From positions 32,001-96,000 of IMG/VR virus record IMGVR_UViG_3300020203_000008: a stretch of DNA of 64,000 nt, one strand, 5' to 3'. The number at the start of each line of letters is the position of its first letter. Position 1 is the stretch's first letter. The notes below the pieces were generated by a model. It saw nothing but the letters and a program-made list of their open reading frames with translations, did not search any database and was not told the origin of the DNA. This document shows positions 1 through 64,000 of this stretch, in pieces. Source of the DNA: a virus. Both the position numbers and the translations under genes were made by a program.

Positions 1-2
1 AC

Positions 3-146
3 TATCATAGTGACATCCTCGAAGGGGACTTCCTGGAATGGATTGCCCTCTCGCAGGAAGAAATAGAACTCACTAAAGAACGTGCTCAAAATACCGTAAA
101 GGAACTGGTTAATCTTGGGGTGCCAGGCGGGGCCTGGTCAATCTAG
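3..146 (+). CDS. 3' end of a hypothetical protein (truncated by window edge)
   Basis: Open frame YHSDILEGDFLEWIALSQEEIELTKERAQNTVKELVNLGVPGGAWSI* ending TAG at 144-146, just before the next ATG at 151. Confidence 0.55.
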   Translation, partial: YHSDILEGDFLEWIALSQEEIELTKERAQNTVKELVNLGVPGGAWSI

Positions 147-150
147 TGTA

Positions 151-390
151 ATGCTAGATAAGCACGGCGAGAGAAGATACATTCGCTTTGACGAGTATGA
201 ATATTATGAACTTGGCAAGTGTCGTCGCTGTAGTTTGGAAGTAGACGTACTTAATCTTGACGTTGAGATCGAAGCTGCTTACATGATCTGCGATAGCTGT
301 GTTGACGAAATCGAAGTTGCAGATAATGTTAAGGACATTCAGGACTTCTGGGCGTTTAGAGCTGAACTAAAAAACCGTTATTCTAGGTAG
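151..390 (+). CDS. hypothetical protein with two CxxC motifs
   Basis: ORF track 115..390; ATG 151 follows the previous stop; CRRC and CDSC motifs. Confidence 0.6.
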   Translation: MLDKHGERRYIRFDEYEYYELGKCRRCSLEVDVLNLDVEIEAAYMICDSCVDEIEVADNVKDIQDFWAFRAELKNRYSR

Positions 391-468
391 GTCCGGCATT
401 GGAGCGCCAAGCAGTTTCGAAAACTGTGGACCGTAATAGGTCTGGGGGTTCGATTCCCTCCCCTACCG
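386..468 (+). tRNA. tRNA-Ser(CGA)
   Basis: Acceptor GGTAGGT/CCCTACC (one mismatch), anticodon arm GCAGT-TTCGAAA-ACTGT, long variable arm, T-loop TTCGATT, discriminator G; no encoded CCA. Confidence 0.85.
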
Positions 469-526
469 CTCGATGGTCGTTATAATGACCATGAAACCCC
501 TTTAGAGAAAGTATATTTTCCATCCG

Positions 527-609
527 GGAAGCTGCCAGGGAATGGTCCCTAACCAGGTTTGAACCCTGGGGTACGGTAAAACGTAGGCGTTCGATCCGTC
601 CAGTTTCCG
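527..609 (+). tRNA. tRNA-Ser(TGA)
   Basis: Acceptor GGAAGCT/AGTTTCC, anticodon arm CCAGG-TTTGAAC-CCTGG, long variable arm, TTCGATC T-loop, discriminator G. Confidence 0.85.
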
Positions 610-662
610 CTTCTGACTTCTGCTTTATTACGCAATATGCAAGGATATGATAAACTTTATAA

Positions 663-1469
663 ATGGCGTTGACTGTCGGTTCACTGTTCTCGGGCATCGG
701 TGGTATTGATCTTGGGCTTGAGCGAGCCGGTATGGAAGTCAAATGGCAATCTGAGATTGATGCTTACTGCTCCAAGGTCTTAGCCAAGAAATGGCCTGAG
801 GTTACCAATTATGGGGATATCACACAGATTGATTGGAGCGAAGTAGAAAATGTCGATGTCATCTGCGGGGGATTCCCCTGTCAGCCATTCAGCGTCGCGG
901 GGAAGAAACTCGGAACCGCCGATAAACGGTGGCTCTGGCCAGAATTTCATAATGCCATTTGCGAGTTACGACCAAGGTTCGTCCTCGTGGAAAACGTTCC
1001 GGGCCTCCTTATGGGGGGAGGAATCAATACCGTTCTCGGGGACTTGGCCGAAGTCGGGTACGATGCTGAATGGGAAACTATTCCAGCGGCAGCCTTTGGT
1101 GCCCCGCACCTCCGTTACCGGATCTTCCTCCTTGCCTACTCCCAGCGCAACGAGTTACGGATCAAATCAGGGCGGAGCGATGGGGAGGACAGGACCGGTA
1201 CGTATGAGCCTGAATACGATGGCCAGCAAGGGTCTATGGCCGACTCCGATAGCTCGGGATTCTCGGTCTTTCAAGGGCGCTATGCGGTCGAAGAACTCAG
1301 AAGGATCCGAGCCTCTTATAATAATGGTTGGTGGGCCGTTGAACCCGACGTGGGTCGAGTGGCTCATGGGGTTCCCAAGCGGGTGGACCGACTTAAAAGC
1401 CTCGGAAACGCCGTAGTTCCTCAAATGGCTGAATGGGTTGGCCGCTGCGTAGTGAAAGCGTTTGGGTAG
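663..1469 (+). CDS. DNA cytosine-5 methyltransferase (alpha-type polypeptide)
   Basis: Motif I SLFSGIGG, catalytic GGFPCQPFS, ENV, HLRYRIF, motif X LGNAVVPQ; motif IX is missing from this frame. Confidence 0.92.
   Translation: MALTVGSLFSGIGGIDLGLERAGMEVKWQSEIDAYCSKVLAKKWPEVTNYGDITQIDWSEVENVDVICGGFPCQPFSVAGKKLGTADKRWLWPEFHNAICELRPRFVLVENVPGLLMGGGINTVLGDLAEVGYDAEWETIPAAAFGAPHLRYRIFLLAYSQRNELRIKSGRSDGEDRTGTYEPEYDGQQGSMADSDSSGFSVFQGRYAVEELRRIRASYNNGWWAVEPDVGRVAHGVPKRVDRLKSLGNAVVPQMAEWVGRCVVKAFG
850..1416 (+). CDS. nested alternate-frame methyltransferase beta polypeptide (TRD-like segment plus motif IX); exact start uncertain
   Basis: Same-strand ORF inside the MTase gene with LPTP/WPTP repeats and LNPTWVEWLMGFPSGWT (motif IX-like); same arrangement as M.EcoHK31I alpha/beta. 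Confidence 0.7.
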   Translation: MSMSSAGDSPVSHSASRGRNSEPPINGGSGQNFIMPFASYDQGSSSWKTFRASLWGEESIPFSGTWPKSGTMLNGKLFQRQPLVPRTSVTGSSSLPTPSATSYGSNQGGAMGRTGPVRMSLNTMASKGLWPTPIARDSRSFKGAMRSKNSEGSEPLIIMVGGPLNPTWVEWLMGFPSGWTDLKASETP

Positions 1470-1546
1470 ATATCCGAATGGTTAGGAACCTCATTGGAAA
1501 TGAGGCGCGGTGAAAACCGTTGCGGGTTCGATCCCCGTGTCTACCG
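1465..1546 (+). tRNA. tRNA-Ser(GGA)
   Basis: Acceptor GGTAGAT/GTCTACC, anticodon arm CCTCA-TTGGAAA-TGAGG, long variable arm, TTCGATC T-loop. Confidence 0.88.
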
Positions 1547-1566
1547 CTTGAGTGCTATAATGTTAA

Positions 1567-1845
1567 ATGCCTTATATTAAGAATTATCCGAAGAGGGAAA
1601 AGTTTGAGCAGTGGCTCGCTATCCTTCCATATGTCGAGTCCAAGGGTGAACTCACGTATCTGATAGATATGCTAATGATCAGATACATTCGAGACAATCC
1701 TGAGGGTCTTCGCTATCAAACTTCCTCGGATGCGATGGCAGCCTGTCGGGATGCCGAGTCTGAATGGCAGCAGCAGGTTCATCGACCCTATGAGGATTCG
1801 AAGATCACAGAAGAGACCGATCTGCCTTGGCCAAAATTCGGTTGA
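1567..1845 (+). CDS. hypothetical phage protein (MPYIK-type N-terminus)
   Basis: 92-aa ORF downstream of a TATAAT box. Confidence 0.7.
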   Translation: MPYIKNYPKREKFEQWLAILPYVESKGELTYLIDMLMIRYIRDNPEGLRYQTSSDAMAACRDAESEWQQQVHRPYEDSKITEETDLPWPKFG

Positions 1846-1870
1846 CGGTCAACGACTGATCACATAGAGT
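1842..1870 (+). promoter_or_regulatory. SigA/sigma70-like promoter
   Basis: TTGACG-N17-TAGAGT upstream of a hairpin and tRNA-Thr. Confidence 0.6.
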
Positions 1871-1940
1871 TGCCATTGAAGGCAGGAGGAAGCGGACTTG
1901 GTAATTGCCATTGACCTGCGGGGCCTCCTGCCTTCATTAT

Positions 1941-2015
1941 GCCTCCGTAGTGCTAATGGCAACACGATTCTTTCGTAAAGAATAATCCGAGGTTCGACTC
2001 CTCGCGGGGGCTCCA
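1941..2015 (+). tRNA. tRNA-Thr(CGT)
   Basis: Acceptor GCCTCCG/CGGGGGC, anticodon arm ATTCT-TTCGTAA-AGAAT, T arm CGAGG-TTCGACT-CCTCG, encoded CCA. Confidence 0.92.
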
Positions 2016-2410
2016 TGGAACCAACGCCTGTATCTTCTTCTGCCCTAAACCCTCAGGATTTCGAGATACGTAAGAGTGATAATTCATTCGCATTGGACCG
2101 TAAATCCTATACTAGGGTTATTTACCGGCCTACAAATAAGATGCTCTTAGAGTTCATAGGCGACAAGAAGGTCGTTGTGTGTTACTCGGTACTGAACGGG
2201 GATAAGATTGCCATTGAACGGTATAGCACCATTCTCTGGAGTAGGACTCAACCTGACAAAATTAAGGAAGAAGTTCTACGGCTCGTTGCGACCTTTCTAA
2301 TCTGTCCTTATTGTCATAAAAATTGGGGACCGATCTGCAACATCTGTGCTGACGAGAAAGCCGATGAAGTCGTTCGTACATACTTACAGTTGAAGAGAGG
2401 TTTCAGATGA
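2015..2410 (+). CDS. hypothetical protein with C-terminal Zn-finger (CPYC...CNIC)
   Basis: 131-aa ORF, stop overlaps the next start. Confidence 0.6.
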   Translation: MEPTPVSSSALNPQDFEIRKSDNSFALDRKSYTRVIYRPTNKMLLEFIGDKKVVVCYSVLNGDKIAIERYSTILWSRTQPDKIKEEVLRLVATFLICPYCHKNWGPICNICADEKADEVVRTYLQLKRGFR

Positions 2411-2661
2411 TGCCTGACACAACGAACCCAGAACTTCAACAATTAATCTCCGGGCTCATGGCAGCCCAAAGGGGCCAATACTTTCCTCGAACGAGTGAAC
2501 GGAATTGGCCGGTAGCTGAGGACAAGATCAAATCCCTGGAGCTTAAGGTAGCGAAACTGGAATTTCTGATTGCTAAACTGATGGAAGGTTCGATCGATCC
2601 AGAAACCATTGAGGCTACCCGTGAGGGATGGTACCTAGTCCAGATTGTCGGTGAGACTTAA
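2407..2661 (+). CDS. hypothetical protein
   Basis: 84-aa ORF, ATGA overlap with upstream gene. Confidence 0.6.
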   Translation: MMPDTTNPELQQLISGLMAAQRGQYFPRTSERNWPVAEDKIKSLELKVAKLEFLIAKLMEGSIDPETIEATREGWYLVQIVGET

Positions 2662-2977
2662 GTCACTGAGAAACTTCAGTGTTGGCATGTTTAGGACGAT
2701 TACTGGTGTGGTAAAGTGGTCATCAAGCTTCCACCCCCAAGTTCTGGGTTTGGTGGAGAGACAGAAGCTGGGCGGGCAGATCCCCGCCCAGCAGTCTCAT
2801 TTTTGGGCTGGGAATTTTCGTTGCGACCAGAGTGAGACGCGATTCTGCATTCGGCTGAGCTTCACAGTCACTGCACACAGCGGACCTAATAGCAGCTTTC
2901 TTACTGCTCGTGCCTGCCAAGGACGTTGGAATGCGTACTCAGTCTGTTTGGCTTGCTCGCCGTAGGTGTGGACATCG

Positions 2978-3247
2978 CTACTCATTTGGTCCCCGTACTA
3001 TTCTGTAGCCGTTCTCAACCATCCACAGCGATAGCAGTTTGAGAGTGGCGTGGACTACGGACTGGTCATGGGCTCCAGATAGCTCTGGCTCCCCCAGGAT
3101 TGCCAGCACAGCTTCTTGTGGGATGATCTGATCTAGTTGTGCCACTTTATCCGCTCCTCCGTTCCAGGCGGGCTGCATCTTCTTTACGAGCATATGTAAG
3201 ATAGGATGATTCGACATCATCCCTTTGCCTCTAGATCCGTCTAGCAT
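2978..3247 (-). CDS. hypothetical protein (true start may be ~30 nt downstream)
   Basis: Part of a tightly coupled leftward gene run. Confidence 0.6.
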   Translation of the reverse strand: MLDGSRGKGMMSNHPILHMLVKKMQPAWNGGADKVAQLDQIIPQEAVLAILGEPELSGAHDQSVVHATLKLLSLWMVENGYRIVRGPNE

Positions 3248-3486
3248 GAAAACTCTTTAGGATCCTTGATGCAGTAGATCCCGACGTTGTTCTTCTTCGC
3301 TTTGATCTTCTTGATACGGCCCTCTTGGGAGAGATCGGTCATCGCTAAGCTCATGGTCGCATTCGTAACCCGGAACTCATGGGCTACTTCCGTTTGGTAA
3401 ACTTCAGTTAAATGCTGATGTGAGTCTTTAGCCCTACGCCAGAGGTACTCGTGCAGGATCTCCCGATCTAGCTTGCGACCCTGCAT
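3241..3486 (-). CDS. winged helix-turn-helix DNA-binding protein
   Basis: QTEVAHEFRVTNATMSLAMTDLSQEGRI pattern typical of wHTH. Confidence 0.65.
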   Translation of the reverse strand: MQGRKLDREILHEYLWRRAKDSHQHLTEVYQTEVAHEFRVTNATMSLAMTDLSQEGRIKKIKAKKNNVGIYCIKDPKEFSC

Positions 3487-4094
3487 TAGAACGGTTGCCT
3501 TGTTGCTCTGAACTGATCGTGGTCTCTTGTCCAGGCATCTCGTTCTTGTTCTGACATATTACGAAGCCTCTTGCGGTTCTTGATCGTCATAATTGCCCAT
3601 TCGTCAGCGCACCTGTCGCAAACAAAGTGCCCATCCGGAATCCCTTCTTCTAGAATGGGACTTGCTTGAAAACGTGGAACGCTATAATCACAGAACTTAC
3701 ATTCCCGCCATCTAGGACTTTTCCTGCATGGATCGCAAATGTATGCCCAGATTCCACGTTGGTTTGGGTAAGCAGGATGTAGACGTGTGAGTACTTCTTC
3801 TTTGCAGTCGAGACAGATGATTTTAGGTTTTTTGGCCCAAAGATTGGGCTCATCGAAGTAGTTGTGGAAACAAGCCATATGAAAGTATTGGCGCATGGTG
3901 AATATCTGCCCACCTTTTTTAGGCTTTATAGTTCTGCCTGTTCCATACATGACAACCATCCGACGCTCACCTTTTATGATTCGGTGATGACAGATGCTGC
4001 ACGAACACATTCTTCGAACGTCGTCAGAAAAGATTGTGAAACTAGCATGAGGTAGTGGCAGGGCTCTGATGTTCCAATGACGAGGTTTATGCAC
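3486..4094 (-). CDS. multi-Cys zinc-finger hypothetical protein
   Basis: Several CxxC/HxxC motifs over 202 aa; coupled to neighbours. Confidence 0.65.
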   Translation of the reverse strand: MHKPRHWNIRALPLPHASFTIFSDDVRRMCSCSICHHRIIKGERRMVVMYGTGRTIKPKKGGQIFTMRQYFHMACFHNYFDEPNLWAKKPKIICLDCKEEVLTRLHPAYPNQRGIWAYICDPCRKSPRWRECKFCDYSVPRFQASPILEEGIPDGHFVCDRCADEWAIMTIKNRKRLRNMSEQERDAWTRDHDQFRATRQPF

Positions 4095-4365
4095 GGTTCA
4101 TCCTGTTCTTAAAAGCGGGGGCTGCGAGAAAGGCTACGGCTTTTTTCGAAGGGACTTTCACTTCTTCACGAGTTTTAGGATTTACCCGAACTACTTCTTG
4201 GCGTTGTCGAGGTACGAATCTTCCGAAGTTGGGGATAGTGACCGATTCACCACAGGCCAGGCTCAGTTGGATCGTCGCCAGGATCGTGTCCAGGATCTCC
4301 TCCACTTTCGGATTCGCTATTCCGGTTGCGTCTACGGCTACCTGGATAAGGTCTGAGCGATTCAT
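4087..4365 (-). CDS. hup: HU/IHF-family histone-like DNA-binding protein
   Basis: MNRSDLI...VTIPNFGRF...RVNPKTREEVKVPSKKAVAFLAAPAFK matches the HU signature. Confidence 0.9.
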   Translation of the reverse strand: MNRSDLIQVAVDATGIANPKVEEILDTILATIQLSLACGESVTIPNFGRFVPRQRQEVVRVNPKTREEVKVPSKKAVAFLAAPAFKNRMNRA

Positions 4366-4564
4366 CCTTCTCCTGAATGGGGGAGATGACTCCTACGGCG
4401 TCGAAGTCTGCTTGCTCTGCTGGTCTTAAATTAATTCCACAAGCGGGACAGAAGTAGTTGTAGATCTGGGATGGCAGAGCCACCCACCATGTACACCAGC
4501 ATCGCCCGCGGATCGTTCCGGGTGGTAGTGGTTCTAAAGTTTCCTGCTGCTGCTCGCCGCTCAC
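4247..4564 (-). CDS. hypothetical Zn-ribbon protein (C-terminus overlaps HU gene)
   Basis: CWC...CPACG motifs; GTG start overlaps upstream TGA. Confidence 0.5.
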   Translation of the reverse strand: MSGEQQQETLEPLPPGTIRGRCWCTWWVALPSQIYNYFCPACGINLRPAEQADFDAVGVISPIQEKDESLRPYPGSRRRNRNSESESGGDPGHDPGDDPTEPGLW

Positions 4565-4719
4565 AGGTAGCGCTCATTAGGCCAAATCGTGATTACTGAA
4601 ACTGAACCTGTACCGTGACACTTAGAACAGCTCGGTGCGAGATGCCAACTGAACGAGCACTCGCTACAAGGGATGCGCGGGTAGAATTGAAATTCCTTTT
4701 CGAGGAGACTTTTGTTCAT
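4561..4719 (-). CDS. 52-aa protein with DnaJ-like CxxC...CxxCxGxG zinc finger (below ORF-track cutoff)
   Basis: Manual translation MNKSLLEKEFQFYPRIPCSECSFSWHLAPSCSKCHGTGSVSVITIWPNERYL*; stop overlaps next GTG. Confidence 0.65.
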   Translation of the reverse strand: MNKSLLEKEFQFYPRIPCSECSFSWHLAPSCSKCHGTGSVSVITIWPNERYL

Positions 4720-4867
4720 ACTACCAAGAGTTTCTCATGCGTTGGCCCTTGTTGCAAGTATGTAGTTCCTTGCGTTGTCCAGTTTCTCCGCCCATACTGG
4801 GAAGTCGAATCTAAGAAGTCAGATTAAGTAAGTCAGGTTGACCTTGCCGGGAAGGTATGATCCCGGC

Positions 4868-5122
4868 GCTGAGCAGATGCTGTAGTGATCTCAGGCTCAC
4901 CTGTCACCGTAGACAGGAGAGAGCCTGGTCATGATGTCCCTTTCGGGGGACCTCTCGCTGCGAGGGCAGGCGCACGGAAACGTGTTAGCTGGTTCTGCCT
5001 GAATTAACTCTTGTAAGAGACCAGAACGTGCGTAAGTCTTTAAACTGTGCAGCTCCGTTACGCTCCCGGTAGGGGGGACACCTGCGTCTAGGTAGGTTTC
5101 ACCCGAAGGGTTGTCTTTGCTC
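4868..5122 (+). ncRNA. putative structured non-coding RNA of unknown class
   Basis: Nested helices, UUCG and GAAA loops, 5'/3' closing stem and an upstream TATGAT box in an ORF-free region (see findings). Confidence 0.45.
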
Positions 5123-5295
5123 GATCGCTCGCGATCGTCGGCCGTAGGCCGCTGGGGTTGACCTTTCCTGCGCCTGCGGCGCGGGTCACAACGGCCTTCG
5201 GCCTAAAAAGATGGCTGCAAAAGGGTGCTTGTTCCGCTTGGTTGTTTGGTGTATCTTGTCGATAACGTATTAGTCCCGCTTGTTGTGGAGGGTCT

Positions 5296-5514
5296 GTGCA
5301 GTTCCGGATTGGTGAGCGTGTTCGTAACTTATTGAATGGTGTTGAGGGTACGGTTGTTCAGGTGTTTCCTGACACTTGTGGCCCGAGGCGTGATGGATCC
5401 ACAGTATTAGTTGATTATGATGCTGTGGTAACATTTGAGGACGATGAGGATGTCGTTGTTGTTCCGGCGCGGCAGGGTCATTCGTTTCGTCGCTTCCTAC
5501 AGAAGGTTGAGTAG
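5296..5514 (+). CDS. small SH3/KOW-like hypothetical protein
   Basis: FRIGERVRN...GTVVQV pattern; GGAGG RBS. Confidence 0.6.
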   Translation: MQFRIGERVRNLLNGVEGTVVQVFPDTCGPRRDGSTVLVDYDAVVTFEDDEDVVVVPARQGHSFRRFLQKVE

Positions 5515-6834
5515 GTGAATTATTTCACTGCGTGTGAGCGTTGTGGTGATCGGTTTGAATCGAAGCCTGGTAAGCGTTTCTGTAAGGAAGGTTGCCGAAA
5601 GGCTTATAATAAGAAGGCTACTCGTGCAGCCGTGAGTTCTGGTGGTGTGACGGCTTCTCAGGGTTATGAGCGGATCCGGAAGCTTCTTGAAGATAACGAT
5701 ATCCCTGGAGATGCTATCGGTGAAGTGAAAACGATTCGTCTTAATGAGTGGACTGCTCTCGCTAAGGGTGAGATGGTTTTCGATGAGAGCGGGAAGGGAC
5801 ATCGGGAAGCTACTCGGGAAGTTCCGATGAAGTCGGCTTCGATTCTTCTTTCGCCTTCTTGGGCGGAGGGGCCGAAGTGGCCTGTTGTGCAGTCTGCTCC
5901 TCTTAATGTGAAGCCCTTGAAATCTAGGGCGAAGAAACGTCCTTCGGTTGGCTGGAAGACTGCGTTGATCTTGCCGGATCCGCAGGTTGGGTATCGTCGT
6001 GACATTCAGACCGGCGAGTTGGATCCGTTCCATGATCTGCGTGCGATTGATGTCGCTAATCAGATCTTGGCGGATGTCATTCCTGACACGGTGATTCTGT
6101 TGGGGGATTGCCTTGATTTTGCTCCTTTCGGGCGGTTTGTTCAGGAGCCATCGTTTGCTTTGACGATCCAACCAGCGATTAATTATATGGGTGCTTGGCT
6201 GGAACAGATGCGGTTTACCCTTCCAGATGCTGACATGCGGTTCATTGAAGGTAACCACGATCTTCGTTTGCAGACATCTATTATCAATAATGCTGCCGCA
6301 GCTTTCGGTATTAAGGCTGCTAATAAGCCAGATTCGTGGCCCGTATTAAGCGTCCCTAACCTCTTAAATCTGGATGCTCTTAATATTCAGTATGTCTCAG
6401 GGTATCCTGCCGGAGCCACCTATCTGAATAATCAGCTCGCCTGTGTCCACGGTTTGAAGGTCAAGTCGGCGGGTTCGACTGCCGCTCAAGTCATTGACGA
6501 CGAACGAGTTTCTACCATTTTTGGGCATGTCCATAGGATCGAGACAGTATATAAGACCAGGAACTCTAGGGGGAAGCCGAAATTCTCGATGGCTCATACT
6601 CCAGGCTGTTTGGCTCGCATTGATGGTGGAGTACCTTCAACAAAATCTGGTATCGATCCTCATGGGCATCCCGTCAAATCGTTTGAAAACTGGCAACAAT
6701 CAGTCAGTTTGGTGCGATATGAAGAAGGCGATGGCCGGTTTGCTATTGAGAGCATCCCGATTTGGGAAGGTTGGGCTCTCTATAATGCTAAAGAATATCG
6801 TTCCCAAGTCGATATGAAAGGGATGGCTGTCTAA
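5515..6834 (+). CDS. calcineurin-like metallophosphoesterase with N-terminal Cys motif
   Basis: PDPQVG, LGDCLD, GNHD, HG and GHVH motifs. Confidence 0.85.
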   Translation: MNYFTACERCGDRFESKPGKRFCKEGCRKAYNKKATRAAVSSGGVTASQGYERIRKLLEDNDIPGDAIGEVKTIRLNEWTALAKGEMVFDESGKGHREATREVPMKSASILLSPSWAEGPKWPVVQSAPLNVKPLKSRAKKRPSVGWKTALILPDPQVGYRRDIQTGELDPFHDLRAIDVANQILADVIPDTVILLGDCLDFAPFGRFVQEPSFALTIQPAINYMGAWLEQMRFTLPDADMRFIEGNHDLRLQTSIINNAAAAFGIKAANKPDSWPVLSVPNLLNLDALNIQYVSGYPAGATYLNNQLACVHGLKVKSAGSTAAQVIDDERVSTIFGHVHRIETVYKTRNSRGKPKFSMAHTPGCLARIDGGVPSTKSGIDPHGHPVKSFENWQQSVSLVRYEEGDGRFAIESIPIWEGWALYNAKEYRSQVDMKGMAV

Positions 6835-7016
6835 TGGCTGCTGCATCAGAAGTGTGGGTTTATAAAGGCAATAATGGCAAGTGGTGGTGGAGGGCGAAGT
6901 CGAAGAACTACAAGATCATCGGCGCGTCTGAGCAAGGTTTCCGTTACCGGTGGTATGCGGTCAAGAGGGCCAGGAGTGCTTTCCCGGATACCCCAGTAAT
7001 CATCGATATCGGTTAG
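6834..7016 (+). CDS. YegP/DUF1508-like small protein
   Basis: VYK...GKWWWRAKSKNYKIIGASEQGF resembles the DUF1508 consensus. Confidence 0.7.
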   Translation: MAAASEVWVYKGNNGKWWWRAKSKNYKIIGASEQGFRYRWYAVKRARSAFPDTPVIIDIG

Positions 7017-7027
7017 AAGGGCTTAAA

Positions 7028-7453
7028 ATGACGAGAGCTAGAAGTATGGCGGCAGCAGCAATTGTTGTAGTCAACGCTATTGTGTTATTTATTGCAAGCT
7101 TTGATAGTATTGATTGGTCCGATGCTCAAGTCGGACTTGTCATGTTGGAAGCTACTACTATCACTGCTCTGATGTTGGCTATATACAACCATTTCCTTCC
7201 GGCTACTAAGCGAGAGTCTGTAGCTATTGGCAGCAGTCTTATTGCAGTGGCAGCGTCAACGACGGGGCTTCTTACTGGATTCCAATTGTGGTCCCTGAAT
7301 GACGCTCAGAACAGTTTGCTCGTCGGTGTTGTAGTGGCTGTTATTGGGTTGGCAACGGCTATGTTTGTGCGTGAGCAAGTGACTGCTTCTATGTCCCCTC
7401 CGACAGACTCGGCTAACGAGCACTACAAGGGCAACATTGATGGGGAAGTCTGA
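7028..7453 (+). CDS. 4-TM membrane protein, holin-like
   Basis: Four hydrophobic segments in two internal repeats (WSxxQxxLxV); directly upstream of the endolysin. Confidence 0.6.
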   Translation: MTRARSMAAAAIVVVNAIVLFIASFDSIDWSDAQVGLVMLEATTITALMLAIYNHFLPATKRESVAIGSSLIAVAASTTGLLTGFQLWSLNDAQNSLLVGVVVAVIGLATAMFVREQVTASMSPPTDSANEHYKGNIDGEV

Positions 7454-8160
7454 TGCCAACAGGAGCGTGGGTTCAGGTCGGCAACACCGCTCAGGGCGGC
7501 TGTCGGGCTGGAGCTGCGGCACTCCACCGGTACCTCATTTATCGGTGGGGCGATGGTGTCGGCTCGTTTGGGTGCTATAACCCGAACAGCCGTGCCGGGT
7601 CTGGCTGGTCGCTGCACCGTGAAGGCCGCGCCATTGATGTGAGCGTTGCATCTTCGGTGAAGTACAAAGGCGACGAGATTTTCGCTTGGTGCATCGCTAA
7701 TGCAGACCACCTCGGGCTCCAGGAGATCCAGTGGTACGGGCGGATCTGGACATCAAGGAAAAGTTCTCAAGGCATTCGTACCGACACGAGCGCGGCCCGG
7801 AATCTTCATTTTGATCACGTACACGTCGGACTGGCCTACGGCTGGTCGTTCACCCCGCCCGGTGGTGGCGGCATCCCCGGTGGTGGCGGAACGCCTCCAC
7901 CTCAACAAGGAGTTGAAGATATGGCACAAGTACCGCAAGAGGAGTGGAACGAGATCAGGAACAAGGTGCGCGAGATCGATAACACGATGCACAATAACGT
8001 CTACGGCGTGGCGATGAAGACGAACTCCATCGAGACTCTCGCCATGACCCGCAAGATCCGTGACGCTATCTTTAATAATACCTTTGGTGTGGCGATGCAG
8101 AACATCACGATCGACACCTGGCAGAAGGTCGGAGCTATTTTCTCCCGAATTAAGGCTTGA
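7453..8160 (+). CDS. endolysin, M15-like Zn peptidase domain plus C-terminal repeat domain
   Basis: SLHREGRAIDV and HFDHVHV (LAS-type Zn peptidase), followed by a G/P linker. Confidence 0.75.
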   Translation: MPTGAWVQVGNTAQGGCRAGAAALHRYLIYRWGDGVGSFGCYNPNSRAGSGWSLHREGRAIDVSVASSVKYKGDEIFAWCIANADHLGLQEIQWYGRIWTSRKSSQGIRTDTSAARNLHFDHVHVGLAYGWSFTPPGGGGIPGGGGTPPPQQGVEDMAQVPQEEWNEIRNKVREIDNTMHNNVYGVAMKTNSIETLAMTRKIRDAIFNNTFGVAMQNITIDTWQKVGAIFSRIKA

Positions 8161-8230
8161 GTGGGCTAGAAACTGGAATCCTTCGAGATTACTGACGATA
8201 CCTTTTATACTAGGCCGAATTAGGAGAATA

Positions 8231-8425
8231 ATGAGTGAAGATGGTGGACGCCCACCCGCAACTAAGGGTTCCAAGATGCATGGTGGACTTATTCGTCGTG
8301 ATAAACGAGTCGAAAAGGACCGCAACGGGAACACGACTACTCAGCACTGGGACGGACGTAAAGATGTTCATATCAAGGCTAATCCGGCCAACGTCAAGTT
8401 GGCCGTTCAGAACCCAGGAGAATAA
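8231..8425 (+). CDS. hypothetical protein
   Basis: AGGAG RBS then ATG 8231 in the frame of ORF 8060..8425. Confidence 0.6.
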   Translation: MSEDGGRPPATKGSKMHGGLIRRDKRVEKDRNGNTTTQHWDGRKDVHIKANPANVKLAVQNPGE

Positions 8426-8428
8426 CTA

Positions 8429-8866
8429 ATGGCATTTGGTACCTCTGGACTATATGTAGCTAACTGGATCGATATTATCGATGCTACACAGTTGGCAATT
8501 AATCTTGTGGGTGACACTGTTAAGTGCGCTATGTACACTGATACACTCACACCCAACTTTTCGAGTAACACTATCTACTCGGCCACCAATGAGGTCTCCG
8601 GTGCCGGTTATACCGCTGGTGGCGCTACCCTCGCTTCGAAGACGGTCACTGAATCACCTACCGGTACCCTCATGTTTGATGCAGCCGATGTTGCGTTTGC
8701 GGCATCTACAATCACGGCTGCTCGTGGAGCGATCGTCTATGACACGACGGTCTCTAACTCGCTGATTGTTGCCATCACCTTCGGTGGCGACTTTTCAACC
8801 ACTGCGGGTACGTTCACCATTCAGTGGAGTGCGCTAGGTATATTTACGATAGATCTCACGCCCTGA
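8429..8866 (+). CDS. putative virion structural protein (Thr/Ala-rich beta protein)
   Basis: NEVSGAGYTAGGATL...FDAADV...GTFTIQW pattern seen in phage structural proteins; strong RBS. Confidence 0.65.
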   Translation: MAFGTSGLYVANWIDIIDATQLAINLVGDTVKCAMYTDTLTPNFSSNTIYSATNEVSGAGYTAGGATLASKTVTESPTGTLMFDAADVAFAASTITAARGAIVYDTTVSNSLIVAITFGGDFSTTAGTFTIQWSALGIFTIDLTP

Positions 8867-8870
8867 TCTG

Positions 8871-9443
8871 ATGGCTCGCTATATGCTGGCCCGCGAGGGT
8901 ATCCAGCCAAATCATGGCGAGATGCGTGGTCCTATCGCTCCAGTCAACGACCCGAACTACCCGAAGGGCGGCACGCTCGGGTACGGCAAGCCGGGTGAGT
9001 TCGCGCAGTGGAAGGTGATTCATGACGCTGGTGCTGCGTTCGTAGTGTGGGTGTCTGGTAGCGACGAGTGGGAGACCGGCTACGTAGACACGTTAGCTGA
9101 GTCCGTTTCTGCTGAGACTTTCGATGTGTTCCTGGTCAAGCTTGCTGAAAGCGTTTTGTTGGTTGACGGTTCCGTCAGGGCCAGGCTGGCCGCAACAGTG
9201 TTGGATTCCCTTCGCTTGGATCCCATGGCCGTGGTGGCTGCCCCAATGAACAGCACTGATGAGTCGTTCATCAAGGAAGGCGCGGTCACTGCGCCGGAGA
9301 ATCCAGCCTCAGAGATACTCCATGAGGCTGGGAGCACAGCGAAGGGTGGCTTGGTGGTTCGGTTCCCCGACGCTGGTGAGATCGCATCTCAAAAGCTTGA
9401 TCCCTCTGTGTTGGATCTAGCAGCCTTGGGAATAGAGCCTTAA
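8871..9443 (+). CDS. hypothetical protein
   Basis: 190-aa ORF in operon. Confidence 0.65.
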   Translation: MARYMLAREGIQPNHGEMRGPIAPVNDPNYPKGGTLGYGKPGEFAQWKVIHDAGAAFVVWVSGSDEWETGYVDTLAESVSAETFDVFLVKLAESVLLVDGSVRARLAATVLDSLRLDPMAVVAAPMNSTDESFIKEGAVTAPENPASEILHEAGSTAKGGLVVRFPDAGEIASQKLDPSVLDLAALGIEP

Positions 9444-10102
9444 TGTATATTCAAAGAGATAGCTGGACTGGTGCTAGTCCTAGCTGGAATACCGGCTGGA
9501 CAATGACCACTGTCAGTGGAGTGGCAGTCACATTTAGTGCTCCAGGTTCAACGGGTAGAATGCGCCAGCCAACCACATCAGCGACGAATTCTTGGGCTCA
9601 CGCTAACGCTGATATCAACATCCAAGATGGGGAAATATTTGCAGTCTTCAACTCAGTCGTTACTGGCACGACTGCTCCCCTTTTGGAGTTTGCTGCTAGA
9701 TGGGATGGGAACGCTCTTGGTTCAGCTAACTGTTACCTGTTCCAAGTATGGCCCGCAGTCTTCATAGGTAAAATCAACATCTCCAAATATGTGGGTGGAG
9801 TCAATACGGTTCTTGTTGCTGGCTTGCAGTCCGGCATGACTTTACCGTTTAATGTCAAAGTCCAGTGTATTGGTTCTACAATCAGAGCTAAATCATGGAA
9901 TGGTGCAGAACCAGCCTGGGGAACGAATACTAGTTCCGTGACTGACTCTTCCATAACTGGTGGTGGACGGTGGGCAGTGGGGGCCAACATGACTTCGACC
10001 ACCGCTGGCACATCAATCGATATTGCGGACAACTGGGTCGATAACTTTTTACCGGCCCAAGAAGTCAATTATCAGTCAAAAAGATCACTAATCACGAGGT
10101 AG
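9443..10102 (+). CDS. putative virion protein with lectin/beta-sandwich-like fold
   Basis: Trp/Thr-rich; GSTIRAKSWNGAEPAW...VTDSSITGGG pattern of phage tail ConA-like domains. Confidence 0.55.
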   Translation: MYIQRDSWTGASPSWNTGWTMTTVSGVAVTFSAPGSTGRMRQPTTSATNSWAHANADINIQDGEIFAVFNSVVTGTTAPLLEFAARWDGNALGSANCYLFQVWPAVFIGKINISKYVGGVNTVLVAGLQSGMTLPFNVKVQCIGSTIRAKSWNGAEPAWGTNTSSVTDSSITGGGRWAVGANMTSTTAGTSIDIADNWVDNFLPAQEVNYQSKRSLITR

Positions 10103-10106
10103 GCAG

Positions 10107-10577
10107 ATGGCATCATCTAAAGCAGGACCATTCTCGGTAATTATGAACAACGTTGCTGTGACTGGAGCGATCACGCTTATCCAGGTTAAGGCTGGAGCGG
10201 CTTCTACTGTAGAGGTACTCAAGGCTTGGGTTTCGCAGGGTTCTTCTACGGTATCTACTCAGCAGAGAATTCAGATTAACAGGAAGTCTGGTACGGCTAC
10301 CGTTACCTCAGCTACTCCAGCGGCTCTAACTGGTGGAACCACTGCTGACGCTGTTGGTGGCACGTCAGCTACAGGAACGAACGCTTCCGCTGAGGGTACC
10401 GACTCAACGGTGCTGATCAACGATGTCTTTAACATCCTGAATGGTTGGCTATATGTGCCAATCCCAGAGGAGCGAATCACTATTCCACCTGGTGGATTCC
10501 TCGGCTTGAAGTTTCCTACTGCTCCTGGTAGCTCAACTACCTACACCGCTGGGATTATTTTCCAAGAACTGGGTTGA
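10107..10577 (+). CDS. putative virion structural protein
   Basis: Thr/Ala/Gly-rich 156 aa in structural operon. Confidence 0.6.
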   Translation: MASSKAGPFSVIMNNVAVTGAITLIQVKAGAASTVEVLKAWVSQGSSTVSTQQRIQINRKSGTATVTSATPAALTGGTTADAVGGTSATGTNASAEGTDSTVLINDVFNILNGWLYVPIPEERITIPPGGFLGLKFPTAPGSSTTYTAGIIFQELG

Positions 10578-10580
10578 GTC

Positions 10581-11684
10581 ATGGCGCTTAACTGGGTTTA
10601 TAGGTTACCGCCTCAAGGTAATGTTCAGCCACAGGTCAGATCGGGTCAGCCGGGTATAGTCCCGGTTTTACTTCTTGACGCCACCGTTATACCTGCCGCT
10701 GTCACCGCTATATCAGCGGTTCCTGCCCCTGTAATTACAGCTAGTGCCACAGTCACACCAACGACAGTTGTATCTGTAGTCGCGGTTAATGCTCCTACGA
10801 TTACGGCTACCGCAACGGTCACGCCTGTCGCTGTCACCGCTATATCAGCGGTTCCTGCCCCTGTAATTACAGCTAGTGCCACAGTCACACCAACGACAGT
10901 TGTTGCTATATCAGCGATTCCTGCTCCGACTATTCAGACCGGCATAACGATCGCTCTAAGCGTGGTGGTAGCTACCGCTGCGGTTCCTGCCCCGACGATT
11001 ACGGCTACAGCTAATGCACCACCGGATGCTGTGGTTGCCACAACTACTGTTAATGCTCCAACGATTACAGCAAACGCAACCGTAACTCCATCGACAGTGG
11101 TGGCTATAGCGACAGTGGATTCTCCTGCTGTCCAGACTGCCGGGAACGCCACGGCGCTTCCATCTACTGTTCAAGCAATCGTCTCAGCCGATGCTCCAAC
11201 AGTCACTGCATCGGCGGCTACAACGCCGTTTGGAGTGACTGTGATAGTGGCAGTAGATGCCGCTATCATCACTACCAGCGCTACTGTTACTCCTTCTATA
11301 GTTGCAGTAATAGCTACTGTTGGATCTTCGGTTGTTATAACTGGAGGAGATGCTGCTGTATCTCCACCTACAGTCGCTGGGGTCGCCGCAATTAACGCTC
11401 CGACTGTTTTAACAGCAGTTATAGCGCCGCCAACCACTGTAGCGGCTATAGCGTCTGTTGGCTCACCTGAAATTCAAGTAGGTGTGGCTGTAGCCGTATC
11501 CACTGTTGCGGCAGTAGCGAGCATACCTACCGTTACAGTATCTACTGCTCTTCCTGCCCCAGAGACCTTTGGTCCGACTAGAGCAATTCTGGTCGATAGC
11601 GGGCTAACGTTTGCTATAGCTGAATCTAGCGGGCTAACGTTTGCTATAGTTGAATCCAGTTTGTCTAATGTCGTTGTATTGTAA
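10581..11684 (+). CDS. Thr/Val/Ala/Pro-rich tandem-repeat protein (~22-aa repeats), putative virion fibre
   Basis: Repeats such as ATVTPTTVVAISAVPAPTIT through most of the protein. Confidence 0.75.
   Translation: MALNWVYRLPPQGNVQPQVRSGQPGIVPVLLLDATVIPAAVTAISAVPAPVITASATVTPTTVVSVVAVNAPTITATATVTPVAVTAISAVPAPVITASATVTPTTVVAISAIPAPTIQTGITIALSVVVATAAVPAPTITATANAPPDAVVATTTVNAPTITANATVTPSTVVAIATVDSPAVQTAGNATALPSTVQAIVSADAPTVTASAATTPFGVTVIVAVDAAIITTSATVTPSIVAVIATVGSSVVITGGDAAVSPPTVAGVAAINAPTVLTAVIAPPTTVAAIASVGSPEIQVGVAVAVSTVAAVASIPTVTVSTALPAPETFGPTRAILVDSGLTFAIAESSGLTFAIVESSLSNVVVL
10697..10903 (+). repeat. 75-bp exact direct repeat (10697-10771 and 10829-10903)
   Basis: Identical copies offset by 132 nt (two 22-codon units). 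Confidence 0.85.
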
Positions 11685-11708
11685 GGTCTCTTAATAGATA
11701 GGATTGTC

Positions 11709-12047
11709 ATGGCTACTGATTTTACAATAAAAGAAGGGGATAGGCTTCCCGAAATAATCTGCAATCTGCAAGATGCAATCGGAAACAAGGTCCCTTTAAC
11801 TGGAGCAACTGTGAGGTTTATCCTTGTGGATAAAGGTACGGGGACGGTGAAAGTGAATGCGGCAGCCACTATTGTTAATGCTCTCAATGGTCAGGTTAAA
11901 TATTCTTGGGCTACCGGGGATACTGACACTTCGGGAAGCTACAGTGCTGAGTGGGAAGTTACCTTTGGGGACGGTCGTAGCGAGACGTTTCCAAACTTCA
12001 AGAACCTTAATGTGAAGGTATTCAAGGACCTCGGCGGGATCATTTAA
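11709..12047 (+). CDS. BppU-N-like (baseplate upper/Ig-like) virion protein
   Basis: IKEGDRLP...LTGATVRF...GQVKYSW...DT..SGSY.AEWEVTF..G..ETFP pattern. Confidence 0.65.
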   Translation: MATDFTIKEGDRLPEIICNLQDAIGNKVPLTGATVRFILVDKGTGTVKVNAAATIVNALNGQVKYSWATGDTDTSGSYSAEWEVTFGDGRSETFPNFKNLNVKVFKDLGGII

Positions 12048-12134
12048 GACATGAAGAAGGGGCCAGACCGAAGCCTGACCCCCTCACGTTGCTTTCCCTG
12101 TGGTGTAGCAGTTTGCTGCACCAATCGTAACAGC

Positions 12135-12737
12135 CTAGCAGGCCGACCAGTGAGAACAACCGTTTCCGTTGTTCCAGAGTTCAGTGGCCCACTGATCTTG
12201 CACTTCCTCGGGAGCATCGGCCGCGTTGTTGTACCCGCCGTAGCCTCCCCAGGTTCCAGGCATAGCCTGGTATTTTCCGCTGGCTCCCGAACCTTGATGG
12301 TTGTAGACGGTCGGGTCACCGCCTGATTCGCGCTCGCAGATGTACTGAGGGATAGCACAAGGAGTTCCTGTACCGTCCCATTCTGCTGCTGACCTAACTT
12401 GAGTGAGAACCTGACCTTGGCGAAGAAGCTCTACTTCTTGCGCTTGGAGTCGGGCAAGCTCTGCCTCATACTCTGCTTGGGCTCGTGCAGCCTCAGCAGT
12501 TACATATCTTACGATGTTCTCGTAGACGATCTCAAGACCCTCTAGCGATGAACCAGGGACCCCTGCTTGCGGGTTCCCTGTTTGAGTTTTGATTTCAATG
12601 GGAGCCCTCTTCTTTTCGACTGCCCCCGATGGTGTTATTGCTGCAAATCCAAGTGCTGCCACTGGAATTGCAATTACCGGAATGAGGAAATTGCGTAGGT
12701 TTCTCAGGATTTTGCTCCTTGTTGGCCAATAAAACAA
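12135..12737 (-). CDS. Rpf-like (resuscitation-promoting factor) transglycosylase with N-terminal signal/TM anchor
   Basis: CERESGG, ASGKYQ...TW, A.DAPEEVQD, HWSAC; N-terminal basic-hydrophobic signal and coiled-coil stalk. Confidence 0.85.
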   Translation of the reverse strand: MFYWPTRSKILRNLRNFLIPVIAIPVAALGFAAITPSGAVEKKRAPIEIKTQTGNPQAGVPGSSLEGLEIVYENIVRYVTAEAARAQAEYEAELARLQAQEVELLRQGQVLTQVRSAAEWDGTGTPCAIPQYICERESGGDPTVYNHQGSGASGKYQAMPGTWGGYGGYNNAADAPEEVQDQWATELWNNGNGCSHWSAC

Positions 12738-12794
12738 ACGACCCGCCTAAGCGGATCGTTGATACCATACGGAGTCTCACCGTAAGATCCGTAC

Positions 12795-12823
12795 ACTATA
12801 CTGGATTGCCTCTTGCAATGCAA
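12795..12823 (-). promoter_or_regulatory. SigA-like promoter for the Rpf-like gene
   Basis: Minus strand TTGCAT-N17-TATAGT; a divergent TGn-TAGAAT lies on the plus strand at 12828-12836. Confidence 0.55.
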
Positions 12824-12871
12824 CCCCTGATAGAATAAGATCTACTCTCGACCGTATCTTAAGGAGAAAAC

Positions 12872-13225
12872 GTGGATTTCATTATGCCCGATGAGCAACC
12901 GGACGGACTGCCCGAAGATGTACCCGAAGAAAAACTGAAGGAACTAGCTGACGTTCTCAGCGATAAGTCTCGCAAGATTGGCCTATACTCTCTAGGTGTG
13001 GGGTTCATCGAAGATCCTGACTCCGAAGAAGGTGAGCCTTCCCAGCATACCTTGGTTATGCAGTATCAGATTGGTGATATAGCTTTCTCTCCTAGGGTTC
13101 AGGATCCAGAGACTGATCAGATGAATGACGAGTTCAGAAAGATTGCTACTGCTACGATCGATGACGATGTAGAGGAAATCAAGAAGCGTTACCTCAAGAA
13201 TCCAGATATAGAGGACGAAGAATAA
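12872..13225 (+). CDS. acidic hypothetical protein
   Basis: AAGGAG RBS, 117 aa. Confidence 0.7.
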   Translation: MDFIMPDEQPDGLPEDVPEEKLKELADVLSDKSRKIGLYSLGVGFIEDPDSEEGEPSQHTLVMQYQIGDIAFSPRVQDPETDQMNDEFRKIATATIDDDVEEIKKRYLKNPDIEDEE

Positions 13226-13226
13226 G

Positions 13227-13523
13227 ATGGTCGTAGAAGCGATAGTCGTCCCTAGGGACAAATTTCCGTTACGGCGGAAGACTTCGTGCTGCGGCAAGGA
13301 GGCAAAGCGTGGTGAATCGGTGCTTGTTGTGCCTTTTCGTCAAGGTGGTAACCTTAAGGGGCAAGTGATCCTTCACCGACGTTGCATCGCTCCGATCGTA
13401 GAAGAGATGCCTCTCGATGCTAGGGACTACGAAGCCAGGTTTAAGTCGCTCCAGCAGACCATTGAGTCTTCGGGTGAGGCTTTCCCGGACAAAAGGAAGG
13501 TGATGCGTCGTGGCACAGAATGA
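13227..13523 (+). CDS. hypothetical protein
   Basis: 98-aa ORF coupled to neighbours. Confidence 0.65.
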   Translation: MVVEAIVVPRDKFPLRRKTSCCGKEAKRGESVLVVPFRQGGNLKGQVILHRRCIAPIVEEMPLDARDYEARFKSLQQTIESSGEAFPDKRKVMRRGTE

Positions 13524-14145
13524 CCCTATTAATCCGATTGAAAATCACACATACTACAATATCTCCTTGAATGAGGCGCGAGAAGATATCGAAGAGATTG
13601 AGAAGTTGAGAGCCGAACTTCTTAAAACCATTAATAGCTCCAGTATGCAGATAACAACCTCAGCTTCGAAAGCCGAGAATAGTACCGTGAGCAATATTAC
13701 GGGTGGTACCTATACCTATCTGACTAGCGGTACTGGTATCAATACCATCGGTACTGGTCCCAATTATCAGTTAATGGGCACAAGTACAAGTACTAATCTC
13801 CAGTTCAATCCTTGTCTCTCTGGTCATTCCCTGACGGAAGATACTATTGAGTATGCTGATGGTCTTCTCGTTGGTTTCTGCGAGCATTGTTCTACGCGGG
13901 TAGAGCTTAAGAAGATTCCAGGCGGAATCTCAATGTTCCGTGTAAAGGCTCTTTTGGGTGGAGTGATGGGCCTAGAGGAAGATACCGAGGAACTTAATCT
14001 TGGCGACCTCCTGGGAGTTTTCGAGGAGCTTAACCGTGACCTCGATGAAGAAGAACGTGCTATGCGTCAGAAGCGCAAGATGATCGATCTTGCTACCCAA
14101 GTTCTTAATAATAAAGTGACTGACCGTGGAAAGACTGACGCTTAG
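13510..14145 (+). CDS. hypothetical protein
   Basis: 211-aa ORF with T/G-rich linker, CxxxH/CxxC and coiled coil. Confidence 0.65.
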   Translation: MAQNDPINPIENHTYYNISLNEAREDIEEIEKLRAELLKTINSSSMQITTSASKAENSTVSNITGGTYTYLTSGTGINTIGTGPNYQLMGTSTSTNLQFNPCLSGHSLTEDTIEYADGLLVGFCEHCSTRVELKKIPGGISMFRVKALLGGVMGLEEDTEELNLGDLLGVFEELNRDLDEEERAMRQKRKMIDLATQVLNNKVTDRGKTDA

Positions 14146-14506
14146 TTTCGAAGCGCCTAATGTTCCATTAAGCATCAATAAGGCCAACAAGATGCATTGG
14201 GCGGCTAAGAAACGGGCCATCGATCCCTGGCGTGATTCCGTGCGACAAGCATGGGAGAACGTTACGTTGAAGAACACAGTTAAAGGCCGTCCTTGTGAGG
14301 TTGAGATTCATCTCCCTTTTCGGACGAAACAACGTCGAGATCCCCACAACTATACTGGTACTAATGTCAAAGCAATTATCGATACATTAGTACGTTGTGG
14401 TGTTTGGCCTGATGACACTCCCGAATGGGTGCGTGTCATGGATCCCATCATTCTGATTGGCACGACAGAGTGTCAGGTGGTCCTGACGTTGAGGGCTGAA
14501 GAATGA
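14126..14506 (+). CDS. RusA-like Holliday junction resolvase/endonuclease
   Basis: PLSINK...RRDPHNY...KAIIDTLVRCGVWPDD matches the RusA-family pattern. Confidence 0.75.
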   Translation: MERLTLSFEAPNVPLSINKANKMHWAAKKRAIDPWRDSVRQAWENVTLKNTVKGRPCEVEIHLPFRTKQRRDPHNYTGTNVKAIIDTLVRCGVWPDDTPEWVRVMDPIILIGTTECQVVLTLRAEE

Positions 14507-15204
14507 GGATTATCGTAGGATGTCCTGTTCGAGATAGAGCTTGGGTCCTGCCTCACTGGTTCCAATACATCGAAGAAGCTTTTAGCGCAATCGGTGAAGA
14601 ACCCGAATATGCGTTTGTAATTGGGACTTGCACGGATAATAGTCTGGAAGTAATTCGAAACCACACGAGTAATAGGACTTGGATCTCTTCCCGATCTGAA
14701 GAACCACCGATTGACATGCAGTACCGTCAGTGGGGCGAAGACCGTTACGTTCAGATGACCGCCGCACGAAACGAACTGCTGTCATTAGTTCGACATGAGT
14801 CACCTGATCTTTTTCTAAGCATTGACTCAGATATTCTAATCAATCCCAACACCCTTCCACTACTCATCGAAGACCTCAATGAGTTCGATGCAGTAGGGGG
14901 CAAGCTTTATATGACTCCTGATGGAGTAGTGGCTCCCAGTTATGCTTTCTATCAAGCGATGGGTGGCTTAATTCGTCCAGATGCTGATGGGTTCTTTCAG
15001 ACTGAGATAATTATGGCCCTTAAGCTAATGACTCCCGCTGCTTATAACATTGATTATCAAACTCATAGTCAGGGTGAGGATATCGGTTTCTCAATTAATT
15101 GTCGTCAACATGGCCTAAGGCTAGGTTGGGATGGTCGTGTATGCAACAAGCATGTGATGCTTCCGGAGCAACTTACGCAGGTGGACCCACGATGCGGATA
15201 TTGA
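14503..15204 (+). CDS. glycosyltransferase (GT-A/GT2-like)
   Basis: IIVGCPVRDR, AARNELL, IDSD (DxD), GEDIGF. Confidence 0.8.
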   Translation: MRIIVGCPVRDRAWVLPHWFQYIEEAFSAIGEEPEYAFVIGTCTDNSLEVIRNHTSNRTWISSRSEEPPIDMQYRQWGEDRYVQMTAARNELLSLVRHESPDLFLSIDSDILINPNTLPLLIEDLNEFDAVGGKLYMTPDGVVAPSYAFYQAMGGLIRPDADGFFQTEIIMALKLMTPAAYNIDYQTHSQGEDIGFSINCRQHGLRLGWDGRVCNKHVMLPEQLTQVDPRCGY

Positions 15205-15968
15205 GCCCAGGTGTAGATGTTGTCGTTTGTAATTACCGGACTCCTGGAGATCTTGCAGCCTTCATAGATCATTACGATCCCGAGATCCCAAATACGCTTC
15301 ACGTATCAGACGTAGATCCGATCGAACCGTATCCAATCGAAGAGTCCCTGAACGTCCGGTACTTTTCCCACAACTTCAATCTTGGCTATGCCCGAGCGGT
15401 CAACTATGCCGTCGCCCGTGGGAACCGAGAGACTGTCGCCATTTTCAATGCAGACACCGAACTCCGACCCGGAGTCCTGGAGGACTTGGCTGAGCAGATC
15501 CAACTTAACGACGATTGGGGTGCGGTGGGTCCACGTCAGGTCGATGGCTACGGAAGAATCACACATGCTGGGATCTTTGGAACGCTGGAACAACCAGCCC
15601 ATCGAGGTTGGCAGTCATCTGATAACTTTGAATATGAGGACGTAAGAACTGATGCTGTGACCATCTCTGGTTCGGCTTACGTCATTCGGCGTGAAGTCTG
15701 GGAGGAGATGACGAATTGTCCTTTCTATAAGAGGACAGCGCCGGAAGCAGAAGGGGCCTTCCTCCCGACGAATCACTACTACGAGGAAACTTATTGCTCA
15801 TACCATTTGCACGCGCATGATTATAAAGTGGTTTATTACGGACCAGCGTGCATGATCCACCAATGGCATCGAGCTTCTCCTGTCGGCGGCTGGGCCGAAC
15901 AGCAGATGGCTGAATCTCAGGCGACCTTCCGTGCCGCCTGTGACCTACATGGTATTGCTCACAATTGA
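15192..15968 (+). CDS. glycosyltransferase family 2
   Basis: VVVCNY, NLGYARAVN, FNAD, SGS...IRREVW, YYEET. Confidence 0.88.
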   Translation: MRILSPGVDVVVCNYRTPGDLAAFIDHYDPEIPNTLHVSDVDPIEPYPIEESLNVRYFSHNFNLGYARAVNYAVARGNRETVAIFNADTELRPGVLEDLAEQIQLNDDWGAVGPRQVDGYGRITHAGIFGTLEQPAHRGWQSSDNFEYEDVRTDAVTISGSAYVIRREVWEEMTNCPFYKRTAPEAEGAFLPTNHYYEETYCSYHLHAHDYKVVYYGPACMIHQWHRASPVGGWAEQQMAESQATFRAACDLHGIAHN

Positions 15969-16210
15969 TGTCTCTCTCAGAGGACCAGAAGCAACAGTTC
16001 AGGGATGCTGTAGCCGTTGTGACCGCAGCCTTCAACGATGAAGTCTTGATGGACGAACTATTGGATGACCTAGAGGGTCGTCAGGTTGTTTATGGTCTCA
16101 TCGGAATCATCGGATCGTTACTGGCCTGGGTTCAACAGACCACTGGTGAACCACCTTCAAGAATTATTCAGTTCATGGCTTCTAGGTTGGAAGAAGTGGA
16201 AGAAGAGTAA
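15965..16210 (+). CDS. hypothetical protein
   Basis: 81-aa ORF coupled to upstream stop. Confidence 0.6.
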   Translation: MMSLSEDQKQQFRDAVAVVTAAFNDEVLMDELLDDLEGRQVVYGLIGIIGSLLAWVQQTTGEPPSRIIQFMASRLEEVEEE

Positions 16211-16321
16211 ACTTCGATTGAGACCTCGTCAGCGTCTATTTGACTATAATAGTTTACAGTTGTCAGTAAAGACGTAGTGTTTTGGGCGTTTTACGCCTTT
16301 CTTGGCGGGTCTAGATCTCCA

Positions 16322-16605
16322 TACAGCGCTCTGACCTGCTGAAACTCGTCAACCTTGAAACTATGAATTAAATGCCATGTTATGTGGCGAACCCTACAGC
16401 GTTCTGACCAGCACTTTAGCGACATGAGTGGATTGTGGGAGCCTAGAATCACGCGAAAGTGCTGGTCAGGGGTTTGCCATAGACGGGTCTATTAGTAGAG
16501 TTTATCGGTACGCATTCTTCCATCTCAACTGAACATCAGTTTTGTTGTCGAGTAAGTCCTGGTCAGGAGGCTGTAATTATGGGTGATCGTAAAAGTGCTG
16601 GTGAG
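16322..16605. repeat. cluster of five CTGACC(A/T)G-core repeats in both orientations
   Basis: Copies at 16322-16339, 16395-16417, 16456-16469 (inverted), 16559-16567 (inverted), 16592-16605 (inverted, one mismatch). Confidence 0.7.
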
Positions 16606-17331
16606 AGGTATATAGCAATAAACACTCAAAAACTTGCGAAGAACGTTGTTGCGATCATGCCAGTTCGCAACGAAGCAGATCGATGGCTAGCCCCAGTCCT
16701 TCGAAACCTCATTCCGAGGGTCAACGAAGTTCTGGTCTATGACGATCGGTCGAGCGACAACACCATTGAGATCGCCTCAAGCTTCAAGGCGGTCACTGTG
16801 GTCAAACGCCAACCTGGCGAACCAAGCTTCACCCAGCACGAAGGAAGATTTAGGCAAGGGCTATGGAATGCCTATATCGACCACTTTGCTCCCAGTGAAG
16901 GGGATTGGGTGCTCACCATCGACGCTGACGAAATGCTGGTAGGCCGACTCGATGTGACCCGCTATCCAGAACTTTCAGTAACTATGCCAATTCCAGAAGT
17001 CTGGGGATTTGACGAATATGGGCATCCTCTGATCAGGACGGATGGATACTGGAATGAACAGAAAGCTCCTCGGCTGTTCCAGCACCAAAGAGGTGGAAGA
17101 TTTTCCGATAAGCCTATGGCTTCCGGCTCGACCCCTACATACGTGTTGAATGCCCCTACGTTCGCCGTAGAGGACCTATGGCTGCTACACTATGGGTACG
17201 CTGAACCTGAGGACAGGGAAGCCAAATACAAGCGTTATACGAGCCATTCCTTTGGACATAATCCTGTTCACATAGAGTCCATTTTACAAACACCGACCCT
17301 AGAGACCTGGCAAGGACCAATGCCCTTATGA
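16579..17331 (+). CDS. glycosyltransferase family 2 (start may be downstream)
   Basis: IMPVRNE, YDDRSSDNT, IDADE, LLHYGY. Confidence 0.88.
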   Translation: MGDRKSAGERYIAINTQKLAKNVVAIMPVRNEADRWLAPVLRNLIPRVNEVLVYDDRSSDNTIEIASSFKAVTVVKRQPGEPSFTQHEGRFRQGLWNAYIDHFAPSEGDWVLTIDADEMLVGRLDVTRYPELSVTMPIPEVWGFDEYGHPLIRTDGYWNEQKAPRLFQHQRGGRFSDKPMASGSTPTYVLNAPTFAVEDLWLLHYGYAEPEDREAKYKRYTSHSFGHNPVHIESILQTPTLETWQGPMPL

Positions 17332-17936
17332 GTTCCGCAGCCTGCATCATTAGTACATACGGAGATTATGGTACATGGGGACCCAAGGCAGAAAACGCTG
17401 CCAGGTCCGCTGATCTCCAAAGTTGGTCCTTTGACCAGGTAATTTGCTCGCACGGAGAAACCCTCCATGAAGCCAGAAACAATGGAGCCGATCTAGCTCA
17501 CACCGAATGGCTCGTTTTTTTGGACGCGGATGACGAATTAGATTATAAGTATTGCGAGTCAATGTTAAACGGGAAGGGGGATATTCGACAGCCAGCGACC
17601 TTAGGGATCGTGAACGGAGTCGAAGATGACTTCCCAGTAGTGATCCCCGAACGGAACCTGGCAGAGGCTAACTACATTGTGATTGGGGCCTTTGTAAGGA
17701 GGGAGCAATTCCTTCGTGTTGGTGGGTTTGATGCATACCCTGTTCTTGAAGACTGGGCACTGTGGATCAAGTGCAAGTTGGATGGAGCCAGCATTCTTCC
17801 TTGTCCTGAAGCCATTTACCGGGTTCATGTGAACCTAGAGGGTCGAAACAACCAAGCTGACTTGCACGGTCAGGTGTACTCACAGATTAGGCAGCAGTAT
17901 GGCGAGAGTCTCCGTAATCTTTCCGTGTCTGCCTGA
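17328..17936 (+). CDS. glycosyltransferase family 2
   Basis: ARNNGA, VFLDADD, VGGFD...EDWALW. Confidence 0.9.
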   Translation: MSSAACIISTYGDYGTWGPKAENAARSADLQSWSFDQVICSHGETLHEARNNGADLAHTEWLVFLDADDELDYKYCESMLNGKGDIRQPATLGIVNGVEDDFPVVIPERNLAEANYIVIGAFVRREQFLRVGGFDAYPVLEDWALWIKCKLDGASILPCPEAIYRVHVNLEGRNNQADLHGQVYSQIRQQYGESLRNLSVSA

Positions 17937-18606
17937 CGGCCAATGGCGCGACCAGGTGTTCGAGTGGATCACCCGGCGATATGAGACTTTGTGGCCTGAG
18001 TTTGAGCTTTGCATTGGCTCAAATGACGACGACCCATTCTCTCGATCTAAGGCTAAAAATGAAGCCTATAGGAAGGCAACGGGGGAAATTATAATCATAA
18101 ATGATGCAGATACGTTCTGCAATCGTCAGTTCCTAGAACTGGCGCTGGAGCAAGTGGTATCCGGCCAATCTCCATGGGTGCTTCCATATCGCACCTATTA
18201 TAATCTCGCTCAAGGTTTCACGGAAAGGGTGATTGAACGACCTCCTACAATAGAACTCTCGGAACGAGAACTGGAGTTTGATTTCCGAGTTGACGAGCAG
18301 AGGCATCCTCCCGATGGTTCGGTCGCTGGAGTCCTCGTTATGCCACGAGAAGCGTTTGACGCTGTGGACGGGTATGACGAGAATTTCCGCGGCTGGGGCT
18401 ACGAGGACGATGCCTTTGCTTGTGCCCTAGATACCCTCTGGGGGTATCACGACCGCATATCTAGTGGGTTCTGCACTCATCTATGGCATCCACCGGCTCC
18501 GGACGGGGATTTCAAAAATCCCCATATGTTCAGCAACCGGAAGCTGTGGGAGGATTATCGTTTGGCTGCAAACAATCCCGACAGAATGCGACAAATTCGT
18601 ATCTAA
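17899..18606 (+). CDS. glycosyltransferase (GT2/GT7-C-like)
   Basis: FSRSKAKN, NDAD, GYDENFRGWGYEDD, HLWH. Confidence 0.88.
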   Translation: MARVSVIFPCLPDGQWRDQVFEWITRRYETLWPEFELCIGSNDDDPFSRSKAKNEAYRKATGEIIIINDADTFCNRQFLELALEQVVSGQSPWVLPYRTYYNLAQGFTERVIERPPTIELSERELEFDFRVDEQRHPPDGSVAGVLVMPREAFDAVDGYDENFRGWGYEDDAFACALDTLWGYHDRISSGFCTHLWHPPAPDGDFKNPHMFSNRKLWEDYRLAANNPDRMRQIRI

Positions 18607-18645
18607 AAATAGTACATACCGGTACTTATATGCTATTATCCTTGT

Positions 18646-19878
18646 ATGAAGATTTCAGTTGTCGGATTAGGGAAGTTGGGAGCCCCTCTGGCTGCGGTAC
18701 TTTCAGGGGCTGGACATTCCGTTATCGGAATTGATAACAACCCATCAACAGTAGAGCAGATCAATCAGATGCTTGCTCCCGTTCCCGAACCGGGGTTGCA
18801 GGGACTCCTTAGCAAGTTCCCCTTCCCAGCCTATACCGATTACTTTCAGATTAATGAGACGGATCTGACGATCATAATTGTTCCAACGCCTTCTGGCCCG
18901 GATGGCGGTTTCGTTAATGATTACGTGCTAGCTGCCATCGATAAGGTGGGAGAACAACTTCGCTATAAGAATTCCTATCATACGGTTGTGATTGCAAGCA
19001 CACTCATGCCTGGATCATGTGAGAAGTATATTGTTCCAGCACTAGAGGAAGCTAGCGGCATAGAGGTAGGAGAATATCTAGGCTTTTGTTATAGCCCTGA
19101 GTTCATTGCTCTTGGCTCAGTGGTAAATGATCTGTCGAACCCGGACATGGTGCTTATCGGCCAAGTGGACGATCGGTCTGGCGCTTCTCTCCAGGAAGTA
19201 ATGGAAGAGGTAGTTCGTTCCAGCGTTCCTTTCTATCGACTGACTCTTACTGAAGCAGAACTTGCGAAGATTGCAGTTAACTCGTATATCACCATGAAGA
19301 TCAGTTTTGCTAACACCATTGGTGAGATGTGTGAGAGCTACGATAATACGGAAGCGAGCAACGTAGTCAATGCAATCGGGGCAGATGCTCGTATCGGAGT
19401 GAAGTATCTTGCTCCCGCTACAGCATATGGTGGTCCATGTTTCCCTCGCGATCAGAGAGCTTTCGCCAAAGCTGCTCAAGAAGTTGGGGTTGATGCTCTT
19501 CTGTCCGGTGCAGCCGATGGCATTAATCAACGTCAGATCCAACGGGTAACTGATCTTGCCACGAAGGGAATTAGGACAGGTTCCAAGATTGCCATTTTGG
19601 GTCTCTCGTATAAGTCAGGAACTCCAGTCAGCGAAGAATCGGCTGGAATGCTTATCAGTAGAGAACTTGAGGAACGTGGTTATAGGGTTGAAGCCTATGA
19701 TCCTCTTATAAGTCCGGGAACCGTTTCGCTGGGGTCTGTTCTAGCGGATGCTGAAGTTGCAGTTATTACTATTCCAGAAAATGACTTTTCGTTTTTGCCT
19801 GACTTTGAAGGTCGAGTCATTGATTGTTGGGGTGTCTGCACGAACCCAAATACGTTTCGGATTGGGGTTGGAGCGTGA
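18646..19878 (+). CDS. UDP-glucose/GDP-mannose dehydrogenase family protein
   Basis: GLGKLG Rossmann motif, VPTP, SPEF, AELAK...N, DARIG, GGPCFPRD, GLSYK. Confidence 0.93.
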   Translation: MKISVVGLGKLGAPLAAVLSGAGHSVIGIDNNPSTVEQINQMLAPVPEPGLQGLLSKFPFPAYTDYFQINETDLTIIIVPTPSGPDGGFVNDYVLAAIDKVGEQLRYKNSYHTVVIASTLMPGSCEKYIVPALEEASGIEVGEYLGFCYSPEFIALGSVVNDLSNPDMVLIGQVDDRSGASLQEVMEEVVRSSVPFYRLTLTEAELAKIAVNSYITMKISFANTIGEMCESYDNTEASNVVNAIGADARIGVKYLAPATAYGGPCFPRDQRAFAKAAQEVGVDALLSGAADGINQRQIQRVTDLATKGIRTGSKIAILGLSYKSGTPVSEESAGMLISRELEERGYRVEAYDPLISPGTVSLGSVLADAEVAVITIPENDFSFLPDFEGRVIDCWGVCTNPNTFRIGVGA

Positions 19879-20702
19879 CCAGAGGCATGATTCGATGCCC
19901 ATATCTTGGAAATTCTGGACGACTGGGGAATCAGCTCTGGCAGATTGCTGGCACCATCGGAATTGCTGCTGCTACGGACAAAGATTTTTGTTTTCCTGAA
20001 TGGGCATATGAGCGATATTTTTCTGTATCATCCGATTGGTTTCTCCCCCAAGAAGCTCTGTACGGAGAAGATGTAAGCATATTTGCTCGACAGATTGATC
20101 AGCGTGCCAAGGTCTATTTGCAAGACTATGGACTTTGGCGAGAGGTGAGGGAGCAGGTATATGAAGTTCTACAACCAACGTTGGAAGCAAAGGCTGAATT
20201 AGCCTCTCCTAAATACGAACAGTATTACTTGCTCCCTCATCCTCTACTTGTAATCCACGTAAGACGTGGTGACAATGCTACGGCTCACTTAAGAAATGAG
20301 GACGGACATCACCCACTTCGTCCCATGAGCTACTACAGAGAAGCAATTGAACTCCAGGAATATCGCTCTATCGCTATATTTTCGGATGACCTTCCGTGGT
20401 GCAGGGATGCGTTTCAGGATATAGATGCTTACTTCTTTGAAGGTGGATCAGCTCGTCCTAAGGAACATGAGCCTGAATACGCGACAGCACCAGTGGAAGA
20501 TTGGATTGACCTAATAGCAATGGAAAACGCCGACTCCTTCATCATGTCCAACAGTTCTTATTCTTGGTGGGGAGCTTTTCTCTCTGGCTCTGAAGGCAAG
20601 AACATTATCTACCCATGGCCTTTCTTTGGCCCTAAGCTTGACTATCTTGACGCGTCAATCATGTTCCCAGAGGATTGGAGAAAGCTTCCTCATGTTATTT
20701 AG
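19875..20702 (+). CDS. alpha-1,2-fucosyltransferase-like (GT11)
   Basis: GRLGNQL, IHVRRGD, FSDDLPWC, NSSYSWWGA. Confidence 0.92.
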   Translation: MTRGMIRCPYLGNSGRLGNQLWQIAGTIGIAAATDKDFCFPEWAYERYFSVSSDWFLPQEALYGEDVSIFARQIDQRAKVYLQDYGLWREVREQVYEVLQPTLEAKAELASPKYEQYYLLPHPLLVIHVRRGDNATAHLRNEDGHHPLRPMSYYREAIELQEYRSIAIFSDDLPWCRDAFQDIDAYFFEGGSARPKEHEPEYATAPVEDWIDLIAMENADSFIMSNSSYSWWGAFLSGSEGKNIIYPWPFFGPKLDYLDASIMFPEDWRKLPHVI

Positions 20703-21318
20703 CCTGCAAGAGTTGCATCAGAAGTACAATATGGAGATTAGAGGCATTCTTCATCTTGGTGCTCATCTGGGAGAAGAAGCTCAAGACTACGAGAATCTTT
20801 TCGTTAAGAACGTCTGGTGGGTTGAAGCTAATCCTCACGTAATGGACAAGCTCCGTGAGAACCTGCGTCCATACAACCATCACTTGATTCAGGCACTCTT
20901 AACGGATGTAGATGGAGAATTCCGGAACTTCAACATTACTAACTATGATGGTATGTCTTCCTCTATCTTTGAGTTTGGTAAGCTTCACCTTGATAGCTCT
21001 CCGGATACTCAGTTTGTGGACACCGCTTTGCTGGAGTCACGCACGGTTGATTCTTTAGTGGCAGAATTTAATATTACCGATTGCAACTTCCTAAACATGG
21101 ATCTTCAAGGTGCTGAGGTGTTGGTCCTTCAGGGAGCGGTCAAGACGATAGAGTCCATTGATTACGTTTACACCGAAGTCAACATCGGTGAGGTATATGA
21201 AGGCTGCGGCAAGATGTGGCAGATCGATGACTTCCTGAGCGATTTCGACCGCGTTGAAACCTATATGACTCCCGCCCAATGGGGGGATGCTCTATACATT
21301 CGAAGGAGTCTTAGGTGA
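20692..21318 (+). CDS. FkbM-family methyltransferase
   Basis: LHLGAHLG, VEANP, NMDLQGAEVLVLQG, YTEV, WGDALY. Confidence 0.9.
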   Translation: MLFSLQELHQKYNMEIRGILHLGAHLGEEAQDYENLFVKNVWWVEANPHVMDKLRENLRPYNHHLIQALLTDVDGEFRNFNITNYDGMSSSIFEFGKLHLDSSPDTQFVDTALLESRTVDSLVAEFNITDCNFLNMDLQGAEVLVLQGAVKTIESIDYVYTEVNIGEVYEGCGKMWQIDDFLSDFDRVETYMTPAQWGDALYIRRSLR

Positions 21319-22676
21319 GATTCAAGATCATCTCGGTTGGTTGGAACTGTTCCCAGTTCATGGAGCGCACGTTGGAGTCTATTGAGAAGCAGACGCTTAA
21401 GAATTGGGATGTGGGTATAGCTTACGACCCATCTCCCGAGGATGGCGGCAAGGAGATCATCGAGAAGTGGTGTGCCCAGGATCCTGAGCATAGGAAGTTC
21501 CGGCTGAATGAAGACCATCTGTATGCAGCCCACAATCAGTACGACATGATTAGGGCTCTAGAACCAGAGGAAGATGACATCATTGTATTTCTGGATCTGG
21601 ATGGAGATAAGTTTTCCCATAACAAAGTATTAGAGCGGCTTCGTGATGCTTACGCTGAAGGCAATCTAGTTACCTATGGTCAGTATCGGCCCATTCCAGA
21701 TCAGGGTACTTCGACTTTTGCTAAGCGTTACCCTCTAGAGGTAGATGAGAACGGCACATATCGTGCTCATACTCGTGCCTATGGATGTTGCTTCAACCAT
21801 CTAAGAACGATGTCTGCTCGTATTGCTCTGGCTATTCCAGAGAACAACTTCAAGTATGGCAATGGAATCTGGTATGAGGGTGGCACAGATTATGTGTTTA
21901 TGCTTGCCGGTTTAGAGCTATCTGGTGGCAAATACAAGTGCTTCGATGAGGTGCTTCTTGACTATAACCATGCTAATCCTTTTGCTGACAACCTAACCCA
22001 TCCCGCTGACTCAGATAGAACGGTGTTGGACTTCCTGAGTAACACACCATTACAACCGCTCTCACCGAAAGAGGTACCAGTGCCTGAAGTCGAAGAAGTT
22101 GTTGCGGAAACACCAGTTGTTCGCTACCTTGACGCAGAGGAGCGCCGGGTTATTCTTGCTCAGTACGGTCGTGATTGGAGCATGAGTATCCTCATTGAAA
22201 CAGGCACTAATAATGGGGACACGCCTCTTACGTTGAAGGATAACTTCTGGCGCGTGTATACCATTGAGCTGTACCGGCCCCTATTCGATGAGTCTCGTAG
22301 GCGTCTTGCTCCCTACGAGAATATTACTTGTCTGCTTGGTGATTCCACTAAAGTTCTACCGGAATTATTAGGAAAGATCCAGGAAAGTGCCCTGATTTGG
22401 CTGGACGGTCATTGCAGTGGTCCGGGTACCGGTCGTGGCGACCTGGATACTCCGGTAGTCCAGGAACTGGAGGCACTCTTCGAAGACGTTGATCGTGGGA
22501 TCCATCACGTCATTCTCGTGGACGACGCTCGGATCTTTGATGGGCAGCCAGAGCATGAGGACGAGCCACACTATGCCGACTACCCGACTCTGGAATGGAT
22601 CGAAGATCTGGCTAATGCCCATAATTACGACTATGAGATGAAGGACGATATCGTCCGTCTCACTCCTCGCGTATGA
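21315..22676 (+). CDS. fusion of GT2-like glycosyltransferase (N) and SAM methyltransferase-like domain (C)
   Basis: N-terminal VFLDLDGD; C-terminal IETGT..G, TIEL, LGDS, WLDGH, VDDAR. Confidence 0.82.
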   Translation: MRFKIISVGWNCSQFMERTLESIEKQTLKNWDVGIAYDPSPEDGGKEIIEKWCAQDPEHRKFRLNEDHLYAAHNQYDMIRALEPEEDDIIVFLDLDGDKFSHNKVLERLRDAYAEGNLVTYGQYRPIPDQGTSTFAKRYPLEVDENGTYRAHTRAYGCCFNHLRTMSARIALAIPENNFKYGNGIWYEGGTDYVFMLAGLELSGGKYKCFDEVLLDYNHANPFADNLTHPADSDRTVLDFLSNTPLQPLSPKEVPVPEVEEVVAETPVVRYLDAEERRVILAQYGRDWSMSILIETGTNNGDTPLTLKDNFWRVYTIELYRPLFDESRRRLAPYENITCLLGDSTKVLPELLGKIQESALIWLDGHCSGPGTGRGDLDTPVVQELEALFEDVDRGIHHVILVDDARIFDGQPEHEDEPHYADYPTLEWIEDLANAHNYDYEMKDDIVRLTPRV

Positions 22677-23674
22677 AGAAGCTAAATGATTTTGCTGCTA
22701 ACTCCTACTCACAGTTTGGTGAGGATGGGATTATCCAGTACATCTTCTCGATCATTGGGGAGAAGTCGCGTAAGTGTGCAGAGTTCGGTGCCGGGGATGG
22801 AATTGGCTGCTCTAACACCAAGCTTCTCCGGGATCATGGATGGGAGGCGACTCTTGTTGAAGCTGACCCCGATCGGTTCGAGCAACTAGTCATTAATGCG
22901 CCTGAATCTCATTGCATCCCAGGCACGGTCACGCCCGGCAATATTAATTTACTAGTTGAAGGCGGATACGATTTTGTTTCCATTGACGTGGACGGCGATG
23001 ATTATGCCATCTTCGAAGCAATGGAGTCTGCCCCTCCCCCGAGGGTGGTCTGCATTGAATACAACGGGTCAATTCCGCCTCATGTAAATCTACGTCAGGC
23101 TAATCTCGGAGAAGGATTTGGTGCTTCTGCCGCTGCTTTGGTCGAGTTGGCTGTCGCCAAGAGATATGCATTTATAGGAATGACCAAAGGGAACCTGTTC
23201 TTTGTAATGCGAGACGAGCCACTATACGATTTTGAGGCTAATGACACTGATCTTGAATCACTATTTGATGGGTCTGATCTCGTCTATACGGTGAGCGACT
23301 ATCAGGGTAGGACATTGTTCGTAGGAGGGGATCTTCCTTGGGGAATGGCTGAACCCTTTGTGGGCGAGACAACAGGTGTCCCTACGCGTGTGGCTACTGC
23401 CAACATGGCAACCCTTAGGACGGCGTTTGAAGCGCGTTACGGAAACTCGGTCTTTCTACCGGCAGACTGGGAATTCAATCTTAGTGATACATTAGGTAGG
23501 GGTCCGGTTCTATTGAAAGAGATTCTTGAAGCTAGACCAGCACCACCTCTGGTCCTCATTGATGTCTCTAACCTAGGAGATAGTTGTAGATGGATCGAAG
23601 GAATGGCAATAACATTAGGATATAGATTCTTTGTAGGCAGCGGACTTGTTGCCTTAGTCTGGAGAGAACAATGA
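22673..23674 (+). CDS. FkbM-like methyltransferase
   Basis: YSQFGEDGII, EFGAGDG, SIDVDGDDY, PRVVCIEYN. Confidence 0.82.
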   Translation: MKKLNDFAANSYSQFGEDGIIQYIFSIIGEKSRKCAEFGAGDGIGCSNTKLLRDHGWEATLVEADPDRFEQLVINAPESHCIPGTVTPGNINLLVEGGYDFVSIDVDGDDYAIFEAMESAPPPRVVCIEYNGSIPPHVNLRQANLGEGFGASAAALVELAVAKRYAFIGMTKGNLFFVMRDEPLYDFEANDTDLESLFDGSDLVYTVSDYQGRTLFVGGDLPWGMAEPFVGETTGVPTRVATANMATLRTAFEARYGNSVFLPADWEFNLSDTLGRGPVLLKEILEARPAPPLVLIDVSNLGDSCRWIEGMAITLGYRFFVGSGLVALVWREQ

Positions 23675-24429
23675 GTGTCCCTGAAGTGTCTATCGTGATA
23701 CTTAGCTATTTCCATCCTGAAGTAACAGACGTTTGTCTCAGAACGCTTGAGCAGACGAATGGCTCCTATGAGGTGATCGTTGTTGACAATGGCAGCGACC
23801 CGGAAACGGTGGCGTCCCTAAACCAACACAAGGCAGATGGACGTATTGATGTCCTCGTTCTAGAGCCTCAGAACCATATGTTTTCTGAGGGCAACAACAT
23901 AGGTGTGCGTAATTCGAATTCAGCATCTAAGTACATATTGCTACTTAATTCTGACGTTGGATTCATTCGTCCTGACTGGCTGGAGAAGCAGTTGGCATGG
24001 ATGGAAGGAACGATCGTTCATAAGCCTACGATCTGGAATGCTCACCCAACGCAGCCGACGCCAGGTCCAAAGGACATTGTGTCTTACGGCTGGTCGCATG
24101 ACATCAATGTGGAAGGTAACGCGCGACCTGAAGGCTGGTGCATCATGTTCCGCCGTGAATGGTGGAAGGAGATGAGCACCGACTTCCCATGGTATTACGG
24201 ATTCGAAGAGATGGTTGCGGGACAGGCAAGGGCAGGGGCGCGAGTTGGCGTTCTGTTTAATTATGCACCCTACTGCATCCATCGGGAACAGGGTTCTAAG
24301 CCTGCCGTCGCTCCGGATATCAGGAATGCCCGCACTCCAGATATGACCGCTTGGTTTTCTGGTGTGAGAATCGAGACCATGGACTTTACCTTGGGTCCGA
24401 ATGAACACGATTCGTACTTGACTTGGTAG
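23671..24429 (+). CDS. glycosyltransferase family 2
   Basis: VSIVILSY, VVDNGS, FSEGNNIG, LLNSD. Confidence 0.9.
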   Translation: MSVPEVSIVILSYFHPEVTDVCLRTLEQTNGSYEVIVVDNGSDPETVASLNQHKADGRIDVLVLEPQNHMFSEGNNIGVRNSNSASKYILLLNSDVGFIRPDWLEKQLAWMEGTIVHKPTIWNAHPTQPTPGPKDIVSYGWSHDINVEGNARPEGWCIMFRREWWKEMSTDFPWYYGFEEMVAGQARAGARVGVLFNYAPYCIHREQGSKPAVAPDIRNARTPDMTAWFSGVRIETMDFTLGPNEHDSYLTW

Positions 24430-24439
24430 TGGAGGAATA

Positions 24440-25042
24440 ATGGGATACGAAGTTCTAGCTGAACGATACGAGATGCTCTGCAAGTCTGAGGGCGTCTACT
24501 CAGATATCAATGAGCATTTGCCCACATTTGTAGAGGCAGTCAAGGAGGTTGACGCCAAGAAGGTAATCGAACTTGGTACGCGATATGGGGTCTCCACCAT
24601 TGCGTGGCTGTATGCCCTTAAGGACCAAGGTGATCTCTGGGCTGTGGATTGCAGCTTTCCCGTAGCATCACCGCAGTACCCAGACACGAATCTCCTGGAT
24701 CCTCAGGGGCCGCTAGGAGTTATGCCGCACTGGGTCTTCCTGCTTGGCTATGACACACAGCAGGCGATATTGGATGCTCTGCCTCAAAAAGTAGACATCG
24801 TGTTCATTGACACAAATCATGTCTACGAGGAGACGCTTGTGGAGCTTGATCTCTATTATCAGCGGGTACGTAAGGGTGGACGAATCTTCCTCCATGACAC
24901 CGCTATCGAGACAACGGGCAATGCTACCGCTCCGCAGCCTCCTTATCCGGTCCGAACGGCAATGCAGGAATTCTGCGAGAAGAACGATCTTAAGTTCTCC
25001 AACGTGGATAACTGCATGGGCCTTGGTACCATTTACTGCTAA
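24440..25042 (+). CDS. class I SAM-dependent methyltransferase (Methyltransf_24-like)
   Basis: IELGTRYGVST, DIVFIDTNH.YE, GGRIFLHD. Confidence 0.88.
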   Translation: MGYEVLAERYEMLCKSEGVYSDINEHLPTFVEAVKEVDAKKVIELGTRYGVSTIAWLYALKDQGDLWAVDCSFPVASPQYPDTNLLDPQGPLGVMPHWVFLLGYDTQQAILDALPQKVDIVFIDTNHVYEETLVELDLYYQRVRKGGRIFLHDTAIETTGNATAPQPPYPVRTAMQEFCEKNDLKFSNVDNCMGLGTIYC

Positions 25043-25281
25043 TGAAGAAATGCTACCGAGTCATTGCCGTATGGCAGGAACCTGTTTTTCTGAGACGTTT
25101 CCATCTTGTCATGACGTTTCTGTTTCTGGTGTTGCTCCCGATAGCGTTGGTTACGGGGCTTTCTAAGTCTGTTCCTTTTCTGGTTTTTCTTAGTCTTTGG
25201 GCTCTTGTGGCGGGGCATTGGTCGGCCTGGCAATCTGCCAGAGTAGAGGTAAAACAAGATGATCAAGCGAAAGGTGATTAA
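25042..25281 (+). CDS. small 2-TM membrane protein
   Basis: Two hydrophobic stretches; stop/start coupling on both sides. Confidence 0.7.
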   Translation: MKKCYRVIAVWQEPVFLRRFHLVMTFLFLVLLPIALVTGLSKSVPFLVFLSLWALVAGHWSAWQSARVEVKQDDQAKGD

Positions 25282-26243
25282 TGGATAAGATTCTTGTAGC
25301 AGGGGCGGGAGGGTTCATAGGTGGACATCTAGTTGCCAACCTTCTTTCTAAAGGCATAGAGGTCGTCGCTGTGGACGTAAAGGATTTTTCGAAGTGGTAT
25401 CAGAGATTCCCTGACGTTGATAATAGGATTCTTGATCTCTCCTTAATGGAGGCTTGTTATGAAGCAGTCAAAGGTGTAGATGTAATTTATAATCTAGCTG
25501 CCGATATGGGCGGAATGTTGTTCATTGAGACCCATAAGGCTGAGTGCATGCTTAGCGTATTAATTAATACCCATCTAGTGCAAGCAGCTAGTGATGCTAA
25601 TGCCAAGTTCTTCTATGCTTCATCAGCCTGTGTTTACGCTGCCGATAAGCAGACTGATACGGATGTCACGGCTCTGAAAGAAGAAGACGCCTATCCCGCT
25701 ATGGCCGAGGATGGCTATGGCTGGGAGAAGTTGTTCTCTGAACGTATGTGCAGGCATTTTCGTGAAGACTTCGGATTAGATACTCGCGTTGCAAGATTCC
25801 ATAATGTCTTCGGCCCCAATGGGACTTATGAAGGTGGCCGTGAGAAAGCTCCAGCCGCCATATGCCGGAAGATTATCGAGTGTAAGCTGTCCGGGAATCA
25901 TGAGATAGAGATTTGGGGAGACGGCAACCAGACCCGTAGCTTTATGTTCATTAGTGATTGCATTGAGGGCATTAATAGAATTATGGAAAGTCAGGTAGTT
26001 GATCCTATTAATCTTGGTTCTCATGAATTGGTTAGCATTAACCAACTAGTAGATATCGTTGAAGATATAGCGGAAATCAAGGTCAAGAGGAACTATGACT
26101 TGACTGCACCTCAGGGGGTTCGTGGTCGCAATAGCGACAACACGATGATCCTGCGCGAGTTGGGTTGGCAGCCGGAGATCTCCCTGCGGGAAGGCATGGA
26201 GAAGAACTACCGTTGGATTTATAATCAGATCGTGTCGAAGTAA
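25281..26243 (+). CDS. NAD-dependent epimerase, GDP-mannose 3,5-epimerase-like
   Basis: GAGGFIG, NLAADMGGM.FI, YASSACVY, YGWEK, GGREKAPAA.CRK, GVRGRNSDN. Confidence 0.9.
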   Translation: MDKILVAGAGGFIGGHLVANLLSKGIEVVAVDVKDFSKWYQRFPDVDNRILDLSLMEACYEAVKGVDVIYNLAADMGGMLFIETHKAECMLSVLINTHLVQAASDANAKFFYASSACVYAADKQTDTDVTALKEEDAYPAMAEDGYGWEKLFSERMCRHFREDFGLDTRVARFHNVFGPNGTYEGGREKAPAAICRKIIECKLSGNHEIEIWGDGNQTRSFMFISDCIEGINRIMESQVVDPINLGSHELVSINQLVDIVEDIAEIKVKRNYDLTAPQGVRGRNSDNTMILRELGWQPEISLREGMEKNYRWIYNQIVSK

Positions 26244-26275
26244 CTTTTGTCCTCCTAAAAAATACGGAATGTGAT

Positions 26276-26920
26276 ATGTCCACTCAGAACGACATTGATC
26301 GTCTTAACAAAGAAGATGGCCTGGTTCCAGTACGTCTTCCTTCCGGTGGCTCCTTTTTCGTCCATGATCGTGAGCTGGGATATTTCAACGATCGACGTGA
26401 CCGGTACCTTAAAGACAACCACTTCGTTAATGTCTCGGACTTTCAGGATCTAGACCGTTTGATCATTGCTGAGATGCTTACTCAGCGATGGGGAATGTGG
26501 ATCTCTTCGAAGCGTGATTACTGGGGAGATCCGGTAGATGAGAACCAGTATCAGAAAGCTCTGAAGGAGCACTCGGCTGAGATCCGTCAGCTAAAGAAGG
26601 CTCTCGGTCTCGACAAAGAAACGCGAGACAAAGTAAAGGGTGAAGATTCGGTAGATGCCTACATCCGGTCTCTGCGTCAGCGAGCCAAAGAGTTCGGTGT
26701 CATGCGGAATCAGCAGGCTGCTAAGGCAATCGAGCTTATTAATGACGTGAAGGCTCGGGCTATTCTCTGGTCAAACTGCGATGAGCAGGAGAAAATCCAG
26801 CAGGGTTGTACCTCAGATCAGGTCATTCAATGGATCCTTGATGATGTGATCCCTGAATTCGATGAAATCGATACCAAGTTTAAGCAGGGAACGCAAACGT
26901 ACTGGGTTCGTGATCAGTGA
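26276..26920 (+). CDS. hypothetical protein, possible terminase small subunit
   Basis: Helical 214-aa protein two genes upstream of TerL; position only. Confidence 0.45.
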   Translation: MSTQNDIDRLNKEDGLVPVRLPSGGSFFVHDRELGYFNDRRDRYLKDNHFVNVSDFQDLDRLIIAEMLTQRWGMWISSKRDYWGDPVDENQYQKALKEHSAEIRQLKKALGLDKETRDKVKGEDSVDAYIRSLRQRAKEFGVMRNQQAAKAIELINDVKARAILWSNCDEQEKIQQGCTSDQVIQWILDDVIPEFDEIDTKFKQGTQTYWVRDQ

Positions 26921-26926
26921 GCTTAT

Positions 26927-27487
26927 ATGGCTAATGATCCGCGTCTGAGTGTTTTCTTGAGTTTGAATGCCGAGGGCCGCAAGGTCCCCTGGCAGGAACG
27001 CGTCAAGCTGATTCATGATGTTTTCCCTTCTACCACACAGATGGACTGGCGGAAGGCATTCAATGACATAGATCTATTTGGTCGAATCCTTCGTGACATC
27101 CTGAAGGTAGATCAGACTTCGCCTGGTCGTAGTGGGCCTCGTCCAGTGCTTGACCGCAAGAAGGCAACAGAACGCCTTCGCCAATTCATGGGCGCTGACT
27201 TTTCGGATGCCATATTTGCTCAGGCATTCCGAGAGCTTTGTGGAGACAAGTCTGTCCGTGGTGTTGCAGCCAAAACTGGACTTGAGAAGACGATGGTCCA
27301 GAATCTGTTAACGGGAAAGCGACAGCCTGACGTTCAAATTATGGAACAGGTTGCGGAATCTTTTAAGAAGGATCCGTCTTACTTCTTTGAATATCGTGTT
27401 GCCTACGTGCTTGCAGCTCTAGGTGACAAAATGGCTGGTGCTCCAGAGATGACAGTGGATCTCTACAAAAGATTAAGGGGATCGTAA
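26927..27487 (+). CDS. HTH DNA-binding protein
   Basis: SVRGVAAKTGLEKTMVQNLLTGKRQP (XRE-like HTH). Confidence 0.7.
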   Translation: MANDPRLSVFLSLNAEGRKVPWQERVKLIHDVFPSTTQMDWRKAFNDIDLFGRILRDILKVDQTSPGRSGPRPVLDRKKATERLRQFMGADFSDAIFAQAFRELCGDKSVRGVAAKTGLEKTMVQNLLTGKRQPDVQIMEQVAESFKKDPSYFFEYRVAYVLAALGDKMAGAPEMTVDLYKRLRGS

Positions 27488-30400
27488 TGGGCGTTATTGA
27501 GGATCTATCTGAGGAAGAAGCGTATCTTTGGGCCATTTTGCAGGATGAATCGGGTTTGGATGTGGCTGAGTTTACATGGCATGATCCTGAGCAAGATGAT
27601 GGTTGCTGGCGAGCTTGGGCTTTTCAGTGGTCATGGTTTAGGGATACCTCACCGCTACAGATAGATCAGTCGGCGAGATCAATTGGCAAGTCTTTGTCAA
27701 TTAAGCTTCGGGCTTTTGTTTTTCCCTTTATACACCCTGGACAGGAGATGGTTATTACGGCTCCAGAAGGAGTACATATTGATGCCATCACCGATATTAT
27801 TGAGACTCAACTCATCTCTACGCGCCTATCTTTAGAGATGTTGCGGGGTGGTCGGTTGTCTTTTAAACATAAACCTTTTCATGTGAACTTCCAAAATGGA
27901 TCTCGTATTATGGGAAGGATTCCTCAGCGGTCTGGAGTGGGAGTGAAGGGTGTCCACCCTATCTGGCTAGAGCTTGACGAAGCGTCCGATTATCCTTCAG
28001 ATGGCTGGACGGAATTGATGGAAACCCTAAAGCGGGGGCATAAGGGAGCTGTGTGGCGTTGTCATGGCGTTACAAGAGGTGTGAGAGATAAGCACTATTA
28101 CAGGTTTACTGCTGATCCTAATACGCAATGGCGAGTACATAGATATAGCAGTATGTGGCGTCCTACTTGGACTGATGAGGAACGTCAAGAAAAGATTATG
28201 CAATATGGGAGTAAGGATGATCCTGATTATAGAAGGAATATCTTAGGACTTCATGGCGATAGTGTTTCTCCGATTTTTGTTCTCTCTCGGCTAATGAACT
28301 GCGTCGATGACGATAAAGAGTCAGATTATAACGCAGACGAATATCAATTCTTTAAAATTAATGATTCGCTACTTGCTGAGCAGAATGTAGATATTATCCA
28401 GCTTCTGGACTTTCCGCCTTATCACTTAAGTAAGTACAATACCTTTTGGGTGGGGATGGATGTAGGTATGACTAACCATCCGTCCGAGATTTTGATTTTT
28501 GCGGAAGAATTGCTGAAGCCATCAAGTGAAGAATATAAGACTCTTAAACGTCTGGGTAAAGCGATTTCTATTGAGGGGAAACCTCGCCTCAAACTCGTAA
28601 CGAGAATCAATCTGACCCGTATTGCTACTCCTGATCAGGTGAGAGCAATGCTATGGGTCATTGACTTCTATAAGCCACGGGCGTTTTCTCTTGACAAGAT
28701 GCAGCCGGTGAGTGAACCCGTTCTGACTCCTTCGGGTTGGGTGCCAATTGGAAGTCTGTCCGAGGGTGATCTCGTTATTGGGTCGGACGGTGCAGCTACA
28801 AAGGTCGTAGGGGTATTCCCGCAGGATGATCGTCGTGTCGTTCGTGTGACTTTTTCTGATGGTTCTTCGACGCGGTGTGGGCCGGAGCATTTGTGGACTA
28901 TCAAGCTTCGTAAGCGTCGTTGTGTTGAATCAATGTCTGTAACGACGGGGCAGATGATGGAACTGGCCCGTCGTTATGGTTCTTCGAAGATTACGATTCC
29001 CTTATTGTCGGGTCCTGTGGAATACGAACAGGGGCCTGAATTACCAATCGATCCCTACGTGTTAGGTTGCTTGCTAGGTGACGGTAATCTGCGCCTCAAC
29101 GGCATCAGGTTTTCTAGTGTGGACGAGGAAATCTTAGATAATATGCGAAGCCGTCTTCCCGAGGGTTTTGAGGTGAAACATACAGATCGCTGTAACTATA
29201 TTGTGAAAGCAGATGGATGGAGGCATGAACGGAATTCTAAGGGACAGTTCTGCCATCGCAATCCAATCCTTGATGTCCTACGTGATCTTGGTTTGGCTGG
29301 TACTCATTCGTGGGATAAATTTATCCCTGAAGTATATTTGCGAGCTACACCCGATGAACGTCTTGAATTACTTCGCGGCCTGATGGACACGGACGGCTAT
29401 TGCAGTGTGCAAAATGATGGTTGCACTATTGCCATAAGGTTGTCATCAGAAACGATGATTCGTCAGATTGGTGAGTTGGTGCAATCATTGGGTGGTGTGA
29501 CTAGGTTTCGGGATTTCACTACATCTTGTAATGGTAAGGCTGGGCGGCACGGATATCAGGTTACGATGGGTCTTCCTGTGGGAGTCAATCCGTTTCGTTT
29601 GAGCAGAAAGCGAGATGCCGTTATTCCACGTAGGCGTGCAATTACTCGCCACTTGGAAGCCATTGATCCGCAACCAGATGAGCAGTCTGTTTGTATTCGG
29701 GTGGCGGCAGAAGACGAGTTGTATGTCACTCGCGACCATATCCTTACCCATAATACCGGAATTGGACTTCCTCTTTTCCAGGAGCTTCAAGATAAAAACC
29801 GTCAGGCTGGAACTGTTGTAAAGGGTTATGGTTTCTCCGAGAAGCGTCTTGTTGGGTTCGATGAATCGATTGAAGTCGAAGAGGGTATTAGTAATGATGA
29901 TCTGGCCAAAGAGGCTGGTATCATGCGTAATGTAGTTGAGTATGCTTGTGTAGATGAAGAAACTGAGTTGTTGACTAGGCGAGGATGGAAACATTATCAA
30001 GAAGTAATAGAAAACGAAGATATATACACTTTGGATTGGCATTCACAGAAAGGCGAATGGGTTCCTGTTGAGAAGATTCTTCAATATGAGGGTTCGCATC
30101 CAGTTCGCCATATACGTACTCGTTGTTTTGATGCCGTGACAACACTTAATCACCGATGGTGGACGGAACGTTATGATCCTTATTCCAAGAAGCGAATTCG
30201 AGAGTGGAGAACAACAGATACGCTGCGAGCCGCATCGTCTATTCCTTTGAGGGCAGAGCCGGGAAGTAATCCTATTGAGTCTATTTATAGTGATTCGCTT
30301 GTCGAACTAGTCGCTTGGTTCTGGACGGAAGGTCACTTCAGAAGAGGGCGTAAATCCTTCTGTGGTGCAGGGCTAGCTCAGTCTGAAGATGTCAATTCTG

Positions 30401-31191
30401 TTTATGTTAAGAGAATACGCGAATGTATCGAGGAAGTATTTGATAAAAAAGATTGGCGACAATCCTCAAGAAATGGGATGGTTGAATGGCATTTGTCTGC
30501 TGTTGCGGCACGATTTCTTAACCAATATGTAACGGCCTATGAAAAGATTGTTCGACCTGAGTTTATTGCTTCTCTTACTTTAGAACAACTCAATTTGTTT
30601 ATTGAAACTTCAATTGATGCTGATGGATGGCGTCAAGTTGATGGAGCTAAGCTGGGTCAGTCTTCTCTGGATCGTTTACGATCTTTTGAAATGGCGTGTG
30701 TATTAGCGGGTAGATCTATTCATACTTGGCAGCGATCCGATCTTACAGGATGGGTAACTACTCTGCTAGTTCGAGATAACGTTACCCCCATTTCGACTTG
30801 TAAGATTTCGAGAAATGTTGAAGTGAGAACCCTCGACTACAATTATTCTGGAATTGTTTGGTGCCCACGGTCTCGTAACAATACTTTTTTGGCTCGTCGG
30901 AATGGTTCCATCTATTACACGGGAAATACAGATAAGCTTCGATTGCTGGTGGATGAGAAGCGTCTCTGGTTACCATGGGACGAAGATCTTATTGCTGAAT
31001 ATCAAGGACAGACCTACAAGGTTGTTCGATCAGCTATGAATCAATATGGGAAGAAAGAGTTCAGTCAGGGTAAGTTCCACGCGTTAGATGCTTCTCGAAT
31101 GGCTATCTTGGGATGGGCTCAGTATCAGATTGAGGAGATGATGGGCGAGAAAAATAAGGTTGAACCGGTCCTAGAACGCTTCGGACTTTAA
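27487..31191 (+). CDS. terL: terminase large subunit with two inteins (~555 aa after splicing)
   Basis: Walker A ARSIGKS, Walker B LELDEA, nuclease GMDVG, reconstituted LDK|TGIG, C-terminal HALDA; upstream of portal. Confidence 0.9.
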   Translation: MGVIEDLSEEEAYLWAILQDESGLDVAEFTWHDPEQDDGCWRAWAFQWSWFRDTSPLQIDQSARSIGKSLSIKLRAFVFPFIHPGQEMVITAPEGVHIDAITDIIETQLISTRLSLEMLRGGRLSFKHKPFHVNFQNGSRIMGRIPQRSGVGVKGVHPIWLELDEASDYPSDGWTELMETLKRGHKGAVWRCHGVTRGVRDKHYYRFTADPNTQWRVHRYSSMWRPTWTDEERQEKIMQYGSKDDPDYRRNILGLHGDSVSPIFVLSRLMNCVDDDKESDYNADEYQFFKINDSLLAEQNVDIIQLLDFPPYHLSKYNTFWVGMDVGMTNHPSEILIFAEELLKPSSEEYKTLKRLGKAISIEGKPRLKLVTRINLTRIATPDQVRAMLWVIDFYKPRAFSLDKMQPVSEPVLTPSGWVPIGSLSEGDLVIGSDGAATKVVGVFPQDDRRVVRVTFSDGSSTRCGPEHLWTIKLRKRRCVESMSVTTGQMMELARRYGSSKITIPLLSGPVEYEQGPELPIDPYVLGCLLGDGNLRLNGIRFSSVDEEILDNMRSRLPEGFEVKHTDRCNYIVKADGWRHERNSKGQFCHRNPILDVLRDLGLAGTHSWDKFIPEVYLRATPDERLELLRGLMDTDGYCSVQNDGCTIAIRLSSETMIRQIGELVQSLGGVTRFRDFTTSCNGKAGRHGYQVTMGLPVGVNPFRLSRKRDAVIPRRRAITRHLEAIDPQPDEQSVCIRVAAEDELYVTRDHILTHNTGIGLPLFQELQDKNRQAGTVVKGYGFSEKRLVGFDESIEVEEGISNDDLAKEAGIMRNVVEYACVDEETELLTRRGWKHYQEVIENEDIYTLDWHSQKGEWVPVEKILQYEGSHPVRHIRTRCFDAVTTLNHRWWTERYDPYSKKRIREWRTTDTLRAASSIPLRAEPGSNPIESIYSDSLVELVAWFWTEGHFRRGRKSFCGAGLAQSEDVNSVYVKRIRECIEEVFDKKDWRQSSRNGMVEWHLSAVAARFLNQYVTAYEKIVRPEFIASLTLEQLNLFIETSIDADGWRQVDGAKLGQSSLDRLRSFEMACVLAGRSIHTWQRSDLTGWVTTLLVRDNVTPISTCKISRNVEVRTLDYNYSGIVWCPRSRNNTFLARRNGSIYYTGNTDKLRLLVDEKRLWLPWDEDLIAEYQGQTYKVVRSAMNQYGKKEFSQGKFHALDASRMAILGWAQYQIEEMMGEKNKVEPVLERFGL
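28699..29754 (+). mobile_element. class 3-type intein with LAGLIDADG homing endonuclease (352 aa)
   Basis: Begins MQPVSEPVLTPSGW, ends ILTHN before Thr; EHLW, SVCIRV, THN; LGCLLGDG and LRGLMDTDG. Confidence 0.88.
29947..30927 (+). mobile_element. class 1 intein with LAGLIDADG-like endonuclease (327 aa)
   Basis: Begins CVDEETELLTRRGW, TLNH block B, ends RRNGSIYYTGN before Thr; AWFWTEG and SIDADG. Confidence 0.88.
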
Positions 31192-31215
31192 CTAACCCTT
31201 AGGAAGGTCGATCAA

Positions 31216-31578
31216 GTGGAAGATGAAGTGTTTAAACTGGAATCACCTGGTAGAGAACCCATACGAATTACGAAGAACAGTTCTCTCTCCTCTGAACTTG
31301 ACGGATATCGCAAGGAGATCGACGGATATCGCAAGGAGATGTGTGAGCTTGGTGCCCGTGATCCTTCTGATGTCTTCCAGAGAATTGCTGGTTGGGCTGC
31401 ACGGGTCAGTGATATCAGGGCCACTGTTTATCGGGATGAGTCTCGTAGATCTACAGCGTTCAGAACCAGAGACATAGATCCATTTTTGGATCAGTGCGAT
31501 TTCCAGTTTAAGGTCTGGTCGAGAATTCAGGCTGTTAGAGAAATGGAGTACAAGTTGACCGGTGGAGGCCAGATTTAA
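31216..31578 (+). CDS. hypothetical protein
   Basis: 120 aa between TerL and portal; short tandem DGYRKE repeat. Confidence 0.7.
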   Translation: MEDEVFKLESPGREPIRITKNSSLSSELDGYRKEIDGYRKEMCELGARDPSDVFQRIAGWAARVSDIRATVYRDESRRSTAFRTRDIDPFLDQCDFQFKVWSRIQAVREMEYKLTGGGQI

Positions 31579-33395
31579 TGTCAGAAGCTGAAGCGAATGT
31601 TGTGATAGCGGGAGATCCTGAACTAGGAACGATCGTACTGAATAATACCGAAATTTCGGATGATGCTATTAGGGAGTCACTTGTCCAGCAACATCCTGAA
31701 GTAGCTTCCATGATTCGTTGGGGGGCTTCTACTCAGCGTCGTCCAACTAGTGGCGGTCTCTTTGAGCGTGATCGTTATGTTACTCCCTCTTCGATTTATG
31801 ATCAGATGCGAGTAGCACAAGACGCACTTGAAAATGACGATGTGTGTTCTGGTGTTCTCGAATCTACTGAAGCTCTTGCCTTTAACAAGATGAGCGTTCA
31901 GTCTTTCGAAGAAGACGAAGAAGATATTTGGAATCAGATTGCAGCAGACCTAGATCTTGATTCACGAATGCGCGAGATGTGGAGAGAACTGTTTTCCGTT
32001 TCGCAGTTCTATGCCTTTACTTGGTGGGGTACGAAAACTTATCAGGTTCGGGGACGTTCGAAAAATGGGGTAAAGAGGAAGAAGCAGTTCCTGAATCTTC
32101 GAGTACCTCTTGGCATTTCGATGCTGGATCCATTAAAAGTTGTTCCGGTTGGGAACCTTCTCTTTAACCAAGAGCAGTTGGCCTATATTGCCACGCGAGA
32201 TGAGAGTTTAAATATTGAGCCTAATCTTCCAGGCAATGTTGTTGGTGGTGGAGACGAGGTTATCAAGAATCTCTTTACCAAGGTTTATGATGCTCCTGCG
32301 AACGAACGGCGTCAACTCGCAGATCAGGGAATCGATCCGAATTACCTGTATCTATTGAATCCTGCGACCGTGTGGCGGCATACTGAGACTCGGCCACAAT
32401 ACAAGCGGTATGCCGAAGTTCGTATGAAGTCAGTGTTTGAACTTCTGGATCTTAAGCATCAGCTTCGTGAGATGGATCGTGCCCATTTGCTTGGAGCTAC
32501 CAACTTCATCGTCCTAGTCAAGAAAGGTACTAAGGAACGCCCTGCTAACCAAACGGAGATTGATAATCTTCAGGCTTCGATGAGGACGCTTGCGCGTCTT
32601 CCGGTAATTGTGGGAGACGATCGACTCAACATCGAGATCATCACACCCCAGATGGACAATACCTTGCGACCAGATCGTTATAACGGTCTTGACGCTCGTA
32701 TCACTGCTCGTCTATTCCAGATGTTCATGACGGGTAACTTCTCTGCTGGTGCTAAAGGTGATGACTCAATTAAGTTGGCTCGCGTTGTGGCACGAGGTCT
32801 AGAGTCTCGTCGCCATATGCTTATGCGTTCTATTGAGAAGAATATCTTTAAGCCCACTTACACTTTGAACGAAGAGTTTACGGATGTTCCAAGCGTTGAG
32901 TTCCATCCGAAGCAGATTGCTCTCGATTTCGATGCGGGGTTGGCAGCATTCTTCCAGGGTCTAAGGGACCGCAAGGAAATTAGTCGAGATACTTTGCTTG
33001 CCCAGGTCGATCTCTCTGAAGCTGATGAGGCCCGGAAGCGTGAACGTGAAGCCGAGAACTTCGATGACATCTTCGACACCATTAGTGCCCTCAACGATCC
33101 TGTCGAAATTGCGAAGGTTCAGGCTGAGCTTAATAAGAAGGCTACTGAGCATCAGGCTGAAATTGATATGAAGAAGGCCGATCAGGCGCAGAAGCTTCAA
33201 GTGAAGACCGCTAAGTCCGTGCCGCCACCTGCCGATAACCAGACTGGTGGCGGGGGTGCGAACCAACCACAGCCCAAGCAGGATCCTAAAGCAATTGGCC
33301 GGGCTCGTGGTGGACGAAACAACGGTGGCGGGGCTGCTCCAGGAACAGGCCAGGGGCAGGCTCCAGATCCACGTAAAAAGCCGAAGGGTAGCTAA
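31578..33395 (+). CDS. portal protein
   Basis: 605 aa, position after terminase, low-complexity C-terminal tail. Confidence 0.75.
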   Translation: MSEAEANVVIAGDPELGTIVLNNTEISDDAIRESLVQQHPEVASMIRWGASTQRRPTSGGLFERDRYVTPSSIYDQMRVAQDALENDDVCSGVLESTEALAFNKMSVQSFEEDEEDIWNQIAADLDLDSRMREMWRELFSVSQFYAFTWWGTKTYQVRGRSKNGVKRKKQFLNLRVPLGISMLDPLKVVPVGNLLFNQEQLAYIATRDESLNIEPNLPGNVVGGGDEVIKNLFTKVYDAPANERRQLADQGIDPNYLYLLNPATVWRHTETRPQYKRYAEVRMKSVFELLDLKHQLREMDRAHLLGATNFIVLVKKGTKERPANQTEIDNLQASMRTLARLPVIVGDDRLNIEIITPQMDNTLRPDRYNGLDARITARLFQMFMTGNFSAGAKGDDSIKLARVVARGLESRRHMLMRSIEKNIFKPTYTLNEEFTDVPSVEFHPKQIALDFDAGLAAFFQGLRDRKEISRDTLLAQVDLSEADEARKREREAENFDDIFDTISALNDPVEIAKVQAELNKKATEHQAEIDMKKADQAQKLQVKTAKSVPPPADNQTGGGGANQPQPKQDPKAIGRARGGRNNGGGAAPGTGQGQAPDPRKKPKGS

Positions 33396-34214
33396 ATGAG
33401 TGTTGTCGTCGTTGAGGGGCAAGACCGATTCTTCTTGGGTGCTCGGGCCACTCTGATCGAAAACGATCGAGAAGTAGCCAATGAGTGGGCAGCCAAGCAT
33501 GTTGTTTCTAATCCTGCTTATGCTTGGGTTCTGGGCAAATTTGTAGAAGCTGACCGGGCGAACAAGAACAAGCAGTATTTTCCTCTAGATGAACTTCAGA
33601 TGGCTCGCCCGAGCATCACAAATGCTCCGATGAACATTAATCATAATACTCGTCGGGTTGTCGGTTCCTTTGTGGCAACTGAGATGGTCTATCCGACCAC
33701 CGAGGAAGCTGACGAGGAGCCACTGAATCCTTATATTGAGAACCTTGGGGTCTTTTGGAAATTCTATTTTCCTGAGGAGTATAGGGAAGTTCAGCTTGCC
33801 AATGCGGAGGGTGGTTTGTTCTACTCAATGGAAGCAATTCCAGAGTCGATTTCCACAATAGGTGGATCTGACGACGAGAAGCTATACCCATATGAGGGGC
33901 GTACTAGTGAGAACTATCCAGATGAGATTAACAATCGCGAAGTAGAAGCGCTGGTATTGCACAAGCCTCACTTTACTGCCGGTGCTCTTATTCTCCCCCC
34001 GGAAAAGCCAGGTTGGTCAAGGGCTGATGCCCGTCAGATCGCCGGTCTCATGAAGGAACGTATGCATGAGGCTGAATTGGCTTATGAGGGTATTAAGAGC
34101 GCGTTCCCTCACCTAGATGCCGATGATTGGGAAGGCATGATGGCTGAACTTTTAGTCGTTGCTGGGTCAGACTCGAATTCAGATCCTGGTAGTACCGGGG
34201 AAAAGTTCAATTAA
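33396..34214 (+). CDS. capsid maturation protease (putative)
   Basis: After portal; ANKNKQYF, NINH and YSMEA resemble prohead protease H/S motifs. Confidence 0.6.
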   Translation: MSVVVVEGQDRFFLGARATLIENDREVANEWAAKHVVSNPAYAWVLGKFVEADRANKNKQYFPLDELQMARPSITNAPMNINHNTRRVVGSFVATEMVYPTTEEADEEPLNPYIENLGVFWKFYFPEEYREVQLANAEGGLFYSMEAIPESISTIGGSDDEKLYPYEGRTSENYPDEINNREVEALVLHKPHFTAGALILPPEKPGWSRADARQIAGLMKERMHEAELAYEGIKSAFPHLDADDWEGMMAELLVVAGSDSNSDPGSTGEKFN

Positions 34215-34238
34215 TCAGGCGAGATTCCGAATACATAA

Positions 34239-34940
34239 ATGATGACGCTTAAGGATCTTCACGACCGGCTATTGGATGAACGTCCATCGGGTGCTGAGCA
34301 CGCGGCTGACGAATGTCCGTTCTGTCGTGAGGTTGCGTCTGACCTAACCAACAATGGAGGTAATGGAGTGAGCGACAAGACCTTTACAGAAGATGAGGTC
34401 AAGTCTCTCGTTACCGCTGCTGTTGCTGAGGCCGTAAAGCCACTTCAGGATGAAATTGCTTCCCATAAGGAAGCTTCTACTGAGGCTGAGACCGAGGCAA
34501 AGATTGCTGCTATCCGCGAAGAGCTAGAGGCGAAGGTCGAGGAGATTCAGAAGTCTCTCGATGAAGCCACTCTCAAGGCTGAAGCAGCATCGGTAGAGCG
34601 TGACGAGCTAGTGGCCTTCCTGGATTCAGAGAAGGAAAAGGCTGAAAAGGAGGCTGAGACCGCCAAGCTTCGCGAAGAGCGGACTGCAAAGGTCGCAGAA
34701 GTTGCTTCCTTCCCAGAGGAATACGTCAAGGCAAATACTGACCGGTGGGCTTCTATGGAAGAGGACGCTTTTGTTGCTCTCCTGGAGGACTACAAGGCAG
34801 TTGCTGTTAAGCCGTCCGAGGGTGGCCTGCCTGCAAGCACGACAATGAACGCCAGTCGTGAAGAGAACAAGTCCAAGCTTTCCGTTGTTCGTGAGATCAT
34901 TGATCTCCGCAACGAGGGCATCGATACCCGAGCAGTATAA
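34239..34940 (+). CDS. scaffolding protein
   Basis: Highly E/K/A-rich coiled coil between protease and capsid genes. Confidence 0.7.
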   Translation: MMTLKDLHDRLLDERPSGAEHAADECPFCREVASDLTNNGGNGVSDKTFTEDEVKSLVTAAVAEAVKPLQDEIASHKEASTEAETEAKIAAIREELEAKVEEIQKSLDEATLKAEAASVERDELVAFLDSEKEKAEKEAETAKLREERTAKVAEVASFPEEYVKANTDRWASMEEDAFVALLEDYKAVAVKPSEGGLPASTTMNASREENKSKLSVVREIIDLRNEGIDTRAV

Positions 34941-34951
34941 GGGGGTAAGAC

Positions 34952-35527
34952 ATGGCATCCTACGGACGTAATTTCGATTTCCGAGTACCACCGTATGGCG
35001 CATCACGTAAGGGACGTTTCTTTGCTCCCCTTACTGGTGCCCGTATTCCGATCGGTGCTCCGATTGGCGCTACGACCGGTGCTGTAAGCACTGATCTACA
35101 GCTAGCTCCGATTAACCTGACTACTAGTGCAACTACTCCAGTTTCAGGTAAGCACGGAATCCTAGTCTATGAGTACGCTCCAGCAGCGTTTGCTGGTGAC
35201 GACCCGTTCATTGTTACTTATTCAGACAAGGACACTGCACCTCTCGGTGCAGCAGTTCAGCTTGTGTCTGGTAAGGACGTGAAGGTCGTATTTAAGAACA
35301 CATCTGCCCGCACATTCCTACGTCAGCGTGCATACGCTGCTCGGACCATGGTGGCAGGTATCGGAATCGCTACACCGACTATTGCAGTAGGGGATTTCCT
35401 TACTCCTGGTGTCGGTAATGATTCTGCTGGATATTGGGCCGAGGTTGGGGCTGGCGCTACTGCATGGCTAGTTGTAACCGGTATCGACAATGCTAGGGCT
35501 GAGGTTGAAGCCCAGCTTCTCTTCTAA
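34952..35527 (+). CDS. capsid decoration/minor capsid protein
   Basis: A/G/T-rich 191 aa directly upstream of major capsid gene. Confidence 0.6.
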   Translation: MASYGRNFDFRVPPYGASRKGRFFAPLTGARIPIGAPIGATTGAVSTDLQLAPINLTTSATTPVSGKHGILVYEYAPAAFAGDDPFIVTYSDKDTAPLGAAVQLVSGKDVKVVFKNTSARTFLRQRAYAARTMVAGIGIATPTIAVGDFLTPGVGNDSAGYWAEVGAGATAWLVVTGIDNARAEVEAQLLF

Positions 35528-35540
35528 GGGGGGACTGAAT

Positions 35541-36512
35541 ATGCCTATGGTAGACAAGTACGGTCGCTCCGACGACGAGCGTAAGGCTCTCCGAGAGAAG
35601 ATCGAGCAGGCTAACACCATTGCTCGTGACAACTGGGATAACCCAACATGGCGGCGTGAGATGGCAGCGGATCTAACCGCTACCATTTATCGTGGTTTCG
35701 ATCACGAGAACCTTCTTTCGCTATTCTCTGAGGTTGAGAACCTTCCTTTCGATGGACGGTCATTCGTTCGTGAGACTCGTGGCCTCCGGGCCTTTTGGGT
35801 AGCTCGCGGTGGTTACATCGAGGCAAGCTCGATCACGCAGGACGTGTTCGAGATCACTCGTGACACCATCGGGTTCCACGTAACAGAGTTCGAAGACAAG
35901 TTGATGACCAACTTCGCTGAAACTCAGGCGACTTTGGTTAATCTTGGAATTCAGCGTCTTGACGCTGAAGTTAACCTCCGGTTCCTCCGGGCGTTCCAGG
36001 CAGCTATTCCTTCTACTTCTGCTTTCTACTCCCAGGGAGCGGGGCTCAGCCTCACTACCCTTAATACCGCACTTCGTGAGGTTCGAGACGCATCTCGTTC
36101 CCGCAATGTGACGATCATCGGTCGTGCAACAATGACCGACCAGATCATGGACACCTTGGTAGCGCAGTCGCAGTATCCTGCGTTCCTGCCGGAGAGCAAT
36201 GAAACTCTCCTCAACTTGGGTGTTCTCGGTACGTACCGTGGAGCAAAGATTGTCACACTGACCAACTACTTGGACAGTGAAGACCTTCCGTTCTTCCCGG
36301 CTAACGAGCTTTACGTCATCAGTGCGGACGCTTCTAAGTTCGCCTTCTTCGGTGGTCTTATGTCGAAGGAGTTCACTGAGGACGACGCTTGGTACTGGCA
36401 TTACCTTGCACGGCGCGATTTCGGTGGTGTGGTTCACCGCCCACAGCGTGCCCGTCGCATCGTGGACACCAGCATCAGTGCGAACCTTGCACAGGATGGT
36501 TCCTTCGCGTAA
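35541..36512 (+). CDS. major capsid protein
   Basis: 323 aa, position, LGTYRGAKIV HK97-like segment, followed by a hairpin. Confidence 0.75.
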   Translation: MPMVDKYGRSDDERKALREKIEQANTIARDNWDNPTWRREMAADLTATIYRGFDHENLLSLFSEVENLPFDGRSFVRETRGLRAFWVARGGYIEASSITQDVFEITRDTIGFHVTEFEDKLMTNFAETQATLVNLGIQRLDAEVNLRFLRAFQAAIPSTSAFYSQGAGLSLTTLNTALREVRDASRSRNVTIIGRATMTDQIMDTLVAQSQYPAFLPESNETLLNLGVLGTYRGAKIVTLTNYLDSEDLPFFPANELYVISADASKFAFFGGLMSKEFTEDDAWYWHYLARRDFGGVVHRPQRARRIVDTSISANLAQDGSFA

Positions 36513-36538
36513 GGATTATCCTGGTGAGTTTATGGGTG

Positions 36539-36562
36539 GGGGGGGCTGTTTGGCCCCCCTTT
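36539..36562 (+). terminator. putative intrinsic terminator after capsid gene
   Basis: GGGGGGC-TGTTTG-GCCCCCC followed by TTT. Confidence 0.55.
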
Positions 36563-36620
36563 ACCTGTTATAATGCAAGAATTGGGTGGCTCAGGTCACA
36601 TAGGAGATTAGGAGAAATAC

Positions 36621-37160
36621 ATGGCACGAATTGTTGATGATCCAACCGGTTTCGAGACCTGGAAGAATACGGTTCCCGGTAAGGTTGTAATTAAGCGTAT
36701 GGGCCGCACGGGTGAACTCGTTGATGAGATGATCTCTGGAGAGCGCACTTTTCATATTACGCCCGCAGAACGCCGATTGAATCAGGAGATGGCTGCTGAT
36801 GAGTTTCTTGATTTCTTTCAGAATGGAGTGCTGGTTCCAGTGAAGCTGATTGAATCTGCTGAAGACGTAGAAGCGATTAAGTCTAATCCTAATCTTGTTA
36901 CTGAGGATGAGATGAAGGACTTGATCGAGAATCGTCGTGCGATTAAGGCTTTCCAGGAGCGAGTTGAGTCCATTAGGAATCCGACCGCACTTCAGCGCAT
37001 GCTGGAGCTTGCTAAGGCTGATGACAACGCAACTGTACGGCAGTTAGAGGTTATTGAGGCTCGCTTGAAGCAGGTTGCTCCGTCCCTTCATCAAGAGATC
37101 GAAGTAGTCGACGCCCGCCCAGTGGCATCGGGCACGAAGAATGCTATTTCGCCTCGATAA
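36621..37160 (+). CDS. hypothetical protein
   Basis: AGGAG RBS, 179 aa. Confidence 0.7.
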   Translation: MARIVDDPTGFETWKNTVPGKVVIKRMGRTGELVDEMISGERTFHITPAERRLNQEMAADEFLDFFQNGVLVPVKLIESAEDVEAIKSNPNLVTEDEMKDLIENRRAIKAFQERVESIRNPTALQRMLELAKADDNATVRQLEVIEARLKQVAPSLHQEIEVVDARPVASGTKNAISPR

Positions 37161-37172
37161 AGGAGCTTATTT

Positions 37173-37700
37173 ATGGCGATCGATCTTGCTGATCTCATCG
37201 ATCCGCTGAAGCGCGAAGTGAGCCCACCGGGTACTAACTTGTTCCCAACTGCCGTTGAGGACGAGTGGCTCGGTCAGCTTAGTGATTCCTTCTGGGAAGC
37301 AAAGCTGTTTGGTTTCTTCGGCACATTCACGGAATCGGACGGGCTTGTGCAGCCTATTACCTCTGGTGGTTTAGAGTTTACCCGATCCGAGCAGCAACTT
37401 ATTGTGTTGTTTGCTGGAATTCGTGTAGTTCGTATGGCTATGATTAATAAGAACACCCTATTCCGGGCTCAAGCTGGCCCTGTTGAGTTCGAGACGCAGA
37501 CCTCCGCCAATCTTCTTAATGAAGTGCTGAAAGAATTGCAAGCTAAGATTAATCTTATTTACACAGTGCTGGGCAGTCTTGGGACGATTACTGATGCTTA
37601 CATAGACTCCCTGGCCGAGAGGAATTACAGCATTGGTGCTGGTAATACTGCCTGGTGGAGTGCTGATAACAGCCGTCGTGTTGGCAACAGATATTTCTGA
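37173..37700 (+). CDS. head-to-tail adaptor (putative)
   Basis: Size and synteny. Confidence 0.5.
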   Translation: MAIDLADLIDPLKREVSPPGTNLFPTAVEDEWLGQLSDSFWEAKLFGFFGTFTESDGLVQPITSGGLEFTRSEQQLIVLFAGIRVVRMAMINKNTLFRAQAGPVEFETQTSANLLNEVLKELQAKINLIYTVLGSLGTITDAYIDSLAERNYSIGAGNTAWWSADNSRRVGNRYF

Positions 37701-37710
37701 GGATTGAGTT

Positions 37711-38172
37711 ATGGCTGGGACCGATTCGAGGTTTAACGCTACTCAATTCCGTGATGCCATTCATTTTGCGATGACCATGGGTTTGCCTGACGCGACTTCC
37801 GAACGCATCACGTTACGTTGGAAAAAACGACGTACCTATACGCAGGAAGATGCTGGCAGAAATCCTTTCGACTGGTCGGATTCTCCCGTTACAGATGTTG
37901 CACATACAGATGTCGCTCTGAAGGCAGCCGTTGAGTTCCAGTTTGTTCGTTCTGGCGTAGAGAACAACCCAGTGGGTCAGTTCGAGGCTCCTAATCTGGT
38001 TGTGACTCTTCTTGATACTGAGTATCCCTCGCTTTTCGCCTCAGATGGTAAACGTGCTGACGAGGTTATACTTGATGGTTCTACCTACCAAATTAACTTC
38101 GTAGCTCCTCCCATTGGACTCTTCGATGTAACGGTATATCAAATTTATTGTAGTGGGCTTGACGAGGCATAA
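37711..38172 (+). CDS. head-to-tail stopper (putative)
   Basis: Beta-rich, ADEVILDGSTYQI; synteny. Confidence 0.5.
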   Translation: MAGTDSRFNATQFRDAIHFAMTMGLPDATSERITLRWKKRRTYTQEDAGRNPFDWSDSPVTDVAHTDVALKAAVEFQFVRSGVENNPVGQFEAPNLVVTLLDTEYPSLFASDGKRADEVILDGSTYQINFVAPPIGLFDVTVYQIYCSGLDEA

Positions 38173-38690
38173 TGCAGTATGTTGGTGGTCTTCGGGCGCG
38201 GCTTATCAGGCAATCTGTTTACATGACGATCAACGATGCCCTTTTGACTTTAGATTGGTTCAACCCTGGCCGTAGGCACAAGCCGGTCACTTTTGTTGCC
38301 TATCCAGTAAACCCTGATACTGAAGTCCCTTTTAATACGGCTGCTCTTTCAGATGAGGATATTTTCGAAAGCGAAGATGAGGTTGGCTCACAGTTTGCTG
38401 AGCACCGCTGGACCTTCTATGTGGACTTCTACGCTGAATCTGACGCTTTGGGACTCCACTTTCAGCAGGATGTTAGGGCAATCCTCTCAGGGCGAATGGA
38501 CGCCGTAGGAAGAAACTATCCAAAAGTGGATGTCTATGACTGGACCATGGCAACTCCACCGCTAATCTTTACGGTCCAGATTGAGAATGTGGTGGGCGAC
38601 CGGGCACACGATTTCCCGAAGAGGTACCAACAGCATTGGTACGCAGTGCGGTTCGATGTTGTTGATAACTATGGAAATGAATTCTACTGA
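38172..38690 (+). CDS. tail terminator/completion protein (putative)
   Basis: FYVDFYAESD pattern; synteny. Confidence 0.5.
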   Translation: MQYVGGLRARLIRQSVYMTINDALLTLDWFNPGRRHKPVTFVAYPVNPDTEVPFNTAALSDEDIFESEDEVGSQFAEHRWTFYVDFYAESDALGLHFQQDVRAILSGRMDAVGRNYPKVDVYDWTMATPPLIFTVQIENVVGDRAHDFPKRYQQHWYAVRFDVVDNYGNEFY

Positions 38691-38974
38691 TGCAGCCAGT
38701 CCTGAATGAAGTTTTAGCACGCAGAAGGGATCGAGGAATTGCTATTATGCTCGGTCTTAAAGAAAGGGAATGCGATCAGTTTCTGCCCCGTGAGGTTAGC
38801 GTAAAGCTCCGCAAGGCCGTACTAGATCAGTTTAATGAATTTTACGATCTTTGTGTTGATGTCATCAGATCTCTAGATACCGGCGAAAACATTATCAATG
38901 AACACTACTTGAATAGACTTGAAGAGAAAATTGATGCTATCCACGATAGCTTGCAGCAAGTGCCGAAAGACTAA
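38690..38974 (+). CDS. hypothetical protein
   Basis: 94 aa, coupled. Confidence 0.65.
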   Translation: MQPVLNEVLARRRDRGIAIMLGLKERECDQFLPREVSVKLRKAVLDQFNEFYDLCVDVIRSLDTGENIINEHYLNRLEEKIDAIHDSLQQVPKD

Positions 38975-39765
38975 TGGCGACTAATCCAGCAATTAACTCC
39001 GTCATAACCAGGACCAAATTTGTTCTTTCTGAGCGCATAGCGACCAAAGTCAGGGCTGCTGTAGCTGAGGCAGTCACTAAAGGTGGTGCCAGTGAGAGGT
39101 TGACTCAGTTTGGTGATGGGCTGTCTAGTTCTATTGGCGGCAGAGCAGGGAAGAGTTCTCTTGCTAATGCCCATAGGGACGTAGCTGCTGGAATGCAGCA
39201 GGCGGTCCTTGCTTCTTATGCTCAGAGGGTCACCGCTCGGAAGCGCATTAAGGAACCTTACCGGGTTGGTCAGAATCGATTTTCTGGTGGAGCCTTGCGA
39301 CGTGCTTTGAAGAGCGAAAATATGGTTTCTGCCAATCACGATGGTATTGCTTTTGTTAACAAGGACATCCTGGATGCTGAAGCTAGGCACTGGTATAGAC
39401 TTAACTATGGTGCCGGTGCCAGGGGTGCCACGAACAACGCCAAGTCCTATCGACTAAAGCTTTTCGGTTCTACGATCTCACAGATCTCTGACCCCGGTGG
39501 CCCTAGTGGCGCGTTCAAGATGCCACGAGGTATCTGGGGTGGTAATGAGTCAGCGAAGGGTGCTGGTTTCCCTGCTGGTTTCTATCCAACAGGAGTATCG
39601 CTGGTTGTACCGACACAAGGTATTGCTGCACGCAGATACTTGGATGCTGGTCTGGCGTATCTCGCTAAGAATCTCGGGCCTCGTTATGAAGAACTGCTTG
39701 ACGAGTGGATTGACCAAGCCGAACGAGGTAAGGGTCCATTAAGCAAGACGGTCCATATCAAATAA
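38974..39765 (+). CDS. neck/tail completion-like protein (putative)
   Basis: Basic protein with SGGALRRAL and QGIAARRYL motifs reminiscent of HK97 gp10-like proteins. Confidence 0.5.
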   Translation: MATNPAINSVITRTKFVLSERIATKVRAAVAEAVTKGGASERLTQFGDGLSSSIGGRAGKSSLANAHRDVAAGMQQAVLASYAQRVTARKRIKEPYRVGQNRFSGGALRRALKSENMVSANHDGIAFVNKDILDAEARHWYRLNYGAGARGATNNAKSYRLKLFGSTISQISDPGGPSGAFKMPRGIWGGNESAKGAGFPAGFYPTGVSLVVPTQGIAARRYLDAGLAYLAKNLGPRYEELLDEWIDQAERGKGPLSKTVHIK

Positions 39766-39882
39766 ACGTTCTGCTTGCCGATAGATACTAGGAGCGCAGG
39801 CATTGGAATGCACTGGATACTGAGGTATCCGCCCTGGGATTGAGCTATCGGGTCTGCGGCCTACTATTCAGGAGTTTTGCTA

Positions 39883-41100
39883 ATGGCAATTAAGTCCGGT
39901 TCGATTCTTCACGACTCTCGCGGTTTCGTTGTAGACCGCATTCAGAGTGGTGGAGTTAGCAACCTTAATATTCCTCTAGAGAAGATCTACGAAACTGGTA
40001 ACTACAGTTCCGTGACGACTCTGCGAGACATCCCAGAGCTTCAGTTCGAGCTGGAGTCCCTCGATGTCTCTACGGAGACGGAAGCTCTTATTAACGGCCT
40101 AGACCCAGCGACTGTGACCACTGGCCAGAAGTTGGACTTCATCAACTCGCTACCGATGGACATTGTTTCTCCATTCAAGGCGGGTAACGGGGCGTTCAAC
40201 ATCGTTAAGGGTATCGTTATCCCTTATCTCAGTCTGGACTCGGTTACCTATCGTTTCGGTGTTCGTCAGAACTCGACTCAGACCTTCAGCCTCCGGGGTG
40301 ACTCTCTCTACTACATCCCTGGTACTCCGAAGATCCAAGAGTTCACCATTACTGCTGGTGCTAACCAGGTTTATGCCTTTGCTAACACCGCTATTGCTTA
40401 CACAGAAACTGGTACCACGCTATACGCCCTAAGCGTTTGCGCCAAGAACACCTCCACCGGGATCTTTAAGCGTCTCTTCTTCGGAGACGACTTTACGAAT
40501 ACCCCTGCCAACGTTACCGTCCTTGCTAATCTCTTTACTCAGGGTTACAACAGGCTCCACGTAACCTACGGAACCGCTACCGCTGCAACATATAACAGCA
40601 CGGTTCACCAGGGAGCGACCGTTAAGCCGGGTGCTGTTCGTGGTAAGGACGTATGTGTTTACGTTTCTGATGGTGCAGCCACTCCGACTCTCCTTCGTTG
40701 GACTGGTATTCAGACCTTTGAAGCAACTCGATCGGTGAACCTTGAGGCAGATGAGGAACTCTGTAACACCCACTACGTGTCTTATGACTACGACATAGCT
40801 GAGGTTAAGGGAACCATCGGTCTTAAGCCATTCAATTACACCGATCTGTTTGACAAGATCGCACAGGTTTCTAATGTGAGTACCAGTGTTATTGCTGGTC
40901 CATATTCTTCGGCTGCCCTTGAGATTCTCGTGAAGATCAAGGATCCGGACACTGGTGTAACCCTGAAGACTATCGATATCCCGGACGCTAGGTTCACGCT
41001 CCCGGCCATTCAGCCTCGGGCTAATACCAAGCTAGAGACTACCTTCAATTGGGAGTCTGACTCTGGAACGATGTACGTATACAGGGGTGACAAGCCCTGA
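39883..41100 (+). CDS. major tail (tube) protein
   Basis: 405 aa Thr-rich, strong RBS, upstream of chaperone and tape measure genes. Confidence 0.72.
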   Translation: MAIKSGSILHDSRGFVVDRIQSGGVSNLNIPLEKIYETGNYSSVTTLRDIPELQFELESLDVSTETEALINGLDPATVTTGQKLDFINSLPMDIVSPFKAGNGAFNIVKGIVIPYLSLDSVTYRFGVRQNSTQTFSLRGDSLYYIPGTPKIQEFTITAGANQVYAFANTAIAYTETGTTLYALSVCAKNTSTGIFKRLFFGDDFTNTPANVTVLANLFTQGYNRLHVTYGTATAATYNSTVHQGATVKPGAVRGKDVCVYVSDGAATPTLLRWTGIQTFEATRSVNLEADEELCNTHYVSYDYDIAEVKGTIGLKPFNYTDLFDKIAQVSNVSTSVIAGPYSSAALEILVKIKDPDTGVTLKTIDIPDARFTLPAIQPRANTKLETTFNWESDSGTMYVYRGDKP

Positions 41101-41106
41101 TAATTG

Positions 41107-41122
41107 ATCTACTTCGGTAGAT
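41107..41122 (+). terminator. UUCG hairpin after major tail gene (terminator or mRNA stabiliser)
   Basis: ATCTAC-TTCG-GTAGAT; a second UUCG hairpin at 41178-41199. Confidence 0.45.
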
Positions 41123-41222
41123 AGCTGGTAGAATAAGTGGGTTCATCCGAATCCGCGTGGACTGTGGACGAGGGAAGGTGGGGGGCTTCGGCCCCTCACT
41201 CAACCTCATTTAAAGGAGCAAC

Positions 41223-42047
41223 ATGGCTAAGAGTCGTCAGCTAAGTGACCTATATGTGAGGGGAAAGTCTGTCACCATCGATGATGGCGAAGGTACTCCC
41301 GTAGAGGTTTATATTCGTAAGCTTAATCCCATGGAGCACGAGAAGGCTCTCCGTAAGAGTAATGCTGCTCGTGCTCGCGTCATGGCAGCCGTCAAGGACC
41401 CGGATGGCGACGAATACCTCCAGGTCCAGGGTGATGTTTATGACATGGTACCAACCCAGATTGTCAACTACCTCGTTGAAGAAGGTCTAGATGACACTCG
41501 TCTAGTTGCCGAGGCCGAGGAAGAGAACGAGAAGGAATGGAGTGAGGAGGATTACCTCCAGGGTCTTAGGGATTCTTGGAATGATGTCCTGAGTGGACGC
41601 TTACAAGAAGATCCTGAGGATGCAGAAGCTCTGAGGGTTCTCAAAGAGCTTGAGCGGTTTACTACGAAGGTGGATAAGCGGATTGAGAAGGAACGAGAGA
41701 ATCTCCGTTCCGAGCTAGAGCTTCATTCTATCGAGGCCCTTCGGGAAAAGACCGTCGAGACCTTCCTGAAAACCCGAGCAAACCTTCTTTGGCTTTCCGA
41801 GTTCCGTCGTGCTCAGCTTTGGCTGGCAGTTCGTCAGGTTAATGATCACAAGGCTTACTACTTCACCTCTCGTGATGAGGTAGATGAGCTTCCAGAAGAA
41901 GTGCTCACAATTCTAGTTCGTTCATATGCTGAACTAGAGGTGGACACTCTTGAGGGAAAAGACTCGGAGGAGATCCCGGATTCCTCACCCTCGCCCGAGC
42001 AGGGGCCAGTAGCGGAAACGGTAGTCTCCTCTTCCCTCTCGGAGTAA
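41223..42047 (+). CDS. tail assembly chaperone (G-like)
   Basis: Acidic, between tail tube and tape measure; in-frame G-GGA-AAA slippery site. Confidence 0.8.
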   Translation: MAKSRQLSDLYVRGKSVTIDDGEGTPVEVYIRKLNPMEHEKALRKSNAARARVMAAVKDPDGDEYLQVQGDVYDMVPTQIVNYLVEEGLDDTRLVAEAEEENEKEWSEEDYLQGLRDSWNDVLSGRLQEDPEDAEALRVLKELERFTTKVDKRIEKERENLRSELELHSIEALREKTVETFLKTRANLLWLSEFRRAQLWLAVRQVNDHKAYYFTSRDEVDELPEEVLTILVRSYAELEVDTLEGKDSEEIPDSSPSPEQGPVAETVVSSSLSE

Positions 42048-42304
42048 CAAGTATAGAGGATGTGCCTTGGGATTTAATGAAGGCCATTGAGCATGCTTAC
42101 AGGGTTAATAGTTGGTTTGAACACCTCCTTCCGGAAGAGCAACCCCCGGAGTGGATGTGGCCATACGAGAGCCAGCTAACTCCATGGTTCGAAGAGGTCG
42201 AAAGCAATCGGAAGCAGAAGTATAATGGCGACAGTGGCAGTAGTAGTGGGGGCGACGAAGAAGTTCCTCTAATGGACAATGAGTTGGCTCGCGATAGGCG
42301 TTAA
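41954..42304 (+). CDS. tail assembly chaperone -1 frameshift extension (GT-like)
   Basis: -1 frame is open from GGGAAAA (41954-41960) through ORF 42062..42304 (PPEWMW motif). Confidence 0.8.
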   Translation, partial: GKRLGGDPGFLTLARAGASSGNGSLLFPLGVTSIEDVPWDLMKAIEHAYRVNSWFEHLLPEEQPPEWMWPYESQLTPWFEEVESNRKQKYNGDSGSSSGGDEEVPLMDNELARDRR

Positions 42305-42309
42305 GGTGC

Positions 42310-45300
42310 ATGGCTGATAACAATTTCGAATTTGGATTTACGTTCGACTGGTCTCAGCCAGAGCGCTCTACCGAACAGTTTATCCAAAAGGTCCGACGCG
42401 AGCTACAGCGTCTAAATCAGCTCTCTGTCTCGGGTGGTTCTCCGCTTAAGGGGGTTGAGGCTCTAGACTCGTCTACAAAAAAGCTGCTAGAGAGTGGAAG
42501 GCGCGCGAGCAGCTCTGCTACCGGATCTTCTCCTGCGGGTAAGCTGAATGAACAAGAAAAGGCGCGGGCTAGCGGCTTATCGGCCGAAACCAAAGCTCAG
42601 GGTCAGGCTGTTGAGGCGGTCAATGAGCGCCGTAGAGCCATTGATGCTCAAACTCGTCAGGCTGCACTCTTTACCAAACAAGACGCAGCAAATCTTCAGC
42701 AACTCAAGCGAGTCAGAACCCAGAATGCTCTCACTAGTGAGGGCGCTGTTACTGCCGGTGATAATAAGGCAGCAGGGGAACTCGTTGCCGCTAAGCGTCG
42801 TAGAGCCACAGCAGAACAACAGGCTGCTGAGAATGCAGTAAATCCTGGTGACATTAGGGCTAATGCTGAGCTAGCTTCTTCTAAGCGTCGTCGTGCTCTG
42901 CGTGAGAACCTTGCGGCTGAGCGCACTTATACACCTGCTGAAATCCAGGCAACTGGTGATCTCGTTGCGGCTAAGCGTCGTCGCGTTACGAAGGAACAAC
43001 AGGCTGCTGAGGGGGCTATTACTCCACAGGATAGGCAGGCAAGTGCCAATCTAGCGGCCATCAAGCAACGGCGTGTCGCACAGGAACGTGCGATTACAAC
43101 TCGTCAGACGGCTAGTGATCAGGAACTTTTACGAGCTAATGCCGAATCTGTTGTCAATTCTCGTTTGCGTTCGGCTCGTGAGAAGTCGTTTGTTAATGAG
43201 GCTGCTCTTGGCAAGGGTCCAAATGCTGGAACTGCTGCTACTGCTGCGAAGCTTGATGCAGAGAATGCAGTAAATTCGAAGCGAATCCGCGCCCAGCAGC
43301 AGGCTCTTGAAGAAAAGGCTATTGCGAGCGGTCCTGGTGGTAGGACCGGGTTCGTAAATGAGCAGGCCGGAGCACGATCAAGTCAGGCTCTCCTTAATGC
43401 ACAAATCAGAGCCGAGGCTACGCGTAGGCAGGCAGCTAGTTCTGAATATACTTCGGCGGTTGCTTCCACCGCCATCTCTCAGCGTCGTCTGAAGGCCAAG
43501 GTAGATGAGCAAGTAGCGAAGGCAGTTGTTGGAGATAGCGCGACCCTGCAACGCGAAGCAAATGCTGCTGTAGCTAAGAAAACTGCTGCAAACATTAAGT
43601 CTGCCAAAGTAGCGGAAAAGATTCTTGCTAATCAGTCAGGTGAGCTTGACGAGATTGTTCGTGCCAAGGTCGCTAATAAGCGACTCACTGCTGCTATTCA
43701 AGCTCGTGTTAATGCGGAATTGAAGGCTGCCCAGAACACTAATACGGCACCCGGCTCGGCTCAGGGTGGCGGAACCTTGTTCCAGCGTCTCCAATCACGC
43801 TTTGCTCAGCGAGGTAGTGGGCAGGGGGGGCAGGATCTACGTGCTCCTGAAGAGTTCCAGCGTCTCGGTCAGTTCGTTGGATCTAAGGCTCTTACTACCG
43901 GAGCTTTCGCCTTCTCGGGTGCAGCTCTCTTCGGTGTAGTGAATACAATCCAGGCTGCGGTTGAAGAGGCAAACAAGTTCCAGGTGGTTATGGTTTCCGT
44001 GGAACAGCAGTTGATTTCCACAGATCAGGCTGGTCAACTACCACAGTTCCGTAAGGCTATTATAGACATCTCTAATGAGACGGGGGTTGCAGCCTCCGAG
44101 GTTGGTTCCGTTGCATTCCAGTTGAGGGGTGCATTCGGAGACACGGCTAAATCAGTCGCGGAGGCTAGCGCAGCGATTAAGCTCTCTGTCGTTTCTGGTC
44201 TATCGGTAGGAGATATTACTGATAGCCTTACCGCTACTGCATTGTCCTACAAGACTTCGATTAATTCGATTGGTGACTCAGCCCTTGGTATTCAGGAGCG
44301 TACCGGTGTGCTCGCTAAGGAGACCATCCGATTTGTGGCCGATATTGCTCCGGTGGCTAAGCAGGTAGGTCTTAGCCTCAAAGAGATCACGGCTATTGGT
44401 GCGGTTGCTCAGCAGCAGAGTGGTCGTGGTGGTGCTGCATTAGCTGAAGCCTTTGGTCGTATCCTTCCGGAGGTTCAGAAGAGTGGGTCAGCAATCCTTG
44501 AGTTGTATAACTCCACGCCTGCTCTGGCTGGACGTGTTGGCCAAATAGGTAATGCTCTGTCTCAAGGTAATACGGGGACTGTACTTAAGGCTCTTATTGA
44601 TGATTATGGCAAGCTTGATAGAACTACACAGAACTATGTCGTTACTCTACTCGGTGGTCGTCGTGAAGCTGCTTCTCTTATCCCGGTCCTCCGGAATGCC
44701 AGTAAAGTAAACCAACTGATTGCCCAATCGTCTACTGATGCAGGTAAGACGCAGGAGTATTTTGCTAGGGTTCAGAGAACCCTTTCGACTGAGGTTCAGC
44801 GCATCACTCGTGAGTTCCAGAACTTCATCGGAACGCTACTGCGTGCGGGCCTTTCGGACATCTTGAGGGATGTCCTCATCGTGGGAGGGCTTCTTCTCCG
44901 TGTTATCGGTGGGCTGGCCCGTACCTTCCAGTCCCTTAATGAGGTTCTTGGTGGCTTCCCGGTAAAGATTCTCGCCGGAGCGGCAGCAATGGCTTTGCTT
45001 CTTAAGAGTGCAAGAGCTTTGGGTGGACTAAACCTTGTTCAGTCTCTCGGTGGATTCTTTGGAATAGGTTCTCGGGCTGGTGGCCTAGGTGGAGTCCGAG
45101 GAATTGCCGGTCGTGTCGGTAACTTCTTTGGAGCTTCTTCTAATGCTGCACAATCTCAGCGTGCTGCTGCTCAGTCTGCTTCTGCGGCTCGGGGTACCCA
45201 GTTCTCTTCGCTGCTCGGACTCAATCAGGGTGGACTTCAACAGGCTCCGTTAGGTGGCCGACTTGGTGGGATAAACCAATTTGTTCGCGGTCAGTCCAAC

Positions 45301-47751
45301 TTCTTCAATCGAAGTAGTGGATTTGCTAACACAGTCGGTGCTGGTCTTGCTTTCGCTGGTGTTAATGTCCTCTTGGATTCTCGCACTAAGTACCAATCTG
45401 AAGCCTTGGACTGGGCGAACCGGATTCGAAGTGCCGATGAAGATGCTGTTGACAAGATTATTGCCAAGTACAATAAGCAACAAGCCCCGACAAATACTCT
45501 CAAGGACAGTATCAGCGGCAAACTCAATGGACTCCTCCCTGTCGGTGGAGCGCTTCAGGGTCTTGCTGCATTCCTTACTAACGAGGAGTTCCGGGGTGAA
45601 GTAACAACCTTCTTTAGTGGGGGAAAGACCAAGGACGACGTTGTTGAAGATTCTCTCCAGCAAAGACGTGCAGCCAACAATACCGTTCCTCTCTTAGAAG
45701 CATTCAAGAGTGAGTATAAGAAGAGGAATACTGCAAGAATTGTTAAGTTCAAGGAGGTTGTTGATTTTCTACAGAGCGGTCAGTTCGGTGAGGGTAAGAT
45801 TCTTGAGATCTTCAAGGAGCCGGAAGCGGCAGCTAAGCTCACCGGCAAGCAAGCAGCGAAGCAGATTCAAGCTGTTATAGACTTCTTGGGTGACGGTTCA
45901 GATGATGCTGCCAATCAGATCGTTGAAAATTATATCCAGATTCTACAGAGCAACCCGGCTACTCCTAAGAGGCTCTTGAAGAATGTTGTTGCCGCGCTTC
46001 GTGATTCCCAGAAAAAAGCTTCAGATCAAGCTGGACCGACTGGCGCTGATCGCGAGACTCTTGATACATCCAAGGCTCTTTTTGAGGCTGGAGATAAGCC
46101 TCTTAATGAATACATCAAGTCCCTTGATTCTTTTATCTCGGCGCTTAAGACTATAAAAGATCCTAGTGATGATCAAAAGAAGGACCTTGCCCAGAAGCAG
46201 AAGGAGGCTAGGGACGCCCTAACGACTGCGGCGAAGGAACAGAACGATCTCATCAAGTTTGTGGATGAACTTCGTGCTGGCGAAGCTCGTCCAATTGACC
46301 AGCTAAATGCAGCGAGAGGACTACTAAATAATCCCAATCTTACGGCAGAGGGTCAGGTTGAAGCGGCTAAGGGAGTTCTCTCTGCCCAGCAGGATGTGTT
46401 CCTCCAAGCTGTTACTTCTTCGGGCAAAGGCATCGGTAGCGTTATTGCTGATCTACAGGCCGGATTTAAGCCTGACGCCAAGGCACTTGCAGTCATTCGG
46501 AAGCGAGTAGCTGACCTTAATGCTCGTGGTATCAACGTCAGTGTTGATGATATTGTTGCTGGTCAGGCCAAGGGTGCCCGTGAGGAAGTAAACAAGCTTC
46601 TTGATCTTCAGGGTCGTCAGTCTGCCGTGGCGATTGGACCTAATGCTGTCAACCAGGCAGCCCTGTCTCTGCGTACCGCTCAGGCGAAGCTTAAGAATGC
46701 TGCTCCAGGTACAAGTACAATTGAAGCACAGACGGTTGTCCTTGAAGCCCAGAAGGGCTTGAATGATGCTATTAGGACTCAGGCTCGGGCCGTTGAAGAT
46801 GGTTACCAGGCACTCTCTCGGGCCTCGCTTGGGAATCAGAATCCTATTGCCCAGGCCAGGTTCGATATCGCTGGCGCTGATATCGCCACCCGTCGCGCCT
46901 ACGAGGACCAGGATCCAGGTGCCCTAATCCAGGCGCTGGCTACTCGTCGCCAGGCTGGGGTTGCCCTCTTGAAGGCGCAACAGGACATTGACGACGCTTA
47001 TAGGGAACTTCTCAAGAGTCAGACGAACGATCCAATTAAGCAGGCTTACTCAGATATTGTTGCAGCCAGTGTTGCTTTCGACAGAGCTAATGCTCAGAAC
47101 GACCAGGCCGCTGCCTTCCGGGCCTTGGCCCAAAGGAATGAAGCCATCAAGGCAGGGCTTGCTAGCATTAGTGACCTGTACTCTTCCATTAATGAGTTTG
47201 CTACATCCCTCGCCAACTTTAAGGGCGATGCGGTGTCGGCTGCCGAGATCAGTGTCACTGAGGCTACTAGGAAGCTCCAGGAAGCCGTCAGTCAGGATGC
47301 TGGTCAGGCTTCTATTAATCGGGCTCGGGCGGCCCTACAGGATGCTCAGGGGGGTCTCCGGGATTCCAAGCTGAACAAGCAGTTGGACGATATCGACTTT
47401 GCTTTGGAGCTATCCAAGATCTCTGTTAATCAGGCCATTCAGCAGTTAACTGCTCTCCTCCAGATTCCTAATCTAACAGAGGAGCAGACTCGTGGAATTC
47501 TGCGTAAGATCAACTCCCTGAAGCAGGGACTGAGCCAGGATCTCCAGTTTAATCTGCCAACTGAATTGAAGTTGCCTACCCTCTACGAGTCTCGCCGCTT
47601 GAACCAGAGCAATGGGGCTTACCAGGATAATCGAGTTATATCTATTCAGTTGTCTCCGAATACTCCGACAGATCTTAATGCGGCAGTACAGCAGATTGTG
47701 GATGCCGTGAATCAGCCTCCTGTACTCGGATCAAGACCTAGGATTTATTGA
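42310..47751 (+). CDS. tape measure protein
   Basis: 1813 aa, A/Q/K-rich helical, TP901-like core and hydrophobic G-rich segment; follows chaperones. Confidence 0.92.
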   Translation: MADNNFEFGFTFDWSQPERSTEQFIQKVRRELQRLNQLSVSGGSPLKGVEALDSSTKKLLESGRRASSSATGSSPAGKLNEQEKARASGLSAETKAQGQAVEAVNERRRAIDAQTRQAALFTKQDAANLQQLKRVRTQNALTSEGAVTAGDNKAAGELVAAKRRRATAEQQAAENAVNPGDIRANAELASSKRRRALRENLAAERTYTPAEIQATGDLVAAKRRRVTKEQQAAEGAITPQDRQASANLAAIKQRRVAQERAITTRQTASDQELLRANAESVVNSRLRSAREKSFVNEAALGKGPNAGTAATAAKLDAENAVNSKRIRAQQQALEEKAIASGPGGRTGFVNEQAGARSSQALLNAQIRAEATRRQAASSEYTSAVASTAISQRRLKAKVDEQVAKAVVGDSATLQREANAAVAKKTAANIKSAKVAEKILANQSGELDEIVRAKVANKRLTAAIQARVNAELKAAQNTNTAPGSAQGGGTLFQRLQSRFAQRGSGQGGQDLRAPEEFQRLGQFVGSKALTTGAFAFSGAALFGVVNTIQAAVEEANKFQVVMVSVEQQLISTDQAGQLPQFRKAIIDISNETGVAASEVGSVAFQLRGAFGDTAKSVAEASAAIKLSVVSGLSVGDITDSLTATALSYKTSINSIGDSALGIQERTGVLAKETIRFVADIAPVAKQVGLSLKEITAIGAVAQQQSGRGGAALAEAFGRILPEVQKSGSAILELYNSTPALAGRVGQIGNALSQGNTGTVLKALIDDYGKLDRTTQNYVVTLLGGRREAASLIPVLRNASKVNQLIAQSSTDAGKTQEYFARVQRTLSTEVQRITREFQNFIGTLLRAGLSDILRDVLIVGGLLLRVIGGLARTFQSLNEVLGGFPVKILAGAAAMALLLKSARALGGLNLVQSLGGFFGIGSRAGGLGGVRGIAGRVGNFFGASSNAAQSQRAAAQSASAARGTQFSSLLGLNQGGLQQAPLGGRLGGINQFVRGQSNFFNRSSGFANTVGAGLAFAGVNVLLDSRTKYQSEALDWANRIRSADEDAVDKIIAKYNKQQAPTNTLKDSISGKLNGLLPVGGALQGLAAFLTNEEFRGEVTTFFSGGKTKDDVVEDSLQQRRAANNTVPLLEAFKSEYKKRNTARIVKFKEVVDFLQSGQFGEGKILEIFKEPEAAAKLTGKQAAKQIQAVIDFLGDGSDDAANQIVENYIQILQSNPATPKRLLKNVVAALRDSQKKASDQAGPTGADRETLDTSKALFEAGDKPLNEYIKSLDSFISALKTIKDPSDDQKKDLAQKQKEARDALTTAAKEQNDLIKFVDELRAGEARPIDQLNAARGLLNNPNLTAEGQVEAAKGVLSAQQDVFLQAVTSSGKGIGSVIADLQAGFKPDAKALAVIRKRVADLNARGINVSVDDIVAGQAKGAREEVNKLLDLQGRQSAVAIGPNAVNQAALSLRTAQAKLKNAAPGTSTIEAQTVVLEAQKGLNDAIRTQARAVEDGYQALSRASLGNQNPIAQARFDIAGADIATRRAYEDQDPGALIQALATRRQAGVALLKAQQDIDDAYRELLKSQTNDPIKQAYSDIVAASVAFDRANAQNDQAAAFRALAQRNEAIKAGLASISDLYSSINEFATSLANFKGDAVSAAEISVTEATRKLQEAVSQDAGQASINRARAALQDAQGGLRDSKLNKQLDDIDFALELSKISVNQAIQQLTALLQIPNLTEEQTRGILRKINSLKQGLSQDLQFNLPTELKLPTLYESRRLNQSNGAYQDNRVISIQLSPNTPTDLNAAVQQIVDAVNQPPVLGSRPRIY

Positions 47752-47752
47752 C

Positions 47753-48154
47753 ATGGCTGCTGTAGTAAGGTGGAAGTTCGATGATCTCACGACGTTGGCT
47801 ACTTATACGTTCGAGATAAACCCTGCTTCGGGTGGATCTCCCTCTTTCGAAAAGAACCTCGTTTATGAGAATACTCTTGCTCCTAATGGTCATGCTCTGA
47901 TTTATGAAGGCCAAGATCCGGTACGTGAACTGACCTGGGAGGGAGTTATTCTCACTCAGACTCATTATCAGACCTATGTTGATTGGTGGGACAAGCGACA
48001 TCAGATCAAATTGACAGACGATCTGGGTAGACAGTACGTCATTTATATTAAGAGTTTTCAGCCCAAGAGAGAGAGAGCTGTGCATTATCCTTGGAAGCAC
48101 AGCTATACTGTCACTGCTGTTATTCTTGATTGGCTCAGTGAGCCTACGATATGA
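47753..48154 (+). CDS. distal tail-like minor tail protein
   Basis: YTFEINP, LTDDLGRQYVIYI; directly after tape measure. Confidence 0.6.
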   Translation: MAAVVRWKFDDLTTLATYTFEINPASGGSPSFEKNLVYENTLAPNGHALIYEGQDPVRELTWEGVILTQTHYQTYVDWWDKRHQIKLTDDLGRQYVIYIKSFQPKRERAVHYPWKHSYTVTAVILDWLSEPTI

Positions 48155-48160
48155 GGATCA

Positions 48161-50773
48161 ATGCGTTTAGTACCGACTGATTTTTGGAGGCTTTGGTCAC
48201 AAGGTGGGCCTTTCATCGGTGATGCTGGGGCTCCTCATGCCCGTGTCACCGTGGAACCTAGCTATAGGCTTCGGGAATCGGCTACTACTGCTGTTGGTAG
48301 TTTTGCTAGGGGTCCTATCCGTTGGTTTCAACGTCAAGATAATAGTCAAACTGAGTTTGAGGTTCCTAATATTCAGAGTATCCAAACTGAACGCAGTTTG
48401 GATGCTGATGCTGCATCATGTAACATTACATTGAAGAACCAGTGGATGAGAATTAATACCGACGCCATCTCTCCTGATGACGGAGAGTTGGGACAACCCG
48501 GTTATTTTACCTTCTCGCGTGGTGAATCTCCCGATGCTCAAGCTCGATGGGGTCATGAGACCATTGGAGACACTACCTTATGGTATGAGACTGCATATCC
48601 TGATAGTTCATGGACTATAGGTCATGTTATTGGGAGTTCTGCGGTTAACTCTCCACCGAATTGGCCGGATGCCATTACCTCTATCATCTGGGATTCAAGA
48701 GGTACGGCTATTGCTGCCCCGCCAGGACAACTGTTTTGGCGATACCATTTTACATTGGCTTCGCCTAAGACTGTGCGGTTTTATGCCGCAGTTGATGATT
48801 ACATGAAGCTGTATGTTGATGGAGAATTGAAAGTCAGTGAAATTGAAGGTCATAATGTAGTGACGGGTGGAGGCGGTTTGAGTATATCAACAGTTGTTGA
48901 TATGTCTTTGGCTGCTGGAAGTCATTGTATTGCTATCCAGGGAGTTAACCATAATCAATATCCTGATTATGGTAATCCAGGTGCCCTTCTATTCGTTATG
49001 TATGAACGCATAGGGACTACCTTGGGTCCACGTATGTTCGGTACTGATGATGTAGCGAATTGGAAACTTCTACCTTATCAGGCAACCGAACCTCCTCCTG
49101 TTATCTCTGGTTGGAATGAGATCCTCGTTCCAAATGCTTTGATTCGCACATATCAAGGCTATGGTGGAAAAGATAAATCAATAGCCCAAGCATTAACTGA
49201 TGGAAATATCATTCTTACAGGTGTTTGGCTGGTAGATTCTGTTAGGATCAATGCATCGGATAACTCGATAACCCTTGCTTGCAGGGATATGGCAAAGCTG
49301 CTTATCGAGCAACAGGTTTATCCACCGTTAGTGCCGCTAATCTATTATCCTCTTCGTTATGCGCGCTATATTCTTGGGGCCGAATTCACACCCGACAATG
49401 CTCCGCAGTTCTATGATCTTAAAGTAAAGCTGAAGAGCAGCAATTATATACAGGCTAGTTCTGATGCTATAGCGGGACCTAATGGTCCGATTCATGGGCA
49501 TGTTCCTTATGATTCTGATACGTCAAGGTTTGGGTCTCCCGGTTATGAGGGTGGTCGGGGTATAGATCCTAATAAGTATTGGCTTTCAGAGGGTTATTCC
49601 AGTGCCAATCCTGCTACTGGTCCGTGGTTTGAGGTGCTGTGCAGGGAGGATATAGATGCTGTTTATGTCCGTCCTTGGGCTGGAAATTATCAATGTTTTG
49701 TATCGGTATTTGAAGTTGATGCTACTAGCTTCACAGATATTGGTGCCGGAATGGTTGACGGGATACCCTATGTGGCGCAGTTTGGGACTCCTTGGGAGAC
49801 CCAAGCCTGGTATCGTTTAGGTCGAGTATATCGGCCTAATGTTATTAGATTTACTTTTAAGAATCTAGTACCAAGTCCCTGGGATGCACCAAATAATTAC
49901 CGTGTAGGTATCCGTGGATTTGCCGTTGCCCTTTCTGATGATGCTATTGCAAATTCCAAGCGTGATGGAAACTACAAAGACTATTCTGATATCGTTAAGG
50001 ACTTGTTGTTGTGGGGAGGATTTTGGTTCTATAATCCAGTTCTTGCTAACAATGAAAGACCTCCCGTATATGGAAGTATCGAATCTACGGGAGCTTGGGC
50101 TGATGATGTTATTCCAGAGGATAACTTTGATAAACGTCCATTGATTGATGGCATCAATTTTTTCAAGGAAATTGTCGGTTATGTCTTTAATGTAGATGAG
50201 ACGGGTGCTGCCAATTTTCGTTCACCAAACTGGTGGTCTTTGGGTAATTTCTTTGAGGATGGAACTCGTACCAATTTTATGCCGGAGATTGACGAACGGC
50301 TTCAGTTGACGAATTATACGATTGAAGTATCGGACAAAGCGGCACGTTCCGAGATAATCATTGGTACTGCCGATCCAACGGCAGGTTTTCAGGATACGAT
50401 TACCTCGCGCTATGTACCCCCTAATCAGGATCTCCTCAAGGGCATGGTCCGTCCAGCCATGTGGAACAATGGGGTATTCACCAACAAGGCTGAGCAGGAA
50501 ATTATGGCTCGACTGATTGCCCTGCATTCCTGGTTTGCTCAGCGCCAAGGATCTGTTACTTGTGTGGCTAATCCAGCCATACAAATTGATGATCAGGTGA
50601 GGATATATGAGCGTCAGACTGGCGAGACTTACGTACATTATGTGCGGGGTATAAGCACCCAGTTCGACGTTGAACAGGGTAACTACACGATGACGCTTAC
50701 GACGAACTGGTTGGGTGAACGAGATAACTGGGCTATTCAGCTAAGCGATTCAGCAACGACTTTTGGAGATTAA
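48161..50773 (+). CDS. tail tip/baseplate hub protein with inserted PA14-like carbohydrate-binding domain
   Basis: 870 aa; FYAAVDDYMKLYVDG...LAAGSHCIAI is PA14-like; C-terminal NPAIQIDDQVRI hub motif. Confidence 0.7.
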   Translation: MRLVPTDFWRLWSQGGPFIGDAGAPHARVTVEPSYRLRESATTAVGSFARGPIRWFQRQDNSQTEFEVPNIQSIQTERSLDADAASCNITLKNQWMRINTDAISPDDGELGQPGYFTFSRGESPDAQARWGHETIGDTTLWYETAYPDSSWTIGHVIGSSAVNSPPNWPDAITSIIWDSRGTAIAAPPGQLFWRYHFTLASPKTVRFYAAVDDYMKLYVDGELKVSEIEGHNVVTGGGGLSISTVVDMSLAAGSHCIAIQGVNHNQYPDYGNPGALLFVMYERIGTTLGPRMFGTDDVANWKLLPYQATEPPPVISGWNEILVPNALIRTYQGYGGKDKSIAQALTDGNIILTGVWLVDSVRINASDNSITLACRDMAKLLIEQQVYPPLVPLIYYPLRYARYILGAEFTPDNAPQFYDLKVKLKSSNYIQASSDAIAGPNGPIHGHVPYDSDTSRFGSPGYEGGRGIDPNKYWLSEGYSSANPATGPWFEVLCREDIDAVYVRPWAGNYQCFVSVFEVDATSFTDIGAGMVDGIPYVAQFGTPWETQAWYRLGRVYRPNVIRFTFKNLVPSPWDAPNNYRVGIRGFAVALSDDAIANSKRDGNYKDYSDIVKDLLLWGGFWFYNPVLANNERPPVYGSIESTGAWADDVIPEDNFDKRPLIDGINFFKEIVGYVFNVDETGAANFRSPNWWSLGNFFEDGTRTNFMPEIDERLQLTNYTIEVSDKAARSEIIIGTADPTAGFQDTITSRYVPPNQDLLKGMVRPAMWNNGVFTNKAEQEIMARLIALHSWFAQRQGSVTCVANPAIQIDDQVRIYERQTGETYVHYVRGISTQFDVEQGNYTMTLTTNWLGERDNWAIQLSDSATTFGD

Positions 50774-50774
50774 T

Positions 50775-50918
50775 ATGGCACACGAACAGAGACCAGTATT
50801 TATTGTTGACGATATCCTACGTGGTTATCTTATGCGTTGTGAGTCAAAGTCTGTTACCGTAGCGCGTTTGGATGGGATCTTGAACCGCGTTGCGAAGGGA
50901 ACAGTGGTAGCAGGCTAA
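50775..50918 (+). CDS. 47-aa hypothetical protein (below ORF-track cutoff)
   Basis: MAHEQRPVFIVDDILRGY...VAG*; GGAG RBS; exactly fills the gap, with TAATG overlap. Confidence 0.65.
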   Translation: MAHEQRPVFIVDDILRGYLMRCESKSVTVARLDGILNRVAKGTVVAG

Positions 50919-51355
50919 TGGTAGATGTCAATGTTCCCAGACTTGGGAGAATGCTGAAAGGTCAGCAAGAGGACAGGCGAGGCGAGATAGGGCGAGGCGC
51001 TGCTTTTCATGCTGGTAGGCATGAGCTTGAGGGCTTCATAGAGACGACCGGAGCAGGTGAAGTTCTGGTAGATGTTCATTTCCCAGTTCGATTCATGGAG
51101 AAGCCGAACATGACATTTGGGGGCGAACTCACTCCAAATCAGGGAGCTGTTCTTGGCAATTTCCCCACCGTGAGTGTAGTAGTTGTGACGTGGGATCGTG
51201 AGGACCAGGTTGGTGGCTTTTACTACAATGGATGTTCATTGGGTATTGTAACCAGTGGGCCAACGGATATGAGAATGTTCGTTCACTGGAAGGCTTCAGG
51301 GAAAGCTTTCGTTAATCCGGTAAAACATGGCGGAACTTTGGGCGAGGCTATCTAA
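50918..51355 (+). CDS. minor tail protein
   Basis: VHFPVRFMEKP...VHWKASG resembles H-type lectin/tail-fibre modules. Confidence 0.55.
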   Translation: MVDVNVPRLGRMLKGQQEDRRGEIGRGAAFHAGRHELEGFIETTGAGEVLVDVHFPVRFMEKPNMTFGGELTPNQGAVLGNFPTVSVVVVTWDREDQVGGFYYNGCSLGIVTSGPTDMRMFVHWKASGKAFVNPVKHGGTLGEAI

Positions 51356-51426
51356 TTCTTGATTAGATGGTTGTAAGGGTCGATCTAAAATCAGGGCTCT
51401 AGTAAAGGGAATTAGGGGAATAAGTA

Positions 51427-52818
51427 ATGGCAGGCAACACATCACATTATCGTCTACAGAAACTAGCCCAGAGCGATTCATTCGACCTGAACGGTTATAA
51501 GTTCACTAATGCTGACCGGGATCAAATTGATAGGCTTCTCTATCAAGGAGCCGAAGGCCATCGACACACCGGTACTTCTACCAGTACGGCTACTCCGTCC
51601 ACTGGGCCGTCAGCTACCGTATCAACTACTGGGGGCACGCTCAGTTCTGGGCTAACTATCTACTACAAATATGCCCTTGTAGATATTTATGGAAATGAGA
51701 CTGCTGCCTCTCCTGAAACAGTTGTCTCAACTATTGCTTCTCTGTTGCAACCTTCTTCTCCGACGATGACTACTCAGACCACTGGTGGTACGCATCTACC
51801 GGGCAACTATTTTTACGTTCTGAGTGCCTTCACTGGAGCAAACACCAGTGAAACTAAAGCCCTCTCCCCGGCATATATTACAGTGCCCGTTGGAACGAGT
51901 ACGAACAAGGTTGTTCTAACTCTTCCAACTTTGCCATCCGGAGCTTCGGGATTCAATATATACAGGAAGGGACCAGGAGATCTCTCTTACTTTTTCCTGG
52001 CGTCCCTGAATATAGGCGCTACTCCAGCTACAACCTATACTGATAACAATTCGGTCACAGAAGATTGCAACAGATCGTTGCCGACAAGCAACACAACTAA
52101 TAATACCAACAAGGTTAGGATATCCTATCCTGGTACAACACCTACTATTCCGGCTGGCTATACCTGGAAAATATATCGAAGCTTTTCTAATGGTATCTGG
52201 GATAACACAACTCTCCATTGGGTTGTAGAAGAGACGAGTGTAGGATCCGGCATTATCGTCACTTATTACGATGATGTTGGAAACTCGACATCGGGCGGTA
52301 GACCGCAGGATGCGACCATTTCGGTCGGGCAGCCAACTAAGATTCTACTAACCAATTCTACTGAAGTTCAGGGTTCCCTGCCGATGGGGAATGTAGCTGG
52401 CTTCCCGTTCGAAGTTACGTTTGCGTTTAGTGGTACTCTATCGGTCCAAACGGGTAAGTCGATTTGGATTTGTGAGTTTCCTAACTTTCAGGTTTTGACA
52501 GCTCGTGCTGTTCTGGGTTTGGGATCTACTCCTGCTTCTGCATCTGTGATTGTCGATGTTAATAAGATCAGTTTCGGGGCTACTCCGACCGCAGTAACCA
52601 TGTTCGCTAATCAGGCATCTCGTCCGAGGGTTTTGGTGGGAGCGACTCGTGGTGCTACTGCTGCTCCTGATAGTCGATTTCTTCTAGTCGCTGGAGACGG
52701 AATCACCTGCGACGTGGACCAAGTAGGCGGCGGAGCTACACCTACTGATAATAACCTGACTATCCATATTTATGGATTCGCATATGGATTCCCAACGACT
52801 AGTTGGGTTAACTCCTAA
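51427..52818 (+). CDS. Thr-rich minor tail/fibre protein
   Basis: Repeated GGTL..G.Y.Y...A....ET and NIYR...TYTD modules typical of tail proteins. Confidence 0.7.
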   Translation: MAGNTSHYRLQKLAQSDSFDLNGYKFTNADRDQIDRLLYQGAEGHRHTGTSTSTATPSTGPSATVSTTGGTLSSGLTIYYKYALVDIYGNETAASPETVVSTIASLLQPSSPTMTTQTTGGTHLPGNYFYVLSAFTGANTSETKALSPAYITVPVGTSTNKVVLTLPTLPSGASGFNIYRKGPGDLSYFFLASLNIGATPATTYTDNNSVTEDCNRSLPTSNTTNNTNKVRISYPGTTPTIPAGYTWKIYRSFSNGIWDNTTLHWVVEETSVGSGIIVTYYDDVGNSTSGGRPQDATISVGQPTKILLTNSTEVQGSLPMGNVAGFPFEVTFAFSGTLSVQTGKSIWICEFPNFQVLTARAVLGLGSTPASASVIVDVNKISFGATPTAVTMFANQASRPRVLVGATRGATAAPDSRFLLVAGDGITCDVDQVGGGATPTDNNLTIHIYGFAYGFPTTSWVNS

Positions 52819-52829
52819 CGTAGGGGATT

Positions 52830-53855
52830 ATGGAAGTTAGAATTGTTCGTCCTAAAGTTCCTCAGGTACGCGTGCGGCAGGGTCCTTTCTCTACAAGTCC
52901 CCGTTCAGCGGTGACTTTGTTGAGTGAAGCGGTTCAATCTCCTGAGTTAGCTCATGTTTGGAAGATAGATCGACTGGTTGTTAGCCTCCTAGATCCTGAC
53001 AATGCTCTTGAGGTTAGCTCCCAAGAAATCAAGAGTGATAGTCGTGGTTCATTTTTCTTGTCTGCTTTCACGACTAGCATGCGTATCTATAGGATGCCTG
53101 AGAGAGGCCCGACCTTACTCAATGATCCATTGCCGGATCCAGTAGGTAATCTGACTGGATACTTCACGATAGATAAAGCAAATAATCTTCTCTATGCTAC
53201 GGCTGGCACACAAGCTTTGACATCTGCTTCCATTTGGGAGTGCGATCTATCTACGGACACCTGGAGATTGATTAGTGGAAGTATCTCTACGAGTGGATAT
53301 GTGGAGGGATCCGATCCTAGATATTCTCAGCTTGGAGGGATTGTCAAAGCTGGTAATTTTTTGTATGTGGCAGATCAAGCTGGCAGGGTGATCCGTCGCG
53401 TCTCTTTAGCCGGACAGTCAACCATACACTATGGAGATATCCTCACGCCTCGTGGGTTTACTTATTTAGGTTATGCTTATGATAATGTGTTTGCATCTAA
53501 TGATGTAAACCTCATTAGAATTAATACAGATCTATCTGAAACTACTATTCCAATCTATGATACTGAGGATCCCATCCTCCTAAACTATAAGTACCAACTC
53601 ATCTGGACGAATCCGGCTCCCGATTCAGCCGATTTTGGGTGGCCCTATAATGATTATGCTCCTACCGTGAATGGTTTTGGCGTAGCTCAAGATCAGCTTC
53701 TTGTGACGGTACGTATGAGCTTCCCTAGTTATCCTAATTCTGTAGGAACCCTGGTACTTCAAAAATCTTTTGGCGCACCTGCTCGTGGTATGGATACAGC
53801 CAGTGATGGTACTCTTTATCTGGTCATGTCTCAGATTCCTGTCGATATCGCCTAA
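52830..53855 (+). CDS. beta-propeller/NHL-like virion protein
   Basis: LYVADQAGRVIRRV and DGTLYL repeats. Confidence 0.6.
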   Translation: MEVRIVRPKVPQVRVRQGPFSTSPRSAVTLLSEAVQSPELAHVWKIDRLVVSLLDPDNALEVSSQEIKSDSRGSFFLSAFTTSMRIYRMPERGPTLLNDPLPDPVGNLTGYFTIDKANNLLYATAGTQALTSASIWECDLSTDTWRLISGSISTSGYVEGSDPRYSQLGGIVKAGNFLYVADQAGRVIRRVSLAGQSTIHYGDILTPRGFTYLGYAYDNVFASNDVNLIRINTDLSETTIPIYDTEDPILLNYKYQLIWTNPAPDSADFGWPYNDYAPTVNGFGVAQDQLLVTVRMSFPSYPNSVGTLVLQKSFGAPARGMDTASDGTLYLVMSQIPVDIA

Positions 53856-53872
53856 CTTTATAAGGAATCATT

Positions 53873-54205
53873 ATGGATCGATACTTTGATGCAAGTAATC
53901 AACCACTACCTGGGCCTACTAGGCTGGTTACTATCTCTGAGGCTAATGAAGTGCAATATTTCGTAGGACAGGGTTCTATCCCGGCGTATGACGGCATTGA
54001 TCCAGTCCTGTTTTTTCCTATCCCCATAAACACTCCATATCCTCCTAATAATTTGGTACTCCCCATAGATCAGCCACCCACGCACACTAATGGGTCTAGC
54101 TTGGCAAGATTTCAGACTGATGTAACTGTAGGGTTGCAAGCTAGAGGTATTGTTTCCGTTCAGCGACAGCAAATTAGAGTTCACAAAGTAGAAAGCGGAG
54201 TCTAG
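53873..54205 (+). CDS. hypothetical protein
   Basis: TAAGGA RBS, 110 aa. Confidence 0.6.
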   Translation: MDRYFDASNQPLPGPTRLVTISEANEVQYFVGQGSIPAYDGIDPVLFFPIPINTPYPPNNLVLPIDQPPTHTNGSSLARFQTDVTVGLQARGIVSVQRQQIRVHKVESGV

Positions 54206-54207
54206 AG

Positions 54208-54732
54208 ATGGCTGACTGGGATCCATTTATCGCATCAAACGCTCCGACCATCTGTCCTACGAGTGCTGAGTCAACTGGTGCTCAGGCCATATGTGATGGC
54301 AACATTCTTAGTAGTATTTGGGCAGTTGCCAACACGGCTGTCTACATTCCGTTTGTTGTCTACCAGTCATTTATGGTTGTGAAGTTGAGTGTCTGGAATG
54401 GAACAGTTGTTGCCGGTAACTTTGACTTGGGTGTGTATGATGATCAGAAGAACAGGCTGGTTTCTTCTGGTTCTACGGCTCAGGCTGGTACATCTGTTAT
54501 TCAGACAGTAGATGTCACCGATGTATTGCTATTGCCTGGTCAGTATTATATGGCGTGTGTTGCTAATGGGATTAGCGGTCGATACTTTAAGTACACATCT
54601 GTTGCTTCTGTCCAGGGGTCATGGGGAGTTCTGAGTCAGACCTCTGCGTTCCCGCTGCCTACTACGGCTAATTGGGTACGTAACACGATGGAGGCTCCAA
54701 TAATGATGGTTCACCAAAGGACGACAAACTAA
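54208..54732 (+). CDS. putative virion beta-sandwich protein (paralog A)
   Basis: Shares NGT.VAGN.D.G.Y, RLVS.GSTAQ.G and LL.PG.YYMA with the next gene. Confidence 0.7.
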   Translation: MADWDPFIASNAPTICPTSAESTGAQAICDGNILSSIWAVANTAVYIPFVVYQSFMVVKLSVWNGTVVAGNFDLGVYDDQKNRLVSSGSTAQAGTSVIQTVDVTDVLLLPGQYYMACVANGISGRYFKYTSVASVQGSWGVLSQTSAFPLPTTANWVRNTMEAPIMMVHQRTTN

Positions 54733-55259
54733 TGAGTGACTGGCCAACTATCTTTTCTCACAACAGCACGATCAATTCTTCTTCACAGGAAGTGCCGATA
54801 GCCTTTGTGTTCGGTAGCGCTTCTAGTGCCTGGCCATCGGCTAACCGAGGTATCTTTGTGCCGTTTAATCTTCGCGCTCCTTTTCTTGTGCAGAGATTAT
54901 TCTGGCTCAATGGAACCTCGGTCGCAGGTAATGTTGATTGTGGTATTTATATGACTACGAATCCGGGTAATTGCACAAGGCTGGTGAGCACAGGAAGTAC
55001 GGCTCAGTCGGGAGGGACAGCCATCCAGGCTGTCAATATTACTCCTCTTTTGCTACAGCCAGGTGGCTATTACATGGCTCTATCAGTTTCTACTACTTCG
55101 GCAACCATTAGGACAAGAGGATCTAACGTGGTGGCTTGCCAGGCTGCTGGGATCGTACAAGCACCGTCCATGGTGCCACTGACCACGAATCCAACGCTGG
55201 AAGCTCCGGTCTCCAATTATCTGCCATTGTTTGGCCTAACCTCAGCATTAGTGATTTAA
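54732..55259 (+). CDS. putative virion beta-sandwich protein (paralog B)
   Basis: Tandem paralog of 54208..54732. Confidence 0.7.
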   Translation: MSDWPTIFSHNSTINSSSQEVPIAFVFGSASSAWPSANRGIFVPFNLRAPFLVQRLFWLNGTSVAGNVDCGIYMTTNPGNCTRLVSTGSTAQSGGTAIQAVNITPLLLQPGGYYMALSVSTTSATIRTRGSNVVACQAAGIVQAPSMVPLTTNPTLEAPVSNYLPLFGLTSALVI

Positions 55260-55278
55260 GGATTAGAAGGATTAGAAT

Positions 55279-55635
55279 ATGGCTGTAACTGCATCTGCTT
55301 CAGGAACTCAGACCGCAGAAGTGACGACAGAACATCAGTTGGCAGATACTTATGTCGCTGGAACTTATACGTTCCATGTTGATACGGTTAACCTGGCGGC
55401 GGGAGATGTTGTTGAGCTGAGAATTTACCAAATGATCTTGAACGGTGGAACCGCTAGGGTCATCTACTCAACCAGATATGCAGGCGCTCAGCCTACCGAC
55501 GATCTCATTAAGGTTAGCGTACCTGTTAGTAGCGAGCTAGGTTCTGCCTCGCCAAGCGTAGCGCTGCGATTCAGCTTGAAGCAGACTTTCGGGACTTCCA
55601 GGAACTTTCCTTGGAAGGTACTTAAGTACGCCTGA
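55279..55635 (+). CDS. putative virion structural protein
   Basis: 118 aa, T/A-rich, in tail operon. Confidence 0.6.
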   Translation: MAVTASASGTQTAEVTTEHQLADTYVAGTYTFHVDTVNLAAGDVVELRIYQMILNGGTARVIYSTRYAGAQPTDDLIKVSVPVSSELGSASPSVALRFSLKQTFGTSRNFPWKVLKYA

Positions 55636-57227
55636 TGGCATCTGCGTCGACCCGCCATATTGAAGTTCTCTTACCTACTATAGCCGGATTGGTTAATCCA
55701 ACTGTAGTAATAGCTACAAGCGCGGTTGGTTCTCCAGCGATTCAGACTAGTTCCACGGTTGTTGTCTCCACTGTTACTGCTGTTGCGGCGGTGGGGGTTG
55801 CTACAGTAGAGACTGGTACTCCAGCTACAGTTAATGCAACGGCGGTGAGTGCTGTTGCTGCGGTTGGAACGGTAACTATCACGACATCAGCCCTTGTGAC
55901 TGCCGTTGTGGTGTCTCGTTCTGTGGCGGTAGGTGTACCTACAATCTCCACTATTACTTCTTCTCCAGTAAATGTTGCTTGCGGGGTGTTCAGTAAATCC
56001 ACATCCGCTGCTCCAGTGTCGCAATCTGTTACGCTTGGGTTTCAGCCCAAAGCGGTATTTCTGTGGTCTGATAGTACGACCGTTGATGACACTCTAGCCA
56101 CTAATGGCATGTTCACGGTGGGTATTACATCCTCTGTTACAGACTCTATCGCCGTGTGTAATTATGCACCTAATGGGAGCAACTCGATCAACCGGCATAA
56201 GACACATGGAGATAGCAAGCTTATTGTTTTCAGGACAACAACAATTCTAGCAGAAGCCAGCCTGACATCTTTTAATGTAGATGGATTCACTATGTCGTGG
56301 ACCACCAATAATGCCACGGCATACCGGATTAACTATATAGCCTTTGGCGGCGATGACGTTACTGCCCAGATGGTGAAATGGTATCCCACCGACAATATCG
56401 AGCAGTTCTCTGTTACTGGGGTGGGCTTCCAGCCTGATGCACTTCTTAATGTCAACAGTTATGTCAACTTTGATGGAGGATCTCTTCCCCGCACTGTCAC
56501 GGGAATCAACTTCGGGATTGGGGCAGCTTCGCCTTCAGGGCAATTTACCACTTACATGGGGGAGACGACGGGCTTCGGGGGCAACGAGGTTTCTTATTCT
56601 AGGTTCATTGATGATGGTTTCGTAAGCTTCAATGGATTTTTGGGGGGAACAGAGAGTTGTAGAATTGCCCTTGTCTCAATGGATGTAGACGGATTTACGG
56701 TGAATGCTACGAAAGTGGGCACCGGAGCCATTGAATTATACGCATTAGCGTTAAAATTTGATTCTGGGTCTATAGAAGTAGGAAACTTCCAGAAATCCAC
56801 ATCCTCTGCTCCAGCTACACAGAATTTGTCTAGCGTGGTCATCTCTCCAGATTCTATGTTCTTTGTTGGGGATAAAGTTACGACGCCAGATACCGATGTA
56901 GCTAACGCTCATCTCTATGTGGGTTCAGGGGATGATGCTGCTCAAGTGAGTACTGCTTGGGGGGCCAGGAATGGGACGAATCCATCTGAAGTTAAGTCGA
57001 TCAGTGGGGGCACTAAAGCTATTACTGTTAATGATGGCACTAATATGGGTGTCGCTGATGCTAAAGCTTCGCTATCTCTAGCGTCAGCGATTCCGGTTCT
57101 CACTTGGGACCCCAACTCATCTAATGCCGTTAATATGGGTTATATGGCATTCCAGTTCGGCGTGGAGTCTGGTGGCGGTGGGGGATCTGGCAATGCTGTC
57201 TTGACTCCTGGCTTCATTCCACTCTGA
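55635..57227 (+). CDS. putative fibre protein: N-terminal T/V/A repeats plus repeated GFQP/DGFT modules
   Basis: N-terminal repeats like those of 10581..11684; LGFQPKA, GVGFQPDA, VDGFT. Confidence 0.7.
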   Translation: MASASTRHIEVLLPTIAGLVNPTVVIATSAVGSPAIQTSSTVVVSTVTAVAAVGVATVETGTPATVNATAVSAVAAVGTVTITTSALVTAVVVSRSVAVGVPTISTITSSPVNVACGVFSKSTSAAPVSQSVTLGFQPKAVFLWSDSTTVDDTLATNGMFTVGITSSVTDSIAVCNYAPNGSNSINRHKTHGDSKLIVFRTTTILAEASLTSFNVDGFTMSWTTNNATAYRINYIAFGGDDVTAQMVKWYPTDNIEQFSVTGVGFQPDALLNVNSYVNFDGGSLPRTVTGINFGIGAASPSGQFTTYMGETTGFGGNEVSYSRFIDDGFVSFNGFLGGTESCRIALVSMDVDGFTVNATKVGTGAIELYALALKFDSGSIEVGNFQKSTSSAPATQNLSSVVISPDSMFFVGDKVTTPDTDVANAHLYVGSGDDAAQVSTAWGARNGTNPSEVKSISGGTKAITVNDGTNMGVADAKASLSLASAIPVLTWDPNSSNAVNMGYMAFQFGVESGGGGGSGNAVLTPGFIPL

Positions 57228-57261
57228 TTTATGTCGATATGTTCGTGACCTAAGGAGTCAC

Positions 57262-57447
57262 ATGGGACAGATCCGTAAGCAGAGAAAAGTCGAGAAAAAG
57301 GTTGAGTCTGTAGCGGAACCGGTCGAAGCCAAGGACAGTACTGCCCTTAAAGCTGAAATGGATGCACTCCTAGATGAGATTGATTCAGTCCTAGAGGAAA
57401 ATGCAGCGGAGTTTGTTAAAGGCTACATTCAAAAAGGGGGGGAATGA
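57262..57447 (+). CDS. pup: prokaryotic ubiquitin-like protein Pup (C-terminal GGE)
   Basis: DALLDEIDSVLEENAAEFVKGYIQKGGE* aligns with the Pup hallmark DDLLDEIDDVLEENAEDFVRAYVQKGG(Q/E); TAAGGAG RBS. Confidence 0.93.
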   Translation: MGQIRKQRKVEKKVESVAEPVEAKDSTALKAEMDALLDEIDSVLEENAAEFVKGYIQKGGE

Positions 57448-57659
57448 ACGAAGAAGACGAGCTACTTCGCAAGCTGGACGAAGAAATGCAGGATCGCAAG
57501 GTCATCTCCCTCATCCTCCGAGAGGGGCAGCCGGTGGAGGTCGAAAATGGAGGGCTTCCAGCCGATACTGTATTAGCAACACTATTTAAGGCTCTACTTT
57601 TCCTGGTCTTGGATGATTATATGGATGAAGACGAAATCCTTTACGAGGAAGAAGACTAG
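57444..57659 (+). CDS. acidic hypothetical protein translationally coupled to Pup
   Basis: ATGA overlap with pup stop; 71 aa. Confidence 0.7.
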   Translation: MNEEDELLRKLDEEMQDRKVISLILREGQPVEVENGGLPADTVLATLFKALLFLVLDDYMDEDEILYEEED

Positions 57660-57673
57660 GGAAGAAGAGAGCG

Positions 57674-57862
57674 GTGAACAAAATCGCCATCCAGAGGGCT
57701 AATGGGATTACCAGAATTGGGATTCTCTGTGAAGGTCATACCTCCGATGCGATTGGAATTCTCGTTAAAGCGGGTAAGGAATACCGGATACGAGAGTACG
57801 ACGGGCCTCAAATCTGTGAAGCCTGTGGACAAACAGACTATCTCCATGTGGAGGAGGGTTAA
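57674..57862 (+). CDS. small Cys/His hypothetical protein
   Basis: CEGH...CEAC; coupled to holin. Confidence 0.55.
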   Translation: MNKIAIQRANGITRIGILCEGHTSDAIGILVKAGKEYRIREYDGPQICEACGQTDYLHVEEG

Positions 57863-58203
57863 TGAATTCGATTGTAAAGCTTGATGTTGGTTTCTTGGCC
57901 ATCGTTGCGGGTACGTTCATTCCGATCGTGGTCGCATTGGTAACCAAGTGGAAGACATCTTCAGGAGTCAAGGCTGTCGTTAATGGTTTACTAGCCGCTG
58001 TAGCCGGTGCTGTCGCTGTCGCTACCCAGGCTAATGGAGTCGTTAACGTCAGGAATACGGTAGGGGCTATTGCTCTAGCGTGGTTGACTTCTGTTGCCAC
58101 CTACTATGGCCTTTGGAAGCCAACTGGAATTGCTAATGCAGTTGGTGAGAAGACCCAGAACGTGGGTATTGGTTCGAATCAATCCGGTATTCCGGGGGCA
58201 TAA
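57862..58203 (+). CDS. holin (actinophage type)
   Basis: PIVVALVTK...KAVVNGLLA...SVATYYGLWKPTG; three hydrophobic segments. Confidence 0.75.
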   Translation: MNSIVKLDVGFLAIVAGTFIPIVVALVTKWKTSSGVKAVVNGLLAAVAGAVAVATQANGVVNVRNTVGAIALAWLTSVATYYGLWKPTGIANAVGEKTQNVGIGSNQSGIPGA

Positions 58204-58205
58204 TT

Positions 58206-58472
58206 GTGGACCGGCTAAAGTCGGGCACGGCAGGATGGGTCCTTCTCACCGCATTAGTGTTGAGTTGGGACTACGGAGTAGGTATGCGGGCGGGGGGAGA
58301 AACTCTCTCTTCCAGTTTTGCTAGAGCCACTCGCCATCCCCGTGCCCGATGGCCGGTTATATCTATGTGGGTTATCATAACGGCTCATTTGTTTGAACGG
58401 TTGCCAGAGATGGTTGATCCATTTCATCATATGGCAAAAGTAGTCAGCACGCGGGGGGCGGGGCGTGAGTGA
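58206..58472 (+). CDS. small membrane-associated protein
   Basis: GW..L...V..WD...GETLS...HP..RW....W....AHL....P...DP pattern seen in actinophage proteins. Confidence 0.65.
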   Translation: MDRLKSGTAGWVLLTALVLSWDYGVGMRAGGETLSSSFARATRHPRARWPVISMWVIITAHLFERLPEMVDPFHHMAKVVSTRGAGRE

Positions 58473-58678
58473 ACAAATTTCGAACACCCCGGAATATACA
58501 TTGGCCGAGGTTGACCAGGGATGGGATTATCTTCATCCTGGGCGTCCTCATGATCGGTTCGCAGACGGTTCACTCCCTCTCAGGGGAGTCGGCGGACGCA
58601 CAGATCGTGACGGGTGGGATCGCACTGATCCTCGCTCCAGGGATTCTGCACGCAGGCTCGAAGAAGCGGGACGAGTGA
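58469..58678 (+). CDS. 2-TM membrane protein
   Basis: RDGIIFILGVLMI...GGIALILAPG; GTGA coupling. Confidence 0.65.
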   Translation: MNKFRTPRNIHWPRLTRDGIIFILGVLMIGSQTVHSLSGESADAQIVTGGIALILAPGILHAGSKKRDE

Positions 58679-58803
58679 GGACCGAGGTGGGCGGTCCCGC
58701 TCTAGTCAAGGTCGTCAAGAGATTCCGTATCGAGATCATCTACGTCATTGTTGCGGGGACAATCGTTGCCTGCACTCCCCTGATCCAGCGGGTAGTCGGA
58801 TGA
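58675..58803 (+). CDS. 42-aa single-TM protein
   Basis: GTG at 58675 overlaps upstream stop; IEIIYVIVAGTIVA. Confidence 0.45.
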   Translation: MRTEVGGPALVKVVKRFRIEIIYVIVAGTIVACTPLIQRVVG

Positions 58804-59144
58804 GTCTGAGCCTGATCAAGAAGTTGACCCCTTACTTCTTTGTGGTGGTCGTCTCGATCGGCCTCATCGGTCAGATCCAGTTCAACGCCGACCGGAACGC
58901 GAGGGAGATACGAGATCGTATTCAATCAAAGTGCATCTCCATCCAGTCGAACTGGGACACGATTACCCGCATCCTCCTGACCGGACCCGACGACCCGCTT
59001 GTGATCCCGCCCGAGGTTGCGCCGGAAGTGCCCGAGTCGACGGTCGTGCTCATCGAGGAGATCCTCACCCAGGCAAACGACCGGGCCAACGCCCAGAAGC
59101 GCGAATCGCAGGAGAAGCTCGGACCACGACCGGGGTGCCCATGA
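58800..59144 (+). CDS. N-terminally anchored membrane protein with two Cys (lysis accessory?)
   Basis: Single TM, coiled segment, C-terminal PRPGCP. Confidence 0.65.
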   Translation: MSLSLIKKLTPYFFVVVVSIGLIGQIQFNADRNAREIRDRIQSKCISIQSNWDTITRILLTGPDDPLVIPPEVAPEVPESTVVLIEEILTQANDRANAQKRESQEKLGPRPGCP

Positions 59145-59324
59145 CCGTTCTCGAATTTATCTTAAACTCAAATTAACAAACCAGTGAGAGCAATTAGCGA
59201 AAATTTTCCTGGTGCCGTCAAGCAAATCAAGAAAATCTGAGCAGAAATCCTTGCAACGGTACGGCTAGAGGCGTAGAACCTCACTACCGCCTGAGGGCGG
59301 GATAACCGAACGTATTAGTCGGGA

Positions 59325-59597
59325 GTGTTCGTGGGGCAGCCTTCTACGCTTGATGCTAGGTCTTTGACGCTTGCAGACGCGATCAGATACCTGAGGGAGA
59401 AGCGGGGCTTCAGTGCCCGATCTCTCAGCCTTAAGGCTGGAGTGAGTCCCTCCTATGTTGGGAAGCTGGAATCAGGCGAGATTGAACCTTCTGTGAGAGT
59501 GTTCGCAAGAATCGCTTTGGTTCTCGGTATGTCCCAACCGGAGATCTTTTTCTGTGTCGTGCAGGAAGGGCTCCGCGACCTCCCGACTAATGCTTGA
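59325..59597 (+). CDS. XRE-family HTH transcriptional regulator
   Basis: IRYLREKRGFSARSLSLKAGVSPSYVGKLESGEIEPS. Confidence 0.88.
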   Translation: MFVGQPSTLDARSLTLADAIRYLREKRGFSARSLSLKAGVSPSYVGKLESGEIEPSVRVFARIALVLGMSQPEIFFCVVQEGLRDLPTNA

Positions 59598-59622
59598 TAC
59601 TGTCCCACCCTCATGTTATTGT
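59594..59622 (+). promoter_or_regulatory. SigA-like promoter for recombination/replication operon
   Basis: TTGATA-N17-TATTGT with TGn extension. Confidence 0.5.
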
Positions 59623-59645
59623 TCTAAGATATTAGGCCGGAGGGC

Positions 59646-60497
59646 ATGCAAGTGATGGATATGCTGGGGCGCATTAGTGCCTCAAAAATGAGTACCTTCA
59701 TGACCTGTCCTTTGCAGGCTAAATTCCAGTACCTGGACAAGCTTCCGAGGAAGCAGCATGCTTCGGCATCGTTCGGTACCTGTGTCCATCATGCTTTGGA
59801 TTTCTATAATAATACCGGGGACCTTAATAGGTCCGTAAACGAATTCCTCGATGTTTGGGAGAATCCCGAGAAACTAGGGGTGACTCCAGAGACCTGGCCT
59901 AAGGGTGGGACCTACGGCGGGATGCGTCAGCGTGGAATTGAGATGCTTCGTGGTTACCACGACGGTCTGAAGTGGGACACCAGAGAAGTCCTTGCCACTG
60001 AACACAAGTTTCTGGTCCCGCTGGGAGAGTTTGAAGTCACCGGATTCGTAGACCTCCTTGAGCTACGCAAGAATAAGCGTGGCAAGTCTGAGATCCGAGT
60101 CGTTGATTATAAAACGAATAAGAAGCAACCATTCCTGAATTCGTTGCATCTTAATATTCAGTTCACCACCTATGCTTATGCAGCCGAGCAACCTGAGTTT
60201 TGGTTAGGTAACGGTCCCGATTTTCCAGCCATGGAGAACGGGGCCTACTACTGGGAGATGTATAAGGACCTGCCGCGTCGTCCTATCTGGTATCAGCTAG
60301 AAACCCAGAAGGAGATGGACGCCGGGCTCCGAGACGACCAGGATTACATGCGTCTTTACCGGGTCTGCAAAGAGATGGCGAAGGCCGTGAAGTACGACGT
60401 GTTCATCCCTCAGATTAGTGGGGACTCCTGCGTGTTCTGTCCCTACACCGAGCCTTGTGGCATCCCGATTCCAGTTCCAGAGGAGGAAGATGAATAA
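59646..60497 (+). CDS. Cas4/RecB-like PD-(D/E)XK exonuclease
   Basis: SASK...TCP, GT.VH, GFVD, VVDYKT, QFTTY, C-terminal CVFCPYTEPC. Confidence 0.88.
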   Translation: MQVMDMLGRISASKMSTFMTCPLQAKFQYLDKLPRKQHASASFGTCVHHALDFYNNTGDLNRSVNEFLDVWENPEKLGVTPETWPKGGTYGGMRQRGIEMLRGYHDGLKWDTREVLATEHKFLVPLGEFEVTGFVDLLELRKNKRGKSEIRVVDYKTNKKQPFLNSLHLNIQFTTYAYAAEQPEFWLGNGPDFPAMENGAYYWEMYKDLPRRPIWYQLETQKEMDAGLRDDQDYMRLYRVCKEMAKAVKYDVFIPQISGDSCVFCPYTEPCGIPIPVPEEEDE

Positions 60498-60705
60498 TAA
60501 TCTGCCCAATTTCATGAGGACAGAGCATGCCCTTAATGAGAGGGGTACTCGTGCTGATGTGAAAATTGCTGTTTGCTCATCGTGTGGAACGTATGGGCTT
60601 GTTGACACGGAGAACATTAAATGTGCTTGTGAACATAATCATCCACTAGCTCAGCGAGACTACGGTTGTCGTCTCGGATACTGCAAAAGGAATGGTAGTA
60701 AATGA
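60490..60705 (+). CDS. small Cys-rich hypothetical protein
   Basis: ATG 60490 with GGAGG RBS in frame of ORF 60418..60705. Confidence 0.55.
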   Translation: MNNNLPNFMRTEHALNERGTRADVKIAVCSSCGTYGLVDTENIKCACEHNHPLAQRDYGCRLGYCKRNGSK

Positions 60706-61685
60706 CACTTAAGACGAAGTGGACCGGCTCCTCCGAGTACGGCCGATACATTAAGATGCTGCTTGTTGGTGATCCCGGTTCCGGGAAGACCCTTACTAGC
60801 TCTACCTTCCCCGGCGTTTACATCGCGTCGGCTGAAGGTGGTCTGATGTCGATTCACGAGAAGAACCTGCCTCATGCTGAGATCACTACGAGCGAGGATC
60901 TTTTCGAACTAAAGAACATCCTCACCAAGTCTTCTGATGTCCGTAAGTCTGAGCTTGGGGTGGATCCGCAGACTGTAGTGATCGACACCATCGATGAGGT
61001 CCAGGGAATTCTCATTCGTGAGCGGATTGAGTCCGAAAAGTTGAGTGCCATGCGGATCCAGGATTTCGGTTGGCTTAATGAGCAGATGCAAAGCATTATC
61101 CGTGGGTTCCGTAACCTTGACCTTAATGTGGTATTTACCTGTCACGTCAAGGAAACTCGCGATGATGAGCTGGGACGCATTGTATACAAGCCCGGTTTAC
61201 AAGGCGCGATCGGAGACAAGATTGCTGGCTTCGTAGACATCTCCGGCATCTTGCAAGGTAAGACACTTACGAAGATTGTGGGCAACGAGACCAAGCAAAT
61301 TATCCAGCGAACGTTCAAGACTTTCCCGGACCCGCAGTACCCTTGGTTGAAGGATAGAAGCGGCAAACTCCCCGGCGATTTCTCGATTAATTTCGTGGAT
61401 GACTATGCTAGGATGCACAAGCTAATCTACGGAGATTCACCGATTGTGGATAACCCCGCTCTGTCTCCGATAGAAGTGATTGGTGTGATTGGAGAGCCGG
61501 AGAAAGTGGAGCCGGAAGTAAAAGAACCTGAGCCCGAAGAGGTCGAACAGGCCACTGATGGCAAGTACGAATGCTATAACTGTGGTGCTAATTTCGATGA
61601 TGAAGACCAGGCTGAACTAAGCAAGATCAGACTTCGCAAGCTGGCATGTGCTACTTGCTACGCCGAACTTAAGAGGAAGAAGTAA
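60702..61685 (+). CDS. Sak4-like/AAA_24 ATPase recombinase
   Basis: GDPGSGKT, VVIDTI, VVFTCH, KDRSG; C-terminal Zn finger. Confidence 0.85.
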   Translation: MTLKTKWTGSSEYGRYIKMLLVGDPGSGKTLTSSTFPGVYIASAEGGLMSIHEKNLPHAEITTSEDLFELKNILTKSSDVRKSELGVDPQTVVIDTIDEVQGILIRERIESEKLSAMRIQDFGWLNEQMQSIIRGFRNLDLNVVFTCHVKETRDDELGRIVYKPGLQGAIGDKIAGFVDISGILQGKTLTKIVGNETKQIIQRTFKTFPDPQYPWLKDRSGKLPGDFSINFVDDYARMHKLIYGDSPIVDNPALSPIEVIGVIGEPEKVEPEVKEPEPEEVEQATDGKYECYNCGANFDDEDQAELSKIRLRKLACATCYAELKRKK

Positions 61686-61687
61686 AA

Positions 61688-62191
61688 ATGACAATTCCCG
61701 TTGATGATGGTTTTACTCTGGTTGAAACTGTTCCCCCTGAGGAGGGTGAGAAGAAGGAATTCGATATCATCCCAGACGACACCATTTTGGGTGCAGTCGT
61801 TGTTAAGTCTGAGAAGGCCGTTAAGCCCTACAAGGATGACGACGGTAATCCTATAATTAAGGTTGAGTTCTCATTCAAGGTTACGGACGAGGGCGAGTAC
61901 CGCAACCGTCGCGTCTGGGGCGAGACGCCAACTACCTTCACGACGCATCCGGATTGCAAGCTTCGGGCATGGGTCCAGGAAGCTTTGGCTGTTGCTGAGC
62001 TACCGAAGGATTTCACTTTCAACCTTGCCGACCTTAATGACCAGCCGGTACGTGTGGTTGTAGGTGTGCGTTCTTGGACAGATAAGAGCACCGGCAATTT
62101 GCAGGAACGCAACTACGTCAAGGACGTGATTCGCGATCGCGACCATGCTGAGGCTGTTGCGTCTGCTGTGCCCGAGGAAGAGCCCTTCTAA
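61688..62191 (+). CDS. single-stranded DNA-binding protein (DUF669-like)
   Basis: GEYRNRRVW, RNYVK, acidic tail ending EEEPF; follows Sak4-like gene. Confidence 0.75.
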   Translation: MTIPVDDGFTLVETVPPEEGEKKEFDIIPDDTILGAVVVKSEKAVKPYKDDDGNPIIKVEFSFKVTDEGEYRNRRVWGETPTTFTTHPDCKLRAWVQEALAVAELPKDFTFNLADLNDQPVRVVVGVRSWTDKSTGNLQERNYVKDVIRDRDHAEAVASAVPEEEPF

Positions 62192-62193
62192 TC

Positions 62194-62679
62194 ATGGGCA
62201 CGACAATTGAGCAGGTAATGGAGATAGCCTTAGAAGTGGCTACCCAGAGTCCTGATCCCTCAACGCAGAACGGTGCTGTCATCATCTCGGAAAAGCGGGG
62301 TGTGATGGTCCATGACTGCAACCGTTTCCCGGATGGTGTCCAATACTCAGATGAACGTTGGGAACGCCCAGCGAAATATGAGTATGTGGAACATGCGGAA
62401 CGCGGATCTGTGTTTAAGGCAGCCAGATTAGGTATTCCAACAAATAATGCAGTGATGGTTGCGGTATGGGCTGCCTGCTCAGACTGTGCCAGGGCTATTG
62501 TACAGTCGGGCATTAAGACACTTGTCCGGGGTCCTAACGGTGGGGCAGCCCATTGGGATGGTTCAATTTCCATTGGTGACACCATCCTATTGGAGGGCGG
62601 AGTCAACATCGTGGACTTGGATCTCTCGGATTTCAAAATCCCCACCCTGAGAAGGAATGGGGAGGTGTGGATCCCATGA
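62194..62679 (+). CDS. dCMP deaminase
   Basis: SPDPSTQNGAVI, HAER, ACSDCARAIVQSGI. Confidence 0.88.
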   Translation: MGTTIEQVMEIALEVATQSPDPSTQNGAVIISEKRGVMVHDCNRFPDGVQYSDERWERPAKYEYVEHAERGSVFKAARLGIPTNNAVMVAVWAACSDCARAIVQSGIKTLVRGPNGGAAHWDGSISIGDTILLEGGVNIVDLDLSDFKIPTLRRNGEVWIP

Positions 62680-62882
62680 TTCATGCAGTTCATCTTAATG
62701 ACGATCAGACAAATTACCTTCATGCCGATGACTTCTACTGCGAGTATGGACTGATTACTTTCGTCCGATATGAAACCGAACCTATCGATTTTCAGACAGT
62801 AGCCTCATGGCCAGTAGATCTAGTGGAATGGATAGCGGTAGACCCTGATGGCAGAGGACGTATTAGCCTATCTACACTCTAA
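62676..62882 (+). CDS. hypothetical protein
   Basis: ATG 62676 overlapping upstream stop. Confidence 0.55.
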   Translation: MIHAVHLNDDQTNYLHADDFYCEYGLITFVRYETEPIDFQTVASWPVDLVEWIAVDPDGRGRISLSTL

Positions 62883-64000
62883 AGGTGTCGAAACTAAGCA
62901 AGCTACTGGTCCTAATGTTCATACAGCTTGCTGGTATTGCGGCGAGAGCCCAGGTAAGCGAGGTCGTTTATATATCAATGTAGATCCTAATGCGGAACCT
63001 CCAGGTTTGTTCACCTGTTTTCTGTGTGGTCGTCGTGGGGGCCTGAATGCCATCAAAAAGCATTTCGGGGATCCCATTACCGACTCTAAGGTCGAACGGT
63101 TCTCAGAGGTCCACAGGGTCCGTCAGGCAGCGGCTGTTTATTACCACGCGAATCTCGCTGAGCACCCTGAGATAGTCCAATATTTACAGACTGATCGTGG
63201 TCTTACCGAAGAGACCATTAAGAAGCATCAATTAGGGTATGCAGACGGCGGACTACTTGAATTCCTGTTAGAGAAGAAGTACGACCTGGACGACATCAAG
63301 GGCACCGCGCTGGTTCAGGAACGTAACGGGAAACTTGTGGACTTCCTGGACGACGCCATCACGATTCCGTACATCGCGTCGGGGTCGGTGGTGAATATCC
63401 GTGGTCGAAAGATGTCCGGTGAGACCAAATACCTAACTCCACCGAAGTCAACGACCAGGCTGTTTAACACTGACGCGCTGTTCCAGGCAGACCAAATCGT
63501 CGTTACCGAAGGGGAGTTCGATGCCCTGCTTCTGGAGCAGATGGGGTACGCCGCGGTCGGTTGTCCGGGAGCGAATGTCTGGCAGGACTCGTTCACCCAG
63601 TACACGGCCTCCGCTAAGCGGGTTTACATAGTTTTTGACAACGACTCGTCAGGTCGAGCTGGGCTGGAAAAAATCCAGGAGCAGATCGGCCATCGGGCTA
63701 GGGGAACTACTGTTCCTCCGCTTCACGGTCCAGAGGACCACAACGACATTAGTGATTGGATCCTTCAGCAAGGCCACACGCAACAGGACTTTGAGAATCT
63801 GCTGGCCCGTACTTCAGGTGGGTTGCTGCTGACGGTAGATGATGCGATCCGTGAGTTCTCCGAGCTTCAGGGTCGAGAAGGAATCAAGTTTGGGCACGAG
63901 CTTCTTGATGTGATGATCAAGCCGGGGTTGCTGCCATCGCAGGTAATGGTGATTTTGGCGAAGACTGGCACGGGAAAAACTTTGCACCTTTTAAATACGT
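62848..64000 (+). CDS. DNA primase-helicase fusion (Zn finger + TOPRIM + DnaB-like), truncated by window end
   Basis: Manual translation from ATG 62848: CWYC...CFLC, VTEGEFDA, FDND, then AKTGTGKT Walker A at the window end. Confidence 0.88.
   Translation, partial: MAEDVLAYLHSKGVETKQATGPNVHTACWYCGESPGKRGRLYINVDPNAEPPGLFTCFLCGRRGGLNAIKKHFGDPITDSKVERFSEVHRVRQAAAVYYHANLAEHPEIVQYLQTDRGLTEETIKKHQLGYADGGLLEFLLEKKYDLDDIKGTALVQERNGKLVDFLDDAITIPYIASGSVVNIRGRKMSGETKYLTPPKSTTRLFNTDALFQADQIVVTEGEFDALLLEQMGYAAVGCPGANVWQDSFTQYTASAKRVYIVFDNDSSGRAGLEKIQEQIGHRARGTTVPPLHGPEDHNDISDWILQQGHTQQDFENLLARTSGGLLLTVDDAIREFSELQGREGIKFGHELLDVMIKPGLLPSQVMVILAKTGTGKTLHLLNT

Follow-up and report, generated by a model that had tools for sequence, protein, structure and literature searches.

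The DNA analysed here, referred to as the window, is a 64,000-nt stretch corresponding to bases 32001–96000 of a 136,572-bp IMG/VR virus record with a completeness rating of 96%. The genome is tightly packed, most of its genes between about −22 kb and 71 kb (window scale) point rightward, and it has a non-ORF share of about 10%, tRNA genes included. It carries 38 tRNA genes (ARAGORN), one with an amber-reading CUA anticodon, and one phage tmRNA gene (Rfam score 73.3 bits). All 38 tRNA genes and the tmRNA gene lie on the plus strand, and the last of them ends at position 2015, 2.9 kb upstream of the stretch discussed below. The longest ORF-free gap in the genome (4720–5295, 576 nt) is bounded by the ATG of a leftward block at 4719 and the GTG of the first rightward gene at 5296. 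An earlier reading made from the letters alone (hereafter the sequence-only reading) had described the region as free of ORFs, and it indeed contains no table-11 ORFs of at least 60 aa. The G+C content of the gap is 0.545, vs 0.493 for the window. For positions 4828–5295 it reaches 0.566, which is above the 0.42–0.55 found in the 12 gaps marked as divergent on a crude gene map and argues that the gap contains more than promoters; the same value falls within the range of the tRNA-bearing gaps (0.46–0.61). For a promoter-only spacer, the gap is unusually long and G+C-rich.

On the left, the gap is flanked by a leftward island of 5–6 genes (2978–4719) inside an otherwise rightward genome half. 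With its four ORFs of at least 80 aa, the island is the lone block of its kind within the rightward region. Its members, all on the minus strand, are an 89-aa ORF, an 81-aa winged-helix-like protein, a 202-aa zinc-ribbon protein, an HU protein (4087–4365; PF00216, E = 1e-20) encoded 350 nt from the gap, and a 52-aa ORF (4561–4719). The last of these is the first leftward ORF and carries the zinc-finger-like pattern CxxC...CxxCxGxG. On the right, the first plus-strand genes (5296–6834) encode a 72-aa ORF and then a 439-aa metallophosphoesterase. Because the genes at 2978–4719 point leftward and those from 5296 rightward, two promoters must lie in 4720–5295.

Promoter-like signals are concentrated around a perfect 7-bp inverted repeat, GCCGGGA/TCCCGGC, at 4846–4867 (arms 4846–4852 and 4861–4867, 8-nt spacer), which occurs once in the window against an expectation of 0.01. 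The hexamer TATGAT (4856–4861) sits in the loop of this repeat, as the sequence-only reading had claimed; it is the best −10-like element on the plus strand and lies 7 nt before 4868. TTGACC (4838–4843) is just 12 nt upstream of TATGAT and so offers no usable −35. A scan of 4680–5330 for sigma-70-like pairs (−35/−10 hexamers 16–19 nt apart, at least 8/12 matches) found none on the plus strand of the gap and two on the minus strand, namely CTGACT-17-TAGATT at 4808–4836 (8/12), directed at the leftward genes, and a second pair overlapping the start codon at 4719. According to PMC10268837, a −10 element in which −11 is A and −7 is T can serve either strand, with the two start points separated by 18 bp. 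Applied to TATGAT, this would place bidirectional starts at 4868 and 4850, which is a reading and not a result; every TANNNT hexamer has the same both-strand property. From this arrangement we infer that the palindrome is a candidate operator over a −10 box possibly firing both ways. A search for a promoter or operator word common to the genome's intergenic gaps gave nothing convincing. By eye, a weak −10/−35 pair can also be seen just upstream of 5296; its use would leave the hairpin block untranscribed or make it a separate unit.

About ten palindromes lie in the gap and all differ in sequence, which favours pairing within a single strand and argues against repeated sites for one protein. 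Left of the 4846–4867 repeat are two small hairpins (4808–4825 and 4830–4844) whose imperfect pair is G-U on the minus strand and A-C on the plus strand. To its right lies a two-part hairpin at 4891–4928 (7 + 6 Watson-Crick pairs and one U-G; z = −4.9), followed by the 6-bp plus-strand hairpin GTCCCT-TTCG-GGGGAC (4936–4951). Further right, a plus-strand stem pairing 4970–4976 with 5027–5033 encloses a second pairing of 4989–4995 with 5017–5024 that includes CTGGT/ACCAG, and competes with the local hairpin GCACG-GAAA-CGTGT (4972–4985). Beyond these are a 6-bp plus-strand hairpin with one G-U pair (5080–5097), the palindrome CGATCG-N4-CGATCG (5122–5137), and a long imperfect inverted repeat or compound hairpin at 5140–5206 (−34.9 kcal/mol, z = −3.6). 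The latter is followed by AAAAA on the plus strand, with no U-tract on either strand, and would be non-canonical as a terminator; no intrinsic terminator (G+C-rich hairpin plus U-tract) was found anywhere in 4400–5600. The imperfect pairs within these elements are G-U on the minus strand at 4808–4844 and G-U on the plus strand at 4936–4951, 4952–4966, 5080–5097 and 5167–5185.

The segment around 4891–4951 holds several overlapping elements. The 5' half of the 4936–4951 hairpin falls within an 11-mer (4935–4945) that has only three copies in the genome; the other two, neither of them within a hairpin, fall in the record's final 300 nt, where TGTCC-type boxes are numerous. On the minus strand, a Shine-Dalgarno-like GAAAGGGA (4944–4937) precedes an ATG (4932–4930) and an 11-codon frame ending with TGA (4899–4897), so that the whole occupies 4897–4944 and the frame spans the 4891–4928 hairpin exactly. 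The 19 nt at 4926–4944 on this strand match the ribosome-binding site and start of a minus-strand gene beginning at 104269 (window scale) at 18/19 positions, with a BLAST E-value of 0.064 within the genome. This start look-alike may be a leader frame, may derive from the copying of a start region, or may be fortuitous. A LexA-type site (CTGT-N8-ACAG) noticed by eye in the hairpin at 4900–4917 was dismissed: its centre is G+C-rich, and it is explained by the palindrome itself.

The sequence-only reading had gone further and drawn 4868–5122 as a single plus-strand RNA of about 250 nt, closed by long-range stems around a multi-way junction and containing a possible pseudoknot. Every motif that it had placed was confirmed where it had been put, including GAGCAGA (4871–4877)/TTTGCTC (5116–5122), GCTGTA (4879–4884)/TGCAGC (5048–5053), the hairpins at 4892–4927 and 4936–4951, and CTGGT (4989–4993)/ACCAG (5020–5024); those it had left unplaced map to CTCTCG at 4952–4957 with CGAGGG at 4961–4966, and CAGGC at 4967–4971 with GCCTG at 4997–5001. 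Pairing probabilities were computed in four sequence contexts, i.e. the exact cut 4868–5122 and three wider ones. The 4892–4927 hairpin, at 0.97 or above in all four, is the sole helix stable everywhere, while the 4936–4951 hairpin ranged from 0.36 to 0.97 and CTGGT/ACCAG from 0.61 to 0.91. The closing stem GAGCAGA/TTTGCTC held at the exact cut (0.94) and was lost in the three wider contexts (at most 0.10), and the helices GCTGTA/TGCAGC, CTCTCG/CGAGGG and CAGGC/GCCTG stayed at or below 0.11 throughout. With flanks added, the 5' end pairs elsewhere, for example 4843–4852 with 5064–5073. The proposed pseudoknot between CTGGT and ACCAG is unneeded, as the two form an ordinary nested helix in the minimum-free-energy fold, extended by 4970–4976/5027–5033. 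The best fold keeping all of the drawn helices reaches −94.1 kcal/mol, 5.9 worse than the minimum of −100.0 kcal/mol. Only the 4891–4928 hairpin, the 4936–4951 hairpin and the CTGGT/ACCAG helix are predicted to survive a change of boundaries.

Comparisons with shuffled sequences gave a similarly divided picture. For 4868–5122, z was −1.88 on the plus strand (5 of 200 shuffles as good) and −2.21 on the minus strand (2 of 200). The wider region 4830–5215 scored −3.53 and −4.63, respectively, with 0 of 100 shuffles as good on either strand. The signal comes from the two ends: among 100-nt windows, only those at 4775–4975 and 5100–5225 fell below their shuffles. The segment 4798–4940 gave z = −5.85 (minus) and −3.49 (plus), and 5125–5224 gave −3.55 (minus) and −2.2 (plus). 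The middle, 4950–5125 (175 nt, most of the proposed junction), ranged from about −1.4 to +1.4 over both strands, and the 100-nt windows over the 4970–5033 stem were not below shuffles on the plus strand. Plain hairpins with stems of at least 6 bp numbered 12 on the plus strand vs 11.2 ± 4.4 in shuffles, i.e. no excess. Relative to the genome itself, the region was no outlier, ranking 212th (plus) and 59th (minus) of 1414 dinucleotide-corrected windows of 386 nt. In an RNALfold scan the best local plus-strand element of the gap (z = −4.9) fell outside the top 25 of 217, and the minus-strand element 4798–4940 ranked 8th of 213.

As a control, the phage's own tmRNA was put through the same test. 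Its true strand gave z = −1.60, with 9 of 100 shuffles doing as well, and its wrong strand −2.31. In this genome fold energy thus counts neither for nor against an RNA, and it does not tell the strand. This calls for caution, in that within this genome a true tmRNA scores worse than the stretch under study and the wrong strand better than the right one; judging hairpin density by eye is thus no way to tell RNA genes apart from other non-coding DNA that is rich in G+C. The suggestion that G-U pairs favour an RNA from the plus strand did not hold up either, as the minus strand undercuts its shuffles by at least as much. Taken together, the end-dependent stems, the nested "pseudoknot", the shuffle-like central 175 nt and the lack of a plus-strand preference weaken the model of a single RNA of about 250 nt that would contain a multi-way junction and a pseudoknot. 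What was seen in the letters, local hairpins included, is real, but this particular RNA model is unsupported.

Searches for known families and for relatives of the stretch were negative in the collections used. In an Rfam 15 covariance-model search, with each family's gathering score as the criterion, the only matches in the 64 kb were two tRNAs far from the stretch. At 4600–5350 the best E-values were 1.7–9.3, all far below gathering and all on the minus strand, and ARAGORN found no tRNA or tmRNA in 4720–5295. A known RNA family is thereby rejected for the stretch, and the initial impression that it belongs to no described family stands. By blastn, no homologue was found in 50,697 phage records. 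In related loci, taken as sets of 19, then 44 and then 149, the best blastn E-value was 0.38 and nhmmer returned nothing at E ≤ 1. The phage's own genome contains no paralogue. A covariance model of 4882–5041, built from one sequence and run over about 974 kb of loci, matched only itself in the window and 99 loci, gave four matches in 57 further sources (E = 0.42–2.7, none credible) and none in five whole virus records. BLAST against 401 bacterial genomes from one phylum, reached via an Eggerthellaceae locus, likewise gave no match. An exact 19-mer had two matches in IMG/VR, both in the same unrelated A+T-rich coding sequence and attributable to chance, and an exact 20-mer had none. One 28-nt match was seen in G001 (E = 0.009).

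Relatives of the metallophosphoesterase were found in sets of 19, 25 and 80 loci, all at most 53% identical in IMG/VR, and a protein that is 64% identical (P0002) is encoded on a 140-kb contig. None of the 19 mapped metallophosphoesterase loci has a divergent gap, and ORF-free gaps of at least 220 nt numbered only two in the 149 related loci. No relatives of the 202-aa and 72-aa neighbour proteins were found that could serve as synteny anchors. Best identities were 54% for the portal protein and 39% for HU, and the phage is without close kin in the collections searched. With no relative sharing the same arrangement, conservation cannot support a function for the gap.

Overlooked protein-coding capacity was considered from several sides and rejected. 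Reading TAG as glutamine revealed nothing protein-like by eye. Recoding by table 4 would join 4932–4534 on the minus strand into a 132-aa frame from the ATG at 4932 to the 52-aa gene. TGA ends 67 of the 147 ORFs of at least 100 aa, and the genome holds no tRNA reading TGA, which counts against such recoding. A decayed gene was likewise rejected, since none of six stop-free fragments matched PHROGs or Pfam at E ≤ 1. The longest stop-free frame (101 aa, 4900–5202, minus strand) has no start codon, family match or homologue.

The explanation that we favour, with a probability of about 0.4, is a divergent promoter/operator region between two gene blocks, with structured leader RNAs on one or both sides. 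The stretch would then be one further structured control region, in a phage that is itself an orphan, and not a single folded RNA of 250 nt. Transcription would start near the 4846–4867 palindrome, on one or both strands, and the palindrome itself could bind a dimeric repressor such as the 81-aa winged-helix protein encoded in the leftward cassette. On this view the rightward operon would have a long, structured 5' leader made up of the G+C-rich hairpins at 4891–5206, and the leftward cassette a leader made up of those at 4808–4844, with the hairpins presumably acting in cis to modulate RNA stability, pausing or the start of translation. The robustness of local hairpins only, and not of closing stems, is more in keeping with a leader than with a closed, compact RNA. 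The switch of the G-U strand around the palindrome hints at starts in both directions there, an argument from about eight pairs in a region with a G+T-rich plus strand. Start sites and transcribed strands in the gap are guesses. Against the leader reading, z is stronger on the minus strand over the whole region (−4.63 vs −3.53), so that a rightward leader is not favoured by energy, and the implied rightward leader would be long, at 428 nt.

A discrete, undescribed, trans-acting RNA from the plus strand, spanning about 4868–5206, driven by the TATGAT promoter and ended by the 5140–5206 hairpin, strikes us as unlikely. It would account for the longest ORF-free gap of the genome, for a G+C content that resembles the tRNA-bearing gaps and exceeds every divergent-marked one, and for a strand shared with the 38 tRNA genes and the tmRNA gene ending 2.9 kb upstream. 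The −10 box 7 nt ahead of 4868, the lack of a match to known families, and a fold energy (z = −3.53, 0 of 100 shuffles, 4830–5215) stronger than that of the phage's own tmRNA (−1.60) are also consistent with it. However, the 5140–5206 hairpin has no U-tract to end such an RNA, the minus strand scores better, the central 175 nt fold no better than their shuffles, the region is no outlier among the genome's own windows, and the junction as drawn is unstable. The collections searched supplied no homologue and hence no covariation. A fuller version of this idea, in which an orphan RNA of about 340 nt is made from the plus strand by a −10-only promoter set in a palindromic operator, adds a further non-coding gene to the phage's set and could target translation or RNA decay in the host, is on balance rather unlikely. 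If a stable RNA were made, it would be an orphan non-coding RNA in a phage with an unusually heavy investment in RNA genes.

The gap might instead have no function of its own, being a leftover at a module junction where the leftward island was inserted among rightward genes, its hairpins having arisen by chance in DNA rich in G+C; we regard this as rather unlikely too. Such an origin would be in line with a fold energy that is no outlier within the genome, with plain hairpin counts equal to those of shuffles, with the absence of relatives in any search, and with an island that is the lone block of four ORFs of at least 80 aa. It fits poorly with a compact genome in which this gap is nonetheless the longest, with z-scores of −3.5 and −4.6 (0 of 100 shuffles), and with the absence of any trace of a decayed gene (0 of 6 fragments; no homologue of the 101-aa frame). 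The same sequence is present in contigs from microbial-mat runs and one soil run, with no RNA run among them, and 4720–5295 is identical across contigs of four runs from four studies. This identity weighs little, as the entire phage hardly varies among those contigs; the sole differences between them are two in one run (X7), at 5393 and 5455.

Use of the minus strand, either as a long leader of the leftward cassette starting to the right of 5206 or as a non-coding RNA of that strand, is improbable, and the same judgement covers the version of the leader in which a hairpin-sequestered Shine-Dalgarno sequence and the 11-codon frame would provide translation-coupled control. Here z is more negative on the minus strand wherever it is significant, but the true tmRNA likewise does better on its wrong strand and the asymmetry proves little. 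The 18/19 match of 4926–4944 to the start region of a real minus-strand gene and the exact coverage of the 4891–4928 hairpin by the 11-codon frame would suit this arrangement; however, the E-value of the match is 0.064 and the frame could be chance. The sigma-70 scan (4680–5330) found no minus-strand promoter to the right of 5206, and the candidate site for the cassette (4836–4808) lies downstream of the structures. A DNA-level element is also improbable, be it an origin of replication, a site of single-strand initiation or a platform bound by some protein that attaches to the genome end as well: fold excess on both strands, an HU-type DNA-bending protein encoded 350 nt away, and the 11-mer at 4935–4945 that recurs only in the TGTCC-rich last 300 nt of the record would agree with it, but that 11-mer is present in a single copy at the stretch, replication genes are 55 kb distant, iterons, direct repeats and an A+T-rich unwinding stretch were not found, and cumulative GC skew has no turn here (extremes at −26022 and 70928, window scale), so that an origin was rejected.

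Several known systems offer points of comparison for the favoured divergent control region and for the alternative of a discrete RNA. The lambda nut and HK022 put elements are promoter-proximal, cis-acting RNA elements or leaders of phage operons in which pairing matters rather than sequence. Going by this general description, the present locus resembles them in having hairpins directly downstream of a putative promoter at the head of an operon. Unlike them, it is far larger, with about 340–430 nt and about ten hairpins, and neither an antitermination partner nor a downstream terminator was identified here. GOLLD and ROOL are large phage-borne non-coding RNAs found near tRNA clusters, and both are in Rfam. 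The stretch shares with these a phage genome, a large tRNA array nearby, a length of several hundred nt and many stems; it differs in that no Rfam family reached the gathering score at the stretch, nor E ≤ 1 at 4600–5350, and in that the leftward gene island separates it from the tRNA array.

Bidirectional bacterial promoters have a near-symmetrical −10 element (PMC10268837, citing Warman et al. 2021). With this type the locus has in common the divergent genes and one −10-like hexamer readable both ways, with implied starts at 4868 and 4850. The flanking 7-bp palindrome does not belong to the type described there, and the starts given here are read from the letters of the DNA. Candidate structured RNAs of viruses identified by comparative genomics are reported to show nucleotide covariation (Fremin et al. 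2023, PMC10690425). The stretch is like those candidates in being intergenic, in coming from a metagenomic phage record and in possibly being cis-regulatory upstream of genes; unlike the covarying candidates described there, it is without a homologue in the collections searched.

Enrichment of HIP1 as the mark of a cyanobacterial host was rejected, as HIP1 occurs once vs 2.2 copies expected. Relatives of the metallophosphoesterase in named phages comprise 49 records, nearly all of them actinophages, whose organism names begin with Streptomyces (29 records), Microbacterium (13), Clavibacter (3) or Rhodococcus (2); in the remaining 2 the name begins with Bordetella. The distribution of these relatives among named phages hints at an actinobacterial host.

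On the minus strand of the hairpin-rich, ORF-free gap between the leftward and rightward gene blocks (window 4720-5295), positions 4897-5202 form a stop-free frame of 101 aa, in which no ATG, GTG or TTG occurs before the last 11 codons. Searches with this frame returned neither a family match nor a homologue. The 11-codon ORF at its end (4932-4897) shares a reading frame with the 52-aa gene that begins the leftward block (4561-4719, minus strand), and the two can be joined across 4534-4932 under translation table 4, where all five of the stops read through are TGA. This coincidence was judged to be chance, because TGA terminates more ORFs in this genome than either other stop codon.

Comparison of the record with a soil-metagenome contig (run X7) over window 4409-5800 revealed differences only at 5393 and 5455, namely an insertion of 3 nt and one G>A substitution, each of which falls within the 72-aa ORF, the first rightward gene, and preserves its reading frame.

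The regions whose fold energy truly stands out from the rest of the genome lie elsewhere in the record, at window-scale 100399-103293 (piece L162) and -24086 to -23508 (piece L159). On the plus and minus strands alike, their fold energies are 3 to 5 SD lower than the dinucleotide regression predicts, with RNALfold z-scores down to -9.2, and the hairpin-rich stretch in the 4720-5295 gap is far less extreme than either. Numerous TGTCC, TTGTCC and TGTCA boxes are clustered at both ends of the linear record, within its final 400 nt (L163) and its initial 300 nt (L159), and may mark termini, packaging sites or origins. The 11-mer at window 4935-4945, the 5' half of a hairpin (4936-4951) in the gap, is shared by two of these boxes.

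A tmRNA gene is located on the plus strand outside the window, at genome positions 25477-25856 (L160:5677-6056; Rfam, 73.3 bits), and its tag peptide, as predicted by ARAGORN, ends in ...YEGALV. The 38 tRNA genes, all on the plus strand, extend from genome position 8260 to 34015, reaching window position 2015. One carries the anticodon CUA of an amber suppressor (labeled Pyl by ARAGORN) and is contained in the -24086 to -23508 outlier region. TAG is the rarest stop of the phage genome, terminating 25 of the 147 ORFs of at least 100 aa. Lastly, a 1234-aa ORF at window 27487-31191 contains a LAGLIDADG domain (PF14528, residues 624-675) and may encode a large intein-bearing protein.

Follow-up and report, generated by a model that had tools for sequence, protein, structure and literature searches.

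A canonical Pup gene between tail and holin-like genes of a phage genome record without matches to pupylation enzymes

Why would a phage carry the gene for a bacterial protein tag with no ligase, depupylase, unfoldase or proteasome gene beside it? Pupylation is regarded as serving housekeeping and stress responses in Actinobacteria and a small number of further phyla, and its tag, Pup, is ligated directly by PafA when it ends in Gly-Gly-Glu (GGE), whereas a GGQ end needs Dop first. A gene for the GGE-ending form occurs in the stretch of DNA analysed here (the window), 64,000 nucleotides that represent bases 32001-96000 of the IMG/VR virus record IMGVR_UViG_3300020203_000008 (G000; 136,572 bp, rated 96% complete by CheckV). 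A preliminary description of the window had reported a phage-encoded Pup between tail-fibre and holin genes, translationally coupled to a small acidic protein that was put forward as a candidate adaptor. The features of the locus as they now stand are collected in Table 1.

Table 1. Genes and signals around the phage Pup gene, with positions numbered from the first base of the window
Feature	Position	Strand	Remarks
Terminase large subunit	27487-31191	+	Upstream of Pup
Tape measure	42310-47751	+	Family match; tail-protein matches also in the module
Weak tail-fibre match	54732-55259	+	phrog_15641, E 0.0017; neighbour of the 530-aa gene
530-aa protein, last large gene of the tail module	55635..57227	+	ORF; putative tail fibre by position
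Shine-Dalgarno-like AAGGAG	57252..57257	+	4 nt 5' of the Pup ATG; read from the sequence
Pup gene	57262..57447	+	61 aa; C-terminus ...FVKGYIQKGGE, then TGA
71-aa acidic ORF	57444..57659	+	ATG overlaps the Pup stop (ATGA)
62-aa ORF	57674..57862	+	ORF; CxxC motif near the C-terminus
Holin-like membrane protein, 113 aa	57862..58203	+	phrog_8269 'holin', E 7e-10
DUF7427 protein, 88 aa	58206..58472	+	PF24202, E 7.3e-12; phrog_1042, E 7.3e-11

The phage gene codes for a genuine Pup of canonical form, 61 aa long, and its family match lies far beyond chance. The Pfam Pup model (PF05639) matches residues 3-61 with E 3.5e-19 and 69.9 bits (cut-off 27), and the NCBIfam equivalog_domain model TIGR03687, 'ubiquitin-like protein Pup', scores 62.5 bits (cut-off 41.45), so both curated cut-offs are passed; the last three residues are Gly-Gly-Glu. 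The C-terminal region of Pup is the part held by Mpa, PafA and Dop in solved complexes. Residues 28-61 of the window Pup were found to align gap-free with the Pup chains of PDB entries 3m9d/3m91, 7oy3 and 4bjr (E 2.7e-9 to 2e-6), whose titles name complexes with Mpa (3m9d), PafA (4bjr) and Dop (7oy3). Counted by hand on these alignments, identity to 7oy3_B is 23 of 28 residues and identity to 3m9d_G is 23 of 34. The protein is within the typical Pup size of about 60-70 aa, and the region bound by Mpa, PafA and Dop appears to be kept. Sequence, coordinates and both family models therefore agree with the 61-aa Pup that had been described as bearing the full C-terminal signature ending KGGE; the comparison with PF05639 that had been suggested as a check gave a match above the cut-off, and the strong ribosome-binding site that had been claimed is present as an AAGGAG 4 nt ahead of the start codon.

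As a protein, the window Pup is a further member of the known Pup family. It resembles cellular Pups in length, in a variable, charged N-terminal half and in a conserved C-terminal stretch of 34 residues ending GGE, and nothing in its sequence distinguishes it from them. The closest proteins in a collection of 5.8 billion are metagenomic and 64-70% identical. The N-terminus had been singled out as lysine-rich, which is true of the window Pup (five lysines ahead of the conserved 34 residues) but ordinary, because, among 155 other distinct Pups, 40% equal or exceed that number of lysines in the same part. What differs from cellular Pups is the setting: the cellular loci used for comparison, L087, L047 and L106 among them, have Pup next to dop, pafA, mpa/arc and prcBA genes, whereas the window Pup is a phage gene with none of them alongside.

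The phage location is directly supported by the genes on either side. One strand carries the terminase, tape measure, tail proteins, holin, exonuclease and Sak4, the exonuclease and the Sak4-like annealing protein being encoded 3' of Pup. The gap between the last tail gene and Pup is only 34 nt. The claimed holin neighbour was corroborated by a family match (Table 1), and 'tail fibre' is a plausible name for the 530-aa protein from its position at the distal end of the tail module; searches of Pfam, PHROG and NCBIfam gave no match for this protein, nor for the 62-aa CxxC ORF. Between the tail gene and the holin gene no promoter-like or terminator-like site was found, so Pup is probably co-transcribed late with the tail and lysis genes.

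A Pup gene in a viral contig could also be an artefact, either through misassembly with a host pup locus or because a bacterial contig was miscalled as viral. Such artefacts exist: the GenBank entry MT835496.1 ('UNVERIFIED: Bacteriophage sp.') holds a dop-pup-pafA locus that looks cellular, in which a Dop-like ORF and a PafA-like ORF enclose Pup. The window is of a different kind. Phage genes lie on both flanks of Pup on the same strand, no cellular pupylation gene occurs anywhere in the record, and synteny with a complete phage record with terminal repeats (G005, described below) runs across the Pup locus. In addition, contigs from public sequencing runs span the junctions between tail gene and Pup, between Pup and the 71-aa ORF, and between the 71-aa ORF and holin with zero differences (X10 at 57040-57376; X8 at 57273-57592 and 57605-58212; X4 over the whole stretch), although X4 may be the source sample and the spanning runs may belong to one sampling campaign. 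The contig is no fusion of phage DNA with a host pup locus, the outcome that would have undone the preliminary description, and an artefact of either kind is scarcely credible.

The runs listed with matches comprise 11 of 12 labelled microbial mat metagenome (2018), which are possibly one campaign and of which three may be the source, and one of 12 labelled soil metagenome (2023, share 0.40); no RNA data set is among the 12. The soil run contributes five short pieces, two at at least 99% identity, two at 95-99% and one at 90-95%. A single T>C difference was seen at 57467; it is synonymous by codon reading, and at a depth of 3 it may be an error. Variation among the runs is too small for a population test.

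The absence of pupylation enzymes extends beyond the window. The preliminary description had found no pafA, dop, mpa/arc or prcAB in the window, and the same was found to hold for the entire 136,572-bp record, in which neither PF03136 (PafA/Dop) nor PF00227 (proteasome) has a match. The family searches for the pathway enzymes were positive in the reference genomes expected to contain them. The sole PF00004 (AAA) match in the record is a 300-aa RuvB with RuvB_N and RuvB_C domains and no unfoldase of the Mpa/ARC type. The record does not hold a Pup-proteasome locus, in which Pup occurs together with dop, pafA, mpa/arc and usually prcBA. Lacking a ligase, a depupylase, an unfoldase and a proteasome of its own, the phage could put its Pup to work only through the machinery of the host.

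Since this Pup keeps everything needed for conjugation and the phage has no enzymes of its own, ligation by host PafA is the most economical reading. We lean, with modest confidence, towards the explanation that a canonical, host-derived Pup is kept as an accessory late gene and functions through host ligation, sustaining or raising pupylation late in infection. The phage would supply extra conjugatable Pup at this stage, host PafA would attach it to lysines of host, and perhaps of phage, proteins, and pupylation-dependent turnover or remodelling would be sustained or raised while host gene expression fails. The ligation by PafA, its timing, its targets and the benefit to the phage are what we infer. 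Free Pup may be limiting. A point that speaks against host ligation of a supplied tag is that a host already making Pup has no obvious need of more.

A syntenic relative of the window phage shows that the gene has been retained. G005 is an IMG/VR record of 163,481 bp with direct terminal repeats, rated 100% complete, with 60.4% G+C against 50.7% in the window phage. The two records share 40 reciprocal best hits (mean identity 47%, median 48%), collinear through the structural module. The Pup of G005 (67 aa, approximately 15963-16166) is 64% identical to the window Pup over 53 residues and occupies the same syntenic place, tail genes followed by Pup followed by a lysis cassette: it lies between glycine-rich tail-module proteins and a cassette with an Amidase_2 plus PG_binding_1 endolysin. 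As in the window phage, the G005 genome has no PafA/Dop (PF03136), no proteasome (PF00227) and no Mpa-type AAA protein. The two Pups differ in their last residue, the G005 protein ending GGQ and the window protein GGE, so that the G005 Pup would need host Dop before ligation. They also differ in what follows, since the G005 Pup is followed by a coupled ORF of 45 aa that is unrelated to the 71-aa ORF of the window.

This retention bears on the possibility that Pup is a neutral passenger, a host gene recently captured at a moron-type junction and without a role in infection. The gene does sit at the junction of tail and lysis modules, where accessory genes gather; in other phages Pup is found at other junctions (terminase/HNH, portal-protease and endolysin), and the window Pup is not distinguishable from cellular Pups by sequence. 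Against a passenger, the gene remains at the same syntenic place in G005 despite a mean identity of only 47% among the common proteins. Between the window and G005 Pups pN is 0.23 and pS 0.81, with synonymous sites saturated, and dN/dS is 0.11-0.38 in six of ten phage Pup pairs, which include two window pairs, the other four being saturated at synonymous sites. Purifying selection on the phage Pups is directly supported by these values. Together with the 24 distinct orphan copies described below, they make a neutral passenger quite improbable.

How widespread are Pup genes of this kind? When IMG/VR was scanned with a Pup alignment, 30 loci with 24 distinct Pup sequences were found. Grouping of the viral loci by common ORFs merged nearly all of them, probably through spurious high-GC ORFs, and distinct Pup sequences were counted instead. 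No homologue of PafA, Dop or the proteasome was found by tblastn within 5 kb on either side at any of 31 loci, comprising the 30 from IMG/VR and that of the Streptomyces phage Dagobah; the queries were the ORFs of 11 cellular loci, including PafA and Dop of four genomes, and in the positive control Dop and PafA were recovered at E below 1e-70. The window Pup, set between phage genes and with no ligase in its vicinity, belongs to this group of phage-borne orphan Pups. Among 113 neighbouring ORFs of 24 loci, the commonest PHROG families are HNH endonuclease (up to 7 members), terminase large subunit (phrog_9 with 6, phrog_2 with 3 and two others with 2 each) and portal (3 and 2). At one locus (L007) Pup lies directly 5' of terminase and portal, and at another (L006) it lies between a portal-MuF fusion and an XkdF-type prohead protease. 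From these comparisons of sequence and gene order, orphan phage Pups are recurrent, occupy late-gene regions or module junctions, and are under purifying selection.

The C-termini of the 24 distinct IMG/VR phage Pups are GGQ in 13, GGE in nine, QGQ in one and SGQ in one. The GGE end, which had been described as needing no deamidation by Dop, is not a phage adaptation that bypasses Dop, because most of these Pups end GGQ, as does that of G005, and GGE is common among cellular Pups too in the sets compared here. The same count is a point against the explanation through host ligation, in that phage Pups do not all share the 'ligation-ready' form.

The phage Pup, abundant and either free or conjugated, might instead work as a decoy or inhibitor that saturates Mpa/ARC, the proteasome or Dop, such that pupylated phage proteins are spared and the host Pup-proteasome system no longer acts as an antiviral pressure. 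Nothing is missing from the region that aligns to the Mpa-bound part of Pup, and the lysine-desert hypothesis for actinophages, as given in PMC10665810 and PMC13696103, implies that pupylation is a pressure on phages. A pure inhibitor, however, needs no intact GG-E/Q end, and yet 22 of the 24 distinct phage Pups keep GGE or GGQ. The whole PafA/Dop-contact region is likewise kept in the window Pup, and an intact GGE Pup would be conjugated, so that pupylation would be raised and not lowered. We therefore regard a decoy as unlikely.

The 71-aa ORF downstream of Pup is a real gene, as it is a member of a conserved small family. Five small homologues (72-85 aa, E 3.2e-8 to 1.6e-4) that have its layout came from a HMMER search of 1.84 billion representatives. 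Three long repeat proteins that also matched in this search (P0124, P0126 and P0128) were set aside, as these matches look compositional, and weak matches inside large ORFs in two of 401 genomes (E about 1e-3) were taken as chance. No match to the 71-aa ORF was found in Pfam, PHROG or NCBIfam, and Atlas matches were all below 0.9. The AlphaFold2 model (pLDDT 74.9) is predicted to consist of a helix, a beta-hairpin, a long helix and an acidic tail, and a Foldseek comparison of this model with the PDB gave no match at E 0.001 or better.

Does this protein form a two-gene module with Pup, in which the two cooperate and the 71-aa protein serves as adaptor or chaperone for the tag? The ATGA overlap at 57444 bears out the translational coupling that had been claimed, and, with the family conservation, it speaks for a module. 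Moreover, an ORF of at least 30 aa starts between about 12 nt before and 25 nt after the Pup stop at 25 of 32 loci (the window, Dagobah and the 30 from IMG/VR). The partners, however, are not the same. In G005 the homologue of the 71-aa ORF (128633-128827, E 4.6e-15) lies about 112 kb away from Pup, and the ORFs 3' of other phage Pups show no relation to the 71-aa ORF and, for the most part, none to one another. A scan of IMG/VR with the alignment of the 71-aa family found none, and no homologue was found in four other Pup-bearing virus records. Complex prediction for Pup with the 71-aa protein, in runs made without controls, gave scores of 0.01 and 0.00 against a mark of 0.32, which carry no weight in either direction. 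The survey of phages for pup plus the downstream ORF, which had been suggested as a check, showed over 32 loci that the pairing is not conserved, and the candidate adaptor that had been proposed is not kept beside Pup; a cooperating module of these two genes is highly improbable.

A comparable arrangement outside IMG/VR is found in an annotated phage. A search of GenBank phages with three Pup queries gave matches only in Dagobah and in the cellular-type entry discussed above. In Dagobah (MT711977.1), HUN42_00036 (QMP84414.1) is annotated 'ubiquitin-like protein Pup'. Like the window Pup, it is an orphan phage Pup with a GGE end; it adjoins a lysis gene (endolysin), and a small ORF of about 70 aa comes close behind it. 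Unlike the window Pup, it is 78 aa long with a longer acidic middle, identity being 60% over the last 35 residues, and it belongs to a 47-kb phage with no other gene common to the window phage in the locus compared. The words ubiquitin, Pup, pupylation and proteasome are absent from the main text of the Dagobah genome paper (PMC7650747). The system had been presented as undescribed. This stands insofar as no paper on a phage-encoded Pup was found, judged from titles and abstract openings, and it fails insofar as GenBank already annotates Pup in Dagobah.

Which bacterium would supply the enzymes? WhiB and Rpf families are hallmarks of Actinobacteria and their phages. The genes in the record of the window phage include one for a WhiB-family protein (PF02467, 48.7 bits; cut-off 23.6), and G005 encodes an Rpf-type transglycosylase domain (PF06737); the host is therefore probably an actinobacterium. 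Similarity of the Pup itself does not settle the host. In a scan of genomes by peptide patterns, the closest cellular Pups were mostly from Nitrospirales (58-68% identity), with patterns that bias toward that motif. Among 401 genomes from the phylum to which an uncultured actinobacterium (G001) belongs, 196 have a Pup match, a tally that includes 14 genomes flagged unpublished, and the best match has 57% identity and 57 bits. A quick tree of 102 rows and 67 columns leaves 58 of its 98 inner branches unresolved; in it the window Pup groups with the viral Pup of locus L003, an Actinomycetaceae row and one row from the actinobacterial sample (SH-aLRT 89), outside a group of 61 Nitrospirota rows. 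This placement outside Nitrospirota is weakly indicated.

Pupylation has been discussed as a pressure on phages of such hosts. Mycobacteriophages were proposed to avoid pupylation via lysine deserts (PMC10665810; Szulc et al., 2023), and the same proposal appears in a 2026 review (PMC13696103). The accessible parts of both texts make no mention of a phage Pup, and in those of a 2021 pupylation review (PMC8223512) bacteriophage comes up solely where Hfq is discussed. In the window phage, avoidance of lysine was considered and is not striking: lysine makes up 4.4% of residues in the proteome, and 12 of 92 proteins of at least 150 aa have a lysine-free stretch of at least half their length. This proteome is not lysine-poor and so gives no hint that phage proteins are protected from a raised pupylation, a point against the explanation through host ligation.

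What would follow if the tag is supplied for use by the host enzymes? Virus-encoded ubiquitin of eukaryotic viruses, such as v-ubi of baculovirus, is a host tag carried without conjugating enzymes; its fold, conjugation chemistry and host domain differ from those of Pup, and the likeness is one of analogy only. More broadly, it is possible, and is suggested here tentatively, that phages of Pup-bearing bacteria routinely carry Pup, which would be attached by host PafA and would reprogram unfolding and degradation late in infection, for example of defence proteins or of bulk protein for amino acids. If true, this would be the first virus to take over bacterial ubiquitin-like tagging by supplying the tag itself. 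An orphan and well-conserved tag in at least 24 distinct phage sequences, with syntenic retention at 47% identity, points to a selected phage-host tagging interaction. New here are the syntenic pair of diverged phages that both keep Pup and the clear negative result on the proposed adaptor. A phage Pup is relevant, too, to the published idea that actinophages escape pupylation by adjusting how much lysine they contain. The phenomenon of phage Pups is recurrent, is not described in the literature searched and is open to experiment: a direct test is possible in Dagobah, a Pup carrier on S. coelicolor that is in culture.

The exact 61-aa sequence of the window Pup (57262-57447) was absent from a collection of 15 billion proteins, in which the adjoining 71-aa acidic ORF was present on 8 contigs. 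The Pup seems to have been overlooked by gene callers. The 71-aa ORF belongs to a family of small acidic phage proteins (see the table), in which a helix at the N-terminus is followed by a beta-hairpin, then by a hydrophobic helix of the LFKALLF type and an acidic tail. This family was not recovered by word-based search, exhaustive HMMER being the only search type that retrieved it.

A constant gene order at Pup was observed in a single phage lineage from IMG/VR (loci L012-L015, L031, L033 and L034), in which a Pup ending in GGQ is followed by a conserved 92-93-aa ORF that abuts or overlaps the Pup stop, then by a 74-77-aa ORF and an ORF of about 550 aa. Among the large-protein matches of Pup neighbours, PHROG terminase families were the most frequent, and Pup therefore seems to be the first gene of the packaging operon in this lineage. 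At another IMG/VR locus (L006/L018), a Pup-like ORF is flanked on one side by an XkdF-type prohead protease and on the other by a portal-MuF fusion of 1463 aa that also contains LAGLIDADG and NUDIX domains; both its position and its C-terminal end are atypical for Pup.

MT835496.1, a 159-kb record from faecal samples titled "UNVERIFIED: Bacteriophage sp.", carries what is, judged by its gene arrangement, a cellular-type locus, and this scaffold may therefore be of bacterial origin. Pup matches to the window protein were also found in genomes beyond Actinomycetota and Nitrospirota, namely in a genome contig titled Candidatus Saccharibacteria bacterium (L088; 63% identity) and in Candidatus Methylomirabilota (L116; 48% identity).

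The WhiB-family gene carried by G000, the 136,572-bp phage record containing the window, points to an actinobacterial host. The terminase large subunit of the window phage, at 1234 aa, is much longer than its best match in the related 163,481-bp phage G005, a protein of 546 aa (61% identity across 407 residues), and its product also matches endonuclease and primase/DnaC-like PHROGs; the gene probably contains at least one inserted element, either an intein or a homing endonuclease. The two phages also each encode a RuvB-like AAA ATPase, with 49% identity between the pair.

Features of the window phage, its relative G005 and other Pup-bearing records
Feature	Location	Details
Acidic phage protein family, ~70-85 aa	window 57444-57659; P0125, P0127, P0129-P0131; L215:1405-1710 (G005)	
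Pup-like ORF ending AQGQ	L006/L018, IMG/VR contig of 15,007 bp	between two head genes
Pup flanked by a Dop-like ORF of 449 aa and a PafA-like ORF of 467 aa	L227, GenBank MT835496.1, 42133-45216	
WhiB-family gene	G000:C1:14468-14743 (L198), outside window	PF02467, 48.7 bits
Terminase large-subunit gene	window 27487-31191	encodes 1234 aa
245-aa protein with Rpf-type transglycosylase domain	L215:2104-2844 (G005)	PF06737, E 3.8e-16
RuvB-like AAA ATPase, ~300 aa	G000:C1:106615-107520 (-)	RuvB_N + RuvB_C domains
RuvB-like AAA ATPase, ~300 aa	G005:C1:39182-40090 (-)	RuvB_N + RuvB_C domains
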